The notes beneath the pieces are model-generated. The model saw nothing but the letters and a program-made list of their open reading frames with translations, was not told the DNA's origin and made no database searches. The position numbers were made by a program, and so were the translations under genes. From Roseibacillus sp. (GTDB taxonomy: Bacteria; Verrucomicrobiota; Verrucomicrobiia; Verrucomicrobiales; Akkermansiaceae), in contig JBPOGI010000003.1 of the NCBI GenBank assembly GCA_051251855.1, forward strand, positions 384,001 through 448,000: DNA of 64,000 nt, given 5' to 3'. This document shows positions 1 to 64,000 of the stretch, in pieces (within the stretch, counting starts at the first letter, position 1; every line of letters begins with the position of its first letter).

Positions 1-2796
1 TTGTTCTTGGTAGCGGGTGAGAAAGGTTTGGTAGGCAGCGAGGAGTTTGGTGACAGTCTCGGAATCGGGCTCATCGGTGGTGGCCAGTTGATAGGCGTTG
101 GTGATTTTTTCCTCAAGGGAGGCGGGGCCTTGAAAGACTTTCTGGGAAAAGGATTGTGCGGCCTCGAAGAAGGCTTCGTCGTTCATGGTCATGAGCGCCT
201 GCAGAGGGGTGTTGCTGACCATGCGGCGTTGGCTGCAGAGTTCGCGCGAAGGGGCGTCGAAGGTGGCCATGCCGGGGAAGGGGATCTCGCGTTTGACGTA
301 GGTGTAGATCATGCGGCGATAGCGGTCTTCGTTTCCTCGGGGAGGGGTGGTCCATTTGTCGCCGCCTTGGAAGGGTTTCCAAAGGCCCTGCGGGATGGGA
401 GGGAAGGCGAGTCCGCCGAGGCGTTTCTCGCTGAGGAGTCCAGCGGTTTGCAGGGTGGCGTCGCGCATCATCTCGGAGGTGAAGCGTTGGCGAGGTCCAT
501 AGGAAAGGTAGAGTTTGCCGTTGTCTTGGGCTCGTTTTTCAGCGCTAACTTCGCCGGTTTGGCGATAGGTGGCGGAGAGGGTAATTTCGCGCAGAAGACC
601 TTTGGTGCTCCATTGATGTTCACTCATGAATTGTTGGGCGAGGTAGTCGAGGAGTGCCGGGTGGGTGGGGGGCATGCCGGCGGCACCGAAGTCTTCGAGG
701 GTTTCGACCAGTCCGTGGCCAAAGAGTTGATGCCAGAGGCGGTTGGCCCAGACGCGAGCGGTGAGAGGGTTCTCGCCTGAGACGAGCCATTCAGCGAAAT
801 CAAGTCGAGTAGGTTTTTCTGCTTGTAAGGGAGGAAGGTGTTTGGGAGTGCCGGGGGTGATGACTTCGCCGCGGGTCATCCAGTTGCCACGGACGAAGAG
901 CCGGGTTTCGCGTTCCCTGCCGGGCTCGCGTTGATGCATGATGAGGGTTCGGGGGCCTTTGATGGCAGCGAGGTCGCGTTTGAGGTGTTCGATGTGGCGG
1001 AAGGCTTCGATGCGCTCGGGGCCGGCGCCTTTTTTGGTCCAATCAGGGTTGTCGCTGAAGGAAAACTGGAATCGGCGCACCACCATGGGGACGCTGTTTT
1101 CATTGCCGCGGACGCCGCTGTGGAGGAGTTCGAGGCGGAAGCGATCGGCGGGGGTGACGTCGGTGAGTGGTTTCTTAAGGACGAGACTGGCCCATTGGGG
1201 ATGAAACATTTTGGTGGTGACAGACCAACCGTTCTTTTGGGAAGGGTCCATGAGGCCGCGCACATAACCTTGGTTGCTGCGGACGCTGGTCGAGACGTGT
1301 TGGAAGGGGATGGGCTCGAAGGTGCCGTCCGGTTTTTGGTGGCTGAGTTGAACGCTTTTGAGGCCGAATCCGTTTTCAGAAAGGTGGCGGGCGGCTGCGA
1401 GGTCTTCAGGGAGAATGGTGAGCTTGAGGACGGTGAGGGGATTTTTGACTTCGCTGCCAAGAGAGAAATCGACGGTGTGGCGTGCACCTCCGCCGGGGGT
1501 GCCGAGGGAGAGAAAGTCGGGGTGGCCGTCTTCGGTGGTGCGGGTTTCTGCAGTGAGGGAGCTGCCTTTGGTGGTGAAGCGGGTTTGGGTAGGAGGGAAC
1601 CACTGCGAATGGGAGTCCATCGCGATGGTGCTTTGATGGTAGGCTTCCTCGGCGGCTCCAAGGGCGTTGAATGCTTCCATTGCTTTCTTCTTTTCTGAGG
1701 GGTTGGAAGGGATGCGCAGTGAGGTGTCGTTGGCGTTGAGGTCGGCGTCGCGGGTATTGTTGAAGAGGGCGAAAGTTTGGTAATACTCCTCGTGCTCGAT
1801 GGGGTCGTAGGGATGAGAGTGGCATTGCACGCATTCCATGGTGAAGCCTTGCCAGACGTTGTAGGTGGTGGCGACGCGGTCCATGATGGCGGCGACACGG
1901 AATTCTTCGTCGTCTGTTCCGCCTTCGCTATTTTGTGTTGTTAGGCGATTGAATCCAGTGGCGACCATGTCCTCGATGGTTCGGTTGGGGAGAAGGTCGC
2001 CAGCGAGTTGTTTAATGGTGAAGTCGGTGAAGGGCATGTCGTTACGAAAGGCTTCGATGACCCAGTTGCGGTAGGGGTAGATGTCGCGACGCTTGTCGAT
2101 ACCAAGGCCTTCGGAATCGGCGTAGCGGGCGAGGTCGAGCCAGACGGAGGCCCAACGTTCGCCATAGGCAGGGGAAGCGAGGAGGCGGTCTACCACAGTG
2201 GCGTCTGCGGTGGGAGAATCGTCTGCGAGGTATTTGGTGAGCTCTTCCGAAGTGGGGAGGAGGCCGGTGAGGTCGAGGGTGACTCGGCGGAGCCATTCGG
2301 GTTTGCTGGCGGGCTTGCTGGGGGTGAGACTTTTTTCCTGAAGGGTGGCAAAGATGTGTTGGTCGATGGGGGTGCGAGCCCAAGGGGAGCCGACTTTGGG
2401 TAGAGAGTTAGGTTCGATTTTTGTGAAGGACCAGTGGCCGGACCATTCGGCTCCTTCGGCTATCCATTGGCGGAAGAGGTCGACTTCTCCTGTGGTGAGG
2501 GGAGGGCCGTGTTTGGCTTGGGGCATGACATCGTCGTCATCGGCGGGAAGGGTGATGCGGCGGATGAGTTCGGATTCATCGGGCTTGCCAGGGACGATGG
2601 CACGCTCGCCGGAGTCGCCTTCGATGAGGGCCTTTTCGCGATAGATGAAAGAGAGACCTCCGGCTTCTTTGACTCCTCCATGGCAGGCGGTGCAGTGCTT
2701 GATAAAGAGGGGATTGATTTCCTGAGCGAAGTCGATCTTTGACTCTGCCAAGAGTGCTTGGCAAAAGAGGAAAAGAATTGAGATGAGGCGAATCAT
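1..2796 (-). CDS. Planctomycete-type cytochrome c (PSCyt1) + DUF1549/DUF1553 (PSD-type) protein; 3' end runs off the window
   Basis: Absent from the ORF track because it has no stop inside the window. ATG at 2796 gives a signal-peptide-like MIRLISILFLFCQALLA, then CTACHGG heme motif, 'FGERWASVWLDLARYADSEG', CMECHSHP, 'ENPLTARVWANRLWHQLFG' and 'PLQALMTMN', typical of this family. Frame spot-checked rather than fully translated. Confidence 0.88.
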   Translation of the reverse strand, partial: MIRLISILFLFCQALLAESKIDFAQEINPLFIKHCTACHGGVKEAGGLSFIYREKALIEGDSGERAIVPGKPDESELIRRITLPADDDDVMPQAKHGPPLTTGEVDLFRQWIAEGAEWSGHWSFTKIEPNSLPKVGSPWARTPIDQHIFATLQEKSLTPSKPASKPEWLRRVTLDLTGLLPTSEELTKYLADDSPTADATVVDRLLASPAYGERWASVWLDLARYADSEGLGIDKRRDIYPYRNWVIEAFRNDMPFTDFTIKQLAGDLLPNRTIEDMVATGFNRLTTQNSEGGTDDEEFRVAAIMDRVATTYNVWQGFTMECVQCHSHPYDPIEHEEYYQTFALFNNTRDADLNANDTSLRIPSNPSEKKKAMEAFNALGAAEEAYHQSTIAMDSHSQWFPPTQTRFTTKGSSLTAETRTTEDGHPDFLSLGTPGGGARHTVDFSLGSEVKNPLTVLKLTILPEDLAAARHLSENGFGLKSVQLSHQKPDGTFEPIPFQHVSTSVRSNQGYVRGLMDPSQKNGWSVTTKMFHPQWASLVLKKPLTDVTPADRFRLELLHSGVRGNENSVPMVVRRFQFSFSDNPDWTKKGAGPERIEAFRHIEHLKRDLAAIKGPRTLIMHQREPGRERETRLFVRGNWMTRGEVITPGTPKHLPPLQAEKPTRLDFAEWLVSGENPLTARVWANRLWHQLFGHGLVETLEDFGAAGMPPTHPALLDYLAQQFMSEHQWSTKGLLREITLSATYRQTGEVSAEKRAQDNGKLYLSYGPRQRFTSEMMRDATLQTAGLLSEKRLGGLAFPPIPQGLWKPFQGGDKWTTPPRGNEDRYRRMIYTYVKREIPFPGMATFDAPSRELCSQRRMVSNTPLQALMTMNDEAFFEAAQSFSQKVFQGPASLEEKITNAYQLATTDEPDSETVTKLLAAYQTFLTRYQEQ

Positions 2797-2911
2797 GGGC
2801 TCAGGTCAGGTGCGTTCCTTCTCCTTTGAGAGGAATCGCATTCACAGCAAGGTTACGTCCTTAGAAAGAGAACCTTGCATTTTTACCTGCTGCTATCGTT
2901 TTGTTGGGAGC

Positions 2912-3319
2912 CTATTCCGTCCATGAAACGTCACCGTCGGCGAAGAATTCTTCCTTCCAGACGGGGAGGCGGTTCTTGAGTTGGAGGGCAAGGTAGTCGC
3001 AAGCGGCAAAGGCGGCAGGGCGGTGGGGTGAGGTTACGGCGATGGCGACCGCGAGCTCGCCAATGCCGAGATGGCCGGTGCGGTGGGTGGCGGCGATTTT
3101 TTCGACGTCGGGGAACTTTTCTAGGGTTTCGGTGATGAGTTTTTGGCCTTCGCTTTGGGCGAGAGTAGGGTGGGCGGTGTAGGCGAGGGCGGTGACTTCT
3201 TTGCCTTGGTGATGGTTACGGACGCGGCCTTCGAAGACGACGAGGGCGCCGGAAGAGGGAGACTCGGCTTGGGTGACGAGGCAGGGGGTGTCTATGGGGT
3301 TGTCGGTGATGGCGAACAC
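2912..3319 (-). CDS. moaE: Molybdopterin synthase catalytic subunit
   Basis: Motifs GALVVFEGRVR, HRTGHLGIGE, SPHRPAAF and LKNRLPVWKEE; next to moaD/moaC. Confidence 0.92.
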   Translation of the reverse strand: MFAITDNPIDTPCLVTQAESPSSGALVVFEGRVRNHHQGKEVTALAYTAHPTLAQSEGQKLITETLEKFPDVEKIAATHRTGHLGIGELAVAIAVTSPHRPAAFAACDYLALQLKNRLPVWKEEFFADGDVSWTE

Positions 3320-3323
3320 GAAG

Positions 3324-3353
3324 GAGTTATTTGTTATGAGTTATTTGTTGTTG
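3324..3353. repeat. Short AT-rich tandem repeat (14-mer x2, 7-nt periodicity) filling the mobA-moaD/moaE gap
   Basis: GAGTTATTTGTTAT GAGTTATTTGTTGT read directly. Confidence 0.7.
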
Positions 3354-3355
3354 GT

Positions 3356-4186
3356 CTAACCGCCGGCGAAGGGGGGGAGGAAGGCGACTTGGGCGTTGTT
3401 GGGGAGAGGAGTGGTCCAGTCGACGAATTCGTCAGCGAGAACGGGTTTGACGGTGTCGAGGTCGAGGCTGAGATGGTGGTTGAGGCGGACTTCTTCGTAG
3501 AGACCGGCGAGGGTAGCGGCGGTAGTGGTGATTTTTTCTTCGGAGGCTGGGGCTTCGGCGCTGAGCTTGCCGAAGTAGGTGATGGTGGCTTCCTTTTCGA
3601 CAAGTCCTGACTTGGAAAGGGTTTTGAGTTCGTGAAGTTGTTCGGGACGGTTGGCGTTGTCGAGCGCGAGGGGATTGGGGAGGGGGAAGGTTTGGGGAGA
3701 GAGGGATTCGAGGAATTTTCGTGCGCAGCGGCGGTCGGCAGCGAGGTAGTCGCGGAGGGATGTGGCTGCAGCGGGTTGGTAGATGGTGCAGAGGGGTTCG
3801 GCGCGACCATCGAGGCGGTTGAGGAAGCAGGTGGCAGGCTGGCTGGGGTCGGCGTTGGTGAGGAGATGTTGGAGGGTTTCGGAGTCGAAGAGGGGGAGGT
3901 CGCAGGCGATGACGAGCCAAGCGGTTTCGGGGTCGTGGGCGAAGGCGGCTTGAATTCCGCCGAGTGGTCCCGGGTTGGGGGTGAGATCAGGGATGGTAGG
4001 GAAGTCGTTGCGGGTGTCGTCGTGGGCGACGGAGAGATAGAACTCCGGGACTTGTGGAGTGACGGTGGCGAGGGTGCGTTCGAGAAGAGTTTTGCCGTCG
4101 AAAACGAGGGAGGCTTTGTCGGTGCCCATGCGGCGGGATTTTCCGCCGACAAGGAGCAGTGCTTTGAGAGGGAAGGAGGTGGTCAT
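3356..4186 (-). CDS. mobA: MobA-like Mo cofactor guanylyltransferase fused to a C-terminal MoaD/ThiS sulfur carrier
   Basis: LLVGGKSRRMGTDKA, GPLGGI and IACDLP (MobA); last ~80 aa run ITYFG...VAFLPPFAGG with a terminal Gly-Gly (MoaD). Confidence 0.88.
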   Translation of the reverse strand: MTTSFPLKALLLVGGKSRRMGTDKASLVFDGKTLLERTLATVTPQVPEFYLSVAHDDTRNDFPTIPDLTPNPGPLGGIQAAFAHDPETAWLVIACDLPLFDSETLQHLLTNADPSQPATCFLNRLDGRAEPLCTIYQPAAATSLRDYLAADRRCARKFLESLSPQTFPLPNPLALDNANRPEQLHELKTLSKSGLVEKEATITYFGKLSAEAPASEEKITTTAATLAGLYEEVRLNHHLSLDLDTVKPVLADEFVDWTTPLPNNAQVAFLPPFAGG

Positions 4187-4275
4187 GCGTGCGCTCTAAG
4201 GTGGCGGAGCATAGGGGGATGACGGGCCTTTGTCAGGAGCCTTTCGGGATTTTTCTGAAGAAGAGAGGCGAAAAG

Positions 4276-4761
4276 TTAGGAGGCGTTAAAGTCAGACTTC
4301 CCACCAGTTTTTTTGGCGAGCTTTAAGTCGCTGATGATGATGGCGGGGTTGGCGGACTTGCACATGTCGTAGAGGGTGAGGGCGGCGACGGAGGCTCCGG
4401 TGAGGGCTTCCATTTCGACGCCAGTTTTACCAGAGGTCTTGGCGGTGCAGGTGACGAGGAGGCTTTGGTCGTCGATGGGGGTGATTTCGACGGCTGAGGA
4501 GTCGAGGGGAAGAGGGTGGCAGAGGGGGATGAGCTGAGAAGTGAGCTTGGTGCCTTGGATGCCGGCAAGGATGGCGGTGTGAAAGACGGGGCCTTTCTTG
4601 TTCTTGAGCTCGCCGTTACTCATCTGGGAAAGGAGTTCGCTCCCAAGGACGACGATGCACGTGGCGATGGCGGTGCGGGTGGTGACGGCCTTTTGACTCA
4701 CGTCGACCATGCGAGGTTGATCGGATTCGGAGAGGTGAGTGAGTGAAGGGGTCTCGGCCAT
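4276..4761 (-). CDS. moaC: Cyclic pyranopterin monophosphate synthase
   Basis: LTHL..MVDVS.K, LIPLCHPL, KTGVEMEALTG, LYDMCKS and KTGGKS motifs. Confidence 0.95.
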   Translation of the reverse strand: MAETPSLTHLSESDQPRMVDVSQKAVTTRTAIATCIVVLGSELLSQMSNGELKNKKGPVFHTAILAGIQGTKLTSQLIPLCHPLPLDSSAVEITPIDDQSLLVTCTAKTSGKTGVEMEALTGASVAALTLYDMCKSANPAIIISDLKLAKKTGGKSDFNAS

Positions 4762-4848
4762 GTTCGAAAACCCTAGTTTCAAGACGAGAGAAAAGCCAGT
4801 TTTTCGAATCGCTCTTCTCTAGAATCGGGCGCTCTCTTATTGGTATCT

Positions 4849-6135
4849 CTAGTTGCCTTGGCGTTCTTTCCATTCTGAGCGCCAGTCCTCGGCCTCTTGT
4901 TTGAAGGTCGGATCGTTGATCATATCCAATGCGCGTTGCGAAAGTTCCGGATCACCCTGTCGATAAAGGGCATGTTGAGAAATTTGGCCAAAACCGCGAT
5001 CTCTCCAGAGGCCTCTCTCGAATTTTTCCAACCAGGCCCAAGCTGCTTCTGGCTGCTGTCGAAGATAGGGTCTGATTCCAAGCTGGAATAGTTCTCTGGC
5101 TTCTTCGCGCTGAGGTAGGTTGGCGACCCAAGCCGCCATCTCAGCAGAATCGGAACTTTTGGCAAAGGATTCGATGCGCTTTGAGGTGGCGCTGTTAGCG
5201 ATTTCTTCCCAACCTTCGTTTGCAATCATTTGTTCGACAGCGTCCTTGGCCAAGGCCGCTGTTTTTGCGGCTCGCAATACTTGGAGGGCGTAGGGGGAAC
5301 GTTGGTTTTCAGGGATTTCTTGAATTGAATTGAAAGGGTATTCGCGTTTTTGCTTTGCCAGGAGGCCGTTAACAATGGCGTTTAGATTTGGATTGTCGGA
5401 TGAATAGGAGGAGAGCAGCTCTTCCTTGGTTAGGTGTTCAGCGAGATGGGGGACGGGGTCATCTGTGAAGGGGTCTTTGCGATCCATGAGTTGGAAGAGC
5501 GCCTTTGGCGAAAGATTTTTGCGTTCCTTAATTTGTTGCCACACTGCGGGCAGGTGCTCTTCCAAGTTGTGGTTTAGGCGACCCAGAGCCTTCAAGAAGG
5601 ATTCGTCCTTCAAGGTGGGAAGAATGGCTGCGAGCTTATCGGGTTCTTGAATAGAGAGAGCTTTGATCCAAGCGTCTTCTAGTTTGGAATTTTCCAAAGG
5701 ACCGAAGCGATTGTTCTCCAGCAACTGAACGATAGAGTCTGATTGGGTCCACATCTCGAGCTCCAATGACCTGAGGAGTTGAGATGACCAGTCATTGCTT
5801 GCTTGGCCACCCCAAGGTTCGGAGAGGATGGCTTCGAGCGCGGCTTCTAAGTCAACTGCGGCCCATTCTTGAAGGAGACTCATTTGGACGGCGCGCCTTT
5901 CTTTTGGTGAAAGGTCTTTCTTGGGAAGGGAATCCCAAGCATTGCGAAAACGGTTTTGACGGGTTTGTTGATATGGGATGAATTGCGCTGACTTTTCCGA
6001 GGTTGGAGAGTTTTTAGTTGTTTCTACTTGTTCGGATGGAGGCTTGCCCCCTAGGGGGTCCGTTTTTGCTTTGGAAAGCTGATAGCTTACGAGGAAGACG
6101 AGAGGAAAGCTGAGAGCGATGAGAATGGTCTTCAT
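4849..6135 (-). CDS. Hypothetical N-terminally anchored helical-repeat protein
   Basis: 428-aa ORF with N-terminal hydrophobic segment and 'WA..D.EAAL' / 'PEAAWAWL' motifs; start overlaps the upstream stop (ATGA). Confidence 0.75.
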   Translation of the reverse strand: MKTILIALSFPLVFLVSYQLSKAKTDPLGGKPPSEQVETTKNSPTSEKSAQFIPYQQTRQNRFRNAWDSLPKKDLSPKERRAVQMSLLQEWAAVDLEAALEAILSEPWGGQASNDWSSQLLRSLELEMWTQSDSIVQLLENNRFGPLENSKLEDAWIKALSIQEPDKLAAILPTLKDESFLKALGRLNHNLEEHLPAVWQQIKERKNLSPKALFQLMDRKDPFTDDPVPHLAEHLTKEELLSSYSSDNPNLNAIVNGLLAKQKREYPFNSIQEIPENQRSPYALQVLRAAKTAALAKDAVEQMIANEGWEEIANSATSKRIESFAKSSDSAEMAAWVANLPQREEARELFQLGIRPYLRQQPEAAWAWLEKFERGLWRDRGFGQISQHALYRQGDPELSQRALDMINDPTFKQEAEDWRSEWKERQGN

Positions 6136-7604
6136 TGTTTCTCGATAAGAAGTTGTGCGCCTTTGGCGAAGGTAGGATTGCCGCTGTTGATGATGGCTTC
6201 GAGGGCAAGGTCGCGGTTAGAGCCTTCCGGGAGTTGGTCCACCCAAGTGAGGTAATCTGAGCCATAGATGGAGAGATTAGTTTGAGTCTTGGTTTTCCAA
6301 GAGTCAGTGAGGTAGGAGTTGACCTTGGGGTCGTTAAAATCCAGTTGCACGCTCTGAACCATTTTGAAAAATGTCTCGGGATTAGCGCGATGAAACCACC
6401 AACGAGCAGCGTAGAGTTTTTGCCAGTCGAGAGCCTCTTGGCCAGCGCCTTGATAGAGTTGCGCGGCCGCCTCGGGGTTGATTTCGGCCAGAGAACGAAA
6501 GAGTTGGCTGCGTGCTTCATCAGCTTGGGTGCTCATTGTGGGAAGTTCTTTTAAGAGAGAATCATAGAGCTCTGTGGCCGAAACTTGTCCGTTGTCGAAG
6601 GCATAAAGCCGGTCGGTGTTTGAGTTGTTCAAGAAGCCTCTCAAATCCTGATAGATGACTTGGGAATTGGCGGCATGGTCGCTCATTCCACGATATCTGC
6701 CAAATTCGCGTGCAAGGTCTGCGCGCCTTTCGATGGAGACCCCGCTATTTTGAATGAGTTCGTTAACGCGATGATTGTTCTTCCCCAACTGAGTTTTTAA
6801 TAATGGGGAAGTTGCCTCATCGCGATAAATGCTGAGAAACCAGTCCAGTCCTTCAGAGCCTCCTTCACTAAGTGAAATTTTCAGGATAGCTTGGGATTGA
6901 AAGTCCTCCTCCAATTTCTGTAGCAATTCCGCTCGGCGTTCGAATGGCCAATGCTGAGCCATGGACTCCACACTGCGATTATTATTCAGCCATTCGGGGT
7001 ATTGATTTTTGATGAGCTGCAGATCCGCGAGGTTGCCTGTCTTTCCCAATAGCTCAAAGAAGGACGAACTGAAGGTGGTGGGGTTGAGTTTGTAGGCATC
7101 GGGTAACCAAGCGAGAGAGTCTCGAAGGCCATTTTGTTCAAGGAGTTCGGCGAGTTGCTCAAAGAAAAGAGCGTGGACAGTCGATACTTTATCAGCTGAT
7201 TGGTCGAGTGAATTGAGCTCTTGGAGAGCTGCAACAGGATCGATGTGTAGCCATTCTCGGAGCCGAAAACTGAGTTTGTCCAAAAGCAAGGGATCGGTAG
7301 AGGATAGCCCAGAGCCAGAGCCAGAGCCAGAGGACTGCAGGGAATCGTAGAGTCTACGAAAATCTTTCCTAGGATCGTCGGATGAGGGGAGTGTGAACTC
7401 AGCTTCCTGAGTTGTTTGGTTGGAAGATTTTTTGGTTGGGATGAGTTGCTCCAAGAGTTGGCTTCCAGATACTTGGGAAGTGAGAGCTTGGGAGGACTTT
7501 GTGCCTTGTTCTTGGTCCGTAATCGAGGGCTCTTTCTTTTGTGCAAAGAACCAACCGAGGCCTGCGACGCAGAGATATGCCAAGCCAAGCAAGCCTACTT
7601 TCAT
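6132..7604 (-). CDS. Hypothetical N-terminally anchored helical-repeat protein
   Basis: 490-aa ORF with TM N-terminus (GLLGLAYLCVAGLGWFFA) and 'WLHIDPVAAL' / 'INPEAAA' motifs. Confidence 0.75.
   Translation of the reverse strand: MKVGLLGLAYLCVAGLGWFFAQKKEPSITDQEQGTKSSQALTSQVSGSQLLEQLIPTKKSSNQTTQEAEFTLPSSDDPRKDFRRLYDSLQSSGSGSGSGLSSTDPLLLDKLSFRLREWLHIDPVAALQELNSLDQSADKVSTVHALFFEQLAELLEQNGLRDSLAWLPDAYKLNPTTFSSSFFELLGKTGNLADLQLIKNQYPEWLNNNRSVESMAQHWPFERRAELLQKLEEDFQSQAILKISLSEGGSEGLDWFLSIYRDEATSPLLKTQLGKNNHRVNELIQNSGVSIERRADLAREFGRYRGMSDHAANSQVIYQDLRGFLNNSNTDRLYAFDNGQVSATELYDSLLKELPTMSTQADEARSQLFRSLAEINPEAAAQLYQGAGQEALDWQKLYAARWWFHRANPETFFKMVQSVQLDFNDPKVNSYLTDSWKTKTQTNLSIYGSDYLTWVDQLPEGSNRDLALEAIINSGNPTFAKGAQLLIEKQ
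7309..7332. repeat. In-frame hexamer tandem repeat (CCAGAG)x4 encoding SGSGSGSG
   Basis: Read directly in sequence. Confidence 0.85.
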
Positions 7605-7672
7605 ATCCCGAAGCCTGTCTCAAATTCGAAGGCAGTCGAGGAGAAAGGGGAGGCTCAAAAGGAGCTTCCCGC

Positions 7673-9670
7673 CTAAGCTGCTGATTTTTTGGAAGCTTGT
7701 GAGGAGATTTTGGTTGGCTTTTTGTTGAGTGTGAGGATGGCTTCAGCGAGGAGAAAGAGGAGCATGGCGAGGAGGAAGGGGCGCCAGATTTCTTGCAGGA
7801 GGCTGCTATCGGCTTCTGTTTTTTGTTCGAAGAAGCTGACGTTGGTGTCGGGGAGGAGGGTCTCTTCGATTTCCTCGGGGTCGAGTTTGGCAAGGGTGAG
7901 TTCGGACTCGGGGAGGTTGAGAGCGAGGAGGGTGGCTTCGCCGTCCTCGAGTCGGTAGACGCCAGCTGCATCTGGATAGTCGGAATCGTTGAGGGCGGAA
8001 TCGACTAGAGTGGCTGCGAGGGCAGGGGCTTGGCCGGCGATTTGGCTGTTCTCGTCAAGGCGAGTGGCTCCCGCTTCTAACAGACGCTGCACGAGGACGA
8101 GGTGGAGGGCGGTTTGTTCGAGGTCGGACCAAGTATAGTCTGGAAGAGTGGTGAGGAGGTGGGCGGTGCCTTGTCCGAGGATTTTTCTCACAAGAAGAGG
8201 GGAGCCGTCGTCCCAGCTTGCGAGGGGGATGGCGTCGCTGGAGGGAGCGAGAGGAAGGCGCTTGATGGAGCGGAGTTGGTCGAGGGGAAGGGTGGTGCCG
8301 TCTTGGCCATCACGGAAGGGGCCTTCGTCACGGCGCCAGTTGTCGCTGGCGATGAAGAATTTGCCGGAGGGAGCGGTCTCGATGGGGTTCCACGCGAGGG
8401 TGGCGAAGGTGGCGTCGGGGTTGCTCTCGTTGGGGAGGAAGAGGACTTGGCCACCGGTTTCGAGATAGCTGCGTACGATGACTGCGGCGGTATCGGTGGG
8501 AAGGGGAGCGGCCCAGATGAGGAGGGCGCTGTCGGTGAGGTCGAGGGCGGCGATGTCGGGGCTGGGGCCGGCGAGGATGAGTTGTTCGATTTGGAAGGTA
8601 TCGAGTCCGGGAGGGGCGACGGCGCGGGTGAGGGCGGTCATGGCGTCGTCAGGCAAGGTGCCGTCGTGAACGAGGGTGGTGAGGAGAGGCTTTTGCTCGC
8701 CGTAGGTGAAGTAGAGGTGGTTGTCGCGCAGGTTGGGATCGGGGGGGAGAGAAACGCGGCCCCAGCCAGAGGCTTCGGCGTTGGGGAGAGGGAGGGTGCG
8801 GCTGAAGCGGAGGGTCTGGCCTTCGACGGCGACGGTGTCGGTGGTGGGCGCACCATTGAGATTGATGGTGACGGGGATAGTGGAAGCCCCGGTGGATTCG
8901 TCGCGGGTGAGTTCGAGTTCGAGGGTGAGTTCTTTTTCACTCCGTCGGCTGGTGAGCAGTCGGATGCTACGGTTGTCGCGTGGGGTCTCCGGGAGGGCGA
9001 GGATGCGGAGGGAGGTGGGTGAGGGGAGGTCGTTGAGGGTTTGCGCAAAGGCGGGCCAGCGTGAGTCGTCGGTACGCCAGTTGGCGAGTTGAAGGTCGGT
9101 GGCGAGCCAGACTTCGGTGCGGCCAGGTTGAGCTTCGCGAAGATAGTCGAAGGTGGTGGCCAGGAGAGTAGGAAGGTCGGCAGAGGTGTCGGTGGGGCCG
9201 GTGGTCGAGAGTTCGGGGAGGATGTCGGGAGAGGGGACCTCGGTGACTTCTCCGGTGGCGGAATCGAGGAGGACGAGGCGAGCGGTTTCGAGTTCTGCCA
9301 TGGCGTCGGCGACCTGTTGGAGGATGAGTTCGCGCTTGGTGGGCTGGCCATCGGCTTCGGCGCGCTCCATGGATGCGGAGCGATCGAGAATGAGAACGAC
9401 GGTATCGACGCTCGCTCCGAATCCGAGGAATCCGCCAAGCAAGGGGCGAGCGATGGCGAAGATGAGAGCGGCGACGGCCAAGGCACGGCAAGTGAGGATG
9501 ATGATGTGCTTGAGCTTTTTCTTTCCACGGGACTCGCGAGTGGCTTTCAGGAGAAAGTCCATCGCGGCCCACTTGACGGTGCGATGCCTCCTGCGGTTGA
9601 GCAGGTGAATGATGATGGGGAGGGAGACGGCAAGCAGTCCCCAAAGAAGGGCAGGTTGAAGAAAGGACAT
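7673..9670 (-). CDS. BatA-domain (N-terminal double TM) / VWA membrane protein
   Basis: MSFLQPALLWGLLAVSLPIIIHLLNRRR..WAAMDFL BatA signature, LILDRSASM MIDAS-like motif and a C-terminal TM. Confidence 0.9.
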   Translation of the reverse strand: MSFLQPALLWGLLAVSLPIIIHLLNRRRHRTVKWAAMDFLLKATRESRGKKKLKHIIILTCRALAVAALIFAIARPLLGGFLGFGASVDTVVLILDRSASMERAEADGQPTKRELILQQVADAMAELETARLVLLDSATGEVTEVPSPDILPELSTTGPTDTSADLPTLLATTFDYLREAQPGRTEVWLATDLQLANWRTDDSRWPAFAQTLNDLPSPTSLRILALPETPRDNRSIRLLTSRRSEKELTLELELTRDESTGASTIPVTINLNGAPTTDTVAVEGQTLRFSRTLPLPNAEASGWGRVSLPPDPNLRDNHLYFTYGEQKPLLTTLVHDGTLPDDAMTALTRAVAPPGLDTFQIEQLILAGPSPDIAALDLTDSALLIWAAPLPTDTAAVIVRSYLETGGQVLFLPNESNPDATFATLAWNPIETAPSGKFFIASDNWRRDEGPFRDGQDGTTLPLDQLRSIKRLPLAPSSDAIPLASWDDGSPLLVRKILGQGTAHLLTTLPDYTWSDLEQTALHLVLVQRLLEAGATRLDENSQIAGQAPALAATLVDSALNDSDYPDAAGVYRLEDGEATLLALNLPESELTLAKLDPEEIEETLLPDTNVSFFEQKTEADSSLLQEIWRPFLLAMLLFLLAEAILTLNKKPTKISSQASKKSAA

Positions 9671-9708
9671 GTGTTGTTCGAAAGTTGGTAGGTGTGGGGC
9701 GGGTCTGC

Positions 9709-9751
9709 GAGGCCTTGAAAAACTCAATGTTCAAAAACTCAAAAACCAAAG
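9709..9751 (+). repeat. 43-bp inverted-repeat core, left arm of element copy 1
   Basis: GAGGCCTTGAAAAACTCAATGTTCAAAAACTCAAAAACCAAAG; 40/43 match to the reverse complement of 10183-10225. Confidence 0.95.
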
Positions 9752-9813
9752 GTGGGCGTTTTGAGGTGTGAGACGGGAATGGTAGTGAAAGGATTTGGGT
9801 GCGACTGAGATGG

Positions 9814-10179
9814 TTACTCGGCGGGTGGGAGTTTTTTGACGATGGTGGTGAGGATGCGAGCGAGTTGGTCGGCTTCGTCTTCGATAGTGGCCATGTCGTT
9901 GCGGAGAGAGGCGGGAAGGGTTTGCGAAAGGAGGCGGGCCCAGTGGCGGGACTCTGCTGCTTCCTTGCGGGCGACGCGCATGCGATAGATTTTGTCGCGT
10001 TGAGAGAGGGAGTCGTTCGCTTCTATGTAGTTCGCTCCTACTGACCCAGAGGAACGAAGAAGCTGCTTCGAATCCTCCCAGCAAACTGGTGGCAGGTCTT
10101 GTTCAGAAAGGACGCGACGAACCGAGACCGCGAACTGGTATGTTCGTTCCTCCAACTCATACTGTGTTCCCTTCGCCAT
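9814..10179 (-). CDS. Four helix bundle protein (23S rRNA intervening-sequence protein family)
   Basis: LEERTYQFA...QLLRSSGSVGANYIEAN...ARKEAAESRHW...EADQLARILTTI family signature; 121 aa. Confidence 0.92.
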   Translation of the reverse strand: MAKGTQYELEERTYQFAVSVRRVLSEQDLPPVCWEDSKQLLRSSGSVGANYIEANDSLSQRDKIYRMRVARKEAAESRHWARLLSQTLPASLRNDMATIEDEADQLARILTTIVKKLPPAE

Positions 10180-10182
10180 CAA

Positions 10183-10225
10183 CTTTGGTTTTTGAGTTTT
10201 TGAATATTTGGTTTTTCAAGGCCTC
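10183..10225 (-). repeat. 43-bp inverted-repeat core, right arm of element copy 1
   Basis: CTTTGGTTTTTGAGTTTTTGAATATTTGGTTTTTCAAGGCCTC; ends 3 nt before the four-helix-bundle ATG. Confidence 0.95.
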
Positions 10226-10257
10226 TCACGCTTTCCTTTATCCAGAGGAGCGTCGAG

Positions 10258-11139
10258 CTACCTGATTCGATTGGTGAGGAAGTCGGAGAGGATGGCTTCG
10301 TAGTCTTGGTCGGTGACGATGCGCTGATAGTCGGCTTGCACGTCGTGGGCTTTGGCTTCGACGAGGGTGAGGTATTCGTTGAGCGCGGCATGGTATTCCT
10401 CGGTGATGAGATTGGGCTCGGCGACGAGGGTGGAATTGTCTTCGAGGTCGACGAAGCGGTGGGGGCGGTCGAAGGCGAAGTCGATTTCTTGCCGGTCTAA
10501 CAAGTGGAAGAGAGCGATGTCGTGTTTGCGGTAGCGAAGGTGTTGCAGGGCTTCTCCGAGGGCTTCGGGGTCGCAGAAGAGATCGGAGAGAACTACGATG
10601 AGGGCGCGTTGTTTGACCTTTTCGGCGACGGTGTGAAGAGCGTCGACGAGGCCGGTTTCGCCTTTGGGTTCCAGCTTACCGAGATTGTCGAAGATAAGTT
10701 GAAGTTGGGAGGCGGAGCGAGAGGGTGGGATTTCGAGATGAATCTTTTCGTTGCAGACGGAGAGGCCGGCTGCGTCGCCTTGTTTGACGAGCAAGTAGGA
10801 GAGGGAGGCGGCGATGCGGCGCGCGTATTGGATCTTAGTGTCGGTTTCGCCGCTGGCAAAATTCATGGAGCCCGAGGAGTCGACCACGAAGTAGGCACGC
10901 AGGTTGGTGTCGGCCTCAAACTCTTTGATGTAAAAACGATCGGAACGCGCGAAGGCTTTCCAGTCGAGACGGCGAGTGTCGTCGCCGGGGACGTATTTGC
11001 GGTATTCGGCGAACTCGACCGAGGAGCCTCGGTGGGGGGAACGGTGTTTGCCGGCGACACTGCCGATCATCGCTTGGCGACTTTCCAGAGGGAGAGCCGA
11101 AAGGCGGGCGAGGAGATTGTGATCGATGAAGTCGTGCAT
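10258..11139 (-). CDS. DUF58 protein (MoxR-associated)
   Basis: G.HRS..RGSSVEFAEYRKYVPGDD.RRLDWKAFAR, VVDSSGSM and VVLSDLF motifs. Confidence 0.93.
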   Translation of the reverse strand: MHDFIDHNLLARLSALPLESRQAMIGSVAGKHRSPHRGSSVEFAEYRKYVPGDDTRRLDWKAFARSDRFYIKEFEADTNLRAYFVVDSSGSMNFASGETDTKIQYARRIAASLSYLLVKQGDAAGLSVCNEKIHLEIPPSRSASQLQLIFDNLGKLEPKGETGLVDALHTVAEKVKQRALIVVLSDLFCDPEALGEALQHLRYRKHDIALFHLLDRQEIDFAFDRPHRFVDLEDNSTLVAEPNLITEEYHAALNEYLTLVEAKAHDVQADYQRIVTDQDYEAILSDFLTNRIR

Positions 11140-11178
11140 GACGATTTTGTTGGGGCGAACAAGGGCGTTCGCGGTCCT

Positions 11179-12294
11179 TTAGTCGTCGAGTTCTTCTAAC
11201 AGCTTGGCGACGATCTTCTTAGAGGTCATGCCTTGGGACTCGGCAGCGAAGGTGGGAATGACGCGGTGGGTGAGGACGGGGGCGGCGACGGCGAGGAGGT
11301 CTTCGCGGCGAACCATGTAGCTGCCATGGAGGGCGGCGCGAGCCTTGGAGGCGAGGACGAGGTTCTGGATGGCGCGGGGGCCGGAGCCCCAGCCGATGAG
11401 TTCTTTGATCCACTCGGGGGATTCTTCGCCATCTGGGCGGGTGCGGCGGACGAGGGTGACGGCGTCGTCGTAGATGTGGTCGGGGACGGGAACGCGGCGA
11501 ACAAGGGTTTGGTAGGCTTTGATTTGTTCGCCGTTCATGAGCTTGTTGAGAGTCTCGGGGGCTTTGCCAGTGGTTTCGCGTGCGATGCGGCCTTCTTCGG
11601 CGGCGGAAGGGTATTCAACTTCGATGAGGAACATGAAGCGGTCGAGTTGGGCTTCGGGGAGGGGGTAGGTTCCTTCTTGCTCGATGGGGTTTTGGGTGGC
11701 GAGAACGAAGAAGGGCTTGTCGAGGCTGTAGGATCGGCCGAGGACGGTGACCTTTTTTTCCTGCATGGCTTCGAGCATGGCGGACTGGGTCTTGGCGGGG
11801 GCGCGGTTGATTTCGTCGGCGAGGACGATGTTGGCGAAGACGGGGCCTTTAATGAATTCGAACTCGCGTTTGCCGCCGACTCCGGATTCTTGGATAATGT
11901 CGGTGCCGGTGATGTCGGCGGGCATGAGGTCGGGAGTGAACTGGATGCGGGAGAAGCTAAGGTCGAGGGTTTCGGCGACGCTGGAGACGAGGAGGGTTTT
12001 GGCGAGGCCGGGAACGCCCATGAGAAGGGAGTGACCGCCAGCGAAGAGGGAGATGGAAAGTTGTTCGATGACCTCTTCTTGCCCGATGATGACTTTTCCG
12101 AGTTCGGCTTTGAAGTCTTGGTAGACTTTTCCGAGCTGATTGATGGCTTCGACGTCGTCTTCAGGGAGGCCAGCGTTAGAAGTGGGAGGCTCGGGGGTGG
12201 TTACGGTGGAAGCCGACTCGGAGGAGCTTGGGTTTCCAGAGGGGAAAGGAGTGACGGGGTCAGTGCTCGGCGTTTCAGATGGATTGTCGGACAT
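11179..12294 (-). CDS. moxR: MoxR-family AAA+ ATPase
   Basis: GVPGLAKT Walker A, RIQFTPDLMPADITG, LADEINRAPAKTQSA and ATQNPIEQEGTYPLPEAQLDRF. Confidence 0.95.
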   Translation of the reverse strand: MSDNPSETPSTDPVTPFPSGNPSSSESASTVTTPEPPTSNAGLPEDDVEAINQLGKVYQDFKAELGKVIIGQEEVIEQLSISLFAGGHSLLMGVPGLAKTLLVSSVAETLDLSFSRIQFTPDLMPADITGTDIIQESGVGGKREFEFIKGPVFANIVLADEINRAPAKTQSAMLEAMQEKKVTVLGRSYSLDKPFFVLATQNPIEQEGTYPLPEAQLDRFMFLIEVEYPSAAEEGRIARETTGKAPETLNKLMNGEQIKAYQTLVRRVPVPDHIYDDAVTLVRRTRPDGEESPEWIKELIGWGSGPRAIQNLVLASKARAALHGSYMVRREDLLAVAAPVLTHRVIPTFAAESQGMTSKKIVAKLLEELDD

Positions 12295-12401
12295 TGCGTT
12301 AATTTACTGTCGGAAAGGCTACGACCTTCCTTCCTTTTGTCCAGCAGAGGGATTGGGGGATTTTGAGGGATTCGAGGTGGGTTGTGTGCTAGAACCGAGG
12401 G

Positions 12402-13949
12402 GTGAGAAGGTTGCTGGTGTCATGGGGGCTGCTCTTTGTGGTCGCTTTGTTGATTCTCAAATGGCCGAGGGGTGGGGATGAGCTAGAGCGGAATCTGAAA
12501 CCGACGAAAAGTCGGAGTGCTTTGTCGGTGCGGAAAGTGGCGTTGGCTCAGAGTGAAGAGGGAAACCGTTTGGATGGTTTGGAGCCTCGGTTTCATGCGC
12601 TGGTGGAACGACTGGAAGAAGATTGCACGCAATGGCAAAGAGAGTTTGGGCCTTATCATAACTCTCAAATTGGAAAGTATGAATGGGAAAAGTTTGCTCT
12701 CAGAAGAGTTTCGAAGTGTTCGGTTGAAGAGATCGTCGGCCTTCTGGCTTGGATTGGTGAAGGAAGATTGAGCTTCTTTGATAATATCTTGAGATACCGC
12801 ACGGCTCTTTTTTGGAATTGGGGAAAGGTAGATGCAATGGCTGCCCTCCATTTTCTTAAAGGCTATTCTGAAAGCGATGATGGAAGGGATTCGGTATTCT
12901 CAACGTCGTTTGCCTCATTCACTGGCTTTTGGTCGAATCCGGTTTTCGAAGGTTGGGCTGAGAATGATGCGGCTGCGGCATGGGAGTTCTACAGCGAAAT
13001 CTGTGAAGATCCGGAAGCAAACTGGCCCTCAAATTGGAGTGCTACAGATGGTGTTCTGCGGGAATTAACAGCTGAGAATGCGGAGGCTGCTTGGAAGCTC
13101 ATAGTATCTGAGACGCGCACTGAGATTCAGAGCATGATGCTCAAAGGTTACATCGCGGGTCTCTCAGAGAATCAGGATTGGGCGGAAGTGGGGCGGAAGA
13201 TTGGAACGATTAGTGAAGACGAATCACTTCGCGAAGAGCTTGCGCAGCGCTGGTTTCTTGAAGAGCCTGACGAAGCCTTGGGATGGTATCAAACCAACTT
13301 TTCTTATAAAATTGATTGTAGTGATAGTAACTCATTCGGTGAACCCCATGCCATACTATCCAAAGAGGAGGTCCTTGCTGAATTTGGAATTATCGAGGGT
13401 GAATTATGGCTGGATGTGAAGATTGCGTTTCTCGAAAAAATAGCGGTGAGTCAGGGGAGACGGGGCCAAGAAGCTTTCACATCATGGGCGGAAGAAAATT
13501 TGGCTAAGGTAGATACTGGGGGAGCGCCGCTCATCATGGCTTTAATTTTCGCTAACGAGTCCGATGACTCTGATCCCTTTGCAAGTGAAGAGTCTATTGG
13601 TGGAAATATCTTTGACTCTGTGGATAGTAGTTCGGAGTGGCATCTCTCGGCCCAGGGGATTGATTTTCTTCCCTTAGTCGCCTGTTTGCCTCCTGAGATA
13701 GCTCGGCAGCTAGTGATGCGGGTTTTGAATGCGATGCCAGAAGTTCAAGAGGATCCGGATCTTTTTGGATTGGTAGATGGGACTTTTGAGAATGCGAAAG
13801 TAGCTAGAGAGGTGGTGCGAGAATTAGTGGAGAAGGTGCCTTTGTCCTCAGAAGAAAGAGCGCAAGCGGAGACGGTTTTTGTCCGATTGGACGAGCAGGA
13901 GCGGGTTTTGTTGGAGGGATGCAGAAAGGCAAGTGAGGGATCGAAATAG
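12402..13949 (+). CDS. Hypothetical N-terminally anchored helical-repeat protein
   Basis: 515-aa ORF with TM N-terminus and repeated WGKVDAMAAL / WAENDAAAAW / WFLEEPDEALGW motifs. Confidence 0.75.
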   Translation: MRRLLVSWGLLFVVALLILKWPRGGDELERNLKPTKSRSALSVRKVALAQSEEGNRLDGLEPRFHALVERLEEDCTQWQREFGPYHNSQIGKYEWEKFALRRVSKCSVEEIVGLLAWIGEGRLSFFDNILRYRTALFWNWGKVDAMAALHFLKGYSESDDGRDSVFSTSFASFTGFWSNPVFEGWAENDAAAAWEFYSEICEDPEANWPSNWSATDGVLRELTAENAEAAWKLIVSETRTEIQSMMLKGYIAGLSENQDWAEVGRKIGTISEDESLREELAQRWFLEEPDEALGWYQTNFSYKIDCSDSNSFGEPHAILSKEEVLAEFGIIEGELWLDVKIAFLEKIAVSQGRRGQEAFTSWAEENLAKVDTGGAPLIMALIFANESDDSDPFASEESIGGNIFDSVDSSSEWHLSAQGIDFLPLVACLPPEIARQLVMRVLNAMPEVQEDPDLFGLVDGTFENAKVAREVVRELVEKVPLSSEERAQAETVFVRLDEQERVLLEGCRKASEGSK

Positions 13950-14088
13950 GATTTTTGTTGGGGGGCAGGGTTTCTTTCCAAATGGCAGTAGGACGAGTTA
14001 AGGAACTCGCGGTCCAAGAGTGCCGTTCGGGGGCGAATTGGCGTGGAAAGGCCTTGCTCGAAGGGGCTGGGGGTTTGAGAGTTGCTGT

Positions 14089-15777
14089 ATGCGCCTTTTT
14101 TGCCTGCTGTTCACCCTGGGCTGGGCTTCTGTGTTTGCTCAAGACGAGCAAGTTAAGGAGTTCACGTTGGATCTGGTTATTCATCCTGTTGTGAAGGGGT
14201 TGAAGCCTCCGCCTTGGTATCCGGAGCTGGTGTCGTTTGATCCTGCAGTGAGCGCTGCCACCGAGGAGGTGCAAAAGCATGTTTCGCAAGGGATGGCGCT
14301 GATTCATGCCGGCTGGGACTTTGAGGCCTATCGGCACTTTGTTGAGGCGGTGAAGCTGGATTCGGATTGTTTGATGGCTTATTGGGGTATTGCGCTTTCA
14401 CTGGCGAATCCGAACTCGGAGGTGGTAGAGCACCGGCTCGCTGCGGTGAACCGGATGCTTGAGTTGGTGGGAGAGGGGAAGGGTACGGCTTCGGAGCGAG
14501 GACAGGCGGAGGCGTTGGCTTTTGTGTTTTCGGATCAGCCCGAGAGAGCCCCGGAGGTTTTTGAGGCGGTTTCGGAGGACTATCCGAATAATTTGCAGCT
14601 CAAACTAATGGCGGCATTTCTAAAGCGTGATGGCTATGACGACTTGCTGGGGGCCGGTCCCGGACAGCGGGAAGCCTTGGAAGAGGTGGAGGAGATTCTC
14701 AAAAAGAATACCGAGAGCCAAATGGCGTTGTCGTTCTGGGTGGCGCTTCAAGCCGAGCATCCGGATGCCACGGGGACGTTACGAGAGCGGGTGTTGCCGA
14801 GAGTCAGGCGTCTTGCGGGCTTGGCCCCGGAGTTTCCACCCTACTGTGAGCTATTGGGGCATTTTGAGAAGCGGGCGGGTAATCTCCTGCTTGCAAAGAA
14901 GGAGTTCGAAAAGGCCATCGCTCTTTATGAAAAGTATCTTTCTGAGAATAAGCTGACCTATTGTGATTGTCCAAATCTTGTCCGAGCTCAGCTGTCTTTA
15001 GCAAGTGTGCTGAAGCGGTTGGGGGACTTTGAAGGGGCGCTCGTGCTTGCGGAAAAATTATCAAAGCTGCCGGTGAAGATGGAGCGCCTGTATTCTCCAG
15101 GAACGACTCTCGTTCTCTGGGAAGGAAAGACTTTAGGTGCTCGAATTTGTTTGGCGAGAGGGCAGAAGGGTGATTTTAAGCGAGGGCTAGAGTCTTTGCC
15201 CCCAATGGAGGAGGGAAAGAAGTTGGCAATGGAGACTCCTTCGGTAATGGCTTGGGAGGCATGGCGGCACGCGCTGGCAGCTCGGAATGCGATTGAGACT
15301 CAGGTCTTTGATTCTGGAGCAAGGTATCTCGATGCGCTGGCGGCGAGTGATGGTCTGTTAGAGCAGGTGGCATCGGTGGTCTCCCACGGGAGCAGTCGTC
15401 AGTCTTGGGAGAGAACACGGAACGCCTTGAAGGTGGAATGGATGCTGGCCAAGGCGGCCTATATTGAGGGGCAGTCATCGAGTAAGGGTGCCAGTCTTGC
15501 GGACTTTTGGTATCAGTCAGCTATTGATGAGCGCGAACCACCTAAAGGGATATTTCCTCCTTTGAGTCTGGCGCTACCTCCTGTTGAAAAGGCGCTGCAC
15601 GTCGCTCAAAGAGGAGATCACGAGGAGGCGGTTGCTAACTTTAGAATCGCTATGGGAGACTACGCTAATGACATTTCGGTGCTCAAGGCCTACGAAAATT
15701 TTCTGCGAAAAAAGGGAGAATCCAAGACTGCAGATGCCATCGTGAAGCATATCGGGATTGTCTTAGGAGGGAATTAG
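14089..15777 (+). CDS. Secreted TPR-like protein
   Basis: Signal peptide MRLFCLLFTLGWASVFA; 'QGMALIHAGWDFEAYRHF..A..LDSDCLMAYWGIALS' TPR-type motif. Confidence 0.8.
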   Translation: MRLFCLLFTLGWASVFAQDEQVKEFTLDLVIHPVVKGLKPPPWYPELVSFDPAVSAATEEVQKHVSQGMALIHAGWDFEAYRHFVEAVKLDSDCLMAYWGIALSLANPNSEVVEHRLAAVNRMLELVGEGKGTASERGQAEALAFVFSDQPERAPEVFEAVSEDYPNNLQLKLMAAFLKRDGYDDLLGAGPGQREALEEVEEILKKNTESQMALSFWVALQAEHPDATGTLRERVLPRVRRLAGLAPEFPPYCELLGHFEKRAGNLLLAKKEFEKAIALYEKYLSENKLTYCDCPNLVRAQLSLASVLKRLGDFEGALVLAEKLSKLPVKMERLYSPGTTLVLWEGKTLGARICLARGQKGDFKRGLESLPPMEEGKKLAMETPSVMAWEAWRHALAARNAIETQVFDSGARYLDALAASDGLLEQVASVVSHGSSRQSWERTRNALKVEWMLAKAAYIEGQSSSKGASLADFWYQSAIDEREPPKGIFPPLSLALPPVEKALHVAQRGDHEEAVANFRIAMGDYANDISVLKAYENFLRKKGESKTADAIVKHIGIVLGGN

Positions 15778-15851
15778 TCCCTGTTAGATAAGTTATTTTG
15801 GGTTCCCTGTATTTGGGTTCGCTCAACCGCGGGATATGCCACTGGCTGTTG

Positions 15852-16490
15852 TTAGGCTGCAGTGGGGCTCCCAATCTTTGCTTGGCCGCTGAAGCTGGCT
15901 TTGGCCTCGATAATAAGGTTGCCGGTTGTGATGTCACCTATGACGACTGCGGAAGGACCGAGGCGAACGGATTCGGTGGCGAAAATGTCACCGATGATCT
16001 TGCCCTCGACGAGGAGGGTTTTGACGGAGACGGTGGCTTCAACAATGGCTTGGCCTTGGACCGCGAGGGCACCATCAGATTTAATTTCTCCTTTGATTCT
16101 TCCATCGAAGACCAACCGTTCGGTGAACTGAAGTCGGCCTACGATACTGACGTCGTTGGCGAGCTTGTTGATGTTGTTACCAGTTGAGGTGGAAGGATTG
16201 GGAGAAGAGCTTGGGGCTAGAGCCGGAGTAGGAGCAGGTGTGGTTGTCTGTTGAGGGGTGGGCGCAGGCCCTGAGGAAGGCTTACTGATTGAGGTGGATT
16301 TTCTTTCGCCTGGAGCCTTCATGGGCTGGGGTTGTGAAGCCAGCGGCGATGCGGTCGATGGGTTAGGAGATCTCTGTTTGAGTTCTCCTGGAGAAGGGGC
16401 TTTTAACGTGACGCGCTCAGTGAATTTTGAAAGTGAGCTTTTCAAAGAGCCGCTGATACCACTCTCCCCCTTTTGATGCGAATTTCCCAT
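15852..16490 (-). CDS. Bactofilin (polymer-forming cytoskeletal protein) with a Pro/Ser/Thr-rich N-terminus
   Basis: DVSIVGRLQF..LVFDGRIKGEI..VEGKIIGDI..VVIGDITTGNLIIEAKASFSG beta-helix signature. Confidence 0.88.
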   Translation of the reverse strand: MGNSHQKGESGISGSLKSSLSKFTERVTLKAPSPGELKQRSPNPSTASPLASQPQPMKAPGERKSTSISKPSSGPAPTPQQTTTPAPTPALAPSSSPNPSTSTGNNINKLANDVSIVGRLQFTERLVFDGRIKGEIKSDGALAVQGQAIVEATVSVKTLLVEGKIIGDIFATESVRLGPSAVVIGDITTGNLIIEAKASFSGQAKIGSPTAA

Positions 16491-16707
16491 TGGGTAGCAG
16501 TTATCTCAAACGGCCATTTAGGTAAAGGCTGAATTACGCTTGTCCGTATTATCGGGTTTCTGCTTTTTTGCTCGCGGGTTGAGCAATGGGGAAGATGAGT
16601 TTTCGAATTTACGCAAAGCGTGATGATAGGATTCTTCTGAAAAAGAGCTATGAAAGAGTCTTGTCAGAACTGTTCTGGTAGGCGTATTCTCCGCGCCCAC
16701 ACGAAAA

Positions 16708-16789
16708 GCCAGCGTGGCGGAATTGGTAGACGCGCGCGATTCAAAATCGCGTTTCCTCGGAAGTATGGGTTCGATTCCCATCGCTGGTA
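16708..16789 (+). tRNA. tRNA-Leu (CAA), CCA not encoded
   Basis: Acceptor stem GCCAGCG/CGCTGGT, D-loop GGCGGAATTGGTAGAC, anticodon arm CGCGA-TTCAAAA-TCGCG, long variable arm and GGTTCGATTCC T-loop. Confidence 0.95.
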
Positions 16790-17337
16790 TTTCCTCATTT
16801 TTTGAGTGTTCGGTTTCTTGTGTCTTTCTTGCTAGGAGGGTCCCCATTGGTTTCTGGATGGGTTTGAAATTTCTAGGGTCTACACTAAAGTTTGGGGACG
16901 AGGCGTTCTTTTAGAGGTTATTTAACCGCAACGAGCTATGAGGCGAAGCTGGTTGAATCGAAACTAACGAACTCGGTGTTGGCTCAGTTCCAATTCTTGC
17001 CAAGACTATTTCGATAGTTCCGTTGCTACGAGTAAGGCGGTGAATGTGTGTGAATAGGTGTTTTCCGGTTGCCGAGAGTTCGTGTGGGGCTGAAAGTGAT
17101 GATGTCTCTTCATTATTGTGCTAGCGGATCGGGGGTCAGTTTGACTTCGAGGGCACCGCGCTGGAGTGGTGGTGAACGAAGATGATTTCGAACTCTGAGT
17201 TAACGCTCCAAGTTTTTTTCTGGGCCGCCGATTTACTTCACACGTTTTTCAGAGAATAACGGATTCCTAATTCGATTATAAAATGGATGGATGAATGAGA
17301 TTGTGGAATCCGTCTCGATAGGTTGGCTTTAGGGGCT

Positions 17338-17877
17338 ATGAAAAACCAATTACCGACCTTTCTCATCTCCTTCGCCTTGGCATCAGCGGTCAACGGCGCA
17401 ATCTACTCAGTGAACGAATCGTTGTTGCCCTCTAATACGAATCCTGACACTTCGGCCACTGCTGGGGCGGGTGCGATGGGGACTTTTACTGGCTCTTATG
17501 ATACTGCTACCGGAGTTTTAGGTTACACTATGACTTGGTCTGGCCTCAGCAGCTTGATTACGGGCTCGGCAGGTGCTCATATCCACGGGCCTACTCCGTT
17601 GGGTTCTAACGCCGGAGTACTGCACACCATCCTGAGTGGCAGCACTTCGAATGGTGGTACAAGTGGCACCTAGATGGGGAGCTTCACATTTTCCTCCAAC
17701 GCAGGCGCTACCGAAGCAGACTTTCTGGATAACCAATGGTATGTGAATATTCACACTGTTGACAATGGCTCTGGAGAGCTTCGTAGTCAGGTGAACCCTT
17801 CTTTGGTTCCTGAGCCAACAGCGGCATTGTTGTCTGCTGTTGCTTTGCTCGGACTCGGTGTGCGTCGCCGTCGCTAG
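17338..17877 (+). pseudogene. CHRD-domain PEP-CTERM protein interrupted by an in-frame TAG (17671-17673)
   Basis: Signal peptide and AHIHGP before the stop; WYVNIHT..GELRSQ and VPEPTAALL..GVRRRR after it, in the same frame. Confidence 0.85.
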
Positions 17878-17896
17878 TCTCCCTTCACTCACTTTC

Positions 17897-17933
17897 AAAC
17901 GAGCCGGGATATCCATTCCGACTCGTTTTTTTT
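17897..17933 (+). terminator. Probable intrinsic terminator between the PEP-CTERM gene and convergent ychF
   Basis: Imperfect stem AAACGAGCCGGGA...TTCCGACTCG followed by a T8 tract. Confidence 0.65.
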
Positions 17934-17947
17934 GGTCCTTTTTGGAC

Positions 17948-19066
17948 CTAAACGTTGAAGCGGAATTCGATCACGTCGCCATCTTTCACTTCGTATTCCT
18001 TACCTTCGATACGGTATTTACCGGCATCGCGGGCGGCGGATTTGGAACCAAGAGTGGTGAGGTCGTCGTAGTGAACGACTTCGGCAGCGATGAACCCGCG
18101 TTCGAAGTCGGTGTGGATAACTCCTGCGGCGGCGGGGGCTTTATCCCCAGTGCGGATGGTCCAGGCGCGCGTTTCTTGCTCGCCGGTGGTGAGGTAGGTG
18201 CGCAGGCCAAGAAGGTGGTAGACGCCTTTGATGAGAGTTGAGACCCCGGAGTCGGTGACGTTCATGTCGGTGAGGAATTCTTGCGCGTCCTCGGGGGAGA
18301 GGTCGATGAGTTCCTCTTCGATACGGGCTGAGATGACGATGGCTTCGGCTCCATGAGCCTCGGCGGCGTAGTCTTGTACCTTTTTGACGAGAGGATGGCT
18401 CTGTGGGTCGGCTGTCGCATCTCCGAGCTCGTCTTCGGAGACGTTACAGGCAAAAATGGTGCGCTTGTTAGAGAGAAGGGCGAACTCGCGTTGGAGGAGC
18501 TTGCGCTCGTCGTCGCTAAGATCGGCGGTGATGGCGGGCTTGCCTTCGTCGAGGTGGGGAATGAGTTTTTCGCAGAGGGCGACTTCGGCGGCGGCTTCTT
18601 TGTCGTTGCTGCGAGCTTTTTTGGCGCGGGATTCTTTGCGTTTTTCGAGGGAGGCGATGTCGGCGAGGATGAGCTCGGAGTTGATAATCTCGATGTCACG
18701 TGTGGGGTCGACGGAACCGAGCTCGTGAATGATGTCGTCATTTTCGAAGCAGCGCACGACTTGCACGATGGCGTCGACTTCGCGGATGTTAGCGAGGAAT
18801 TTATTGCCGAGGCCTTCGCCCTTGGAGGCTCCTTCTACGAGGCCGGCGATGTCGACGAATTCAATGGCGGTGGGGATCAGTTCTTTGGAACCGGAGATTT
18901 TAGAAAGAACGGCGAGACGCTCATCAGGCACGGTGACGACTCCGACGTTGGGGTCGATAGTGCAGAAGGGGTAGTTGGCGGCTTCCGCTTTGCGAGTGCG
19001 GGTGAGGGCGTTGAAGAGGGTGGACTTTCCTACGTTGGGCATTCCGACGATTCCGGCTTGAAGCAT
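17948..19066 (-). CDS. ychF: Redox-regulated ATPase YchF
   Basis: [35 protein letters not shown] and C-terminal [19 protein letters not shown]. Confidence 0.97.
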
Positions 19067-19141
19067 GAGGGTGAGATGCGGGAAAAACGCGAAAAGAGAA
19101 AGGCTAAAGTGAAGGTCAGGGATAGGAATCTCCCTGCGCTG

Positions 19142-19657
19142 CTAAGCGGCAGCCTCGGGGTCCGGCTCTTCCTCGAACTCGGGAAGGTTCATGGGTGGAA
19201 GTTCGAGAGCCTTACCTTCGATATCGATGAAGGTGGCGTCATTGCTGCCGTCAAGAGAAGGGAGGATTCCTCGGAACTCTTTGCTGTCGGCTGGTGAGGA
19301 GGCAGGGAGTGGCGGGAGCTCGAGAGGAGGGAGTGGGGCGACTTTTTTTGGGGGAGTTTTTGGCGCCTTTTTTGAGATGGGCGCAGAAGGGCTCAGCTTC
19401 TTCTTAGGAAGGGTGTTTTTCGCGAGAAGACGGGTCTTTTGTTTGGGAGCTGTGGTGGGCGTTTTCTTGACGAGCAGTCTTTGGGCTGAGGTGCCTTCGG
19501 GTAAAAAGCGGGTGGGATCGGCTTTCGTGAGGCGAAGCTTTGGCTCGCGGGTGCCGATTGTGTTTTCTTTAAGCTTAGCTGCGGTTTCTTGAACCGAACT
19601 GCAAGAGCTGAAAGCAACGAGCGGCATGACCGCAAGAAGGAGGAGTGGGGTTTTCAT
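19142..19657 (-). CDS. Hypothetical lipoprotein
   Basis: Signal peptide with lipobox-like FSSC; Lys/Pro-rich body. Confidence 0.7.
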   Translation of the reverse strand: MKTPLLLLAVMPLVAFSSCSSVQETAAKLKENTIGTREPKLRLTKADPTRFLPEGTSAQRLLVKKTPTTAPKQKTRLLAKNTLPKKKLSPSAPISKKAPKTPPKKVAPLPPLELPPLPASSPADSKEFRGILPSLDGSNDATFIDIEGKALELPPMNLPEFEEEPDPEAAA

Positions 19658-19789
19658 GGCAGGGGGTGAGGTGATTTAAGATCTTTTCCGACAAGTTCAA
19701 GCACGGAACTTGGTAACGATTTCGATACTTTAGACAGCCCTTCGTTCAAAAAGGTCAGCATAATTACGGCCAAAGTTTTGATTTGGATC

Positions 19790-19818
19790 AAAAAAAGCGG
19801 CCTAAAATAGGCCGCTTT
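19790..19818 (-). terminator. Intrinsic terminator downstream of tkt
   Basis: AAAGCGGCCTA-AAA-TAGGCCGCTTT hairpin with an A7 run (T7 on the minus strand). Confidence 0.85.
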
Positions 19819-19846
19819 CGCTGAAGGTAAATTATTCTTAGCTAGG

Positions 19847-21817
19847 TTAAGCGAGTGCTTTCTCGATGGCTTCGACAGTGATGCCGAGCTCTGAGAAGAC
19901 GGTGTCGCCGGGAGCGGAGATGCCGAAGCGGTCGATAGCGATGATTTCGCCTTCGCATCCAACATACTTATACCAGAGTCCGGAAACGCCGGCCTCGATA
20001 GCGATGCGCTTGGTGCAGGCCTTGGGGAGAACTTCTTCTTGGTAGTCGGCGCCTTGGCGGTCGAAGCGTTCCATGGAGGGCATGGAGACGACACGGACAC
20101 CAGACTTGCCAGCGGCGGCCTTGATGGCGTGCTGAAGCTCGGAGCCTGTCGCGATGACGATGGCTTCGAGGGCTCCTTCTTCTTTCTTGGCGATGTAAGC
20201 GCCTCGGCTAGTGCCTTCGCGGCGGGCGGTGACGTCGAGTTGCTTCTGGGTCACGACCTTTTGGCGAGAAAGGATGAGGGCGGTAGGTCCGTCGGTGCGG
20301 AGGAGGGCAGAGGCCCAAGCGCCGGCGACTTCCTCGGGGTCTCCGGGGCGAATGACGTCGAGGTTTGGAATCACGCGCAAGCCACTGACGGTCTCGACAG
20401 GCTGGTGAGTGGGGCCGTCTTCACCGACACCAACGGAGTCGTGGGTGAAGATATAGATGACGGGGAGTTTAGCCAATCCGGCGAGGCGGATGGAAGGGCG
20501 CACGTAGTCGGCGAAGACGAGGAAGGTCGCGCCGCTGGGACGGAAGAGGCCGTCGTAGGCGATGCCGTTGCAAATCGCGCCCATGGCGTGCTCGCGGATA
20601 CCGAACCAGATGTTTTTGCCTTCTGGAGTAGAAGCGCTGTAGTCGCCGGCGTCCTTGAGGTAGTTCTTGGTAGAACCGTAAAGGTCAGCAGAACCGGTGA
20701 TAAGGCTGGGGACGAGCTTGGAGACTTCATTGATGACCACGCCGCCTGCGCCACGAGTGGCGTCTGCGTAGTCGTCGCCGAAGGCTGGGATGGTGTCGCG
20801 AAGGTCGCTAGGAATGGCTCCGGAGACGCAGTCCTGAAGCTCTTTCGCCAACTCGGGGTTGGCGGCGGTCCAGGCATCGTAAGTGGTCTGCCAAGCGTCG
20901 AAGGCTGCTTTCTTCTCTTCGGCTTTGGCGGCAAAGTGAGCTTTCACTTCGTCGGAGACGTGGAAGGTGTCTGCAGGAAGGCCGAGTCCAGCGCGCGCGC
21001 TTTCGGCAAAGTTGGCTCCGCCTTCGCCGTGGCCTTTGGCTGTGCCAGCAACTTCGGGGATACCGCGACCGATTTCGGTCTTGGCGATGATGACGGTGGG
21101 CTTGCCGTTCTTGGTGTTCTTTGCGGCTTCGAGGGCTGCAGCGACGGCGGCGTGATCGTGACCGTCGATAGTGGAGGCGTTCCAGTTGAGTGACTTGAAG
21201 TAGGCTTCGGTGTCCCAGCACTGGGTGACCTTGGCCATGGCGTCGAGAGTGACGTCATTAGAATCATAAATGAGGATGAGGTTATCGAGCTCGTTTTGAC
21301 CGGCAAAGGCGATCGCTTCTTGGGCGACACCTTCTTGGAGGCAGCCGTCACCAGCGAGGGCAACGACGTCGTGGTTGAAGAGAGTATGCTCGGCAGTGTT
21401 GAACTTGGCCGCAGCGCGCTTGCCAGACATGGCGTAACCGACGGCATTACCGACGCCTTGACCGAGAGGGCCAGTGGTGGCTTCGACACCTGGAGTCTCG
21501 TCATACTCGGGATGGCCGGGAGTGATGCTGTGAAGCTTGCGGAAGTCTTTGAGCGCTTGAAGTGGGACGTCATAGCCGGAGAGGTGCAACCAGCTGTAGA
21601 TGAACATAGAACCGTGACCTGCGGACAAGATGAAGCGGTCGCGGTTGAGCCACTTGGGAGCGGCAGGGTTGAAGTTGAGAGACTCGGAGAAAAGGACGGA
21701 ACCGATTTCGGCACAACCGAGGGGGAGTCCGAGGTGGCCGGAAGAGCAGGCGTGGACGGCATCAATGGCGAGGCCGCGAGCTTCGGCGGCGGCTTTTTGC
21801 AAAACTTCTGTGTTCAT
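19847..21817 (-). CDS. tkt: Transketolase
   Basis: [37 protein letters not shown] (TPP motif), FGIREHAM and [16 protein letters not shown]. Confidence 0.97.
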
Positions 21818-21925
21818 GGAAAGGCGCGAACGTTGGATAATTGGGGATAAATGACAAGTCACAACCGCTATGAAAACGGAAAGTGTTAAGCAGAAGACGA
21901 GTTCATGAGGGACTCCTTTAGGGGA

Positions 21926-22188
21926 ATTCGGGGTGGTCGGGTGGGGTGTGGATCGCCGAGGCCTTGAAAAACCAAATGTTCAAAAACTCAAAAACCAAAG
22001 CTGTTTGCTCCCCGTCCTTCTAGACTCAGCGACGAGAAGAATTCCCCGAACCGATCAGGAGTCCACGAAGCTTATCCCACTCCTGAGAATCCCCGGCCAC
22101 TTCGAGCACTCAATTTTGGTTTTTGAGTTTTTGAACATTTGGTTTTTCAAGGTCTCTAGGATCTTCCCCCCACCCTCGAACCCCGAAT
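21926..22188. mobile_element. Gene-less palindromic element (MITE/REPIN-like), copy 2
   Basis: Core IRs at 21958-22000 and 22114-22156 (41/43 match). Arms extend without gaps to 75 nt via ATTCGGGGT-N4-GGGTGGGG-N4-GATC; 113-bp spacer. Confidence 0.8.
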
Positions 22189-22238
22189 CTTCCCTTTCCG
22201 CGTGACCTCGCAGCTCCGTCCGCTAAAAGAACCTCGCC

Positions 22239-22520
22239 GTGAAGTTCCTCCTGAAATCCCTCGTGCACGGTTACCGGCTGTTTATTCGCCCGTTTCTTCA
22301 TTGGGCGAGTGGGGGAAAGGGGACTTGTCGCTACGATCCATCGTGCTCGGCTTACTTTTTAGAGGCGATTGACACACACGGGAGCGGAAAAGGGGCCTGG
22401 ATCGGGATTAAAAGGATTTTGCGCTGTCATCCATGGGGTGGGTTTGGTTATGACCCCGTCCCGCCGACGGGTGGTTCCGCTCAGGAGTCAATATCCCCGG
22501 AAGACGGCACACAGGACTAA
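22239..22520 (+). CDS. yidD: Membrane protein insertion efficiency factor
   Basis: [16 protein letters not shown]....[18 protein letters not shown]. Confidence 0.95.
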
Positions 22521-22524
22521 CATT

Positions 22525-24471
22525 ATGGACCGTAAGGGAATTTTTGGGCTGCTGGTCTGCGGAATACTATTCGCAGGTCATCTCTATTATAGTGGTATCG
22601 AGCGAAAAGAGTTCCTCGAGAAACAGGCCGCTAAGAAGGAACTCGCTGAAAAACGTAAGGCCGAAGAGGCGTTGGCGAGGGGCGAAGATCCCGAAGCTGT
22701 TGCTGAGGGTTCAGTCGAAGGTGGGGAAACTACTTCCGACTCTATCCCTGCTTCAGCGGCGACTCCTGAGCAGGAAATTCGTCTCGAGACCGATAAAGTG
22801 GCTTTCGTGCTGACGACCAAGGGCGGTGGTATCAAGTATGCCGAGTTTAAGGAGCAAAAGGCGGTTGTGATTTCATCTGAGCGCAAGAAGTTGAGCGAGG
22901 AGCAACTGGAGAACCCGGAGTTGGTTCATCTCAATCGCTACGGTGATTCGGTGGTGGGAGCTTTGGTCGATGGTGGAGTGGATGGAGCTTTGGGGCTGAC
23001 TTACGACATTTTCGCTCAAAATGAGAACAGTGTCACCTTTGGGACGAAGACGCCAAGTGGCCTGACGATTGCCAAGACGTGGACTCTTGTCGAAATCGTC
23101 AACGAGGCGGCGGAGTATCGCATCGACCTGACCGTCAAGCTGAAGAACAGTAACGGAGAAGGTAATATCGCGCTGAAGCGCTACGGGATTCATGCGGGGT
23201 CGGCTGGTCCTTTGTTCAAGGGGGAAGACCTACGCGGTACAGGATTCTTTATCTATGATGGTAAGTTGCGCTTTAAGGGCTCGAACTGGTTTGGCAAGGG
23301 CTTCATGCGGGGGCCGCGCCCACGCTATGAGGAGATGAAGGAAGACGTTCTCTATGCGGGTGTTTCGAACCAGTTCTTCACCACGATGGTGGGCAAGAAA
23401 AAGCCGACCGATGCGACGATTTGGGCGAAGGCGCCTGAGATGGATTTGGAGGCTACGGGAGGTGGAGGCAAGAAGCGCTTTGTGAGTATGGCTTGGTCTT
23501 TGCCTGACGAAGTGCTCGCTCCCGGTGAGACGGAGTCAATCGCCTACGAGGTGTTCATGGGACCGAAGGATAACAAGATTGTGCGCCAATTGGGCCGAGG
23601 TCGTGGCGAGTTGATGCACTACGGATTCTTCTCGTTCATCAGTCGTCCGCTCAACGCTTTGTTGAATTTCTATCACGATACCATCTTCGTTAAGATTGCT
23701 GACAAGTGGGCGTGGGGTTTTGCGATTATTTTGGTGACCTTCACGATTCGGATTGTGATTTGGCCGCTGCACAATGCGTCTACCCGCACGATGAAGCGGA
23801 TGTCGAAGATGCAGCCTTTGATGGCGGAGTTGAAGGAGAAGTATCCTGACGATCCGCAGAAGGTTCAGACCGAGACGATGAAGATGTATAAGGAATACGA
23901 CATCAATCCGGTGGGTGGGTGTTTGCCGATGTTTGCGCAGATTCCGATCTTCTTTGGTTTCTATTCTATGCTGCGTTCGGCGGTGGAGCTACGTGGGGCG
24001 GAGTTCATGTGGGTGAAGGATTTGGCGCTGCCGGATACTGTTTTCGAATTTCCTTTTGGACTGCCGTTTTTGGGGAATCCGGTGCCGTTGAATTTGCTGC
24101 CTATCTTGATGATGGCGACGATGTTTATTCAGATGCAGATGACACCTAAGACGGGTGATCCGATGCAACGCCGCATCTTTATGTTGATGCCGTTTATGTT
24201 CTTTTTCTTCTGTTACAACTTTGCTTCGGCATTGGCGTTGTATTGGACGGCGCAGAACATTTTCTCGATTGGTCAGACGTGGTTGATGAACCGTCAGCCA
24301 GAAATTGAGCTGAAAAAGCGCAAGCCGGGTAAGAAGAGTTTCATGCAGAAGATGGCCGAAAAAGCGGAAGAGGCGCAGAAGCTTCAGAAGCAGGGGAAAA
24401 AGGCGACCGCGACCAAGCAGGCAGCCGGACCTAAGCCGAAGAAGCCGCGCGGGCCTAAGACCGGTGGGTAG
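22525..24471 (+). CDS. yidC: Membrane protein insertase YidC
   Basis: WGFAIILVT..IR...WPL, MQPLMAELKEKY, NPVGGCLPMFAQIPIFFGFY and LALYWTAQN. Confidence 0.95.
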   Translation: MDRKGIFGLLVCGILFAGHLYYSGIERKEFLEKQAAKKELAEKRKAEEALARGEDPEAVAEGSVEGGETTSDSIPASAATPEQEIRLETDKVAFVLTTKGGGIKYAEFKEQKAVVISSERKKLSEEQLENPELVHLNRYGDSVVGALVDGGVDGALGLTYDIFAQNENSVTFGTKTPSGLTIAKTWTLVEIVNEAAEYRIDLTVKLKNSNGEGNIALKRYGIHAGSAGPLFKGEDLRGTGFFIYDGKLRFKGSNWFGKGFMRGPRPRYEEMKEDVLYAGVSNQFFTTMVGKKKPTDATIWAKAPEMDLEATGGGGKKRFVSMAWSLPDEVLAPGETESIAYEVFMGPKDNKIVRQLGRGRGELMHYGFFSFISRPLNALLNFYHDTIFVKIADKWAWGFAIILVTFTIRIVIWPLHNASTRTMKRMSKMQPLMAELKEKYPDDPQKVQTETMKMYKEYDINPVGGCLPMFAQIPIFFGFYSMLRSAVELRGAEFMWVKDLALPDTVFEFPFGLPFLGNPVPLNLLPILMMATMFIQMQMTPKTGDPMQRRIFMLMPFMFFFFCYNFASALALYWTAQNIFSIGQTWLMNRQPEIELKKRKPGKKSFMQKMAEKAEEAQKLQKQGKKATATKQAAGPKPKKPRGPKTGG

Positions 24472-24828
24472 GTTTGCCTGGGAGAAAGAGCTCCGATCAG
24501 AAGGATTGCTTCGGACTCCTACTTGGTCATCAGCAGTCAGGTAATTGGTAGGGAGCTGCGGCCCTGTCGCGCCGTAATTTTTCATTGAATAGTCAGCTGT
24601 CTTTTTTAGTGATTGAAGAAGCTTAGTTGGAAAGAAAAGCCGATGTTTTCTCCGTATCTTTAGCCTAGGGAGAAGAGCTCCTGTTCATTTGGAAAGATGG
24701 GTGTCTTACCTATGAATGTTCTCAGCGGGCTAGGGCGGTCGCTTCCTACCGTTTTGAATGACCGCTGACGCCCGATTTTGGCGGAAATAACTTGGAATTC
24801 AGTGCTGAGAAGACCTTCCAAGTTCTCT

Positions 24829-24845
24829 CTTAACAGACTCTTAAC
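24829..24845. promoter_or_regulatory. Candidate OmpR/PhoB-type direct-repeat box CTTAAC-N5-CTTAAC
   Basis: Perfect hexamer repeat with 11-bp period ~110 bp upstream of the CotH gene. Confidence 0.4.
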
Positions 24846-24954
24846 TTAACAGATTTTCGAAAATTTCTTAGGTTCCTCTCGAATATCGCACAGCGTTTCT
24901 TCTCTTCCTTTGGAGCGGCTGTGTTTTTACCCAAGAAACCAACGAGAATCCCCA

Positions 24955-27900
24955 ATGTTACAAAAACCCCTTTTGACGAAGATCGCTTCTAAGGTCTGCC
25001 TGTCTTTTATCGGCTCCTTAATGATCGGCTCCGCAGGTGCGCAGGTGCTGATCACGGAGTTCATGGCAAAGAATGACAACACTCTACTCGATGGAGATGG
25101 GAATTCTTCTGATTGGATTGAACTTTATAACTCTGGAACCAGTGCCGTTGACCTGACTGGTTGGTATTTGAGTGATGATGCGGCGAATCTAACGGAGTGG
25201 GCTTTTCCGACCCAGAGTATTGCTGCGGGTGAGCATCTGGTGGTCTTTGCTTCGGGGCAGGACGTAGTGGGATACGCTGACTCTTTGGGTTACCTTCACA
25301 CTACTTTTAAGCTCAACGGGGATACTGAGAGTGTGATTCTCACGCAGGCTGATGGAACGACTATTGAGGATTCGTTCATCGACTATCCGGTGCAGTCCGA
25401 CGATATTTCCTACGGGTTGTCGCAAGATTCTGGTTTTTCTTCCCTAGTGGTCGAGGAGCAGGATGCCACCGCGATTGCAGGAACTGCGGAGCCTGCATCG
25501 ACTTGGAATACTCTGAGCTTCGATGACTCTTCTTGGCAGTCTGGGCAAACTGGAGTTGGTTACGAGGATCTTCCTCCGGGAGGCACATCAGTTTATGGCT
25601 CACTCATTAACTTGGATCTTGAGAGCACGATGGTGAGTGGCGGAAGGCCTCCCAGTGCTGAAAATACCGCCTATGTGCGTGTTGATTTCACGGTGGCGGA
25701 TGCGTCCGTGCTTTCCCAATTGGTCTTGCGGATGAAATACGATGACGGGTTTGTCGCCTATATTAATGGTACTGAAGTGGCCTCGGCAAACGCGCCTGCT
25801 TCTCCAACCTATGATTCGACAGCGCTGGCTGAGCATACTGGCAGTGCTTACGAAGATTTCACCATTCTGAATGTCGGTTCCTTTTTGCAAACGGGAAACA
25901 ATGTGCTGGCGGTTCACTCCTTGGATTACCCCGTGACGCCAGGACCTGGTGGTGGGACCTTTGACTTGTTCGCTCTGCCGGTGTTGACCGGAATCACAGC
26001 GGGAGCGATCGATACCAATTCGGCGGTTTATCTGAGCACGCCGACACCTGGAGCAGACAATGTGATAGGGGTTCAAGGTTTCGTGGATGACACCTCCTTC
26101 TCGATTGATCGAGGATTCTATACCAGCGCGATTAATGTGGAAGTCACCTGTCTCACGGTAGGATCAGAAATCTACTACACAACGGACGGTACTATTCCAA
26201 CCACGAGTAATGGCACGCTCTATACCGGAGCGATTCCCATCAGTCAGACGACGATTCTTCGCGCTGCGGCCTTCTTGACGGGTTATCAAGAAAGCAATGT
26301 GGATACTCAGACCTACATCTTCCTCAGTGATATTATTGCACAATCTGCAACGGTGACGGGGTTGGATCCGTATTTTCCTCCCAATTCGGTCAATGGACAG
26401 GTCTTCGACTACGGGATGGATGCCGACATCACGAACAGCGCCACTTATTCCGGTGAAATGGATGGAGCTCTGAAGGCGATCCCAACCATTTCGATGGTGA
26501 CTGATCCTGATAACTTGTTCAGCGCTTCGTCAGGTATCTATGTGAACGCGAGTGAGAGTGGGGAAGCTTGGGAGAGAGAGACATCGCTCGAGCTGATCAA
26601 TCCTGACGGCAGCCCGGGATTTCAAATCAATGGTGGGGTGCGTATTCGCGGAGCTTCCAGTACCCGTGCTACGAATCCTAAGCATAACTTCCGCTTCTTC
26701 TTTCGGTCGGAATACGGAACGACTCGGCTTGAGTATCCGCTCTTTGGTGATGAGGGTGCGGACAGCTACAAGAGAATCGACCTCCGAACTGGTCAGAACT
26801 TTTCGTGGTCAAATCAGAACCCTCAGTATGCTACTTGGCTCTATGATATTTACACGCGTGACACTCATCGCGATATGAACCAGCCCTACACTCGCGGGGA
26901 ATATTATCACCTCTACATTAATGGCATGTATTGGGGTCTTTATCAGACCGAGGAGCGCTGCAATGCGGATTTCGCGGAATCATACTACGGGGATGATGAC
27001 GATGATTTTGATGCAGTGAAGTCAGATGCGGACACTGGGGATAACTATGCCGTGGATGGAACGCGTGACGCCTATGAAGACTTGTGGGCAGGCATGACTG
27101 CAGGGGTGACCTCCAATGCGGATTACTTCGAGTTGCAAGGAATGAACTCTGATGGCACCGTCAACTCCAGCTACACCAAGTTGCTCGACGTCGATAACGT
27201 TATTGATTACATGCTGTTGACTTACTTTACCGGAAACCGCGACTCGCCTATTGGCCCGCCGAATAGTGGCTCCATGCCACGGAACCTAAACATGGTTTAT
27301 AACCGGCTCAATCCCGATGGTTTCAAGTTTGTAGCTCATGATAACGAGCATTCCTTAGAAGTGAGCGAAGGGGTTAACTTTAATCGCTTGAGCCATAATC
27401 TCGCCAGCTCGTTCGATGGAATTGACCGGCTGACGCCTTGGTGGATTCATGTGGAGCTGATGGATAACACGGAGTATAAACTTCGTTTTGCAGACCGTGT
27501 GCACAAACACTTCTTTAATGATGGAGCTCTCACCACTGCGCAAAACCAAAACCGAGTGGAGGCTCGGAAGGCTGAAATTTTTTCTGCAGTCGTCGCTGAG
27601 TCGGCGCGTTGGGGTGATAGCGAATCCACTAGTCCGCGCACTCGAAATGATGACTGGTTGACTTGGGCCGACTGGCTCACCGACACTTACATGTCTGGGC
27701 GGACAAGCACGGTGTATAGCCAGATTGTGGCGAAGGGGTGGTATCCGACGGTTGCGGCACCTGTCTTCAGTCAGCACGGCGGTGGCATTGCTTCCGGAAC
27801 TACCGTCTCGATGACGGGAAGCGGTACTATCTATTACACTACTGATGGTACCGACCCGCGTGCGGTGGGTGGCTCTGTGGCGGGGACTGCTTATAGTTCT

Positions 27901-28908
27901 TCTATCACGCTTAGTGAGTCTACTGAGGTTCAGGCTCGGGTCTTGAGCGGATCTACTTGGAGTGCTTTGACTTGTGCTACCTTTGAGGTGAGCGAGCTCT
28001 CGCCACTCCGAGTGACTGAGATAATGTATCATCCCGCAGAAGGGGAGTCGGGTGACGAGCTGAACTATGGAGACGAAGAGTTTGAGTTCATCGAGTTGTT
28101 GAACACTGGATCTGAGACGATTGGACTGGCCGGTACGGCCTTCACTGGTGGCATTTACTTCCAATTTTCTGAAGGCGATGTCTTGACCCTTGCGCCTGGT
28201 GAATACGTTCTTCTGGTGGATAATATTGATGCCTTCACAGCTCGTTACCCAACAGCTGGAACCATGAATATCGCGGGCGAATACCATGGCCAATTTTATC
28301 TTCCCGATGCTGAACTCAATAACGGAGGAGAAACGATTTCTTTGGTCGATAGCCTTGGTCGCACGATTCAGGAGTTCACTTACGACGACGCGTGGTATCC
28401 AACGACCGATGGCGATGGCTACTCTTTGACCATCATCGATCCTGCTGACGATACAAGCACGTGGAGCACAAGCGCCGCTTGGGGTGCGAGTACCGTCGTT
28501 GGCGGGACGCCTGGTGAGGTTGATGTCAATCCAGACTCAGACGCAGATGGGATGTTGGATAGCTGGGAGATCGCTAACGGACTTACGGTTGGCGTGGATG
28601 ATTCAGCAGGGGATGCTGATGGCGATGGCTCCTCGAACCTCTCGGAGTATCTTGCAGGGACTGATCCGCAGGATAGCGGCTCACTACTCCTCATCACTTC
28701 GTTAGGAGACTCCAGCGGTGGTTTGATGGCGGTCGGCTGGTCTGCGATTGCAGGGAAGACTTATCAATTCTCAACCAGCGTGGACTTGGAAACGTGGACG
28801 GATATCACTCCGACCATCCCGTGTGCGGCTGACGGAACACTCACAACGGACATCACCACTACGGGGATGGAGGAGCTTTTCCTCCGCGTATCAGTAGTCT
28901 CCGAGTAG
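24955..28908 (+). CDS. Secreted lamin-tail-domain / Fn3-associated / CotH-kinase protein with C-terminal Asp-rich repeat and putative sorting domain
   Basis: ITEFMAKN..DWIELYN and VTEIMYHP..EFIELLN (two LTDs); IYYTTDG x2; GVRIRG..K..FR, LYINGMYWGLY...E and HDNE (CotH); DADGDGSSNLSEYLAGTDP. Confidence 0.88.
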   Translation: MLQKPLLTKIASKVCLSFIGSLMIGSAGAQVLITEFMAKNDNTLLDGDGNSSDWIELYNSGTSAVDLTGWYLSDDAANLTEWAFPTQSIAAGEHLVVFASGQDVVGYADSLGYLHTTFKLNGDTESVILTQADGTTIEDSFIDYPVQSDDISYGLSQDSGFSSLVVEEQDATAIAGTAEPASTWNTLSFDDSSWQSGQTGVGYEDLPPGGTSVYGSLINLDLESTMVSGGRPPSAENTAYVRVDFTVADASVLSQLVLRMKYDDGFVAYINGTEVASANAPASPTYDSTALAEHTGSAYEDFTILNVGSFLQTGNNVLAVHSLDYPVTPGPGGGTFDLFALPVLTGITAGAIDTNSAVYLSTPTPGADNVIGVQGFVDDTSFSIDRGFYTSAINVEVTCLTVGSEIYYTTDGTIPTTSNGTLYTGAIPISQTTILRAAAFLTGYQESNVDTQTYIFLSDIIAQSATVTGLDPYFPPNSVNGQVFDYGMDADITNSATYSGEMDGALKAIPTISMVTDPDNLFSASSGIYVNASESGEAWERETSLELINPDGSPGFQINGGVRIRGASSTRATNPKHNFRFFFRSEYGTTRLEYPLFGDEGADSYKRIDLRTGQNFSWSNQNPQYATWLYDIYTRDTHRDMNQPYTRGEYYHLYINGMYWGLYQTEERCNADFAESYYGDDDDDFDAVKSDADTGDNYAVDGTRDAYEDLWAGMTAGVTSNADYFELQGMNSDGTVNSSYTKLLDVDNVIDYMLLTYFTGNRDSPIGPPNSGSMPRNLNMVYNRLNPDGFKFVAHDNEHSLEVSEGVNFNRLSHNLASSFDGIDRLTPWWIHVELMDNTEYKLRFADRVHKHFFNDGALTTAQNQNRVEARKAEIFSAVVAESARWGDSESTSPRTRNDDWLTWADWLTDTYMSGRTSTVYSQIVAKGWYPTVAAPVFSQHGGGIASGTTVSMTGSGTIYYTTDGTDPRAVGGSVAGTAYSSSITLSESTEVQARVLSGSTWSALTCATFEVSELSPLRVTEIMYHPAEGESGDELNYGDEEFEFIELLNTGSETIGLAGTAFTGGIYFQFSEGDVLTLAPGEYVLLVDNIDAFTARYPTAGTMNIAGEYHGQFYLPDAELNNGGETISLVDSLGRTIQEFTYDDAWYPTTDGDGYSLTIIDPADDTSTWSTSAAWGASTVVGGTPGEVDVNPDSDADGMLDSWEIANGLTVGVDDSAGDADGDGSSNLSEYLAGTDPQDSGSLLLITSLGDSSGGLMAVGWSAIAGKTYQFSTSVDLETWTDITPTIPCAADGTLTTDITTTGMEELFLRVSVVSE

Positions 28909-29000
28909 ATTTCTGCAAGAGGATCCTCCTGTTGCGCAAGCTTTGGGGGGGAGAGTCTTGTGGGGCTGACAACCTCTCTTGAGCCTGCTATGAGGGATAA

Positions 29001-29543
29001 ATGCATTTCCTAGCTCTCTGTTTCATCTCTCTGGCAGCATTCTCTCAGGCGCTGGGAGAGGCGAAATCCTTTTACTCGAGTACTGCTAGTAAGTTTGTCG
29101 CTCTGGTGGAGAGCTCGGAGTTCGATACCGAGTCAGATATTGATCACTTCAAGGAGGTTTGTCCGGGATACGGGGGCTATGAACTCCTCTACGAAGGAGG
29201 TGATGCACGCAGCTGGATGAACGTGCGGTATGGCGAGAAGGAAAGCGATCTCTGGGGCGACACCATGGGGGCCGCGCGAGGCTTTTTTCCTTATAAGTCC
29301 AATGACGTGGTTGAGTGGAGGGGGATTGTGGAGAATGGCAGGTTCAAACCTTATGCGATTATTTATCGAATTTCGGCTGACAACCCCGATTCAGAAAAGC
29401 CGGGTAAGAGCTTTTCTACGCTCTTGGTGATCGCGCTCAAGAAGGGGGAGAGTTCTCTCCTAGGCACCGCTTCAGGTGAGGACGAGAATGCCAAAGCCCA
29501 GAAGATCGCAGACGACTGGTGGAAGAGGCAGAAGCAGCGGTGA
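29001..29543 (+). CDS. Hypothetical secreted protein
   Basis: Signal peptide; 180 aa; 'CPGYGGY...GDARSW...VVEWRG...PYAIIYR...N.KAQKIAD'. Confidence 0.75.
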   Translation: MHFLALCFISLAAFSQALGEAKSFYSSTASKFVALVESSEFDTESDIDHFKEVCPGYGGYELLYEGGDARSWMNVRYGEKESDLWGDTMGAARGFFPYKSNDVVEWRGIVENGRFKPYAIIYRISADNPDSEKPGKSFSTLLVIALKKGESSLLGTASGEDENAKAQKIADDWWKRQKQR

Positions 29544-29549
29544 GAGAGA

Positions 29550-31052
29550 TTAGTCGGAGAGAACAAGAGTTTGAAGACCTTGTGCTGGAATCGCGATGGA
29601 GTGACTCTCTTGGCCAAGTTGGAGGGTGTAGGTTTTGTTTTCAGTGAGGAGGTTGAAGACCGCGATTGCGATGTTGCCATCTGGGTTCTTGAAGGCGGTT
29701 GCCATGAACTCGTCATCTGCTCCGGTTAGTCCGATGCGAATGGATCCGGGGCGCATGAACTTACTGATGTGTGCCACCGAGTAGTAAAGGGGCGTGTAGT
29801 AGACCGAATCGCGTCCGCTATTGACGAGGATAGGTGCTAGGCAGTAGTTGCGGGCGTGGTTGGGTCCGCCACGGGTATTGAGAATCATGTTCCAGTCAAT
29901 CCATCCCACAAGATTGTGATTGAGGCCTCCAATCAGATCGCGGGTGTAGCGGTAGAAAGGGCTGTACTTTGGATGGTCTTTCTTGTCTTTTTCAGGGGCC
30001 CAGATCCAACCCCAGTCGGTCGCTTCTTTGCGCCAATACCAGTCATCCTCGAGCCAAACTCCGATTTTTTCGTCGTCGCCCATGGCGTCGATGCATCCTT
30101 CGGAGTGGATCAGGCCTTTGCCGGGATACTTACCATGCACATAGTCGAGGGACTCGGAGGAGACGGTGTTGGTGCTCTCATACCAATGAACGGCTAGGCC
30201 GTCGACATACTTGGCTGCTTCAGGTTTTCCGAGAATGGCATCAGCCCACTCGATGAGATGAGGGCCTCGGTTTTGGTCGAATGCCCAAATGGTGGTGTTA
30301 GGTGTTTTGGTTTGTAGAGTGGGTCCGAGATGTTCCGAGATCCAGTCAGCCATTTCGTCAGCGGTGAAGTGGAGGCTTTCCCAGTTGCTGTCGTTGCCAA
30401 GGGGTTCGTTGGTGGGGGTGATTCCCCAAACGTCGATTCCTTCTTCTTTGTAGGCTTGGAGATACTTCACGATGTAATCCGCGAAGGTTTGGTGGTGTTC
30501 TGCAAGGAGGGATCCGCCATTCCAGGTATTGTTGTCCTTCATCCAAGGGGGAGAGGTCCAAGGAGAAGCAATGATTTTGAAATCGGCTCCGGAGACTTGT
30601 TGGGAGTCTTTGATGAAGGGGAGGAGATACTTGCGATCGGGTTCGATCGAGAAGTGTTCGAGTGCAGTATCGCCGGGGACCGGGGCGTAGGTGTAGTTGG
30701 TGACTGAGAAGTCGCAACTGGCGATGTGGGTGCGGGTCAGGGAGTAGTGAGCTCCGCTGGGCGAGAAATATTTCTCGATGACTTCCTGCCGTTTTTCTTT
30801 GGAAAGCTCGCTGAGGACCTGAGCGGAAGACTCGGTGAACGAGCCTCCGATTCCCACGAGAGTCTGATGAGTGATTTCAGGATCGAGAGTAAGGGTGTAG
30901 TCGGCTTTCGTCGCTTCGTCTAAGGCGGCGACTTCCTTAAGGCGGTCTCCTTCGCGAGTGGTTTGGTAAATGGTGAGGTCGGCATTCGCGGTGCCGCCCA
31001 TGCTAGAGGCGAGTCCGCAAATGAGTAGCAGGTTGAGAGGTGATGGGTTCAT
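29550..31052 (-). CDS. Glycoside hydrolase family 30 (glucosylceramidase-like)
   Basis: GIGGSFTE, RTHIASCDFS, ASPWTSPPWMK, TNEP (acid/base), HSEGC (nucleophile), DWNMIL and GGPNH. Confidence 0.92.
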   Translation of the reverse strand: MNPSPLNLLLICGLASSMGGTANADLTIYQTTREGDRLKEVAALDEATKADYTLTLDPEITHQTLVGIGGSFTESSAQVLSELSKEKRQEVIEKYFSPSGAHYSLTRTHIASCDFSVTNYTYAPVPGDTALEHFSIEPDRKYLLPFIKDSQQVSGADFKIIASPWTSPPWMKDNNTWNGGSLLAEHHQTFADYIVKYLQAYKEEGIDVWGITPTNEPLGNDSNWESLHFTADEMADWISEHLGPTLQTKTPNTTIWAFDQNRGPHLIEWADAILGKPEAAKYVDGLAVHWYESTNTVSSESLDYVHGKYPGKGLIHSEGCIDAMGDDEKIGVWLEDDWYWRKEATDWGWIWAPEKDKKDHPKYSPFYRYTRDLIGGLNHNLVGWIDWNMILNTRGGPNHARNYCLAPILVNSGRDSVYYTPLYYSVAHISKFMRPGSIRIGLTGADDEFMATAFKNPDGNIAIAVFNLLTENKTYTLQLGQESHSIAIPAQGLQTLVLSD

Positions 31053-31228
31053 GGAGAGCAACTTAAAGTTAACGTTGCACTAAATTACATTCCGAAAACC
31101 GTTGGTAAACTGATTTCTTTCCCCTCTTTGGAGGGACGCTACCCGAGTCGCTGCCCGTTTCTTTGAGATGAGGGGACATCTTGGGAGAATCTCTTACTTT
31201 GTCTGTCGTGTCTTTGGAGGAACCTTAG

Positions 31229-31909
31229 CTAGTCCTTCTGGGTAAGACCTTTCACGAGATTCTTAAGCTCGTTGTAGGCACTGATGGCACGGCGGGGATG
31301 ATTCTCGCGGGCGGTGATGAGGAGGGCACGGCAGCCGTTCTCGGAGATGGCTTTGGCGTGGAGGGTGTTAGGATCGTGGCGGAGATAGTCGCCGGGTCCA
31401 AGGCGACGCCCGAGGGTGTCGAGGTCGCCGCTGATGAGGAGAATTTCTTCCATGCCTTCGTGGGCGTGAGGAAGGAAGACCGCACCAGGGTCGGCTTCTA
31501 ACATCATGGTGGTGTGGGGAGATTCGGGAAGGTCAGAGAGGGTTTTGATGCGAATCTTACCACCGGGAAGCGACTTCCACTCTCCTTCTTGGTCTCCGAT
31601 AAAGTGATAGCCCCCTTGGGGTTCTTCTTGTTCCTGAGCTTCGCTGCCGGGTTCTGTTTCGCCGATAGCAGCAAAGATTTTTCCTTTTAAATCCGGAGAG
31701 GGTTGGGCAGGGGGGTAGATATTGGCTGTCATGGTGGCAACGGTTTCTTCGAATCCTTGCGAGGCGAGTAAGGTCTGACCAAGGCGGCATTGGGAGCAAT
31801 GAGCAAGCGCTTCAGCATCTGCTCCGTCGAGTGCATGAAGGCTCTTGAGGGCTGCGAGTTCTGTTGAGTCGCCGGCAGGGGAATCGTGGTTGGTGTCGTT
31901 GGTGCTCAT
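31229..31909 (-). CDS. ChrR-like anti-sigma factor with C-terminal cupin
   Basis: N-terminal HCSQC and 'PSPDLKGKIF'; cupin PHAHEGMEEILLISGDL..LGPGDY..H; directly downstream of the ECF sigma. Confidence 0.85.
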   Translation of the reverse strand: MSTNDTNHDSPAGDSTELAALKSLHALDGADAEALAHCSQCRLGQTLLASQGFEETVATMTANIYPPAQPSPDLKGKIFAAIGETEPGSEAQEQEEPQGGYHFIGDQEGEWKSLPGGKIRIKTLSDLPESPHTTMMLEADPGAVFLPHAHEGMEEILLISGDLDTLGRRLGPGDYLRHDPNTLHAKAISENGCRALLITARENHPRRAISAYNELKNLVKGLTQKD

Positions 31910-31914
31910 AATGG

Positions 31915-32493
31915 TTAAGCTTCGCTGCGGTATTCAGAGATGTCGGAAAGGGTGGTTCTGACACGTTCCATCGCTCGACGGATTCGTGATTTGACGGTGC
32001 CAAGGGGCTGGTCGAGGTATTCAGAGATTTCGCTTTGGGTAAGACTGTGGAAGAAGGCGAGTTCGAGCACGGTGCGCATGTCATCGGGCAAGGTTTTTAA
32101 GCTCTCGTGAACACGTTCGCTGAGCTCAGAGGCGATGAGTGGAGCTTCGGGCGAGTAGTCGTCAAAATCGGGGAGAGTGCTCTTCTCTTGCACTGTCTCA
32201 ACGAGTTTCTCGCGACGTTTGCGGCTGCGTAAGCGGTCGATGGCGCGATTACGGGTAAGGCTGATCAGCCAGGTGCTTGCTTTGCCTCGCTCGGGGTAAT
32301 ATTTGTCCGCGCTGTTCCAGATGGTGACGAAGATGTCTTGCAGGGCTTCTTCTGCTTCGGCGCGATTCTTGAGAATGCCCAAGGTGATGCCGAGGAGTGC
32401 GCTCGAAAACTCGTCATAGAGTTGGGAGAAAGCTTCCGTAGAACCTTGAGCCACACGGGCAAGAAGTTCTTCGGGAGTGGATGTGGAATTCAT
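31915..32493 (-). CDS. ECF sigma-70 factor (RpoE/SigK-like)
   Basis: AFSQLYD, AEEALQDIF..IW, TWL....RNRAIDRLR and LTQSEIS..LDQPLGTVKSRIRRAM. Confidence 0.93.
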   Translation of the reverse strand: MNSTSTPEELLARVAQGSTEAFSQLYDEFSSALLGITLGILKNRAEAEEALQDIFVTIWNSADKYYPERGKASTWLISLTRNRAIDRLRSRKRREKLVETVQEKSTLPDFDDYSPEAPLIASELSERVHESLKTLPDDMRTVLELAFFHSLTQSEISEYLDQPLGTVKSRIRRAMERVRTTLSDISEYRSEA

Positions 32494-32993
32494 GGTCCGG
32501 AGAGAGATTATAATTTGAGGTTCTCGATGGAAAGGGGCTTCTTTGCGGCATGGGTGACCGTGTGAAAGGTAATCTGGAATGAGAGGGAAGGAGCCAACCG
32601 AGAATGCATTTGGGCGCACTCTCGGTTGGTGGGTTTTCCTGCGGAAGTTAGGATGCTATCCGCTGATCAAGGGGAAAATCAGCAGATAGGAATCCTAGAT
32701 TTGGGGGGAGATGATCTTCACGCCGCCAACAGTTTAGCTCTCGAAAGTGAGAGCGATTGGGGTGACTGAGGGGTTGAATGCGGACAAGGGCATGTGAGTG
32801 TGTTTCATCTTTGTTTGGGGCCGGAAAGGAAGACTCAATAGGGGCGTCTCAACCTAGGGAACGCCCCTCAAGTGCGATTGGATGCATCGGAGAGGATTTT
32901 TCTGGCGCGGTGATTCGGAGCGTCGGAGAAAGGGAGGATTTCCACGACTGGACACCGGTGATGCTTTTCTTTAAGTCAAAGGAAGTGAGGGAG

Positions 32994-34307
32994 ATGTTTT
33001 GGTCGATGCGAGCGTTCTTCTTGGGGAGCGGGGTTCTCTTACTGTTGCCTGTTTCAGGATATGGGAACGGAGTGTTGCGCTGGGGATTCGGGGCAGCAGA
33101 TTCTGGGGCTGCAGGGGTATTTGGGGGGACTGAAGGAGATTCATTGGCGGCGATGCAGTTGAATCCGGCCGCGATGACGAGCTTGGTATCGAGCGAATGG
33201 TCGCTATCGGCAAGGGCCTTGGTAGGTGAGGGCAACTTCGACCGGGGAGGCGGCAATTTTTCTTTGGACAGCACCTTCGGGGTCTTTCCGGAGGCGGCTG
33301 TTGTCTGGCGAGTGCCGAATCGGCCGCTCTGGCTTGGAGCGTCTTTAGCGCCGGTTTCTGCTCTAGAAGCGGAGTGGAATTATCTCGATATTCCGGCGGA
33401 AGGTTCGGGGGTCTCTTATGGTGACGTCGGACATGAGAGCGGCTTTCTGGCAATCAAAGCGAATGCGGGGATGGCGTGGAAGATCAACGAGCAATGGTCG
33501 GTGGGGGGCAGCGTGGGGGCGGTCTATAGCCGCGTGATATTCGATGCTCCTTTTATCTTTCAAACCAATTCGGCTTTGGCGGGGGCTAAAGTGGATTTGG
33601 ATTTAGAGACGGATGGGTGGTCGTTTGCTTGGGACTTGGGGGTTGTTTATCAACCTGTGGAGTCGTTGCGTTTTGGGGCTCGTTTTCGGCCTGAAATCGA
33701 GCTTTCGAACGAAGGGAGTGCGCGGGGAGACTTTTCGGCCCAGCTTCCGGGGGTGGGTGACTCGGTAGCCTACTACGAAGCTTCTAGTAGAAACGTTTTA
33801 CCAATGTCGATAGGGGTGGGTTTTTCATGGCAAGCTACCGATGAACTGAAAATTGGAGGATGGGCTGAATGGTATCGTTGGAGCTCAGCCTTCGATACCT
33901 TTGCGGTGAATCTGTCGCAGGGTTCGAATAGTGATATTAATGGTGCGATTGGAACAGATGCTCCCAGTGATCGAGTGCCTCTCAATTGGGATGATCGCTT
34001 CGTGATCGCTCTAGGCGCAGAATATCAAGTCAATGAGAGCTGGGTCTTGCGCGGTGGTTGGCGATATGGCGAGTCTCCAATCCCAACGGACTTGGTCACG
34101 CCTTTAAACGCGTCCATCAACGAGCATGCGGTCACGCTGGGTGTGGGATGGAGAAACGAGGATTGGAGAGTCGACGCGAGCTACGGGATTGAATTCAGTC
34201 CCGAACAAAAAGTGAGGACAAGTGGCTATCGAGCTGCTGAGTATTCGAACAGTTCGTTGGACCTAGCAGTGCACAGCTTTGGTTTAGGAGTAACGAGGAG
34301 CTTTTAG
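32994..34307 (+). CDS. OmpP1/FadL-family outer-membrane transporter
   Basis: 'NPAAM' N-terminal hatch motif, alternating beta-strands and C-terminal Phe; start could be 33006. Confidence 0.85.
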   Translation: MFWSMRAFFLGSGVLLLLPVSGYGNGVLRWGFGAADSGAAGVFGGTEGDSLAAMQLNPAAMTSLVSSEWSLSARALVGEGNFDRGGGNFSLDSTFGVFPEAAVVWRVPNRPLWLGASLAPVSALEAEWNYLDIPAEGSGVSYGDVGHESGFLAIKANAGMAWKINEQWSVGGSVGAVYSRVIFDAPFIFQTNSALAGAKVDLDLETDGWSFAWDLGVVYQPVESLRFGARFRPEIELSNEGSARGDFSAQLPGVGDSVAYYEASSRNVLPMSIGVGFSWQATDELKIGGWAEWYRWSSAFDTFAVNLSQGSNSDINGAIGTDAPSDRVPLNWDDRFVIALGAEYQVNESWVLRGGWRYGESPIPTDLVTPLNASINEHAVTLGVGWRNEDWRVDASYGIEFSPEQKVRTSGYRAAEYSNSSLDLAVHSFGLGVTRSF

Positions 34308-34331
34308 TCCGCCCTCGCTTATCCATTTCTT

Positions 34332-36635
34332 CTACTGCCCTAATTCGTCTGCAGTATAGAGGCGGCCGTTGCGGTCCTTGGTGTCCTCGCGGGTTTGTTT
34401 GACCGATTTCTCGAGCACCATGGGCGCGGTGTTAGACCACTCCGCTCGGATATAGGTCATGAGGTCCGCGATTTCGCCGTCGGTTATGGTGGGGTTCATA
34501 GCCAGACCGGGCATAGCCGCGAGGGGAACGTATTTCTTGCCGTTGACGGTAATGGGGCCTTGGAGGCCGTGAAGAAGGATTTTGGTCAAGCGTTCGGAGC
34601 TGTCCGTGACCCACTCAGACTCGTCGAGTGGTGGTCCCAAGTTGGGAAGTCCTTGGCCGTCGGCGCCGTGGCAGCCCATGCAAGCGGCCTCTCCGAGGTA
34701 GAGAGCTTTGCCGCGCAGGAAAGAGGCCAGATGTTCTCCGCTCAATCGCTTTTCAGAAGGAATTTTTTTGGCGTTCTTACTGTAGTTGCTCAGGTAGCGA
34801 TCCAGTGAGGTCTTGGTTTTGGGGAACTCGGTGGTGTTGCTTTTGAGGAGTCCCGTGGTGACGGCTTCGACCGCGAATTTGGTATTTCGGGCCTTATCGA
34901 GCGCTTGTACGAGCGCTTGATGATAGCTCGCAGGAAGGGAGCTCAAGAGGCGTAATGCATAGGGAGTAGTGGCAAGTTGGGGCCCGACTAGATTGGTCGC
35001 CGTTTGGGCAAGCTCGGTTCGGTCTGTGGCTGGTAGGGTGAGGGCTGCGGCAAGAGCGTGCTTTTGGAGGGAAGGGGAAGAGTCCGCGGTCAGAAGGGGA
35101 GTGAGGTCGTTGAAGTGAATCTGGTCAAGTCCGGTCAAAGTCCAAAGAATGTGAATGCGTGTGAGCTCGTTGGGGTGCTGGGCAAGTCCGTTTTTGAGGG
35201 CTTCAAAGGTGTCAGGGTCATTACGCTCGATAAGGAGGCGTTGGGCGGTATCACGCCACCAGCCGTTGGGGTGGGCGAGGGTTTCGAGGAGCTCTTTGGA
35301 AGGCGCGTCGGTCAACTTTGGTTGGGGACCGCGAGGGGTGTCTGCGTGGCGGATACGGTAGATGCGGCCAAGCTCGTAGGAGGGCGCTTGCAGGCCTCGG
35401 GATTCATACTGCTTTCGCAAGTAGGAGGTCATGTAGGTCTTGTGCTGAATGATGCCGTGGTAATAATCGACGATGTAAAGGCATCCATCGGGTGCGGTGT
35501 AGGCATTGACTGGGCGAAAGCGCTCATCGGTAGAGGCGAGGAACTCCTTGTCGTTGAAGAGGTGCTTGCCGCTGAGGCTATTTCCTTCAGCAGTAATACT
35601 TGTCGCCTTGACGAGGTTGACTACTGACTCGGTGGTGAAACCAAGGCCGCGATGGTCTTTGGGGAAATTATCACCGCGGTAGATGGCTGTTCCGCAGGCA
35701 GCGGTGGTGTTGATAAGCTTGTGAGTCTTGGGGTCGAGCATGTTAGCTTCATAGCCATTGGCGATGGACATGTAGGCTCGGTTGACCCCAGGAGTCACGC
35801 GAGAGGGATAGACTCTGTTAGAGCCTACGAGAGTCGAGGTGTCTGGCTTGAAGCGAGCAGTCGAGGAGGAGTCGAGAATGTCGGGTAAGAGACGGTCGCC
35901 CTTAAGTAGGACTGAATTACTATTGTGATAGATGCGTCCGAAGTCATCCATAGTGATGCCCCATTGGCCGCGATATTGGGTGCGGTCTTTTGTGAGGACT
36001 TCGTTTTTCCAAAGATAGCGGGTATCGGATTTTGCGTTGTAGTACCAGTTGTTGAGGTGGCGCATCATGCCGTTGGGGCGATGTTCCACATTGCCGGAAG
36101 GAGCATACTCGCTGTCCACGACTCGAGGCTCACCCGTACGCTCGATGCCATCACGGGGCACGAAGTAGAGTTGGGAATGATCGGCGATGAGGGCCCCACC
36201 CCTTACCAGAGCAATGGAACGAGGTAGGAGAATTTTGTCCCAAAAGACGGTCCGCGTGTCGACTTGGCCATCGTTGTTGGTATCCTGCAGGATTGAGATA
36301 CGGCCCTGGGCAATGTCTTCGCCGTTGCCATCGAGGTCGGGCATATAGCCGCGCATCTCGACTACCCACATATTTCCGTCGGCGTCGAAAGTGAGGGCGA
36401 CGGGCTTCTCGACTAAAGGCTCGGCAGCGACTGGTTCGATGACGTAGCCATCGGCGAGGGTGAACGTTTCGAGGGCGTCTGCTACCGAAAGAACGGGTGC
36501 AGGAGGGATGAGGTCTTCGGGGACCACATCGCTCATATTATCGTGGCCCTTGCGGTTGCCATTTTGAGCAAAAAGGGAGGAGGCGAGAATGAGGGTGATG
36601 AAAGTGATTTTCAAGCTGCGTGAACATACGCTCAA
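34332..36635 (-). CDS. PVC-type membrane-bound dehydrogenase-like beta-propeller + HEAT-like repeats + cytochrome c
   Basis: VAAEPLVEKPVALTFDADG..WVVEMRGYM, STDERFRPV, GRIYRI, L.HPNGWWRDTAQRLL and CMGCHG heme motif; start uncertain. Confidence 0.85.
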   Translation of the reverse strand: MSVCSRSLKITFITLILASSLFAQNGNRKGHDNMSDVVPEDLIPPAPVLSVADALETFTLADGYVIEPVAAEPLVEKPVALTFDADGNMWVVEMRGYMPDLDGNGEDIAQGRISILQDTNNDGQVDTRTVFWDKILLPRSIALVRGGALIADHSQLYFVPRDGIERTGEPRVVDSEYAPSGNVEHRPNGMMRHLNNWYYNAKSDTRYLWKNEVLTKDRTQYRGQWGITMDDFGRIYHNSNSVLLKGDRLLPDILDSSSTARFKPDTSTLVGSNRVYPSRVTPGVNRAYMSIANGYEANMLDPKTHKLINTTAACGTAIYRGDNFPKDHRGLGFTTESVVNLVKATSITAEGNSLSGKHLFNDKEFLASTDERFRPVNAYTAPDGCLYIVDYYHGIIQHKTYMTSYLRKQYESRGLQAPSYELGRIYRIRHADTPRGPQPKLTDAPSKELLETLAHPNGWWRDTAQRLLIERNDPDTFEALKNGLAQHPNELTRIHILWTLTGLDQIHFNDLTPLLTADSSPSLQKHALAAALTLPATDRTELAQTATNLVGPQLATTPYALRLLSSLPASYHQALVQALDKARNTKFAVEAVTTGLLKSNTTEFPKTKTSLDRYLSNYSKNAKKIPSEKRLSGEHLASFLRGKALYLGEAACMGCHGADGQGLPNLGPPLDESEWVTDSSERLTKILLHGLQGPITVNGKKYVPLAAMPGLAMNPTITDGEIADLMTYIRAEWSNTAPMVLEKSVKQTREDTKDRNGRLYTADELGQ

Positions 36636-36691
36636 AAATCGACAGTTCCATCGACTTTTTGGGGGTTTTTCGGCCTTCGATGATTCTAGGT

Positions 36692-36915
36692 AAGTTCGGA
36701 GGGGGCGAGTTGGGGGCTGATCGCCAAGGCCTTGAAAAACCGAATGTTCAAAAACTCAAAAACCAAAGCTCTCCATTCCTCGCCCTCTTTGGCTCCGCGA
36801 TAAGAGCGAATTGGCTCTGCCGCCAAGATAGTTCCTTTGCCCCAAGCAGCCCCAGCCACTTCGAAGACACAGCTTTGGTTTTTGAGTTTTTGGTCACTTG
36901 GGTTTTCAAGGTTTC
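36692..36915. mobile_element. Gene-less palindromic element (MITE/REPIN-like), copy 3, more degenerate
   Basis: Core IRs at 36726-36768 and 36873-36915. The 40 nt from 36692 (flank plus start of core) match copy 2 at 29/40 without gaps; spacer shares CCCC(A/G)GCCACTTCGA with copy 2. Confidence 0.78.
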
Positions 36916-36962
36916 GAGGAACTCACCGTTGCGAAAAGACCTCGAAACGTTGTCGACGTCGA

Positions 36963-39350
36963 TTACTTGATGGTGAACTGGCCGGTTTGCTTTACGTCGT
37001 CGATGTTGGAGGACTCGGCGACGGAGACGGTGAAGAGGCCAGGTTCGACGATCCAGTTGTTGTCGATGTCGAGCATCTTGAGGTCACGCTTGGGATTAAT
37101 TTTGAAGGTGACGGTTTTGGTTTCGCCTGCTTTGAGGGGGACGCGCTCGAAGCCGCGCAGCATTTTAGAGAAGGGGGCAATGGAACCGACCTCGTCCTTG
37201 ACGTAGAGTTGGACCACGTTGTCGCCATCGCGCTCGCCGCTGTTAGTGACGTCGCAAGTGACGGTGATTTCATCGTCTTGGGTGGGATTCTCTGGGGTCA
37301 CGGACAGTTCGCCATACTCGAAGGTGGTGTAGCTCAAGCCGTGTCCGAGGTGATAGAGAGGACCTTGCACCCGGGAGGTTCCCCAACCGTTCGGGTCGTG
37401 GCCTTTGCTCTGTCCGCCCCAAGCTCCGTTGCGATGAGGGATGGCGAGGGGGATTTGGCCCGCGCTTTTGGGGAAGGTGATGGGGAGTTTACCGCCTGGA
37501 TTGTAAAGGCCGAAGAGGGCATCGGTGATGGCTTGGCCTACTTTTTCGCCACCGTGCCAGGCGCAAATGACGCCGGGGATGTTCTGCTCGATCCAGTTGA
37601 TGGAGACCGCGCGGCCAGGCATCAGAACGACGATGACGGGCTTGCCGGTCTTGGCGAGTTCGCGCACGAGAAGGGTCTGATGACCGGGGAGGTCGAGACT
37701 GAGACGGGTCTTGGACTCGCCGACGGTGTCGTGAGTGTCGCCGACGTAAGCGATGATGAGGTCAGCCTTTTCGGCGAGCTTGAGGGCTTCGTCGATGGCC
37801 GCTTGTGATTCTGCATCGGGATCCTCGCGGAGAACATCGGAGAGGGGAAAGCGTTTGTCGAAGTAGTGGCAGCCTTTGGCGTGAAGGATTTCGGCTTTGT
37901 CGCCAAAGAAGTTCTGAAGTCCGGCGAGGGGAGTGATGACGGGAGAAGCGCCTGGGCCGTAGCGGCTGATCATGGGCACGGCGTCAGCGGCACAAGGTCC
38001 GGTGGCGAGGATGGTCTTGTAGGCGCTGGGGTCGAGAGGGAGGATGCCGTCGTTTTTGAGGAGAACCAGTGACTTGCGAGCAGCTTCGAGGGTTGCGGCT
38101 TCGTTTTCGGCTGTGTGGATGATGTCCTTGGTCTTTTCGGGATCGACGAAGGGGTTGTCGAAGATGCCGAGCTCGAATTTCACGCGCAGAACGTCTGCTA
38201 CTCGCGAGTTGATGAGCTCCTCACTGAGGCGGCCTTCGGCGATCACTTTACGAAGAGGAATGACGAACTTATGGGTGGGTTGGAAGTTAGTGCGGACGTT
38301 GAGACCGGCTTTGACGGCGTCGACGATGGCGGTTTCCCAGTCGGCGGAGGTCATGTGCTGACCTTTGAGTCGATCGACAGCACCACTATCGGAAACGACG
38401 TAGCCTTTGAATCCGTAGGTCTCGCGGAGGAGTTCGGTGAGGAAGTAGGGGCTGCCGGTGACGGGGACGCCGTCGTAGGTGTTGTAAGAGCTCATCGCGC
38501 CCCAAGGCTGTGCCTCTTTGATGACTTTCTCGAAAGGGTGCATCAGGATTTGGTGCATGTCGCGGAAGGGAATCTGTGGATCGGTGCGAGCTTTGCCGTC
38601 GCGTCCGCCGTTGGGGGTGCTGTAGGTGGCAAAGTGTTTGATGGTGGAGCCCATTCCTTGGGATTGGATACCGAGGCATTGCTGTTTGCCGAGCTCGCCT
38701 ACGAGGTAGGGTGACTCGCCGTAGCATTCGACGGTGCGTCCCCAGCGCGGATCGCGCACAACATCGAGGATGGGAGAATAGATATTGGTGTAGCCGAGGG
38801 ACTTGCCTTCCTTGGCGGTGATTTCGCCGATGCGGCGCACGAGTTCTTTATCCCAAGTGGCACCGACTCCGATTTGGGTGGGGAAGTTACTGGCGTTGCT
38901 GTGGCAGACGCCGCGGATGCCTTCGTTGGTGAAATCGACCGGGACACCGAGGCGGGTTTCTTCGATGAACCAACGTTGGATGGTGTTGAGGAGTTCGGCA
39001 TGCTCGACGTGGTCGACGAATTCCTGCTCTCCGCGGACCCCGTTGCAATGCTCATCGATATTGCCGATACCGTCTTTCCAGACTTCGGTCTTCCACTTTT
39101 CGGTGGGGGTGGGGTCTTTGAGCACGCGCTTGTAGCCATAGATGGTGCCCATCTGAGCGGTCTTTTCGTCCATGTTCATCTGGCCGAGGAGGTCAGCGAT
39201 GCGCTCGTCGGTGGAGAGTTCGGGGTTTTCGTAAGGGTCTTTTTCGCCGTTTTTGTTGCGGTCGATCCAGCCGTCTTGGTAAATTTCGGCGAAAAGAGGG
39301 CTGACACTCAGAGTGAGTGCGGTGGCGATGGGCTTCAAAGTGTGATGCAT
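36963..39350 (-). CDS. Glycoside hydrolase family 3 (beta-glucosidase/xylosidase)
   Basis: RDPRWGRTVECYGE, IKHF, MSSYN, GFKGYVVSDSG, SLVLLKN, NPGGKLPITFP and a C-terminal Fn3-like domain. Confidence 0.95.
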   Translation of the reverse strand: MHHTLKPIATALTLSVSPLFAEIYQDGWIDRNKNGEKDPYENPELSTDERIADLLGQMNMDEKTAQMGTIYGYKRVLKDPTPTEKWKTEVWKDGIGNIDEHCNGVRGEQEFVDHVEHAELLNTIQRWFIEETRLGVPVDFTNEGIRGVCHSNASNFPTQIGVGATWDKELVRRIGEITAKEGKSLGYTNIYSPILDVVRDPRWGRTVECYGESPYLVGELGKQQCLGIQSQGMGSTIKHFATYSTPNGGRDGKARTDPQIPFRDMHQILMHPFEKVIKEAQPWGAMSSYNTYDGVPVTGSPYFLTELLRETYGFKGYVVSDSGAVDRLKGQHMTSADWETAIVDAVKAGLNVRTNFQPTHKFVIPLRKVIAEGRLSEELINSRVADVLRVKFELGIFDNPFVDPEKTKDIIHTAENEAATLEAARKSLVLLKNDGILPLDPSAYKTILATGPCAADAVPMISRYGPGASPVITPLAGLQNFFGDKAEILHAKGCHYFDKRFPLSDVLREDPDAESQAAIDEALKLAEKADLIIAYVGDTHDTVGESKTRLSLDLPGHQTLLVRELAKTGKPVIVVLMPGRAVSINWIEQNIPGVICAWHGGEKVGQAITDALFGLYNPGGKLPITFPKSAGQIPLAIPHRNGAWGGQSKGHDPNGWGTSRVQGPLYHLGHGLSYTTFEYGELSVTPENPTQDDEITVTCDVTNSGERDGDNVVQLYVKDEVGSIAPFSKMLRGFERVPLKAGETKTVTFKINPKRDLKMLDIDNNWIVEPGLFTVSVAESSNIDDVKQTGQFTIK

Positions 39351-39552
39351 GGTTTTTTGGAAGATTTGTGGGACGTTTTGTATGGAGGAAATGGTCAGGG
39401 GTCAAATGCTCAGTCGGAGGGGCGGTCTTTATTGCTGCCCAAGCCCTTTGCACGGTTGACGGACCGAAATGGGCGACAGTAAAGGTCGCCCCTCCAGAAA
39501 GAGCTGGCGTTTTCGTGTGATTCCGAGAATCTCTCTTTTCGCCCTTCACACT

Positions 39553-40578
39553 ATGAAGTCGACCACTTCCAATTTTATTTTCGGCCTCTTGTTAGGGGCG
39601 CTCGCTTGCTGTCTTGGTTTCTCAATGATTGGGCGGGGGCAAAAAAGTGGAGGCTCGGGAGTGAAAGAGGTGGAGCTGGCTCATGGCCTCCCTGAGGATC
39701 ATCCGGTTCACAAGGGAATCGTCGAGTTTGGCCGCGAATTGTCGGTTCTTTCCGGAGGATCGATGGAGGTTAAGATTTATGCGGCCGCAACGGCGGGGAC
39801 CGAGGAGGTTTGCCTCGAAAAAGCCCAGCGAGGCGAGCTTGATATTACGAAGGTGAGTTGCGCCAAAGTGGGAAACTTTGTTCCGGTCTTCAAGCTGTTC
39901 AGTCTGCCTTATCTGTTTCGAGATGGGGAGCACTATTGGAACGTGCTGGATGGAGAAGTGGGGCTCAGTTTGTTGAAGGAGCTCGAAAGCAATGCCGAAA
40001 AGAAGAAGAGCGGTCTCGTAGGTTTGACTTATTACGATGCGGGCGCCCGGAGTTTTTACGCCAAGAAGCCGTTGCGTTCGGCGGCGGACTTACGGGGGCT
40101 GAAGATTCGAGTGCAGGCGGATCCAGTTTCGGAGAAAATGGTGAAGGCCTTGGGCGCTTCGGCGGTGGCGATTCCTTTTGCGGAACTCTATACCTCGCTC
40201 AAGCAGGGCGGAGTCGATGGCGCGGAGAACAACGCGCCCAGCTTTCATTCCACCAGTCACTATGAGGTCTGTAAGCACTACCTGTTAGATAAGCATTCTC
40301 GTATTCCGGATTTGCTGGTGATGGGTTCGAAGTTTTGGGAGGGGCTCAATGAAACGGAGCAAGGCTGGGTCCAGGAGGCGGCCCAACGTTCCAGTCAATT
40401 TCAGCGAGCCTTGTGGGCCGAAGAGACGGCCAAGTTGTTGGCAACTTTGAAGGAAGAAGGGGTGACCATTCGGGAAGCTGATATTGCCGAGTTTCAGCGT
40501 CTGACTTCCAGTGTGATGGATGAGTTCGCCACCGGTGAGCGCCTTGACTATGTGAATCAAATCCAGGCCGTGAAATGA
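39553..40578 (+). CDS. dctP: TRAP transporter substrate-binding protein
   Basis: HPVHKG, FSLPYLFRD, GARSFY, DLRGLKIRV, ELYTSLKQGGVDGAENN. Confidence 0.92.
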   Translation: MKSTTSNFIFGLLLGALACCLGFSMIGRGQKSGGSGVKEVELAHGLPEDHPVHKGIVEFGRELSVLSGGSMEVKIYAAATAGTEEVCLEKAQRGELDITKVSCAKVGNFVPVFKLFSLPYLFRDGEHYWNVLDGEVGLSLLKELESNAEKKKSGLVGLTYYDAGARSFYAKKPLRSAADLRGLKIRVQADPVSEKMVKALGASAVAIPFAELYTSLKQGGVDGAENNAPSFHSTSHYEVCKHYLLDKHSRIPDLLVMGSKFWEGLNETEQGWVQEAAQRSSQFQRALWAEETAKLLATLKEEGVTIREADIAEFQRLTSSVMDEFATGERLDYVNQIQAVK

Positions 40579-41084
40579 AGGTGTTTGCTCAGATTCAGAA
40601 ATTTCTTTCGCAGGCGCTCGGGGTGATTTGTGCAGTGGTGTTTGCGGTGTTGGTGATCGACGTCCTTTTTGCGGTGGTGATGCGGCATTTCTTTGAGCAG
40701 CCGGCGTGGACGGAAGAGTTGGCGCGTTTACTTCTAGTTTGGTTGGCCATTCTTGGAGGGGTGTTGGCCTACGCGGCGGATCGGCATCTGGGAGTGGATG
40801 TGCTTGTGGCTCGTTTTGATTCCACCACTCGGCGGCGGGCTGTGATGGTGGGGCACCTCATCATTCTCGGGTTTTCGGTAAGTGTGCTTTTGGTTGGAGG
40901 ATGGCAGCTCTTTTCGGAACGATATGCTTCTGGGCAAATGATGGCGTCGCTGGGGATACGGAGAGCTTGGTTCTATTTTGTGCTTCCGGTGGGTGGTTTT
41001 TTGATTTCATTTCTGGCGGTGGAGAAATTTCTGGAAGGGTTCATCAAGACTGAAGAAGCTAACGAAAAGGAGGTGGTGTCGTGA
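40575..41084 (+). CDS. dctQ: TRAP transporter small permease
   Basis: WTEELARLLLVW...G...HLGVD; four TM segments. Confidence 0.9.
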   Translation: MKVFAQIQKFLSQALGVICAVVFAVLVIDVLFAVVMRHFFEQPAWTEELARLLLVWLAILGGVLAYAADRHLGVDVLVARFDSTTRRRAVMVGHLIILGFSVSVLLVGGWQLFSERYASGQMMASLGIRRAWFYFVLPVGGFLISFLAVEKFLEGFIKTEEANEKEVVS

Positions 41085-42397
41085 GTGAAGGTCTGGCTGT
41101 TTTGTTAGTGTCGTTTGTGGTGCTGCTTTTGTTGGAAGTTCCGGTCGCCTTCGTGATCGGAATTGCTACTTTGTTAGGCGCTTTGGCTTTGGGGCGAGAT
41201 GGTTCATTTGTGACGGTGGCGAGTGACCTTGCCAATGGCTTGAATAGCTTTCCCTTGTTAGCGATTCCGTTCTTCATTTTGGCAGGGGAGTTGATGGCGA
41301 CGGGCGGACTAGCGCGAAGGTTGATTGAGTTTGCCTCATCCATTGTGGGACGAACCAAGGGAGGTTTGTCTCTGGTGAACACTCTGACGTGTATGTTGTT
41401 TGGCGCAGTGTCGGGTTCGGCAACGGCGGCGATTTCTTCGGTGGGAGCGGCGATGATTCCAGAGATGGAACGCAAGGGTTATCCGCGAGATTTCAGTGTC
41501 GCCCTGACGGCGACGGCAGCGACAACGGGATTGCTGATTCCGCCGAGTAATGTGATGATTATTTATGCGCTGGCTGCTTCCAATGTGTCGGTGGGCGCGC
41601 TCTTTCTAGCGGGGCTCATCCCTGGAGTGGTGATGGGGCTGTCGATTATGATCGTGGCTTTTGTGATTAGCCGACGTTTTCTGACTGCGGGTAGTGCGGA
41701 TGCGGGCGCGATGACGATTCAAGAGGTGCCCCGCTTTTGGAGCTCCCTTCTACGCGCTCTGCCGAGTCTCTCGATGCTCTTCATTGTGGTGGGAGTCATT
41801 ATTAAGGGGTGGATGACGGCTACGGAGTCTTCTGCCATTGCAGTCTTGTGGTCGTTGTTGCTGGTCTGCGTGTTTTACCGCGATGTGAAGTGGAGCCAAC
41901 TCCCGCAAATTTTGACCAACGCGGCGCGGACGACGGGGATTGTTTTGTTTTTGATCGGGACGAGTGCAGCTATGAGTCAGCTGTTGACTATCGAGCAGGT
42001 GCCGCAGGCGGCCGCGGCTGCGTTGTTGGCAGTGTCGGATAATCCGTTGGTGATTCTCTTGTTGATTAATCTCGCACTACTGACGGTGGGGATCTTCATG
42101 GATATGACGCCGGCCGTTTTGGTGTTTACGCCCATCTTTTTGCCGGTGGCGATTGGGATCGATATCCATCCTGTCCATTTCGGCGTCATCATGATTGCCA
42201 ATTTGTGCATCGGCTTGTGCACCCCGCCAGTGGGTTCTTGTTTGTTCCTTGGATGTGGAGTGGGGAAGACGAAAATCACGGGTGTCTCACGCGCGATGAT
42301 TCCATTTTACGTGGCCATGTTTGCCGCACTCATTTTGATTACTTTTTGGAGCGACCTCTCGCTCTGGCTGCCAACGGCCTTGGGAGCGTTCGATTGA
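41081..42397 (+). CDS. dctM: TRAP transporter large permease
   Basis: LLAIPFFILAGELM, FGAVSGSATA, LIPPSN, HPVHFG and CTPPVG. Confidence 0.93.
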   Translation: MSEGLAVLLVSFVVLLLLEVPVAFVIGIATLLGALALGRDGSFVTVASDLANGLNSFPLLAIPFFILAGELMATGGLARRLIEFASSIVGRTKGGLSLVNTLTCMLFGAVSGSATAAISSVGAAMIPEMERKGYPRDFSVALTATAATTGLLIPPSNVMIIYALAASNVSVGALFLAGLIPGVVMGLSIMIVAFVISRRFLTAGSADAGAMTIQEVPRFWSSLLRALPSLSMLFIVVGVIIKGWMTATESSAIAVLWSLLLVCVFYRDVKWSQLPQILTNAARTTGIVLFLIGTSAAMSQLLTIEQVPQAAAAALLAVSDNPLVILLLINLALLTVGIFMDMTPAVLVFTPIFLPVAIGIDIHPVHFGVIMIANLCIGLCTPPVGSCLFLGCGVGKTKITGVSRAMIPFYVAMFAALILITFWSDLSLWLPTALGAFD

Positions 42398-42627
42398 GAA
42401 TGGAGCGGCGGCCTTGATTGCCACTGGGTTGAATATTCTAAACAGTTTGCCAAAAATGACGATCATCCGACGGCTTAATCTTGGGGAGGCGATGCTCTTC
42501 AAGGAGGCGAGATGAGCTTCTTTGAAGGAGTCTCCGGACGCTTTCTGAAGTCAGCTGATTCTACAAGCAGCTCAAGGTCGACCGTGGTTCTCTCGAGAGA
42601 GCTCGAACAAGTCTGATTACGAAAATA

Positions 42628-43425
42628 ATGAAACCTACGAAACGTTCGTTAGCAGACGGTGAGAGTGCCAGTGGTAGCGTCAATCTTGTTACTCGCTCTG
42701 GTGATCATGTTTTGAGGCCAATGGGTCATTGGTCAGAAAGCGTTCATGAGCTACTTCGGTTCTTAGAGTATTCCAGATTCGATTATTCTCCGCGCTTTCG
42801 AGGGATTGATTTCAAGGCTAAGAAGGAGCGTTTAACTTACTTGGATGGCGAAGTTGCCTTGCGTCCTTGGCCCAAGGTTCTTCGGTCCTTAAAGGGGCTC
42901 GAGAAAATTACTGAGATGCTGAAGAAATATCATGAGGTGGCGGCGAAGTTCGAGCCCACCGTGAATAACTGGCACTTAGTGGAACGGGAGATTTCGAGTT
43001 CAGATATCATACGTCACGGAGACATTGGTCCTTGGAATATGGTTTGGAAGGGAGAGCAGTTGGTTGGACTGATTGACTGGGACTTTGCAGAGCCGGGAAC
43101 AATACTAGAAGATTTAGCCCAAACAGCATGGCATTGTATTCCTCTCAAGCCACCCAAACGGTTAGAACAAGCTGGAGTGTTGGTTGAGCATCAAGAGGAG
43201 CGAATGGAGCATTTTTGTCGAGCCTATGGAGTGTCGACAGAGGTGGTGTTGCAAAGTCTGCACGATATTCACAAGCAGGAACTCCAGAGGATGAGGACAC
43301 ACGGTTCGAATGGAATTCAGCCATGGAAGTCTTTTCTGGAACGAGGAGATATTGAGGTTGTTTTGGAAGACTCTCAGTGGTTGCTACGCGAAATCAGTAA
43401 AATCTCAGGCGACCTCGATGTGTGA
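42628..43425 (+). CDS. Aminoglycoside phosphotransferase (APH)/kinase-like family protein
   Basis: HGDIGPWN catalytic loop, LIDWDFA and VHELLRFLE. Confidence 0.82.
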   Translation: MKPTKRSLADGESASGSVNLVTRSGDHVLRPMGHWSESVHELLRFLEYSRFDYSPRFRGIDFKAKKERLTYLDGEVALRPWPKVLRSLKGLEKITEMLKKYHEVAAKFEPTVNNWHLVEREISSSDIIRHGDIGPWNMVWKGEQLVGLIDWDFAEPGTILEDLAQTAWHCIPLKPPKRLEQAGVLVEHQEERMEHFCRAYGVSTEVVLQSLHDIHKQELQRMRTHGSNGIQPWKSFLERGDIEVVLEDSQWLLREISKISGDLDV

Positions 43426-43551
43426 TCTTGACTTGGTGAGCGAGCCTGAGATTGACGGGAGGCGGGAGGGTGGCAAAGCTCGTGGGGAAGTGTTGGCTCG
43501 ATTGAGAAAATTGAGAATTCGACTAAGACTCAGCCTTACCAACCTCTTGAG

Positions 43552-43938
43552 ATGAAAACTTCCAACGTGAGAATCCTCTGGCTTGATTGCCTTGGTGGCT
43601 TGTTGGTCGGAGCGCTTGTTTTGTTGCTTCTTAGACCGCTCAGTAGTTGGGAGGGATTACCGATTTCGGTCGTCGCCTCAATGGGGTTGATCAACCTTTG
43701 CTATGGTGGATTTTCTCTTTACGTTACCACTCGAAAGTTTCGTCCCCTGCGGTTGGTAAAAACTTTGGCAGTTGCCAACATGTCCTGGCTAGTAGTCTGC
43801 GGGGGGATTGCGTTTTTCTTTCGGCAGGAAATCTCTTCCCTGGGAATGCTACATGTCGTTGGGGAGGGGATTTATGTGGCCGCTCTTGGGGTCACCGAAT
43901 GGAGGTGGCGGTATCAGCTTTCCGAGCCGATTCCGTGA
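43552..43938 (+). CDS. Hypothetical 4-TM membrane protein
   Basis: 128-aa hydrophobic ORF starting with ATG. Confidence 0.7.
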   Translation: MKTSNVRILWLDCLGGLLVGALVLLLLRPLSSWEGLPISVVASMGLINLCYGGFSLYVTTRKFRPLRLVKTLAVANMSWLVVCGGIAFFFRQEISSLGMLHVVGEGIYVAALGVTEWRWRYQLSEPIP

Positions 43939-44102
43939 AAGAGTAAGCGAGGATATGTTGGTCTAAGAGAACTCTATTGATGGCAGTGTTGCTGATGAGG
44001 GCGATGTTGGAATTTGGGGGGCTGATTTTTGAAAGAGGGGTGCGTTGCTTTCCTTATAGTGGGTCGGTTCGTTAATATTCGATCGGTCCGATTCCTAAAA
44101 GT

Positions 44103-45671
44103 ATGATAATCAAAGCCCTACCTTGGATGTATGCCACCTTTTCAGCGGTCGTCTTCGCCGATGTTGAGTGGACCATTGATAGCCAAGCCGAATGGCGGGC
44201 TGCTACAGCCGAGCAAACCAATCTCACCTTCAAAGACGGCTTGGCCTCGCCCACAGGTAAGGAGGCGAGCTTTCGAAGCACGCTGAAGACCTTTGACCAA
44301 AAGCGCTCGGCTGCGGTCATCACCGTTGAGCAATCATCCGGCTGGCAGAACTGGAATCCGATCGGGCAGGTGGGACCGAACGAGCTTGGCGATGCTCCGG
44401 TTGCTCTCCGCATGGGCCCCGAGGACTACTGGCTTTTTGGGCGTTATCGAGCGAGTAAGAATTCAGCACCACTGGAGCCAGCCCAATTGGAGGGGTTTGA
44501 TATTCCGCTCATGAGCACCAAGAATCCGAATCTCTTTGTTGCTCCCGGAGGACTTGGAAAGGAACGGGGTGGTTATTTTGGTTGGCAGAGTCGGGATATG
44601 GTCAACTGGGTCTTTCATGGCCCCGTTACTCCGCCTCATGCGGGTATGGTGACCACGGCTGAGCTTTTCGACGGTAAGGTCTACCTCTATTACGATTACC
44701 CCAACGACCAGGATCCTCACTTGGTAATTGAGAGTGACCTCACGGATGGTTTGCCGGGTGAGGATCTAGGAATGGCCTTTGCCGATCCTTCTGATGGTTC
44801 GGATTGTGCGGTCATTCGCGACCTGAGCGGGAACTTCCATATGATTCTGGAAGACTGGAGTCCCATCGATGCTTCGACTCACGCTTGGGATTCACCCTTG
44901 GCGATGTATGCGGTGAGTGAGGATGGGAAAGGGGACTTCAAAATCCTTCCTCCACCAGTCGACGAACGCACCACTCCCACGGGAAAGTTTGCGGAATACT
45001 TTCATCCTCATTGGCACAGCGGAGAGCGAAAAGATGAGTTTCCCACCAAGGTTGTTCCCGCGGACATTCCCAAGCACCGCATGAAAGCGGGTCAAGAGCG
45101 GGCCTTTGCGAGATATGAGATTCATGAGCCAGAGCAGAATGCTTATGGGGACTGGGCTGCTATTTCGGTGGGAGGTCAGTATTATCTTTTCTGTGACTTC
45201 GATCCTGCGGGCGGGTATGGCAAAAACGCGATGAGTGTGGGTTGGTTTACCTCTTCCAGTCTCGATGAACAGTTCACCTTTTGCGGCAATATTGGCCAAG
45301 GTCACCCTGATCCCGATATCATTTTTGCGGAAGGGAAGTTCTACCTCATCACCCAGACCAAGCAGGATTTCGTGAGTCCAGGACCTTGGGTGGCGGGAGT
45401 TGAAGTTCGGGTGGGCGTGGATGCAAACAACGATGGAACCATCAATCAATGGACCCAATGGCAGGAAGTCAGTGAGAGCTACGAAGCCGTTCCCGGTTTT
45501 GCTAAGCAAGTGGCCAAAACCCCAGCGCAACTTGACCTCACAGGCTTGCCAGAAGGTTACGGCTTTCAGTTTGAGGTCAAAGTCTCTCACACCACCGACA
45601 AAAATTCACAACCACAGCTCGACAAAGTGTCCCTGACCTTCTCAGAATCACATCAAGGAAATCAAAAATGA
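44103..45671 (+). CDS. Secreted hypothetical protein, possible beta-propeller glycoside hydrolase
   Basis: Signal peptide; DAP, SRDMVNW (Asp-box-like), SDCAV and GHPDPDI..GKFYL motifs; stop overlaps the sulfatase ATG. Confidence 0.65.
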   Translation: MIIKALPWMYATFSAVVFADVEWTIDSQAEWRAATAEQTNLTFKDGLASPTGKEASFRSTLKTFDQKRSAAVITVEQSSGWQNWNPIGQVGPNELGDAPVALRMGPEDYWLFGRYRASKNSAPLEPAQLEGFDIPLMSTKNPNLFVAPGGLGKERGGYFGWQSRDMVNWVFHGPVTPPHAGMVTTAELFDGKVYLYYDYPNDQDPHLVIESDLTDGLPGEDLGMAFADPSDGSDCAVIRDLSGNFHMILEDWSPIDASTHAWDSPLAMYAVSEDGKGDFKILPPPVDERTTPTGKFAEYFHPHWHSGERKDEFPTKVVPADIPKHRMKAGQERAFARYEIHEPEQNAYGDWAAISVGGQYYLFCDFDPAGGYGKNAMSVGWFTSSSLDEQFTFCGNIGQGHPDPDIIFAEGKFYLITQTKQDFVSPGPWVAGVEVRVGVDANNDGTINQWTQWQEVSESYEAVPGFAKQVAKTPAQLDLTGLPEGYGFQFEVKVSHTTDKNSQPQLDKVSLTFSESHQGNQK

Positions 45672-47233
45672 AAAAGACCCTCCTCACCGTTCTCTCGATC
45701 GGCTTTAGCCTCCTCACTTCCGTTGCCGAAACCACTCCGCCGCATATCGTCTACATCATTGCCGATGATATGGGCTATGGCGATGTGCAGATTCTGAATC
45801 CCGAGCGCGGAAAAATTGCCACTCCTTACATGGATCAGGTCGCGAAGGATGGCATGATCTTTACCGATGCTCACACAACCTCGTCGGTCTGCACTCCGAC
45901 TCGCTATAGTGTTCTGACTGGTCGCTACAACTGGCGGACCAAGCTGCAGGTGCATGTTCTCAATGGTTACGGGTTGCCGCTTATTGCTGCCGATCGCATG
46001 ACCGTTCCCAGCTTTCTCAAGGAGAATGGTTACACTACGGCCATGATTGGTAAGTGGCATTTGGGACTCGAGATGGGGACTCTTGACGGAAAGGTGGCCA
46101 AGCCTGCCGGAGGGCTGAGAGCAAAGATGGGTAAAGGAGCTTTTCCGCCGGAAGAACTCTCTAACATCGATTGGAAGAAGCCTATTCAGGGCGGACCGGT
46201 TGATCTTGGCTTTGATACTTGGTTTGGCATCTCTGCTTCGCTCGACTTTCCGCCCTACGTTTGGATTCGCGATCGTAATTGGGTGGGGGAGGGAACCCAC
46301 GCCAAAGCCTTTCGACGCCCTGGGCCAGCAAGCGAAGACTTCGAGGCTATTGATGTCTTAGACAAGCTCGCTGCGGAATCGGTAGAATACATCTCCGAGT
46401 ATGAGAGCGAGAATCCCTTCTTCATCTACATCCCGCTTCCTTCGCCGCACACTCCGATTGTTCCCACGGAGAAGTGGCAGGGGAAAAGTGGCATCGGTAG
46501 CTATGGCGACTTCATGATGCAGACCGACGAATTGGTCGGGCAGGTGGTGAAAGCCCTCGATGCGAAAGGCCTGTCTGAAAACACTCTCCTCGTTGTGACC
46601 AGTGACAATGGCTGTTCTAAGGCGGCGAATTTCAAGAACTTGGAAAGCCATGGTCATTTTGCCAGTGCGCAATACCGGGGTTCCAAGGCCGACCTTTGGG
46701 AGGGTGGTCATCGGGTGCCGTTTCTGGTGAAGTGGCCTCAAACCATCAAAGCGGGAAGTGTTTCTAACGTGCTTACTTGTCAGACTGATTTGCTGGCGAC
46801 TTGCGCGGAACTGCTCGGCAAAGAGTTGCCTCCGAATGCGGGTGAGGATAGCGAAAGTATCTTGCCGATCTTGAAAGGGGAGTCCGCTGAGTTTTCACGC
46901 AAAGGCGTTGTGCATCACAGTGTGAGCGGGCATTTCTCTTATCGTCTGGGTAAGTGGAAGCTTCTGTTAGCGAAAGGTTCCGGAGGTTGGACCAAGCCTT
47001 CTGAAAAGGACATGGCCAAGGTTACTGATGCGCCCGAAGGGCAGCTCTATGATTTGGAGGCGGATCCCGGTGAGCAAAACAATCTTTATATCGAGAATCC
47101 AGAAGTGGTTGATAAGCTGATGGCCCAGCTCAAGGAAGAGGTGGCCAATGGTCGCAGCACTGCGGGACCCAAGCAGGAGAACGACATTCCTGTGGATGAG
47201 ATCAAGCTTTGGAAAGGAACTCTTTCGAAGTAG
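45668..47233 (+). CDS. Arylsulfatase (formylglycine-dependent, S1)
   Basis: IIADDMGYGD, CTPTRYSVLTG, GKWHLG, TSDNG, K...WEGGHRVPF and LYDLEADPGE. Confidence 0.95.
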   Translation: MKKTLLTVLSIGFSLLTSVAETTPPHIVYIIADDMGYGDVQILNPERGKIATPYMDQVAKDGMIFTDAHTTSSVCTPTRYSVLTGRYNWRTKLQVHVLNGYGLPLIAADRMTVPSFLKENGYTTAMIGKWHLGLEMGTLDGKVAKPAGGLRAKMGKGAFPPEELSNIDWKKPIQGGPVDLGFDTWFGISASLDFPPYVWIRDRNWVGEGTHAKAFRRPGPASEDFEAIDVLDKLAAESVEYISEYESENPFFIYIPLPSPHTPIVPTEKWQGKSGIGSYGDFMMQTDELVGQVVKALDAKGLSENTLLVVTSDNGCSKAANFKNLESHGHFASAQYRGSKADLWEGGHRVPFLVKWPQTIKAGSVSNVLTCQTDLLATCAELLGKELPPNAGEDSESILPILKGESAEFSRKGVVHHSVSGHFSYRLGKWKLLLAKGSGGWTKPSEKDMAKVTDAPEGQLYDLEADPGEQNNLYIENPEVVDKLMAQLKEEVANGRSTAGPKQENDIPVDEIKLWKGTLSK

Positions 47234-47264
47234 CGGCGGCTCGGGAAAAGAGCTCAGAGTTCCT

Positions 47265-48710
47265 TCAGAGGGCTTCATCTTCTACCTCAGCAGGAATGGT
47301 CAGAATGAAGCGACTTCCTTCTCCTTCGGTGCTCTCCACCGTTATGGAACCGTTGTGGCGACGGGCGATGGTCTGACAAATCGGCAATCCCAATCCAGCG
47401 CCGCCAGAACTCCTGTTGCGTGAAGCATCAGCTCGATAAAAGCGTTCGAAGATGTGGGGGAGATGCTCAGCGGGAATCCCTGAGCCTTTGTCCTTCACGC
47501 TGATGCTTGCTTGCCCTGCTGAATTGATTTGGGTAGAGACCAAAACTCTTTGACCAGAGTCGCAGTGCTGAATCGCGTTCGTGATCAGATTGGAGAGCAC
47601 TTGCTCAATCGCACCTGCATCTGCCTGACAGGTGGCCGAATCCAGAGAAGTCTCGATCGTCATCTTGCGCATTCCCGCGACTGGTTGCAGTTCGTCTACT
47701 GTTCGTTTTACGATTTCAGCGAGGTCGCAACTTTGGAGCAGGAGTTGTTCTCCGCTTTCCTCGAAGGCCGCGATTCGAATCAGCCCTTCACTCAACTGAT
47801 GCAGTCGTCGTGCTGCCGAGACGCAGGTTTCAAGGGCTTCGCGATAGTCTGCCGAATCAGCGTCCGCTGCTAAGGTAGCCTGTGCGGTTGTTAGAATCAC
47901 TGCGACTGGAGTACGAAGCTCATGCGCGGCATCGGCGGTGAAGCGTTCTTGTTTAGTGAAGGCTTCTTCGAGCTGTCTGAAGGTGTCGTTGAGCACCTCC
48001 GCAATTTGCTCCAACTCCGAACTGCTCTGGCTATTGGCAATTCTCTCACTCAGGTCTCCTGCTGCGATTCGTTGCGAAGTAGAGATGATGTTATTGATTG
48101 GCCGAAAGGCTCGCGTGGTAAACCAGTTTCCCACCAAGAGGCCGAGCAGAACAACACCTGCGCCGATAGCGGTGAGACGCCATCCATAGTTTCGCAAACG
48201 CAAAAACTCAGGCTTCACTGAACGACCTACCAGAAAGCACTCGCCCCTTGTGGTGTAAAAATACTCCTCGCGCAAATCTCCTCGTTCTCGTCCGGTGGTG
48301 GGGATCGCGGTGTCTTCTACAGGTTCAGGTCGCTGCAAATCCTCGGGTGCTCTTTCCGACTGCAGTGCCACCCGACCATCGCGTTTCCACACCGCTACGT
48401 AGTAACCTCGTTCTTCGAAATCCGGAATTTGTAAGTAAGCTTCCAGATTGTTCGTCAACATGCGGAGTGGTTCTCCTGGACGAAAGCTTCCCCCTCTTCC
48501 TTCGTTCTCGGTACTTCTCCGGCTGTCTCGACCGGGTAAAGCGCGAATGACCGAGTTCACATGCGATCTGAGATCACTTTGTACCTGCTGCATGGTTGAT
48601 GCCTTCTCACTGCGAAACGCGGCTACGCAAAACCCCACTACGACGAGAGCCAAGAGCAAGGTGTGCCAGAGTTGAATCCGCCAGCGCAGTGAACGTGGAA
48701 GCGCAATCAT
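47265..48710 (-). CDS. HAMP-domain sensor histidine kinase
   Basis: Two TMs; FTADAAHELRTP H-box, NLITNAI, DKGSGI, FERFYR and GAGLGL. Confidence 0.95.
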   Translation of the reverse strand: MIALPRSLRWRIQLWHTLLLALVVVGFCVAAFRSEKASTMQQVQSDLRSHVNSVIRALPGRDSRRSTENEGRGGSFRPGEPLRMLTNNLEAYLQIPDFEERGYYVAVWKRDGRVALQSERAPEDLQRPEPVEDTAIPTTGRERGDLREEYFYTTRGECFLVGRSVKPEFLRLRNYGWRLTAIGAGVVLLGLLVGNWFTTRAFRPINNIISTSQRIAAGDLSERIANSQSSSELEQIAEVLNDTFRQLEEAFTKQERFTADAAHELRTPVAVILTTAQATLAADADSADYREALETCVSAARRLHQLSEGLIRIAAFEESGEQLLLQSCDLAEIVKRTVDELQPVAGMRKMTIETSLDSATCQADAGAIEQVLSNLITNAIQHCDSGQRVLVSTQINSAGQASISVKDKGSGIPAEHLPHIFERFYRADASRNRSSGGAGLGLPICQTIARRHNGSITVESTEGEGSRFILTIPAEVEDEAL

Positions 48711-49363
48711 GAGGCGATGGAGTAGCCGATTCCACGACGAGTGAGGATAAAGTCCGCTCCTAACTTCTTACGCACATTGGAGACATGCACGTCCAGGAGA
48801 TTGGAAGCAGTATCGAGGGTCTCGTCAAAGAGATGCATGTAAAGTTGTTCGCGCGTGAGCCATCGACCGTGGTTTTGTGCAAGATACTCCACCAACATTT
48901 GTTCCTTTGCGGTCAGAGGAATGATTTCGGAACTCTTGCTGACTGTCCGCGAGGTCAAGTCCACGGTCACTTCGCCAAACTGCAAGCAGTTCGTTGTGTT
49001 CCCCGCTGAACGCCGAATCAATACTCGCAATCGAGCCAAAAGTTCAGGCAGTTCGAAGGGCTTGCAAAGGTAATCATCCGCACCGCTATCGAGACCATGA
49101 ACGCGCTCCTGGGTCGAACCACGTGCGGTCAGCATCATGACAGGGGTGGTGTCTCTTCGTTCCCGCAAGCGTTCCAAAACCTCGAAGCCATCTATCTTCG
49201 GCATCATCACATCCAGCACGATGGCATCGTAGTCCGAAACGCGTGCTTTTTTGAGTCCCTCCATGCCATCCAAAGCTAAGTCCACCGCATAGCCTTCATT
49301 ACGGAGAGCCTGCCCTAGCGCTCGCAGCAGATCAGGTTCATCTTCGATAACTAGGATTCGCAT
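48707..49363 (-). CDS. OmpR-family response regulator
   Basis: LVIEDE, LDVMMP, LTAR, DDYLCKPF and winged-helix VHVSNVRKKLG..TRRGIGY. Confidence 0.95.
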   Translation of the reverse strand: MRILVIEDEPDLLRALGQALRNEGYAVDLALDGMEGLKKARVSDYDAIVLDVMMPKIDGFEVLERLRERRDTTPVMMLTARGSTQERVHGLDSGADDYLCKPFELPELLARLRVLIRRSAGNTTNCLQFGEVTVDLTSRTVSKSSEIIPLTAKEQMLVEYLAQNHGRWLTREQLYMHLFDETLDTASNLLDVHVSNVRKKLGADFILTRRGIGYSIAS

Positions 49364-49387
49364 GGGTGAGGAGTCTGCTGCTTTTAC

Positions 49388-49450
49388 CTAAAGCTGAGAT
49401 GAGGGCGAAGTTTTTTTCAGAAAGATGTGCAACCTTCATGCTAGCTTTAG
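49388..49450. promoter_or_regulatory. Two oppositely oriented candidate OmpR-type boxes in the divergent promoter
   Basis: CTAAAG-CTGAG-ATGAGG (49388-49404) and reverse complement of 49434-49450, CTAAAG-CTAGC-ATGAAG; 13/17 identical. Confidence 0.5.
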
Positions 49451-49471
49451 ACTCGCTTTGTTTGATAGCTC

Positions 49472-51793
49472 ATGACCGATTCTCAATTTGGCCAAAAAGC
49501 CCTCCTTTTTAGAAATTCCCGCCTTGTGGTCGGTTTTCTTTTGCTGACCTCAGGTCTTCTTCTTGCGCAGGATCCTCCCGCTATCAGTGACTATCATATC
49601 CTTGATTCGTCAGAGCCGGCATTGGTGGGCCAGCTGGATTCGGGGGATCGCTTTGGGCGTGATTTTAATCCCTTGGGTGATCTTGATCTCGACGGTGTTC
49701 CTGACTTTCTCGTTGGAGCTCGTTCTGATGATGATGGTGCCACTGACGCTGGTGCTCTCTACGTCCTCTTTATGAACGCTGATGGTTCGGTCAAAAACTT
49801 TACTAAAATCTCCGACACTTCGGGTGGATTGACTGCTGCTGGAATTTCCCTCTCGGAGTCTCAGCTATTTGGCTATGCCGTCACCACCGTTGGCGACCTT
49901 GATGGCGACAGTGTCCAAGACATTGCCGTTGGTGCTCGTCGCAGTGGACCTACAGCCGACGGGGGAGCGATTTACATACTATTTCTTAATCGAGATGGTA
50001 CCGTTAAGTCTGCGCAAACAATCAGTAACAGCAGTGGTAACCTTGGGCATACGCTCGCGAGCTCTGACTTTTTTGGTGAGGGAGCGATTGGATTGGGGAC
50101 CATTGATGGTGTGCCAACCCTAGCGGTCGCGAATTCCTACAATGACGATGGAGGCAATAACCGGGGAGCGCTCTATATCTTGCAGCTCAATGCCGATGGG
50201 ACCGCGGTCTCGGGCCAGACGGTTAAAATCAGTTCGACCTCTGGAGGCTTGGGTGCAGGAGTGAGCAATGGAGACCGTTTCGGCGGACGCGATGTCGTTC
50301 CTCTGGGAGACATCGATGGTGATGGGAACTTAGACATCGCCGTTTCAGCGTTCCAGTCTGATGGCGGGCGTGGTTCCATTTGGGTTCTCCGACTCAATGC
50401 GGACTTCACGGTTAAGGCTCGGCAAAAGATTGGGGAAGGGGTGGGCGGTTTGATGGCGACCCTGAACGAGGATGGCAACTTTGGGCATGCTGCGGTTGGG
50501 CCTGGGGATTTGGATGGTGACGGAGTGCCCGACCTCATCACTTCTGCGAACAAGAGCGCCGTCGGAGGAACAAATACCGGAGAGGTCTACTACCTTTTCC
50601 TGAATCCAGATGGCACTGTGAAATCGGAGATTCGTCTCAGTGAAACCTCGGGCATCTTGCCATTCACACTTCCAGATGGCGGTCGATATGGCCGCACACT
50701 CGCGAACTTGGGCGATTTGAGAAACGATGGCACTCAATGCCTCGCGGTTGGTGGGGGCGCAGGAAGCACGGGGGAAGTTTTCCTCCATTTTATTGAACCT
50801 GCGAGCGAGCTGTTGCTGAGTGATCCGCGCGCGATTCCGAGCAACGTGCTCTGGCTCGATGGCAGTGATGTCGATGGAGACTTTACGACAGGAGGCAGTT
50901 TTCTTTCTGGCACGCAATGGGTGGACAAGTCCAGTGCCGCTAATGCTCATGCGAGCCAAAGTTCTGCCACGCAACGGCCGAGTGTTAGCACCAACACTCT
51001 CAATGGACTCAGTGTCGTCAGCTTCGATGGCGATGATTTGATGGACGTTGACTCGGCCTCTTTTGGCATGATGCGCAATACCGCAGGGGCTACGGTGATT
51101 GCGGTTGCTCGACCCACCTCGACGCCAGCGCAAGGAGGTCATCGCGTCTTTATGGCTTCCACGGGAACAAGCTCCGCTTCTTCGCGGACGGGTTTCAATT
51201 TCTTTGACTCTTTTGGAACTGGGATTGGTGGAACTGGCGATGCAGGATTGGCAGGACGTCGTCTCGACTCCGACCCTTACCAACGCATCAACGGTGGTTC
51301 GTCCGACCTCTCGACTTACTCGATCTGGGTCGGAGAGTTTGATTACGCCGATGGCATCGCCAGGTTGTATCAAGATGGAGCTCTCGAGACTGAAGCCACC
51401 GGCTTTCAATCAGTAGGGAACACCAGTGATACCGACAGCTTGAACATTCGCCTCGGTGCCGATGCTTCTCTCACTCACCAGCGAGGTTTCTTTACTGGTG
51501 ACCTTGCCGAACTCATTGTCTATGATCGCGTTCTCCATCCAAGCGAACGTAAGTTGTTAGAAGACTACCTCGCCGCCAAATGGGGTCCTCCTCAACTTTG
51601 TGTTACCGGAGGGGGGAGCGAAGTTAAGTTGACTTGGCCAGTCAGTCCCGTCCCTTGGCGTCTCGAATCCTCCTCCGATCTTACCTCTGCCTTCACTCCT
51701 ACAAGCTCTGCCTCAAATCAAGTCGGGAACCAACAGGAGCTGACTGAGGTAACAGCCGAGACTCAGAAGTTTTACCAACTCGTGCGGCCCTAG
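49472..51793 (+). CDS. Secreted FG-GAP (integrin-alpha-like) beta-propeller + LamG-like domain + putative C-terminal sorting domain
   Basis: Repeated FG..GDLDGDG..D..VGA; LWLDGSD..WVDKS and GDLAELIVYDRVL..YLAAKWG; ends LTW..LESSSDL..KFYQLVRP. Confidence 0.85.
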   Translation: MTDSQFGQKALLFRNSRLVVGFLLLTSGLLLAQDPPAISDYHILDSSEPALVGQLDSGDRFGRDFNPLGDLDLDGVPDFLVGARSDDDGATDAGALYVLFMNADGSVKNFTKISDTSGGLTAAGISLSESQLFGYAVTTVGDLDGDSVQDIAVGARRSGPTADGGAIYILFLNRDGTVKSAQTISNSSGNLGHTLASSDFFGEGAIGLGTIDGVPTLAVANSYNDDGGNNRGALYILQLNADGTAVSGQTVKISSTSGGLGAGVSNGDRFGGRDVVPLGDIDGDGNLDIAVSAFQSDGGRGSIWVLRLNADFTVKARQKIGEGVGGLMATLNEDGNFGHAAVGPGDLDGDGVPDLITSANKSAVGGTNTGEVYYLFLNPDGTVKSEIRLSETSGILPFTLPDGGRYGRTLANLGDLRNDGTQCLAVGGGAGSTGEVFLHFIEPASELLLSDPRAIPSNVLWLDGSDVDGDFTTGGSFLSGTQWVDKSSAANAHASQSSATQRPSVSTNTLNGLSVVSFDGDDLMDVDSASFGMMRNTAGATVIAVARPTSTPAQGGHRVFMASTGTSSASSRTGFNFFDSFGTGIGGTGDAGLAGRRLDSDPYQRINGGSSDLSTYSIWVGEFDYADGIARLYQDGALETEATGFQSVGNTSDTDSLNIRLGADASLTHQRGFFTGDLAELIVYDRVLHPSERKLLEDYLAAKWGPPQLCVTGGGSEVKLTWPVSPVPWRLESSSDLTSAFTPTSSASNQVGNQQELTEVTAETQKFYQLVRP

Positions 51794-51871
51794 AGTCGAG
51801 GTTCAATCTTTTTTTAGGGAGGTCATCTCTGTACTTGAAAGTGAATCCGAACTCGCGAGCATGAAGTAACT

Positions 51872-53335
51872 ATGAATGTTTCACCTATGCTCCCGTCACT
51901 GTTGCTGACTTTGTTAGCTCTGCCTCTTTTCTCCGCAGATAAGCCGAATATCATTTTGGTGATGACTGATGATCAGGGCTATGGAGATGTAGCGGCTCAT
52001 GGTCATCCTTTTTTAAAGACGCCCCACATGGATGCGCTTCATGCCAAGAGTGTGCGTTTGACAAACTTTCACGTGAGCCCGACTTGTGCGCCCACTCGAG
52101 CGGCGTTGATGTCGGGGATGTCGCCTTTCAAGGTGGGGGTGACCCACACCGTTCTCGAGCGGGAGCGGATGGCGCTTGGCTTTCAAACGGTGGCCGATGT
52201 GCTCAAGACAGCAGGCTATACGACTGGAATTTTTGGGAAGTGGCACCTTGGTGATGACGATGAGTATCAACCTGATCAGCGAGGGTTTGATGAGGTGTTT
52301 ATCCATGGTGCAGGAGGAATTGGACAGCGCTTTCCTGGGACTCAGGGAGCGGTTCCGGGCACGAGTTACTTTGACCCCTTCATCAAGCATAATGGCACTT
52401 TCGTGAAGACGGAGGGGTATTGCACGGACGTCTTTTTTCAACAGGCGTTGGGTTGGATGAAGGAGAAGTCAGATAAGGGAGAACCTTTCTTTGCCTACAT
52501 TCCCACCAATGCGCCGCACAGTCCTTTCATTGCGCCCGAGGAATACGAGAGTCTCTATGATGAGCATGAGCCGAATAAAAAGTCCTCTATCTTTTTTGGG
52601 ATGATTACGAATATTGACGACAACCTGGGTTTGTTGATGAAGAAGTTAAAGGATTGGGAGATTGAAGAGAACACGCTGCTTATCTTCATGACCGACAATG
52701 GTTCGGCGAGAGGAGCGCCAGTCTTCAATGGAGGTATGAATGGGCAGAAAGGTTCGATTCATGAGGGTGGGTCTCGCGTGCCTTTTTTCTGGTATTGGAA
52801 AGGACGCCATGAGGGCGGAACGGATATCGACACCATGGGGAGGCACATTGATTTATTGCCAACCTTAGCGGAGCTAACAGGAGCGAAGTTGCCCGAGAAG
52901 AACGAAGCCGAGGGTCGTAGCTTGTACGGCGTGATTGAGGGAGTGAAGGAGGATTGGCCTCATCGCTATCTCTTCTTCCACCAAGGGCGCTGGTTTGGAT
53001 TGAGAGAGTTCAAAGCCGATCCTGAGATGAGCGCCCCGAATCCGGATGACTTTAAGGACAAGTTGTTTGCGGTGCGAGATGAGAAGTGGCGCTTGGTGGA
53101 GAACCAGTTGTTTAACCTAGAATCGGATCCGGGTGAGAAAACCGATGTTGCTGCCAACCATCCTGAGGTGGTGGCTAAGATGAAAGCAGCTTATGATGTT
53201 TGGTGGAAAGAGAGCCGCCCGGGTATGGTGAACGAAACCGCTGATCTAAATACAGGAAAGCCCTTTGTAGAGGCTTTCGAGAAGCAGAAAGAAGCGAAAG
53301 GGATTCCTGAGTGGAAGCACCCTCGCATTAAGTAG
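51872..53335 (+). CDS. Arylsulfatase (formylglycine-dependent, S1)
   Basis: PNIILVMTDDQGYGD, CAPTRAALMSG, GKWHLG, MTDNG and KG..HEGGSRVPF. Confidence 0.95.
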   Translation: MNVSPMLPSLLLTLLALPLFSADKPNIILVMTDDQGYGDVAAHGHPFLKTPHMDALHAKSVRLTNFHVSPTCAPTRAALMSGMSPFKVGVTHTVLERERMALGFQTVADVLKTAGYTTGIFGKWHLGDDDEYQPDQRGFDEVFIHGAGGIGQRFPGTQGAVPGTSYFDPFIKHNGTFVKTEGYCTDVFFQQALGWMKEKSDKGEPFFAYIPTNAPHSPFIAPEEYESLYDEHEPNKKSSIFFGMITNIDDNLGLLMKKLKDWEIEENTLLIFMTDNGSARGAPVFNGGMNGQKGSIHEGGSRVPFFWYWKGRHEGGTDIDTMGRHIDLLPTLAELTGAKLPEKNEAEGRSLYGVIEGVKEDWPHRYLFFHQGRWFGLREFKADPEMSAPNPDDFKDKLFAVRDEKWRLVENQLFNLESDPGEKTDVAANHPEVVAKMKAAYDVWWKESRPGMVNETADLNTGKPFVEAFEKQKEAKGIPEWKHPRIK

Positions 53336-53366
53336 CTAAGGGTGCCTAAAGGGCTATGTTCTTAGT

Positions 53367-53765
53367 TCAGTCGCGTAGGCTGCACCAGGGTTCTTCTTCG
53401 AAGACGTCAACGAGTTCGTAGCCTTCGGGTCCAACGCAGGGGCCGAGGGTAACCATGAGGTGGGCGGGCTCGTCGCCGATATTGAAGGTGGCATGCACTT
53501 GGTCTTTGCCGACGTAAACCGCGTCGCCGGGGCCAAGAATCTTTTTCTCGGTGCCGATCCATTGCTCGATTTTACCGCTGATGCAGGCGATGACTTCTTC
53601 TTGGTCGGGATGCTTGTGGAAGTCATGCCCCTTGCCTGGAAAGAGTTCGATATCGATGACGGTGAGGTGCTCGTTGCTGGTGGCGGGGGGACGGCTGAGC
53701 CAAGTGAGGTTCCCCCAGTCGAGTTCTTCGGTGGGCGTTTCTGACTTGAGAATGAATTTGCTCAT
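53367..53765 (-). CDS. Cupin domain protein
   Basis: GHDFHKHPDQEE...G and LGPGDAVYV....HAT.N cupin motifs. Confidence 0.88.
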   Translation of the reverse strand: MSKFILKSETPTEELDWGNLTWLSRPPATSNEHLTVIDIELFPGKGHDFHKHPDQEEVIACISGKIEQWIGTEKKILGPGDAVYVGKDQVHATFNIGDEPAHLMVTLGPCVGPEGYELVDVFEEEPWCSLRD

Positions 53766-53873
53766 GATGGAGAGAGTTTGGCGTGAGGCGGTTACTGCCA
53801 GCAAGTCTGAATCGGGGATTGATTCGGAAAAATTCAAATTGTGAGCGGCCGTTGAAAAGAGTAACACTCTTTA

Positions 53874-54146
53874 ATGAAACCAACCGTAGCCGCCAAGAGC
53901 CCGAGTGCAGTGGAACTTGAAGAAGGAAAGACTTATTATTTCTGCACCTGTGGAAAATCTGCCTCCCAGCCTTTTTGTGATGGAGCCCACAAAGGAAGTG
54001 GCTTTGCGCCTCAGGCTTTTACCGCTGAGAAGAGTGGCACCGCTTATCTCTGCCAATGCAAGCAGAGCGCTAATTTACCTTTCTGTGATGGAAGCCATAA
54101 AAAGGTGCCGGACGAGGAAGTCGGGAAGGAATTTTCCGCTGAGTAA
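53874..54146 (+). CDS. CDGSH iron-sulfur protein with two CDGSH motifs
   Basis: CTCGKS..QPFCDGAH and CQCKQS..LPFCDGSH. Confidence 0.93.
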   Translation: MKPTVAAKSPSAVELEEGKTYYFCTCGKSASQPFCDGAHKGSGFAPQAFTAEKSGTAYLCQCKQSANLPFCDGSHKKVPDEEVGKEFSAE

Positions 54147-54157
54147 AAGGGAGGACC

Positions 54158-56755
54158 CTAGCGTCGATAGAGGAAGGCGTCGGAGGTAACGAGGCTGGTG
54201 ATGAGAGCATTCATGCTGCCACCGTTGTCGCGGTAGGCTTTGTGGGCGGCTTGGAGGACGGGGGCGTCGTGGAGGGTTTCGTTACGACCCATCCAGTAGC
54301 GGAAGGCGTGACGGACAAAGACTTGTTCAACGCGTTCGCTGTCGGCGAGCTTGGTGATGAGGTCCAGGGCGTCGGTGACGGGGCCGTCGAGAGCGGGGTC
54401 GCCGGAATCGATGATTTCGCCGGAGGTGTCGACGGGTTGGTCGTGTTCGAACTGGCGGTAGAGGCCGACGTGATTATACATCTCGAAGGGGAGGCCGAGG
54501 GGATCCATTTTTTGGTGGCAGCTCCAGCAGTAGGTTTCGCGGGTGACGCGCATGCGTGAGCGGAGGGTGGTGCCGGGCTCGTCGGGGAGTTGGGCATCGA
54601 CGGTGATAGGGACGTCGGGAACGCCGCCGCCGAGGAGACGCTTTTGAATCCAGAGGCCGCGATGAATGGCGTGGTTGTCCATGGCATCGGATTGCGAGAT
54701 AAGCCAGGAGGGGTGGGTCAAGATGCCGAGTCGCTGGCCTTCTGGAGCGGTGGCAAGTCGGCGTTCGGGTTTGAGGGAAGCGCTGCCAAAGGACCTGTAA
54801 CCGGTGCGAGCTTTGATGCGGGGGCCGTTGAGTTTCGCCGGGGTGATGTCCAAGTTGGATTGCTCGAGAAGTTCTCCTCGTTCCTTATTCAGTTGTTGGT
54901 GTTGGGCGCGGACGTCGTTGAACTCTCGGAGGAGTCTGTTTCGTTCCTTCTTGTCGAGGTCGGGATTGCGGAGTTTTTTTACGAGCTCACCTCTCCGGTC
55001 GCTGGCTTGATAAAACTCGTTATTCTTAGCGCGGAGTTTTTCTTTGATGAGGGCCGATTCATGGGCTCCTTTCTTAGGGGTTTGTTGTCCGAAGTAGGTG
55101 TTGTCGGCCGAGGTGGCCACGACTTGCTGGGTGGTGAGGAGAGTTTTGAGGACCTCTTTGTCTTCGGCGAGGATGAGCTCAATGAGTCGGTCGGTGCTGG
55201 CAGAAGCCGCGAAGAGGTTTTTGTGGTAGGCCGTGCTGCGCTGCTTAATTCCAGCTTCTGCCATCGCTTTGTCGTCTTTACAGATGTAAGCGCCGAGGTC
55301 GTAGTCGAAGTAGTCGCGGAAGAACTGCAGGATGCGAGGTTTGCGGAAGCTCTCGTCGGCGAGCATGCGGGTGACTTCGCGTTTGAGGTCCTTTTTGGTG
55401 CGCATGCGACCGTCGGTGATGGCTTGGCGAAGAATGGGATCGGGTTTGAGGTAGCTGAGGGAGTGGTTGAGGGCGAGTCCGAGTTCCCAGTCTTGGAGTT
55501 TGGCGCGTCCGTGTTTGTCTATTTTTACTCCTTCGGATAGTTCGGATCGGAAGAGGGCGTCGCGGTCGAGGAAGATTGCCGAGAGGCCCATGAAGAGGCC
55601 GTCTTCTTTGCCGAGTTTGGCGATGGTGTCTTGAACGAGAGCGAGGTAGCTGTCGGTCTCTAGAGTAGTCGGGGGGCGGAAGGTGAGCATCTCGAAAAGA
55701 TGGCTGATGGCGTCGCGAAGGCCTTCGTCGGTGAACTCGGATTCGGGATTTTTGAGAAGTTCGTAGATGGGGGTGAGGGGGCGAAGGACCTTGGTGTTGT
55801 AGGTGAGTGCGGAGGGAAGGCCGCGGATGTCGCCGGGTGGTTTGACGAGATCATAGGAAGAGGGGTCGTCGGTGATTTGAGCGGGAGAACTGACGAGGCT
55901 GAGGGGGCCGTAGGCCATGTATTGTAAAATGTCGTGAGCCTTGGCGAGGATTTGGGTGGTCTCGGCGCTGTTGACGGTGTCGAAGTCAGCGTAGTTGTCG
56001 AAGCCGTGTTTGCGGGCAGGGGAGAGAACGACGGGGACGCTCTTGACGGCGGTGGCGTAGGCGACGGTGCCACCGACCCAATTGGTGATGCGGTCGACGC
56101 CGAAGTAGAGCTTGAGTTCGCCGCCATGATTGACGGAGACGGCGTCGCCGTGGGTGCGGAGACCGGGATTTTCAGGATCGTATTCGGGCTCGGTGTTGAT
56201 GAGATCGTTGAGGCGGGTGATGTGCTCGGAGGGGGTGAGGCGCCAGATGCGTTTGGGTGAAGAAGTGGGTTTGAGTTTGATACCGTCGGGGAGGGGGCCA
56301 AAGAGGAGATCGTGGTCGATGAAGTTTGCTTTGCTGGGTTCTTGGTGGGCATGGAATCCCCCTTTGTCGGCCATGGTGGTTTCCAGCTGTTGGACAATCC
56401 AGTCCGTGAATCGGAGGCGCTCGATGGTCTCGGGCTGGTCTTTCTTTTTAGGCGGCATTTCCTGCAGCGCGATTTGAGCCCAGACCGACTTCCAGGTGGC
56501 GGCGTTGGTTTCGTCAACGGGTCCTAGGTCCATCAGATTGAGGTCGGCCTTGGGATTGACGTCGTCGTGGCAGTCGTAACAATGAAACTCGAGAAAATCC
56601 AAGCCGATGGTGTCGAAATCACCGGGCACGAATCTCCCGGGAATGTGGGGCTCTTCTGCTGGCGAGAGATTGGCTGTGAGAAGAGCGAGTCCGAGGAGGA
56701 GATGTCGGATAAGAAGGGTATTTTCTCGACTTGATGAGGTGGAATGTTTTTCCAT
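54158..56755 (-). CDS. Planctomycete cytochrome c + DUF1592/DUF1588/DUF1585-type protein
   Basis: CYDCH near N-terminus, [34 protein letters not shown] and [10 protein letters not shown]. Confidence 0.85.
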
Positions 56756-56835
56756 TTTCTGTTTTGAAAAGGCTGGGAGATTGGAAGGGAAGAAACGGAC
56801 CGGTGGGGCGGCTTACAAAGCCGCGCTCCCATTTG

Positions 56836-58164
56836 TTAGGCGAGGACTTCGCGCAAGGGGCCGGTGGAGGAGTCGTAGCGAGCGGCCATTTTCTCGGACA
56901 TGTTGAAGCGGTCGACGTTGACGCCGGTGCTGCGAAGGATGGAGCTGTAAAGGGCGTTGATGGGGCGGGTGCCATCGAGTTGAGTGAAGCGCCCCGATTG
57001 GAAAGCTCCGCCGCAGTTGCCGAGAAGCATGACGGGCCAGGTTTCGCCCTTGGTGTGTTGCTTGTCGGCGTTGTTGCTGGTGTAGACGATGAGGGTGTTG
57101 TCCATCATGGTGCCGCTGCCTTCGGGGACACTTTCGAGTTCTTCCATGAGCTTGACGAGCATCTGGGTGTTGTATTGGCGGATTTTGTCCCAGATGGGAT
57201 TGCCTGCTTGGGCCATGTGGCCGAGGTTGTGGCCTTGTTTGTCGACGCCGAGGCCTTTCCAAGAGCCGAAGATTTCGCCGCGACCGGAACCGACGGTGAG
57301 GACGCTGGTGGTGCCGGACTTGAGGGCAGAGATGCCGAGGTCGAGGAGGGTATCATGCCAGTCGGTTTCGAAGACGGGGTCGGTGTAGCGGTCGTCGACG
57401 GTGGGGGCGAATTTTTCGAGATGATCGGAGACGTCAGCCAGGCGTTCACGGAGCCCGTTCATGTCGTTGAAACCTTGGGTGAACTCTTGGTAGCGCTGTT
57501 GGTCGGAAACGGGGAGGTCGGTGCCTTTATTTACAGCGAGTTGTTCGACACGCTCGAGCATGGCGGAGCGGGCTTCGTGTTGGTTACGAATGTCGCCTTG
57601 GGAAATGCCGCCGTAGAGGAGTTGATAGAGGTGGTTAGGGTTGGAGTGCATGAAGATGGGCTTGCCCGCGCCGCGTGCCGAGAGATTGGCGACGGTGGGC
57701 TTAGCCTTCATGTTGTCGAGAGAGTCCATCCCGATGCAGAGGTGGGGGAGGAGGGTTTCAGGGAGGTGCTTACTGAGTTCGTAGTCGATGGTGGCGGCGC
57801 TGGGAGGAACGCCGTCGCTGCCGCGATACCCACCGAGTGCTCCGAAGAAGGCGCTGTGGGCAGGGCTGGTGTGCTTGCCGTGAAGACCGTTGATGATGTG
57901 GAGCTTTTCCTTGAAGGGCTCAAGGGCGGCGATGGGGTCGGGGAGAATGGCTTTGGCGAGGGAACCGCTATTGACCATGTTGGTGGGGATGCAGGTCTTG
58001 GGGTCGAATCCTTGGTTTTGCATGAAGAAGACCACGCGCTTGGGGCCTCCGGCAGAGGAAGTGAGGGAGGAGGCGGCTTGCCCCATCTGAGGTAAGAAGG
58101 AGGAGCCAAAAGCCGCGGCACCAAAGCCTGCGGCGAGTTGTTTGAGGGATTCTCTGCGGTTCAT
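56836..58164 (-). CDS. DUF1552 protein with a Tat-like signal
   Basis: [33 protein letters not shown] and [15 protein letters not shown]. Confidence 0.85.
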
Positions 58165-58674
58165 AACCAAGGGTCTGATTGGATTACGAGACCGAAGAGA
58201 GAGCTTTTACACAAAAAGGTGGTATTGGATCCTGGTGAATCGGTTTAGGGAACCTTCCTAGGGCTCTTTGGTAGAGGAGCTGTCTAATTTCCGTGCCCAT
58301 GCAGGACGCCAACCGGTGACGGTTTTGCGCAAATCGGAATCATTGATCAGTTCGAGAGCGCGCTGGGAGGCTCGGTAGTCTCGCTGATGAAAGAGTTCGG
58401 CGATGTTTTCTCGGGGAGTTCAGAAGCGGCGAGTTGGAGGGCTTCCTCCGCCGTGAGTCTTCCGTGGCGAAATTCGTAGGGGAAATCGCGGCTTGAAGTG
58501 AGGTGTTGCTCAATATCGATCCGTGCTAAGTCACGTTGAAACCACTTTCGGTTCTTCCCGAGAGCTCCCAACAAGTCCAAGCTTATCTCGGCTGTTAGTT
58601 TGTCTTTCCTGAGAGCCTACTCGGTAAAGGTGTTCTTGACGCTGTCTTTCAATCGCTGTCGAAGGTGATTGAAG

Positions 58675-59823
58675 TTAGCGTAGGGGGTTCTCGTACCAGA
58701 CGACGTTCTTTGTGGCTCGGCCAGCATTGAGAAGGTCAAGGTCGCCATCCCCATCCATATCGAAGGTGCGCAGGTCGTAGGATTGTTGGGCGGTGTCGAG
58801 GTCGTGACGTTCGAATTGGCCTTTGCCGTCGTTGAGGTAGATGGAGATGCGCTCGCTTTTGAAGCCGCAGCTAGCAGCGTCCAGGTCTCCGTCCTGATCG
58901 AGGTCAGCAAGGGCGAGGCTATGAGGGCAGAGCATCTCCTCATCGATGAGATGTTTCTTCCAGTCGGGGCCTTCGAACCAGAAGACGCCGATGCCGTGTC
59001 CGTTAGAGGCTAGTAGGTCAGCATGGCCGTCGCCATTGAGGTCGCCGGGGAGAATGTTGGTAGCTCCGGTCTCGTTTTCGGCCACAGTGACACGCGCCCA
59101 GGGCTTTTGAATTTCTTTTGTTCCGGGATTCTTCCAGTAGGCAAACCAGTTACCGTTCTCAAAGGGCTTTCCTTTAGCGGCGACCGCGATTTCGCTCCAG
59201 CCATCTCCATCTAAATCGCCGAAGCCAAAGTAGTGGCTTCCACCTGCAGCATCTCCCTTCGCAAAAAGATGTCGATTCCAGCGGGGTGCTTCTTTGACGG
59301 ATTGAGGGATGGAAAACCAAGCGATGGAGTTCGCCAAGGGGCCTTCGGGTAAAAAGTTGTTGATGATGAGGTCCAAGCGGCCGTCTTGATCCACATCCGC
59401 TTTGAGAAAGCAATGGATGCCACGGATGTCGGGGTCGATAAGACGTGCGGTCCAAGGGGTAGTGGTGTTTCCGGGATTCTCGAGCCAGAAGGGCTTGCTG
59501 GGGGCGAGCGAACCCAGCCAATCGAGGTCGCCATCATTGTCGACATCAAAGCTCTCGCTGTGGATGCATTGGACAGTTCGGTTCGGGAGCGTGTGGATGA
59601 GAACTTCTTGCCAATTAGGCCCGATGAGAAGGCTGACCTGCCCTGAATAGCTGGTGATGACATCGACTTGGCCGTCGCCTGTGTAGTCACCGGCGATGGC
59701 AGTGGTGATGTTTCGTCCTTTGTCTTCACAAACGGAGTGCTTTTTCCAGACGGAATCTGACGCTAGGGTGGGCGCAAGCGAGCCAATGAAGAGGGAGGTA
59801 AGGGTAAGGAGGTGATTCGACAT
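58675..59823 (-). CDS. Secreted FG-GAP/VCBS-repeat protein
   Basis: Signal peptide; multiple D.D.DG..D repeats with W.ENP closures. Confidence 0.85.
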   Translation of the reverse strand: MSNHLLTLTSLFIGSLAPTLASDSVWKKHSVCEDKGRNITTAIAGDYTGDGQVDVITSYSGQVSLLIGPNWQEVLIHTLPNRTVQCIHSESFDVDNDGDLDWLGSLAPSKPFWLENPGNTTTPWTARLIDPDIRGIHCFLKADVDQDGRLDLIINNFLPEGPLANSIAWFSIPQSVKEAPRWNRHLFAKGDAAGGSHYFGFGDLDGDGWSEIAVAAKGKPFENGNWFAYWKNPGTKEIQKPWARVTVAENETGATNILPGDLNGDGHADLLASNGHGIGVFWFEGPDWKKHLIDEEMLCPHSLALADLDQDGDLDAASCGFKSERISIYLNDGKGQFERHDLDTAQQSYDLRTFDMDGDGDLDLLNAGRATKNVVWYENPLR

Positions 59824-59919
59824 GATAGCGAGGCTGAGAAAGTTGAGGGTGGAAATCAATCGGGAACGAGAAGGGCTTTTGCTATTAACGTGTTCGCTAG
59901 AAGGGTCCATTCATGGAGA

Positions 59920-61263
59920 TTATGACGAGGGGTGAACCCAGGGTCCACGATAGGGGCGGGCCATTTTTTGATTGGCTTCCGGATCGTCGGTGAGCTCACG
60001 CTTGGTGTAGTCCCAATGTAGGCCGCGTTCGAGGTCCATGGCCATGTTGCCTAGGATACAGGAGCCGCTGGAGATGTGTCCTTCTTCGATATCCATCATG
60101 GGGCGCTCGCGGGTTTCGATACACTTCAAGAAATCGCGCATCAAGGTGCGGATCCCCGGAGACATTTTTGGTTCTCCTACTCCTGGAAGTTTGTCGTCTG
60201 GGTATTCCTCAAGTTCGGTGAGGGCTTCTCCACCCATCGTCTTTTGCCCTCGCTCATGAGGAACGAAGTCCCACTTGTGCACGCTGCCCTTCAAGGTTCC
60301 TTTTTCACCGTAGATGAAAAAGGCCCAAGGATACTCAGGATCGGGGGCGGTGCCGTAGGCTCTGTGATTCCAGACCACATTGAGGTCGTCGAATTCAAAG
60401 GTTGCGGTTTGGGTATCCGCGATATTAGGGGTCGCGTTTTTGTGTACAAAGGTGCCTCCTGTTGAATGGATTGATTTGGGGGCGTTGAGGCTCAACATCC
60501 ATCGCACCGTGTCTAACATGTGAACGCCCATGTCTCCCAAGATACCGTTTCCGTATTCCATAAACCCTCGCCAGCTTTTGGAGTGGATGAGGTTGTTGTA
60601 GGGGCGCATTGGAGCGGGTCCAGTCCACATTTCGAAATCAAGATGTTCGGGTGGGGAGCTCTCCGGAGCAGTGCGATGACGTCCCATGCCATGGTAGCAG
60701 CAAATCTCGACTTGACCGATTTTTCCTAAGAGACCTTCGTCGATGACCTTTGACTTGGCTTCCATCAGGTGGGGTGTCCCTCGACGTTGCAGGCCGACCT
60801 GGACCACGCGTTGATGTTGTCGCGCGGTATCTAACATGGTGTAGCCTTCCGCTAGATCCACGCCAATAGGTTTCTGAACCCAAACATCGGCTCCCGCCTC
60901 CATTGCCGCAATGGCGGGAAGGGCGTGCCAGTGGTCGGGGGTATCGACGAGAATGATATCGAAGGCTTCTTTGGCAAACATGTCGCGGTAGTCACTAAAG
61001 AGGAGGGGCGTTTTTCGAGAGACTTGTTTGGAAGCCACGAGTTCACCAGCTTCACTGAGCATGCGGGAATCGACGTCGCAAAGACCCACCACTTCGACGG
61101 GGGCGACTTGAATCAGGCGCATCAGGTCCACTTTGCCATACCAACCCGATCCGATGAGGCCGACCCTCTTCGCCGCTCCGACTTCTTGAGCGGCGGCGGA
61201 ATCCCATCCCAATCCCAGCAACCCAGTAGCGCCTGCTTTCTTTAGAAAATCTCTCCGTTCCAT
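59920..61263 (-). CDS. Tat-exported Gfo/Idh/MocA-family oxidoreductase
   Basis: MERRDFLKK Tat motif, GLIGSGWYG, TPDHWHA, VQKP, QVGLQRR and DMGVHMLD. Confidence 0.92.
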   Translation of the reverse strand: MERRDFLKKAGATGLLGLGWDSAAAQEVGAAKRVGLIGSGWYGKVDLMRLIQVAPVEVVGLCDVDSRMLSEAGELVASKQVSRKTPLLFSDYRDMFAKEAFDIILVDTPDHWHALPAIAAMEAGADVWVQKPIGVDLAEGYTMLDTARQHQRVVQVGLQRRGTPHLMEAKSKVIDEGLLGKIGQVEICCYHGMGRHRTAPESSPPEHLDFEMWTGPAPMRPYNNLIHSKSWRGFMEYGNGILGDMGVHMLDTVRWMLSLNAPKSIHSTGGTFVHKNATPNIADTQTATFEFDDLNVVWNHRAYGTAPDPEYPWAFFIYGEKGTLKGSVHKWDFVPHERGQKTMGGEALTELEEYPDDKLPGVGEPKMSPGIRTLMRDFLKCIETRERPMMDIEEGHISSGSCILGNMAMDLERGLHWDYTKRELTDDPEANQKMARPYRGPWVHPSS

Positions 61264-61369
61264 CACCCCTAGAAATGAATGAATCCGCCGCCTGAGGCAA
61301 CGCTCAAAACATCGACTTTGCTTAAGAGCCCACAAGCACGCTTGAGTTCGTCGGTGGCCTAGGGGGCGA

Positions 61370-62500
61370 TTATCGAAAGCCGATGAGCTCGGCGGCGACT
61401 TCGTCACAGGTTTCGAAAGCACTTTCGGGAGCGGCGTTGGTGGTGACGAGAATGGCTTTTCCGCGTCCGGGCATGATCCAGAGGAGGGCATACCACATGG
61501 TGTTAGAGCCTGTCATTTGGAGGGCGTGGCCGCCAAACTGCTTTTGGTCGTGGACGATCCAGCCTCCCACTCCGTGGAGGCCACTGTTTTCGAGAGTGGA
61601 GTTGAGCTTGTCGAAGGACTCGGCCTTTTTGAGAACTTTACCGGGTTTGCGTTCGAGGTGGAAATGGGCGAATTTGGCCCAGTCGCCTATAGAGGCGTGA
61701 ACGGTGCCGGCTGGTCCAACGGCATCGGGGTTGTCCGCGTCGGGACCGGGTTCGATGGCTTTTTTTCCCTGATGACCCCAGGGTTGGTCAACTTTGTCTT
61801 TGGTTCCGGGTGCACGAAAGCCGGCGCTTTTCATATCAAGGGGTTCGAACACTCGCTCGCGCAGAAGGTCTTCCCAAGGCTTCCCGGCGAGGGTTTCCAA
61901 GATGACTCCGACGACGGCGTAGCCTTGGTTGGAGTATTCGGTCTTGGAATTGGGTTCGTAGTCTGGTTTTTCTTTCAGGAGGGCTTTGACGAAGTTGAGT
62001 CTCTGTTCGCTGGCAGGAATGCGACCTTGGTCCTGAAAGGCTTTTCGCCAAATGTTGGGTGGGCAATTGGTCTTGAGGCCTCCCACGTGGGCGAGGAGTT
62101 GTTCGACGGTGACTTCGCGAAAGTCGCGGTGAATACGCATCTTGTTTTTGAGGGCATCCGAGATCGTGGTGTCCCATTCGAGGATTCCGTCTTCTATCAG
62201 AGCTGCAGTTAAAGTGGCGGTCATGGGCTTGGTGCAGGAGCCGAGGTGAAATTTGTCGTCGATGGTCACCGGAGTTTTGTCGCCGAGCTTTCGGAGGCCC
62301 ACGGCGCCAGCGGCTTTGAGTCTATCGTCATCGACTAAGGCGGCGGCTAGTGAAGGGAGTTTCGACTTATCAAGAATGGGCTGGAGGAGGGGGCCCAAGT
62401 CGATGGGTTTTTCGAGTGGTTCGGCCAGGACGGGATGGGCGATGAAGACTTGAGCAAAGATTGCGAAAGTGAGGATTTTAGCCATTTGGGAGGTTCTCAT
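61370..62500 (-). CDS. Serine hydrolase (beta-lactamase class C / PBP-like)
   Basis: FHLGSCTK (SxxK), LLAH..G, YSN and GPAG; signal peptide. Confidence 0.9.
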   Translation of the reverse strand: MRTSQMAKILTFAIFAQVFIAHPVLAEPLEKPIDLGPLLQPILDKSKLPSLAAALVDDDRLKAAGAVGLRKLGDKTPVTIDDKFHLGSCTKPMTATLTAALIEDGILEWDTTISDALKNKMRIHRDFREVTVEQLLAHVGGLKTNCPPNIWRKAFQDQGRIPASEQRLNFVKALLKEKPDYEPNSKTEYSNQGYAVVGVILETLAGKPWEDLLRERVFEPLDMKSAGFRAPGTKDKVDQPWGHQGKKAIEPGPDADNPDAVGPAGTVHASIGDWAKFAHFHLERKPGKVLKKAESFDKLNSTLENSGLHGVGGWIVHDQKQFGGHALQMTGSNTMWYALLWIMPGRGKAILVTTNAAPESAFETCDEVAAELIGFR

Positions 62501-62553
62501 TTACTCGGAGTCCTCGCAACTTTGTAATACCTTTTTCTGAAAAGGCGCGTAAA

Positions 62554-63324
62554 GTGATACTTGTGAAGCCGGAATCCGATCCTTTGGCGGGTCATCTCAT
62601 CGCCACCCTGAAAGACCTGCTACGTCAGCGTCAGATCAATTATCAACGAATTGCTGATGCGATGGATTTGTCCCTGCCGTCGGTTAAGCGCATGTTGAAC
62701 AAGACGAACCTCCCCTTGGACCGCTTGCTGGGTATCTGCCGCTTGGCGGGAATCGAGCCTGCTGATTTGTTCGAGGCCGCGCAGAGGAATCAGCCACAGC
62801 ACACTCTTTTTACGAAAGAGCAGGATGACCTTTTTTTCGAGCGGCCAGAGTATCTGGGTTACTTCATGAGGCTTGCGATTGAGGGGGAGTCGCCCGACCA
62901 AATTGCGGTTTCGGAAGGGCTTTCGTCGCTTTCAACGGCTCGGTATTTGCAGGGGTTAGAAAAGGTGGGACTTTTGGAAAGAGAGACGGGGGAGAAGGTT
63001 CGTTTGAGCATATCGCCACCTTTTGGATTTGGGGTGGAAAGCAGAGTTCTTAGGACTCGGCATGCAGCGTTTGTGAGCGAGACGGTAGAGGCGGTTCTTT
63101 CTCCCAATTCCAAAGATGTCTTTGCTCTGCTGAAACCATTGCGACTGCGGAAGGAATCATTTTCGGAGATGTTAGGCGAGCTGAGAAAGACTGTGGATAA
63201 ATATTCCTTTCTCTCTGAGAGTCCGACCTCGCAAGCCGAAGGACGCAAAGAGTGGCGACTCAGTGTGGTGGGCGGTCCTTCGGCCACTGGTCATGAGGAA
63301 GCGGCGATTGTGGAGTTGGACTAG
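62554..63324 (+). CDS. XRE/Cro-type HTH transcriptional regulator
   Basis: LKDLLRQRQINYQRIADAMDLSLPSVKRML..LDRL..IC N-terminal HTH and 'FTKEQD'; start uncertain. Confidence 0.8.
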   Translation: MILVKPESDPLAGHLIATLKDLLRQRQINYQRIADAMDLSLPSVKRMLNKTNLPLDRLLGICRLAGIEPADLFEAAQRNQPQHTLFTKEQDDLFFERPEYLGYFMRLAIEGESPDQIAVSEGLSSLSTARYLQGLEKVGLLERETGEKVRLSISPPFGFGVESRVLRTRHAAFVSETVEAVLSPNSKDVFALLKPLRLRKESFSEMLGELRKTVDKYSFLSESPTSQAEGRKEWRLSVVGGPSATGHEEAAIVELD

Positions 63325-63457
63325 GACTTCTGAAGCGACGCACATAGATCTGATTTGGAAGGCTTCAGAAAAGGGGGAGTTGAAAGTGTTTGAATTCAAA
63401 AGCTGAACTCGGATTCTCGTTCTTGCGTCCTGTTAACGAGCAGGTTATTAGTGAGGG

Positions 63458-64000
63458 ATGGGGAAAAGACTTCTGCTACTGGTTCTCTTTGCTGCGTTCG
63501 TGGTCGGATGCCGTAAGAAAGAAGAATCGCGTGCTACAGGCGGTAATACTGGCGTTGCTAAAAGTGAACGTCAAATGGCACGCTCCTTTGATCCCGTCTA
63601 TCGTGATCTCACCGAGCCGAACAGTGGGGTCGAGACTCAGAAAGAGAAAACGGAAACAACCGTTCTTGGATCCGCAACCAAGGGAAGGGAGATGGGACTC
63701 GCCCAGGACATCTTCAAAATGGAACCCAGTGTGGCCCGTAATCTCGCCATGACTCAACTGTTTAGCCAGTGGATCGAGAGCGACACCGATGCCGCAATGA
63801 CCTTTGGGCTAACTGTCTACGATGATGTCGATATGAAGCGCGCTTTTCACCAAGGAATCGCTCCCTATCTCTCAGAGCACCGACCAGAGCGATTGCTTGA
63901 GATCATTAGCAACGGCAATTTTTGGGAAGGTCAATGGCGCGAAGAACGGGCGGCGTTGCACCGGGTGGCAAGAAAAGACTTCGCTGCCGCAGCCGAGTTC
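63458..64000 (+). CDS. Hypothetical lipoprotein with a helical-repeat motif, truncated at the window end
   Basis: Absent from the ORF track. MGKRLLLLVLFAAFVVGC lipobox, frame open to 64000, 'WIESDTDAAM' motif. Confidence 0.75.
   Translation, partial: MGKRLLLLVLFAAFVVGCRKKEESRATGGNTGVAKSERQMARSFDPVYRDLTEPNSGVETQKEKTETTVLGSATKGREMGLAQDIFKMEPSVARNLAMTQLFSQWIESDTDAAMTFGLTVYDDVDMKRAFHQGIAPYLSEHRPERLLEIISNGNFWEGQWREERAALHRVARKDFAAAAEF

Follow-up and report, generated by a model that had tools for sequence, protein, structure and literature searches.

A four-helix-bundle gene between inverted repeats in a Roseibacillus MoxR operon, and the dispersed family formed by its repeat arms

Introduction

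Why does a small four-helix-bundle gene, enclosed by long inverted repeats, lie inside a MoxR operon of Roseibacillus sp., and do its repeats have an existence of their own? The question was raised by a reading of a 64,000-nucleotide stretch of the genome (hereafter the window), which held the gene and its repeats to be a discrete mobile or processed unit. Both ingredients are known already, the gene family and its stem layout from rRNA intervening sequences (IVS), and inverted heptamer arrays as repeats without a mover. To our knowledge, the very common PF05635/TIGR02436 family, despite its solved structures, has no function assigned outside DGRs, and we know of no mover for bacterial heptamer or octamer repeat arrays. 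The locus joins the two and offers a candidate protein/ligand pair comprising one protein and one 43-bp arm. A literature search found no report of repeat-flanked four-helix genes outside rRNA, although it covered subscription journals thinly and no supplements, so a description could exist. We conclude that the cassette is real and under selection, with a fair chance of being a class of its own.

Structure of the Cassette

The four-helix-bundle gene (9814..10179, minus strand; 121 aa, PF05635/TIGR02436) separates two host genes of the MoxR operon, as originally described: DUF58 upstream (10258..11139), itself next to the gene for a MoxR AAA ATPase (11179..12294), and a gene with a BatA N-terminal domain downstream (7673..9670), all three likewise on the minus strand. 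The cassette is bounded by two 43-bp arms, a 3′ arm (9709..9751, plus strand) and a 5′ arm (10183..10225, minus strand). On the mRNA strand the former is T-rich and the latter A-rich, and the 5′ arm spans the translation start region of the gene. The arms are inverted and identical at 40 of 43 positions. On the minus strand, the right arm is followed by TTG and then by the ATG of the gene, hence it ends 3 nt before the start codon. Repeat identity, the 3-nt gap and the 121-aa reading frame were all re-measured as first given, and the missing target-site duplication was borne out, no direct repeat longer than 4 nt occurring in the 40-nt flanks of the cassette. The 8-nt period needs qualification: the arms are periodic, as claimed, but their 8-nt units are mixed with 7-nt ones (autocorrelation 0.43 at 8 and 0.40 at 15). 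Between positions 8700 and 11300 the window has no differences from a contig of run X1 that looks independent and is possibly the window's own source. A search for promoter-like sites found none, a search for terminator-like sites found one, at chance level, and no Rfam family reached threshold or rose above chance.

Arms Elsewhere in the Genome

A 21-nt core of the arm, allowed up to two mismatches, has 22 matches in the genome of the window (G000) as opposed to 2 for the reversed control. The matches form eight inverted pairs and about 11 solo arms. The genome search for the 43-mer proposed at the outset thus showed the arm to be a genome-wide repeat, but just one of the eight pairs encloses a four-helix-bundle gene. 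G000 has a single cognate gene.

Two gene-less inverted pairs lie within the window, one at 21958..22156 (41/43 identical, 113-nt spacer), which is missing at the syntenic site in the relatives G001 and G003, and one at 36726..36915 (35/43, 104-nt spacer), which is missing at the syntenic site in G003. The terminal inverted repeats of the five full gene-less pairs are identical at 35–41 of 43 positions, and the 16 full arms have sharp ends, with a mean column conservation of 0.94 inside and 0.42–0.59 outside. The seven gene-less spacers (39–151 nt) are unlike one another (best 15 nt) and unlike the gene, and one of them contains a terminator-like hairpin and a REP-like palindrome. Six of the seven gene-less pairs are missing at the syntenic site of at least one relative, and the seventh has a worn counterpart in G004. 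None of the relatives has a four-helix gene at any of these seven sites, and the spacers match the gene unconvincingly (best tblastn E value 0.011), leaving a decay of cassettes in situ unsupported as the source of the gene-less pairs. The longest direct repeats in the 40-nt flanks of the pairs measure 4–6 nt and are mostly off the junctions; target-site duplications of old copies may have worn away.

No transposase, integrase or reverse transcriptase is linked to the arms or the cassette. The genome has eight Y1 genes and two reverse transcriptase (RT) genes, none beside an arm, which upholds the earlier remark that no transposase is visible, and both RT genes are on other contigs. An RT as driver was rejected, as eight of the nine genus genomes have an RT, arm-less ones included, and the RT does not track the repeat.

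Arms were also found in settings other than co-directional spacers. Three of the seven gene-less pairs are flanked by divergent or convergent genes, and one arm lies in-frame within a 1161-codon gene. In-frame arms in long coding regions, stacked with GxxExxY-type arrays, were seen at G000:C6:672510, C7:371805 and L064:7501, in genes that we take to be dnaE2, uvrA and priA. Of the 16 arm spacers of at least 100 nt, seven are shared with unrelated GxxExxY-type arrays and REP-like repeats (odds ratio 40), which leaves room for one external agent moving them all. A hint that arms take part in recombination comes from G004 (L061), in which two 113-nt direct repeats (5446-5558 and 7902-8014, 99% identical), beginning exactly at the inner end of an arm, flank a 749-codon open frame; the gene, which looks like a cation-transport ATPase, is absent at the matching G000 site. 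Regarding excised or circular forms, the contigs of four runs contain only joints explained by other arm pairs, rare forms being invisible in contigs.

Occurrence in Relatives, Age, and Selection

Among the eight other members of the genus, the gene stands between DUF58 and BatA with inverted arms in G004 (96% identical), G001 (83%) and G005 (66%). In G002 it precedes BatA, and no 5′ arm is recognizable. G003 has a gene-less, 50-nt collapsed remnant of both arms, and the alleles of G006, G007 and G008 are empty, in G006 with the stop directly joined to the ATG. The search for empty sites proposed at the outset was thus successful, and the gene is missing in four of nine genus members. The arms of G005 have a 7-nt word in place of the 8-nt word while remaining complementary.

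The four-helix gene was absent from all 21 of the best DUF58 loci of other genera. In one genome of another genus (G039) there is a gene-less pair with a different word at the DUF58 locus, and in a further Verrucomicrobiales record (L135) the DUF58-BatA site is occupied by a cassette of 51% identity. The close clade of the gene (at least 60% identity) was found at the DUF58-BatA site only. Other, unrelated genes are inserted in the same spacer in L031 (G037) and L032 (G028), the former presumably a Uma2-type nuclease. The MoxR-DUF58 spacer (window 11140-11181) is empty in G000 and holds another four-helix cassette in G001 (G001:C10:50074-50397) and G002 (G002:C231:2759-3085).

Core copies number 22 in G000, 9 in G004, 7 in G001 and 5 in G005, and zero in the other five genus members; six of 142 further genomes of the family have a single copy. 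Multiple copies thus occur in just those four genomes whose cassette is intact, a correlation across nine related genomes that are not independent samples and of which two are less than 90% complete.

The original prediction allowed for a mobile insertion, and a recent one is contradicted by the synonymous divergence of the gene from its G004 counterpart (dS 0.93), which matches that of the neighboring DUF58 gene (0.96). Relative to G001, the dS of the gene is higher (1.5 vs. 0.83 for DUF58). Purifying selection on the gene is as strong as on DUF58: three pairwise comparisons gave dN/dS values of 0.020, 0.072 and 0.043 for the gene and 0.037, 0.073 and 0.045 for DUF58. The identity ranks of the two genes agree, as expected of vertical descent. 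Between species the arms are identical at 38–41 of 43 positions compared with 51–69% for adjacent non-coding segments; in G004 and G001 the 3′ arm is kept at 38–41/43 and the 5′ arm at 38–40/43. Since protein and arm sequences are both constrained and dS equals that of the neighbor, the cassette has long been in place. An idle copy would decay, from which we infer that either the host needs the cassette or homing renews it. Our preferred guess for the host's reason to keep the gene intact is the handling of the many arm copies in trans. In a DUF58 tree, G001 groups with G003, G006 and G008 (support 92/95), so the empty alleles of the genus may be losses; 8 of the 11 inner branches of this tree are open.

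Homologous Cassettes in Other Lineages

The arrangement is widespread in the protein family. Of 80 homologs in genomes, three were dropped for short flanks, and 64 of the remaining 77 have inverted arms at a score of at least 28; the same score is attained by directly oriented arms in 7 of 77 loci and by 1 of 139 shifted windows. A further 80 metagenome loci, reduced to 65 by dropping 15, gave inverted arms in 58 and direct ones in 12. This tabulation of four-helix genes between inverted pairs was among the checks first suggested and, together with the empty and collapsed alleles, supports the view of the gene plus its repeats as a unit. The A-rich arm is the 5′ one in 63 of 64 cassettes, the median arm length is 36 nt, and the period is 7 in 58 of 64. 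Cassettes of the subfamily occur in at least 20 different neighborhoods, for example, pntAB, leuCD, atpA-atpG, paaB-paaC and nqr, and their host operons have no function in common (the neighbor scan covers 73 of 148 ORFs, chosen for lying on the same strand, and many Bacteroidota rows share pntAB and are non-independent).

Across phyla, 47.6% of 1249 same-subfamily arm pairs align (score at least 28), as opposed to 0.4% of 704 pairs from different subfamilies and none of 14 pairs of different cassettes sharing a genome. The repeat word therefore follows the protein subfamily rather than the host genome, which fits the idea, already put forward from the window, that the protein binds the repeat. 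The octamer arm of the window stands apart: among 62 other subfamily cassettes, 12.9% align with it. Within the genus there are 24 TIGR02436 genes, 15 of them with inverted arms at a score of at least 24 and with words that differ by subfamily.

The second four-helix gene of G000 (L001, C9:134608-134931), flanked by what we take to be two ribonucleotide-reductase genes, lies between arrays of a different 7-nt word with the T-rich arm 5′. Another four-helix cassette (L045, G001:C19:43699-44022) has arms containing the TAACTGA word. Three GxxExxY (PD-(D/E)XK) genes of G000 (C7:525684-526031, C1:828581-828934 and C7:268209-268553) also lie between inverted short-word arrays, in co-directional spacers and with the same layout around unrelated cargo; their arms too occur gene-less elsewhere.

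Protein Fold and Predicted Assembly

The 121-aa protein matches PF05635 (E 1.3e-10) and TIGR02436 (E 3.4e-17) and is modeled confidently as a four-helix bundle (pLDDT 93.9). It is all-helical, with one His, no HUH motif and no net charge (18 K+R, 18 D+E). Structurally, the model comes closest to 2RLD (Z 16.7, rmsd 1.6, 109 aligned), followed by 2GSC (Z 15.2, rmsd 2.5, 113 aligned); 2RLD was also the sole match of a profile search over PDB sequences, and an Atlas search returned PF05635 clusters only. Avd matches the model at Z 11–12, amid unrelated helical bundles, so the link to Avd comes from the literature, where Avd is described as homologous to PF05635 (PMC10053308; here and below, statements on published work refer to the available portions of the papers).

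Four copies of the protein were predicted to form a head-to-tail assembly with a score of 0.45, compared with 0.00 for the best control, and the prediction runs agree in at least 97% of contacts with pLDDT of at least 86. Of 30 solved pairs, 20 attain the score mark, as does one of 23 single chains. This suggests that the protein is likely to form rings, and the pass may itself stem from resemblance to 2RLD.

A Proposed Master Gene for Dispersed Arms

We propose that the long-resident cassette is likely the master copy for the dispersed gene-less arms and that its protein, a predicted ring, likely binds the word of the arm and would aid copying together with a catalytic partner supplied in trans. 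We give this proposal a probability of about one half. The organization is best read as a single master gene with dispersed non-autonomous arms, RAYT/REPIN-like in outline, with an Avd-related protein and no transposase. Once the 3′ arm is transcribed, the predicted stem would hide the start of the gene itself. The protein would assemble into a ring, which by analogy with Avd would bind about five units of the word as single-stranded RNA or DNA, and the bound protein would help arms, occasionally whole cassettes, to be copied to new sites, with catalysis provided from elsewhere. The reading of about five units by a ring and the catalysis in trans are suggested by the predicted four-copy assembly, by the binding of specific RNA by the Avd pentamer and by the lack of a linked enzyme.

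Several observations fit this proposal poorly. The protein is uncharged overall, whereas Avd is highly positive (PMC6182149), and the structural match to Avd reaches only Z 11–12. G005 has a cassette with a 7-mer word yet five matches to the octamer core elsewhere in its genome, and G002 has the gene without a recognizable 5′ arm. The window arm aligns with only 12.9% of the subfamily cassettes, spacers are shared with unrelated repeats, and the close clade (at least 60% identity) is known from one site only.

Should the protein read its word, the family would provide small modular nucleic-acid binders, and the repeat would be one that spreads without a linked transposase. The second G000 cassette, having a different word, is a built-in specificity control. 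We tentatively extend the proposal to PF05635 proteins in general, which could be the sequence-specific engines of an undescribed, transposase-free selfish DNA. Each subfamily would form a five-membered ring with its own 7-8-nt word, one subunit per unit of an arm of about 36-43 nt, driving the copying of arms and cassettes, and the rRNA IVS ORFs, Avd and the heptamer families would be its branches.

Alternative Explanations

The arms might instead be kept for pairing in the operon transcript, as in an mRNA intervening sequence from which RNase III would excise the gene while the protein chaperones or protects the stem, gene-less pairs being by-products. As RNA, the 590-nt spacer folds better than all of 100 shuffles (z −4.03), and the predicted arm-on-arm duplex (−55.8 kcal/mol) includes an uninterrupted 22-bp helix. 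With the 3′ arm present, the gene start region is predicted to be 0.14 unpaired, down from 0.67 without that arm, the BatA start being at 0.82, so a stem may form and limit expression of the gene. The family and stem-loop layout are those of the Coxiella IVS, in which a 28-bp stem is cut by RNase III and the IVS excised (PMC4990558), and the arms of G005 switched word yet remain complementary. However, across 122 cassettes the arm mismatches comprise 129 G-U on the mRNA strand vs. 134, plus 375 transversions. With no G-U excess on the mRNA strand, selection for the RNase III-type stem that the original prediction had envisaged is not seen, a count that out-of-register alignment of arrays could blur. 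Conservation moreover covers the sequence of the arm, beyond mere pairing; the roughly 11 solitary arms and the three of seven gene-less pairs between divergent or convergent genes do not fit, and cutting an mRNA without religation offers an element no evident means of spread. A pair of binding arrays describes the arms better than a helix under selection for pairing does, and we consider the intervening-sequence explanation unlikely.

A homing cycle, with selection at the level of the element, is a still more doubtful explanation. Recombination would carry the selfish cassette repeatedly into empty alleles of this one spacer, where it would decay and be lost, with a nuclease acting in trans, such as a GxxExxY PD-(D/E)XK protein, starting the event. 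Full, collapsed and empty alleles do coexist in one genus, the cassette-bearing G001 groups with empty-allele genomes in the DUF58 tree (92/95), and its gene is more diverged (dS 1.5) than DUF58 (0.83). The same site houses the 51%-identical cassette of L135 and the gene-less pair with another word in G039, and GxxExxY genes bear inverted arrays as well. Against this, dS to G004 is that of the neighbor, relatives fall in the same identity order for the gene as for DUF58, most of the DUF58 tree is open (8/11 inner branches), the words of the GxxExxY arms differ, and arms at new sites are left unexplained.

It is improbable that the protein is a domesticated regulator that binds arm RNA and tunes the translation or stability of arm-bearing operons, the arms spreading rarely by ordinary recombination and being kept when useful. 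Purifying selection at the host level and the overlap of the 5′ arm with the translation start region would be expected of such a regulator, and a translational role has been proposed for TAACTGA heptamer arrays (PMC4679880), but the host operons are functionally unrelated, four of nine genus members do without the gene, most pairs are lineage-specific, and some arms lie in-frame inside genes.

Finally, we strongly disfavor the idea that a RAYT or IS200-type enzyme mobilizes the arms as ordinary REP- or MITE-like repeats, the gene being passive cargo. The eight Y1-family genes of the genome and the REP-like palindromes in arm spacers could be cited for it, but none of the eight Y1 genes adjoins an arm, a single arm forms no hairpin (its folding does not exceed that of shuffles, z −0.58 to −1.22) and the word follows the four-helix subfamily across phyla.

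Comparison with Known Systems

The closest layout is that of the ORF-bearing 23S rRNA IVS of Coxiella burnetii and Leptospira, which place an S23p/PF05635 ORF in the loop of a terminal inverted-repeat stem (28 bp in Coxiella, 43 bp here) and are likewise sporadically present or absent. In contrast, the cassette described here lies outside rRNA, between the protein-coding genes DUF58 and BatA; its arms are short-word arrays that form a dispersed family; and its ORF is under strong purifying selection, whereas that of the Coxiella IVS is reported to be decaying and unexpressed (PMC4990558). ORFs named 23S_rRNA_IVP also occur in rRNA insertions of CPR (10.1101/2024.02.27.582315).

The REPIN-RAYT system resembles the master-gene organization in its single-copy, vertically inherited gene accompanied by extragenic inverted doublets and singlets, and in spacers that are less conserved than the arms (10.1101/2022.05.22.493013). 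Here, however, the gene encodes a four-helix bundle instead of a Y1 (HUH) tyrosine transposase, the arms are non-palindromic, and the spacers have no family resemblance. The gene-less pairs have terminal inverted repeats as MITEs do, but they lack target-site duplications, and the copies share no internal sequence with each other or with the gene.

The Avd protein of DGRs, a pentamer protecting a specific RNA site of about 27 nt (Sp 4-30; PMC6182149, 10.1101/2023.10.23.563531), has a fold related to that of our protein, which differs in having no net positive charge and no reverse transcriptase, template repeat or variable repeat nearby. The GGGAATC family of Xanthomonas, with 70-75 inverted pairs (PMC4692102), and the TAACTGA arrays of Beggiatoaceae, Cyanobacteria and Bacteroidetes (PMC4679880) are intergenic short-word arrays, often in convergent pairs and at times inside genes, as are the arms here. 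The difference is that our repeat is tied to a four-helix gene; a term search of the main texts of these two papers found four-helix, S23 or intervening-sequence genes unmentioned.

Strand Context and Other Repeats

A strand bias of the arms, seen in the genus, was rejected because it is lost in four other genomes of the order (11/23) and the leading strand is ambiguous. A clustering of arms near one skew switch depends on an inferred contig order and was set aside. Where arm spacers are co-directional, the genes are on the C-rich strand in 14 of 15 (baseline 53-58%, p 0.001-0.004), as they are at 21 of 24 four-helix and 17 of 19 GxxExxY loci of the genus. The GC skew of G000 is very strong (~0.2), with dnaA-dnaN and parA near a plus-to-minus switch (C1:1.06-1.10 Mb). 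Its G-rich strand encodes the rRNA leaders, 36 of 50 tRNAs and the ribosomal-protein operon, and its C-rich strand 55% of called genes. G000 also contains arrays of ~130-bp repeats, mostly 90-97% identical and ~500-600 bp apart (C2-C5, C7:1-5300, C6:10600-12200 and C10:860-2070), which are cassette-array-like, the C7 copies having small ORFs between them.
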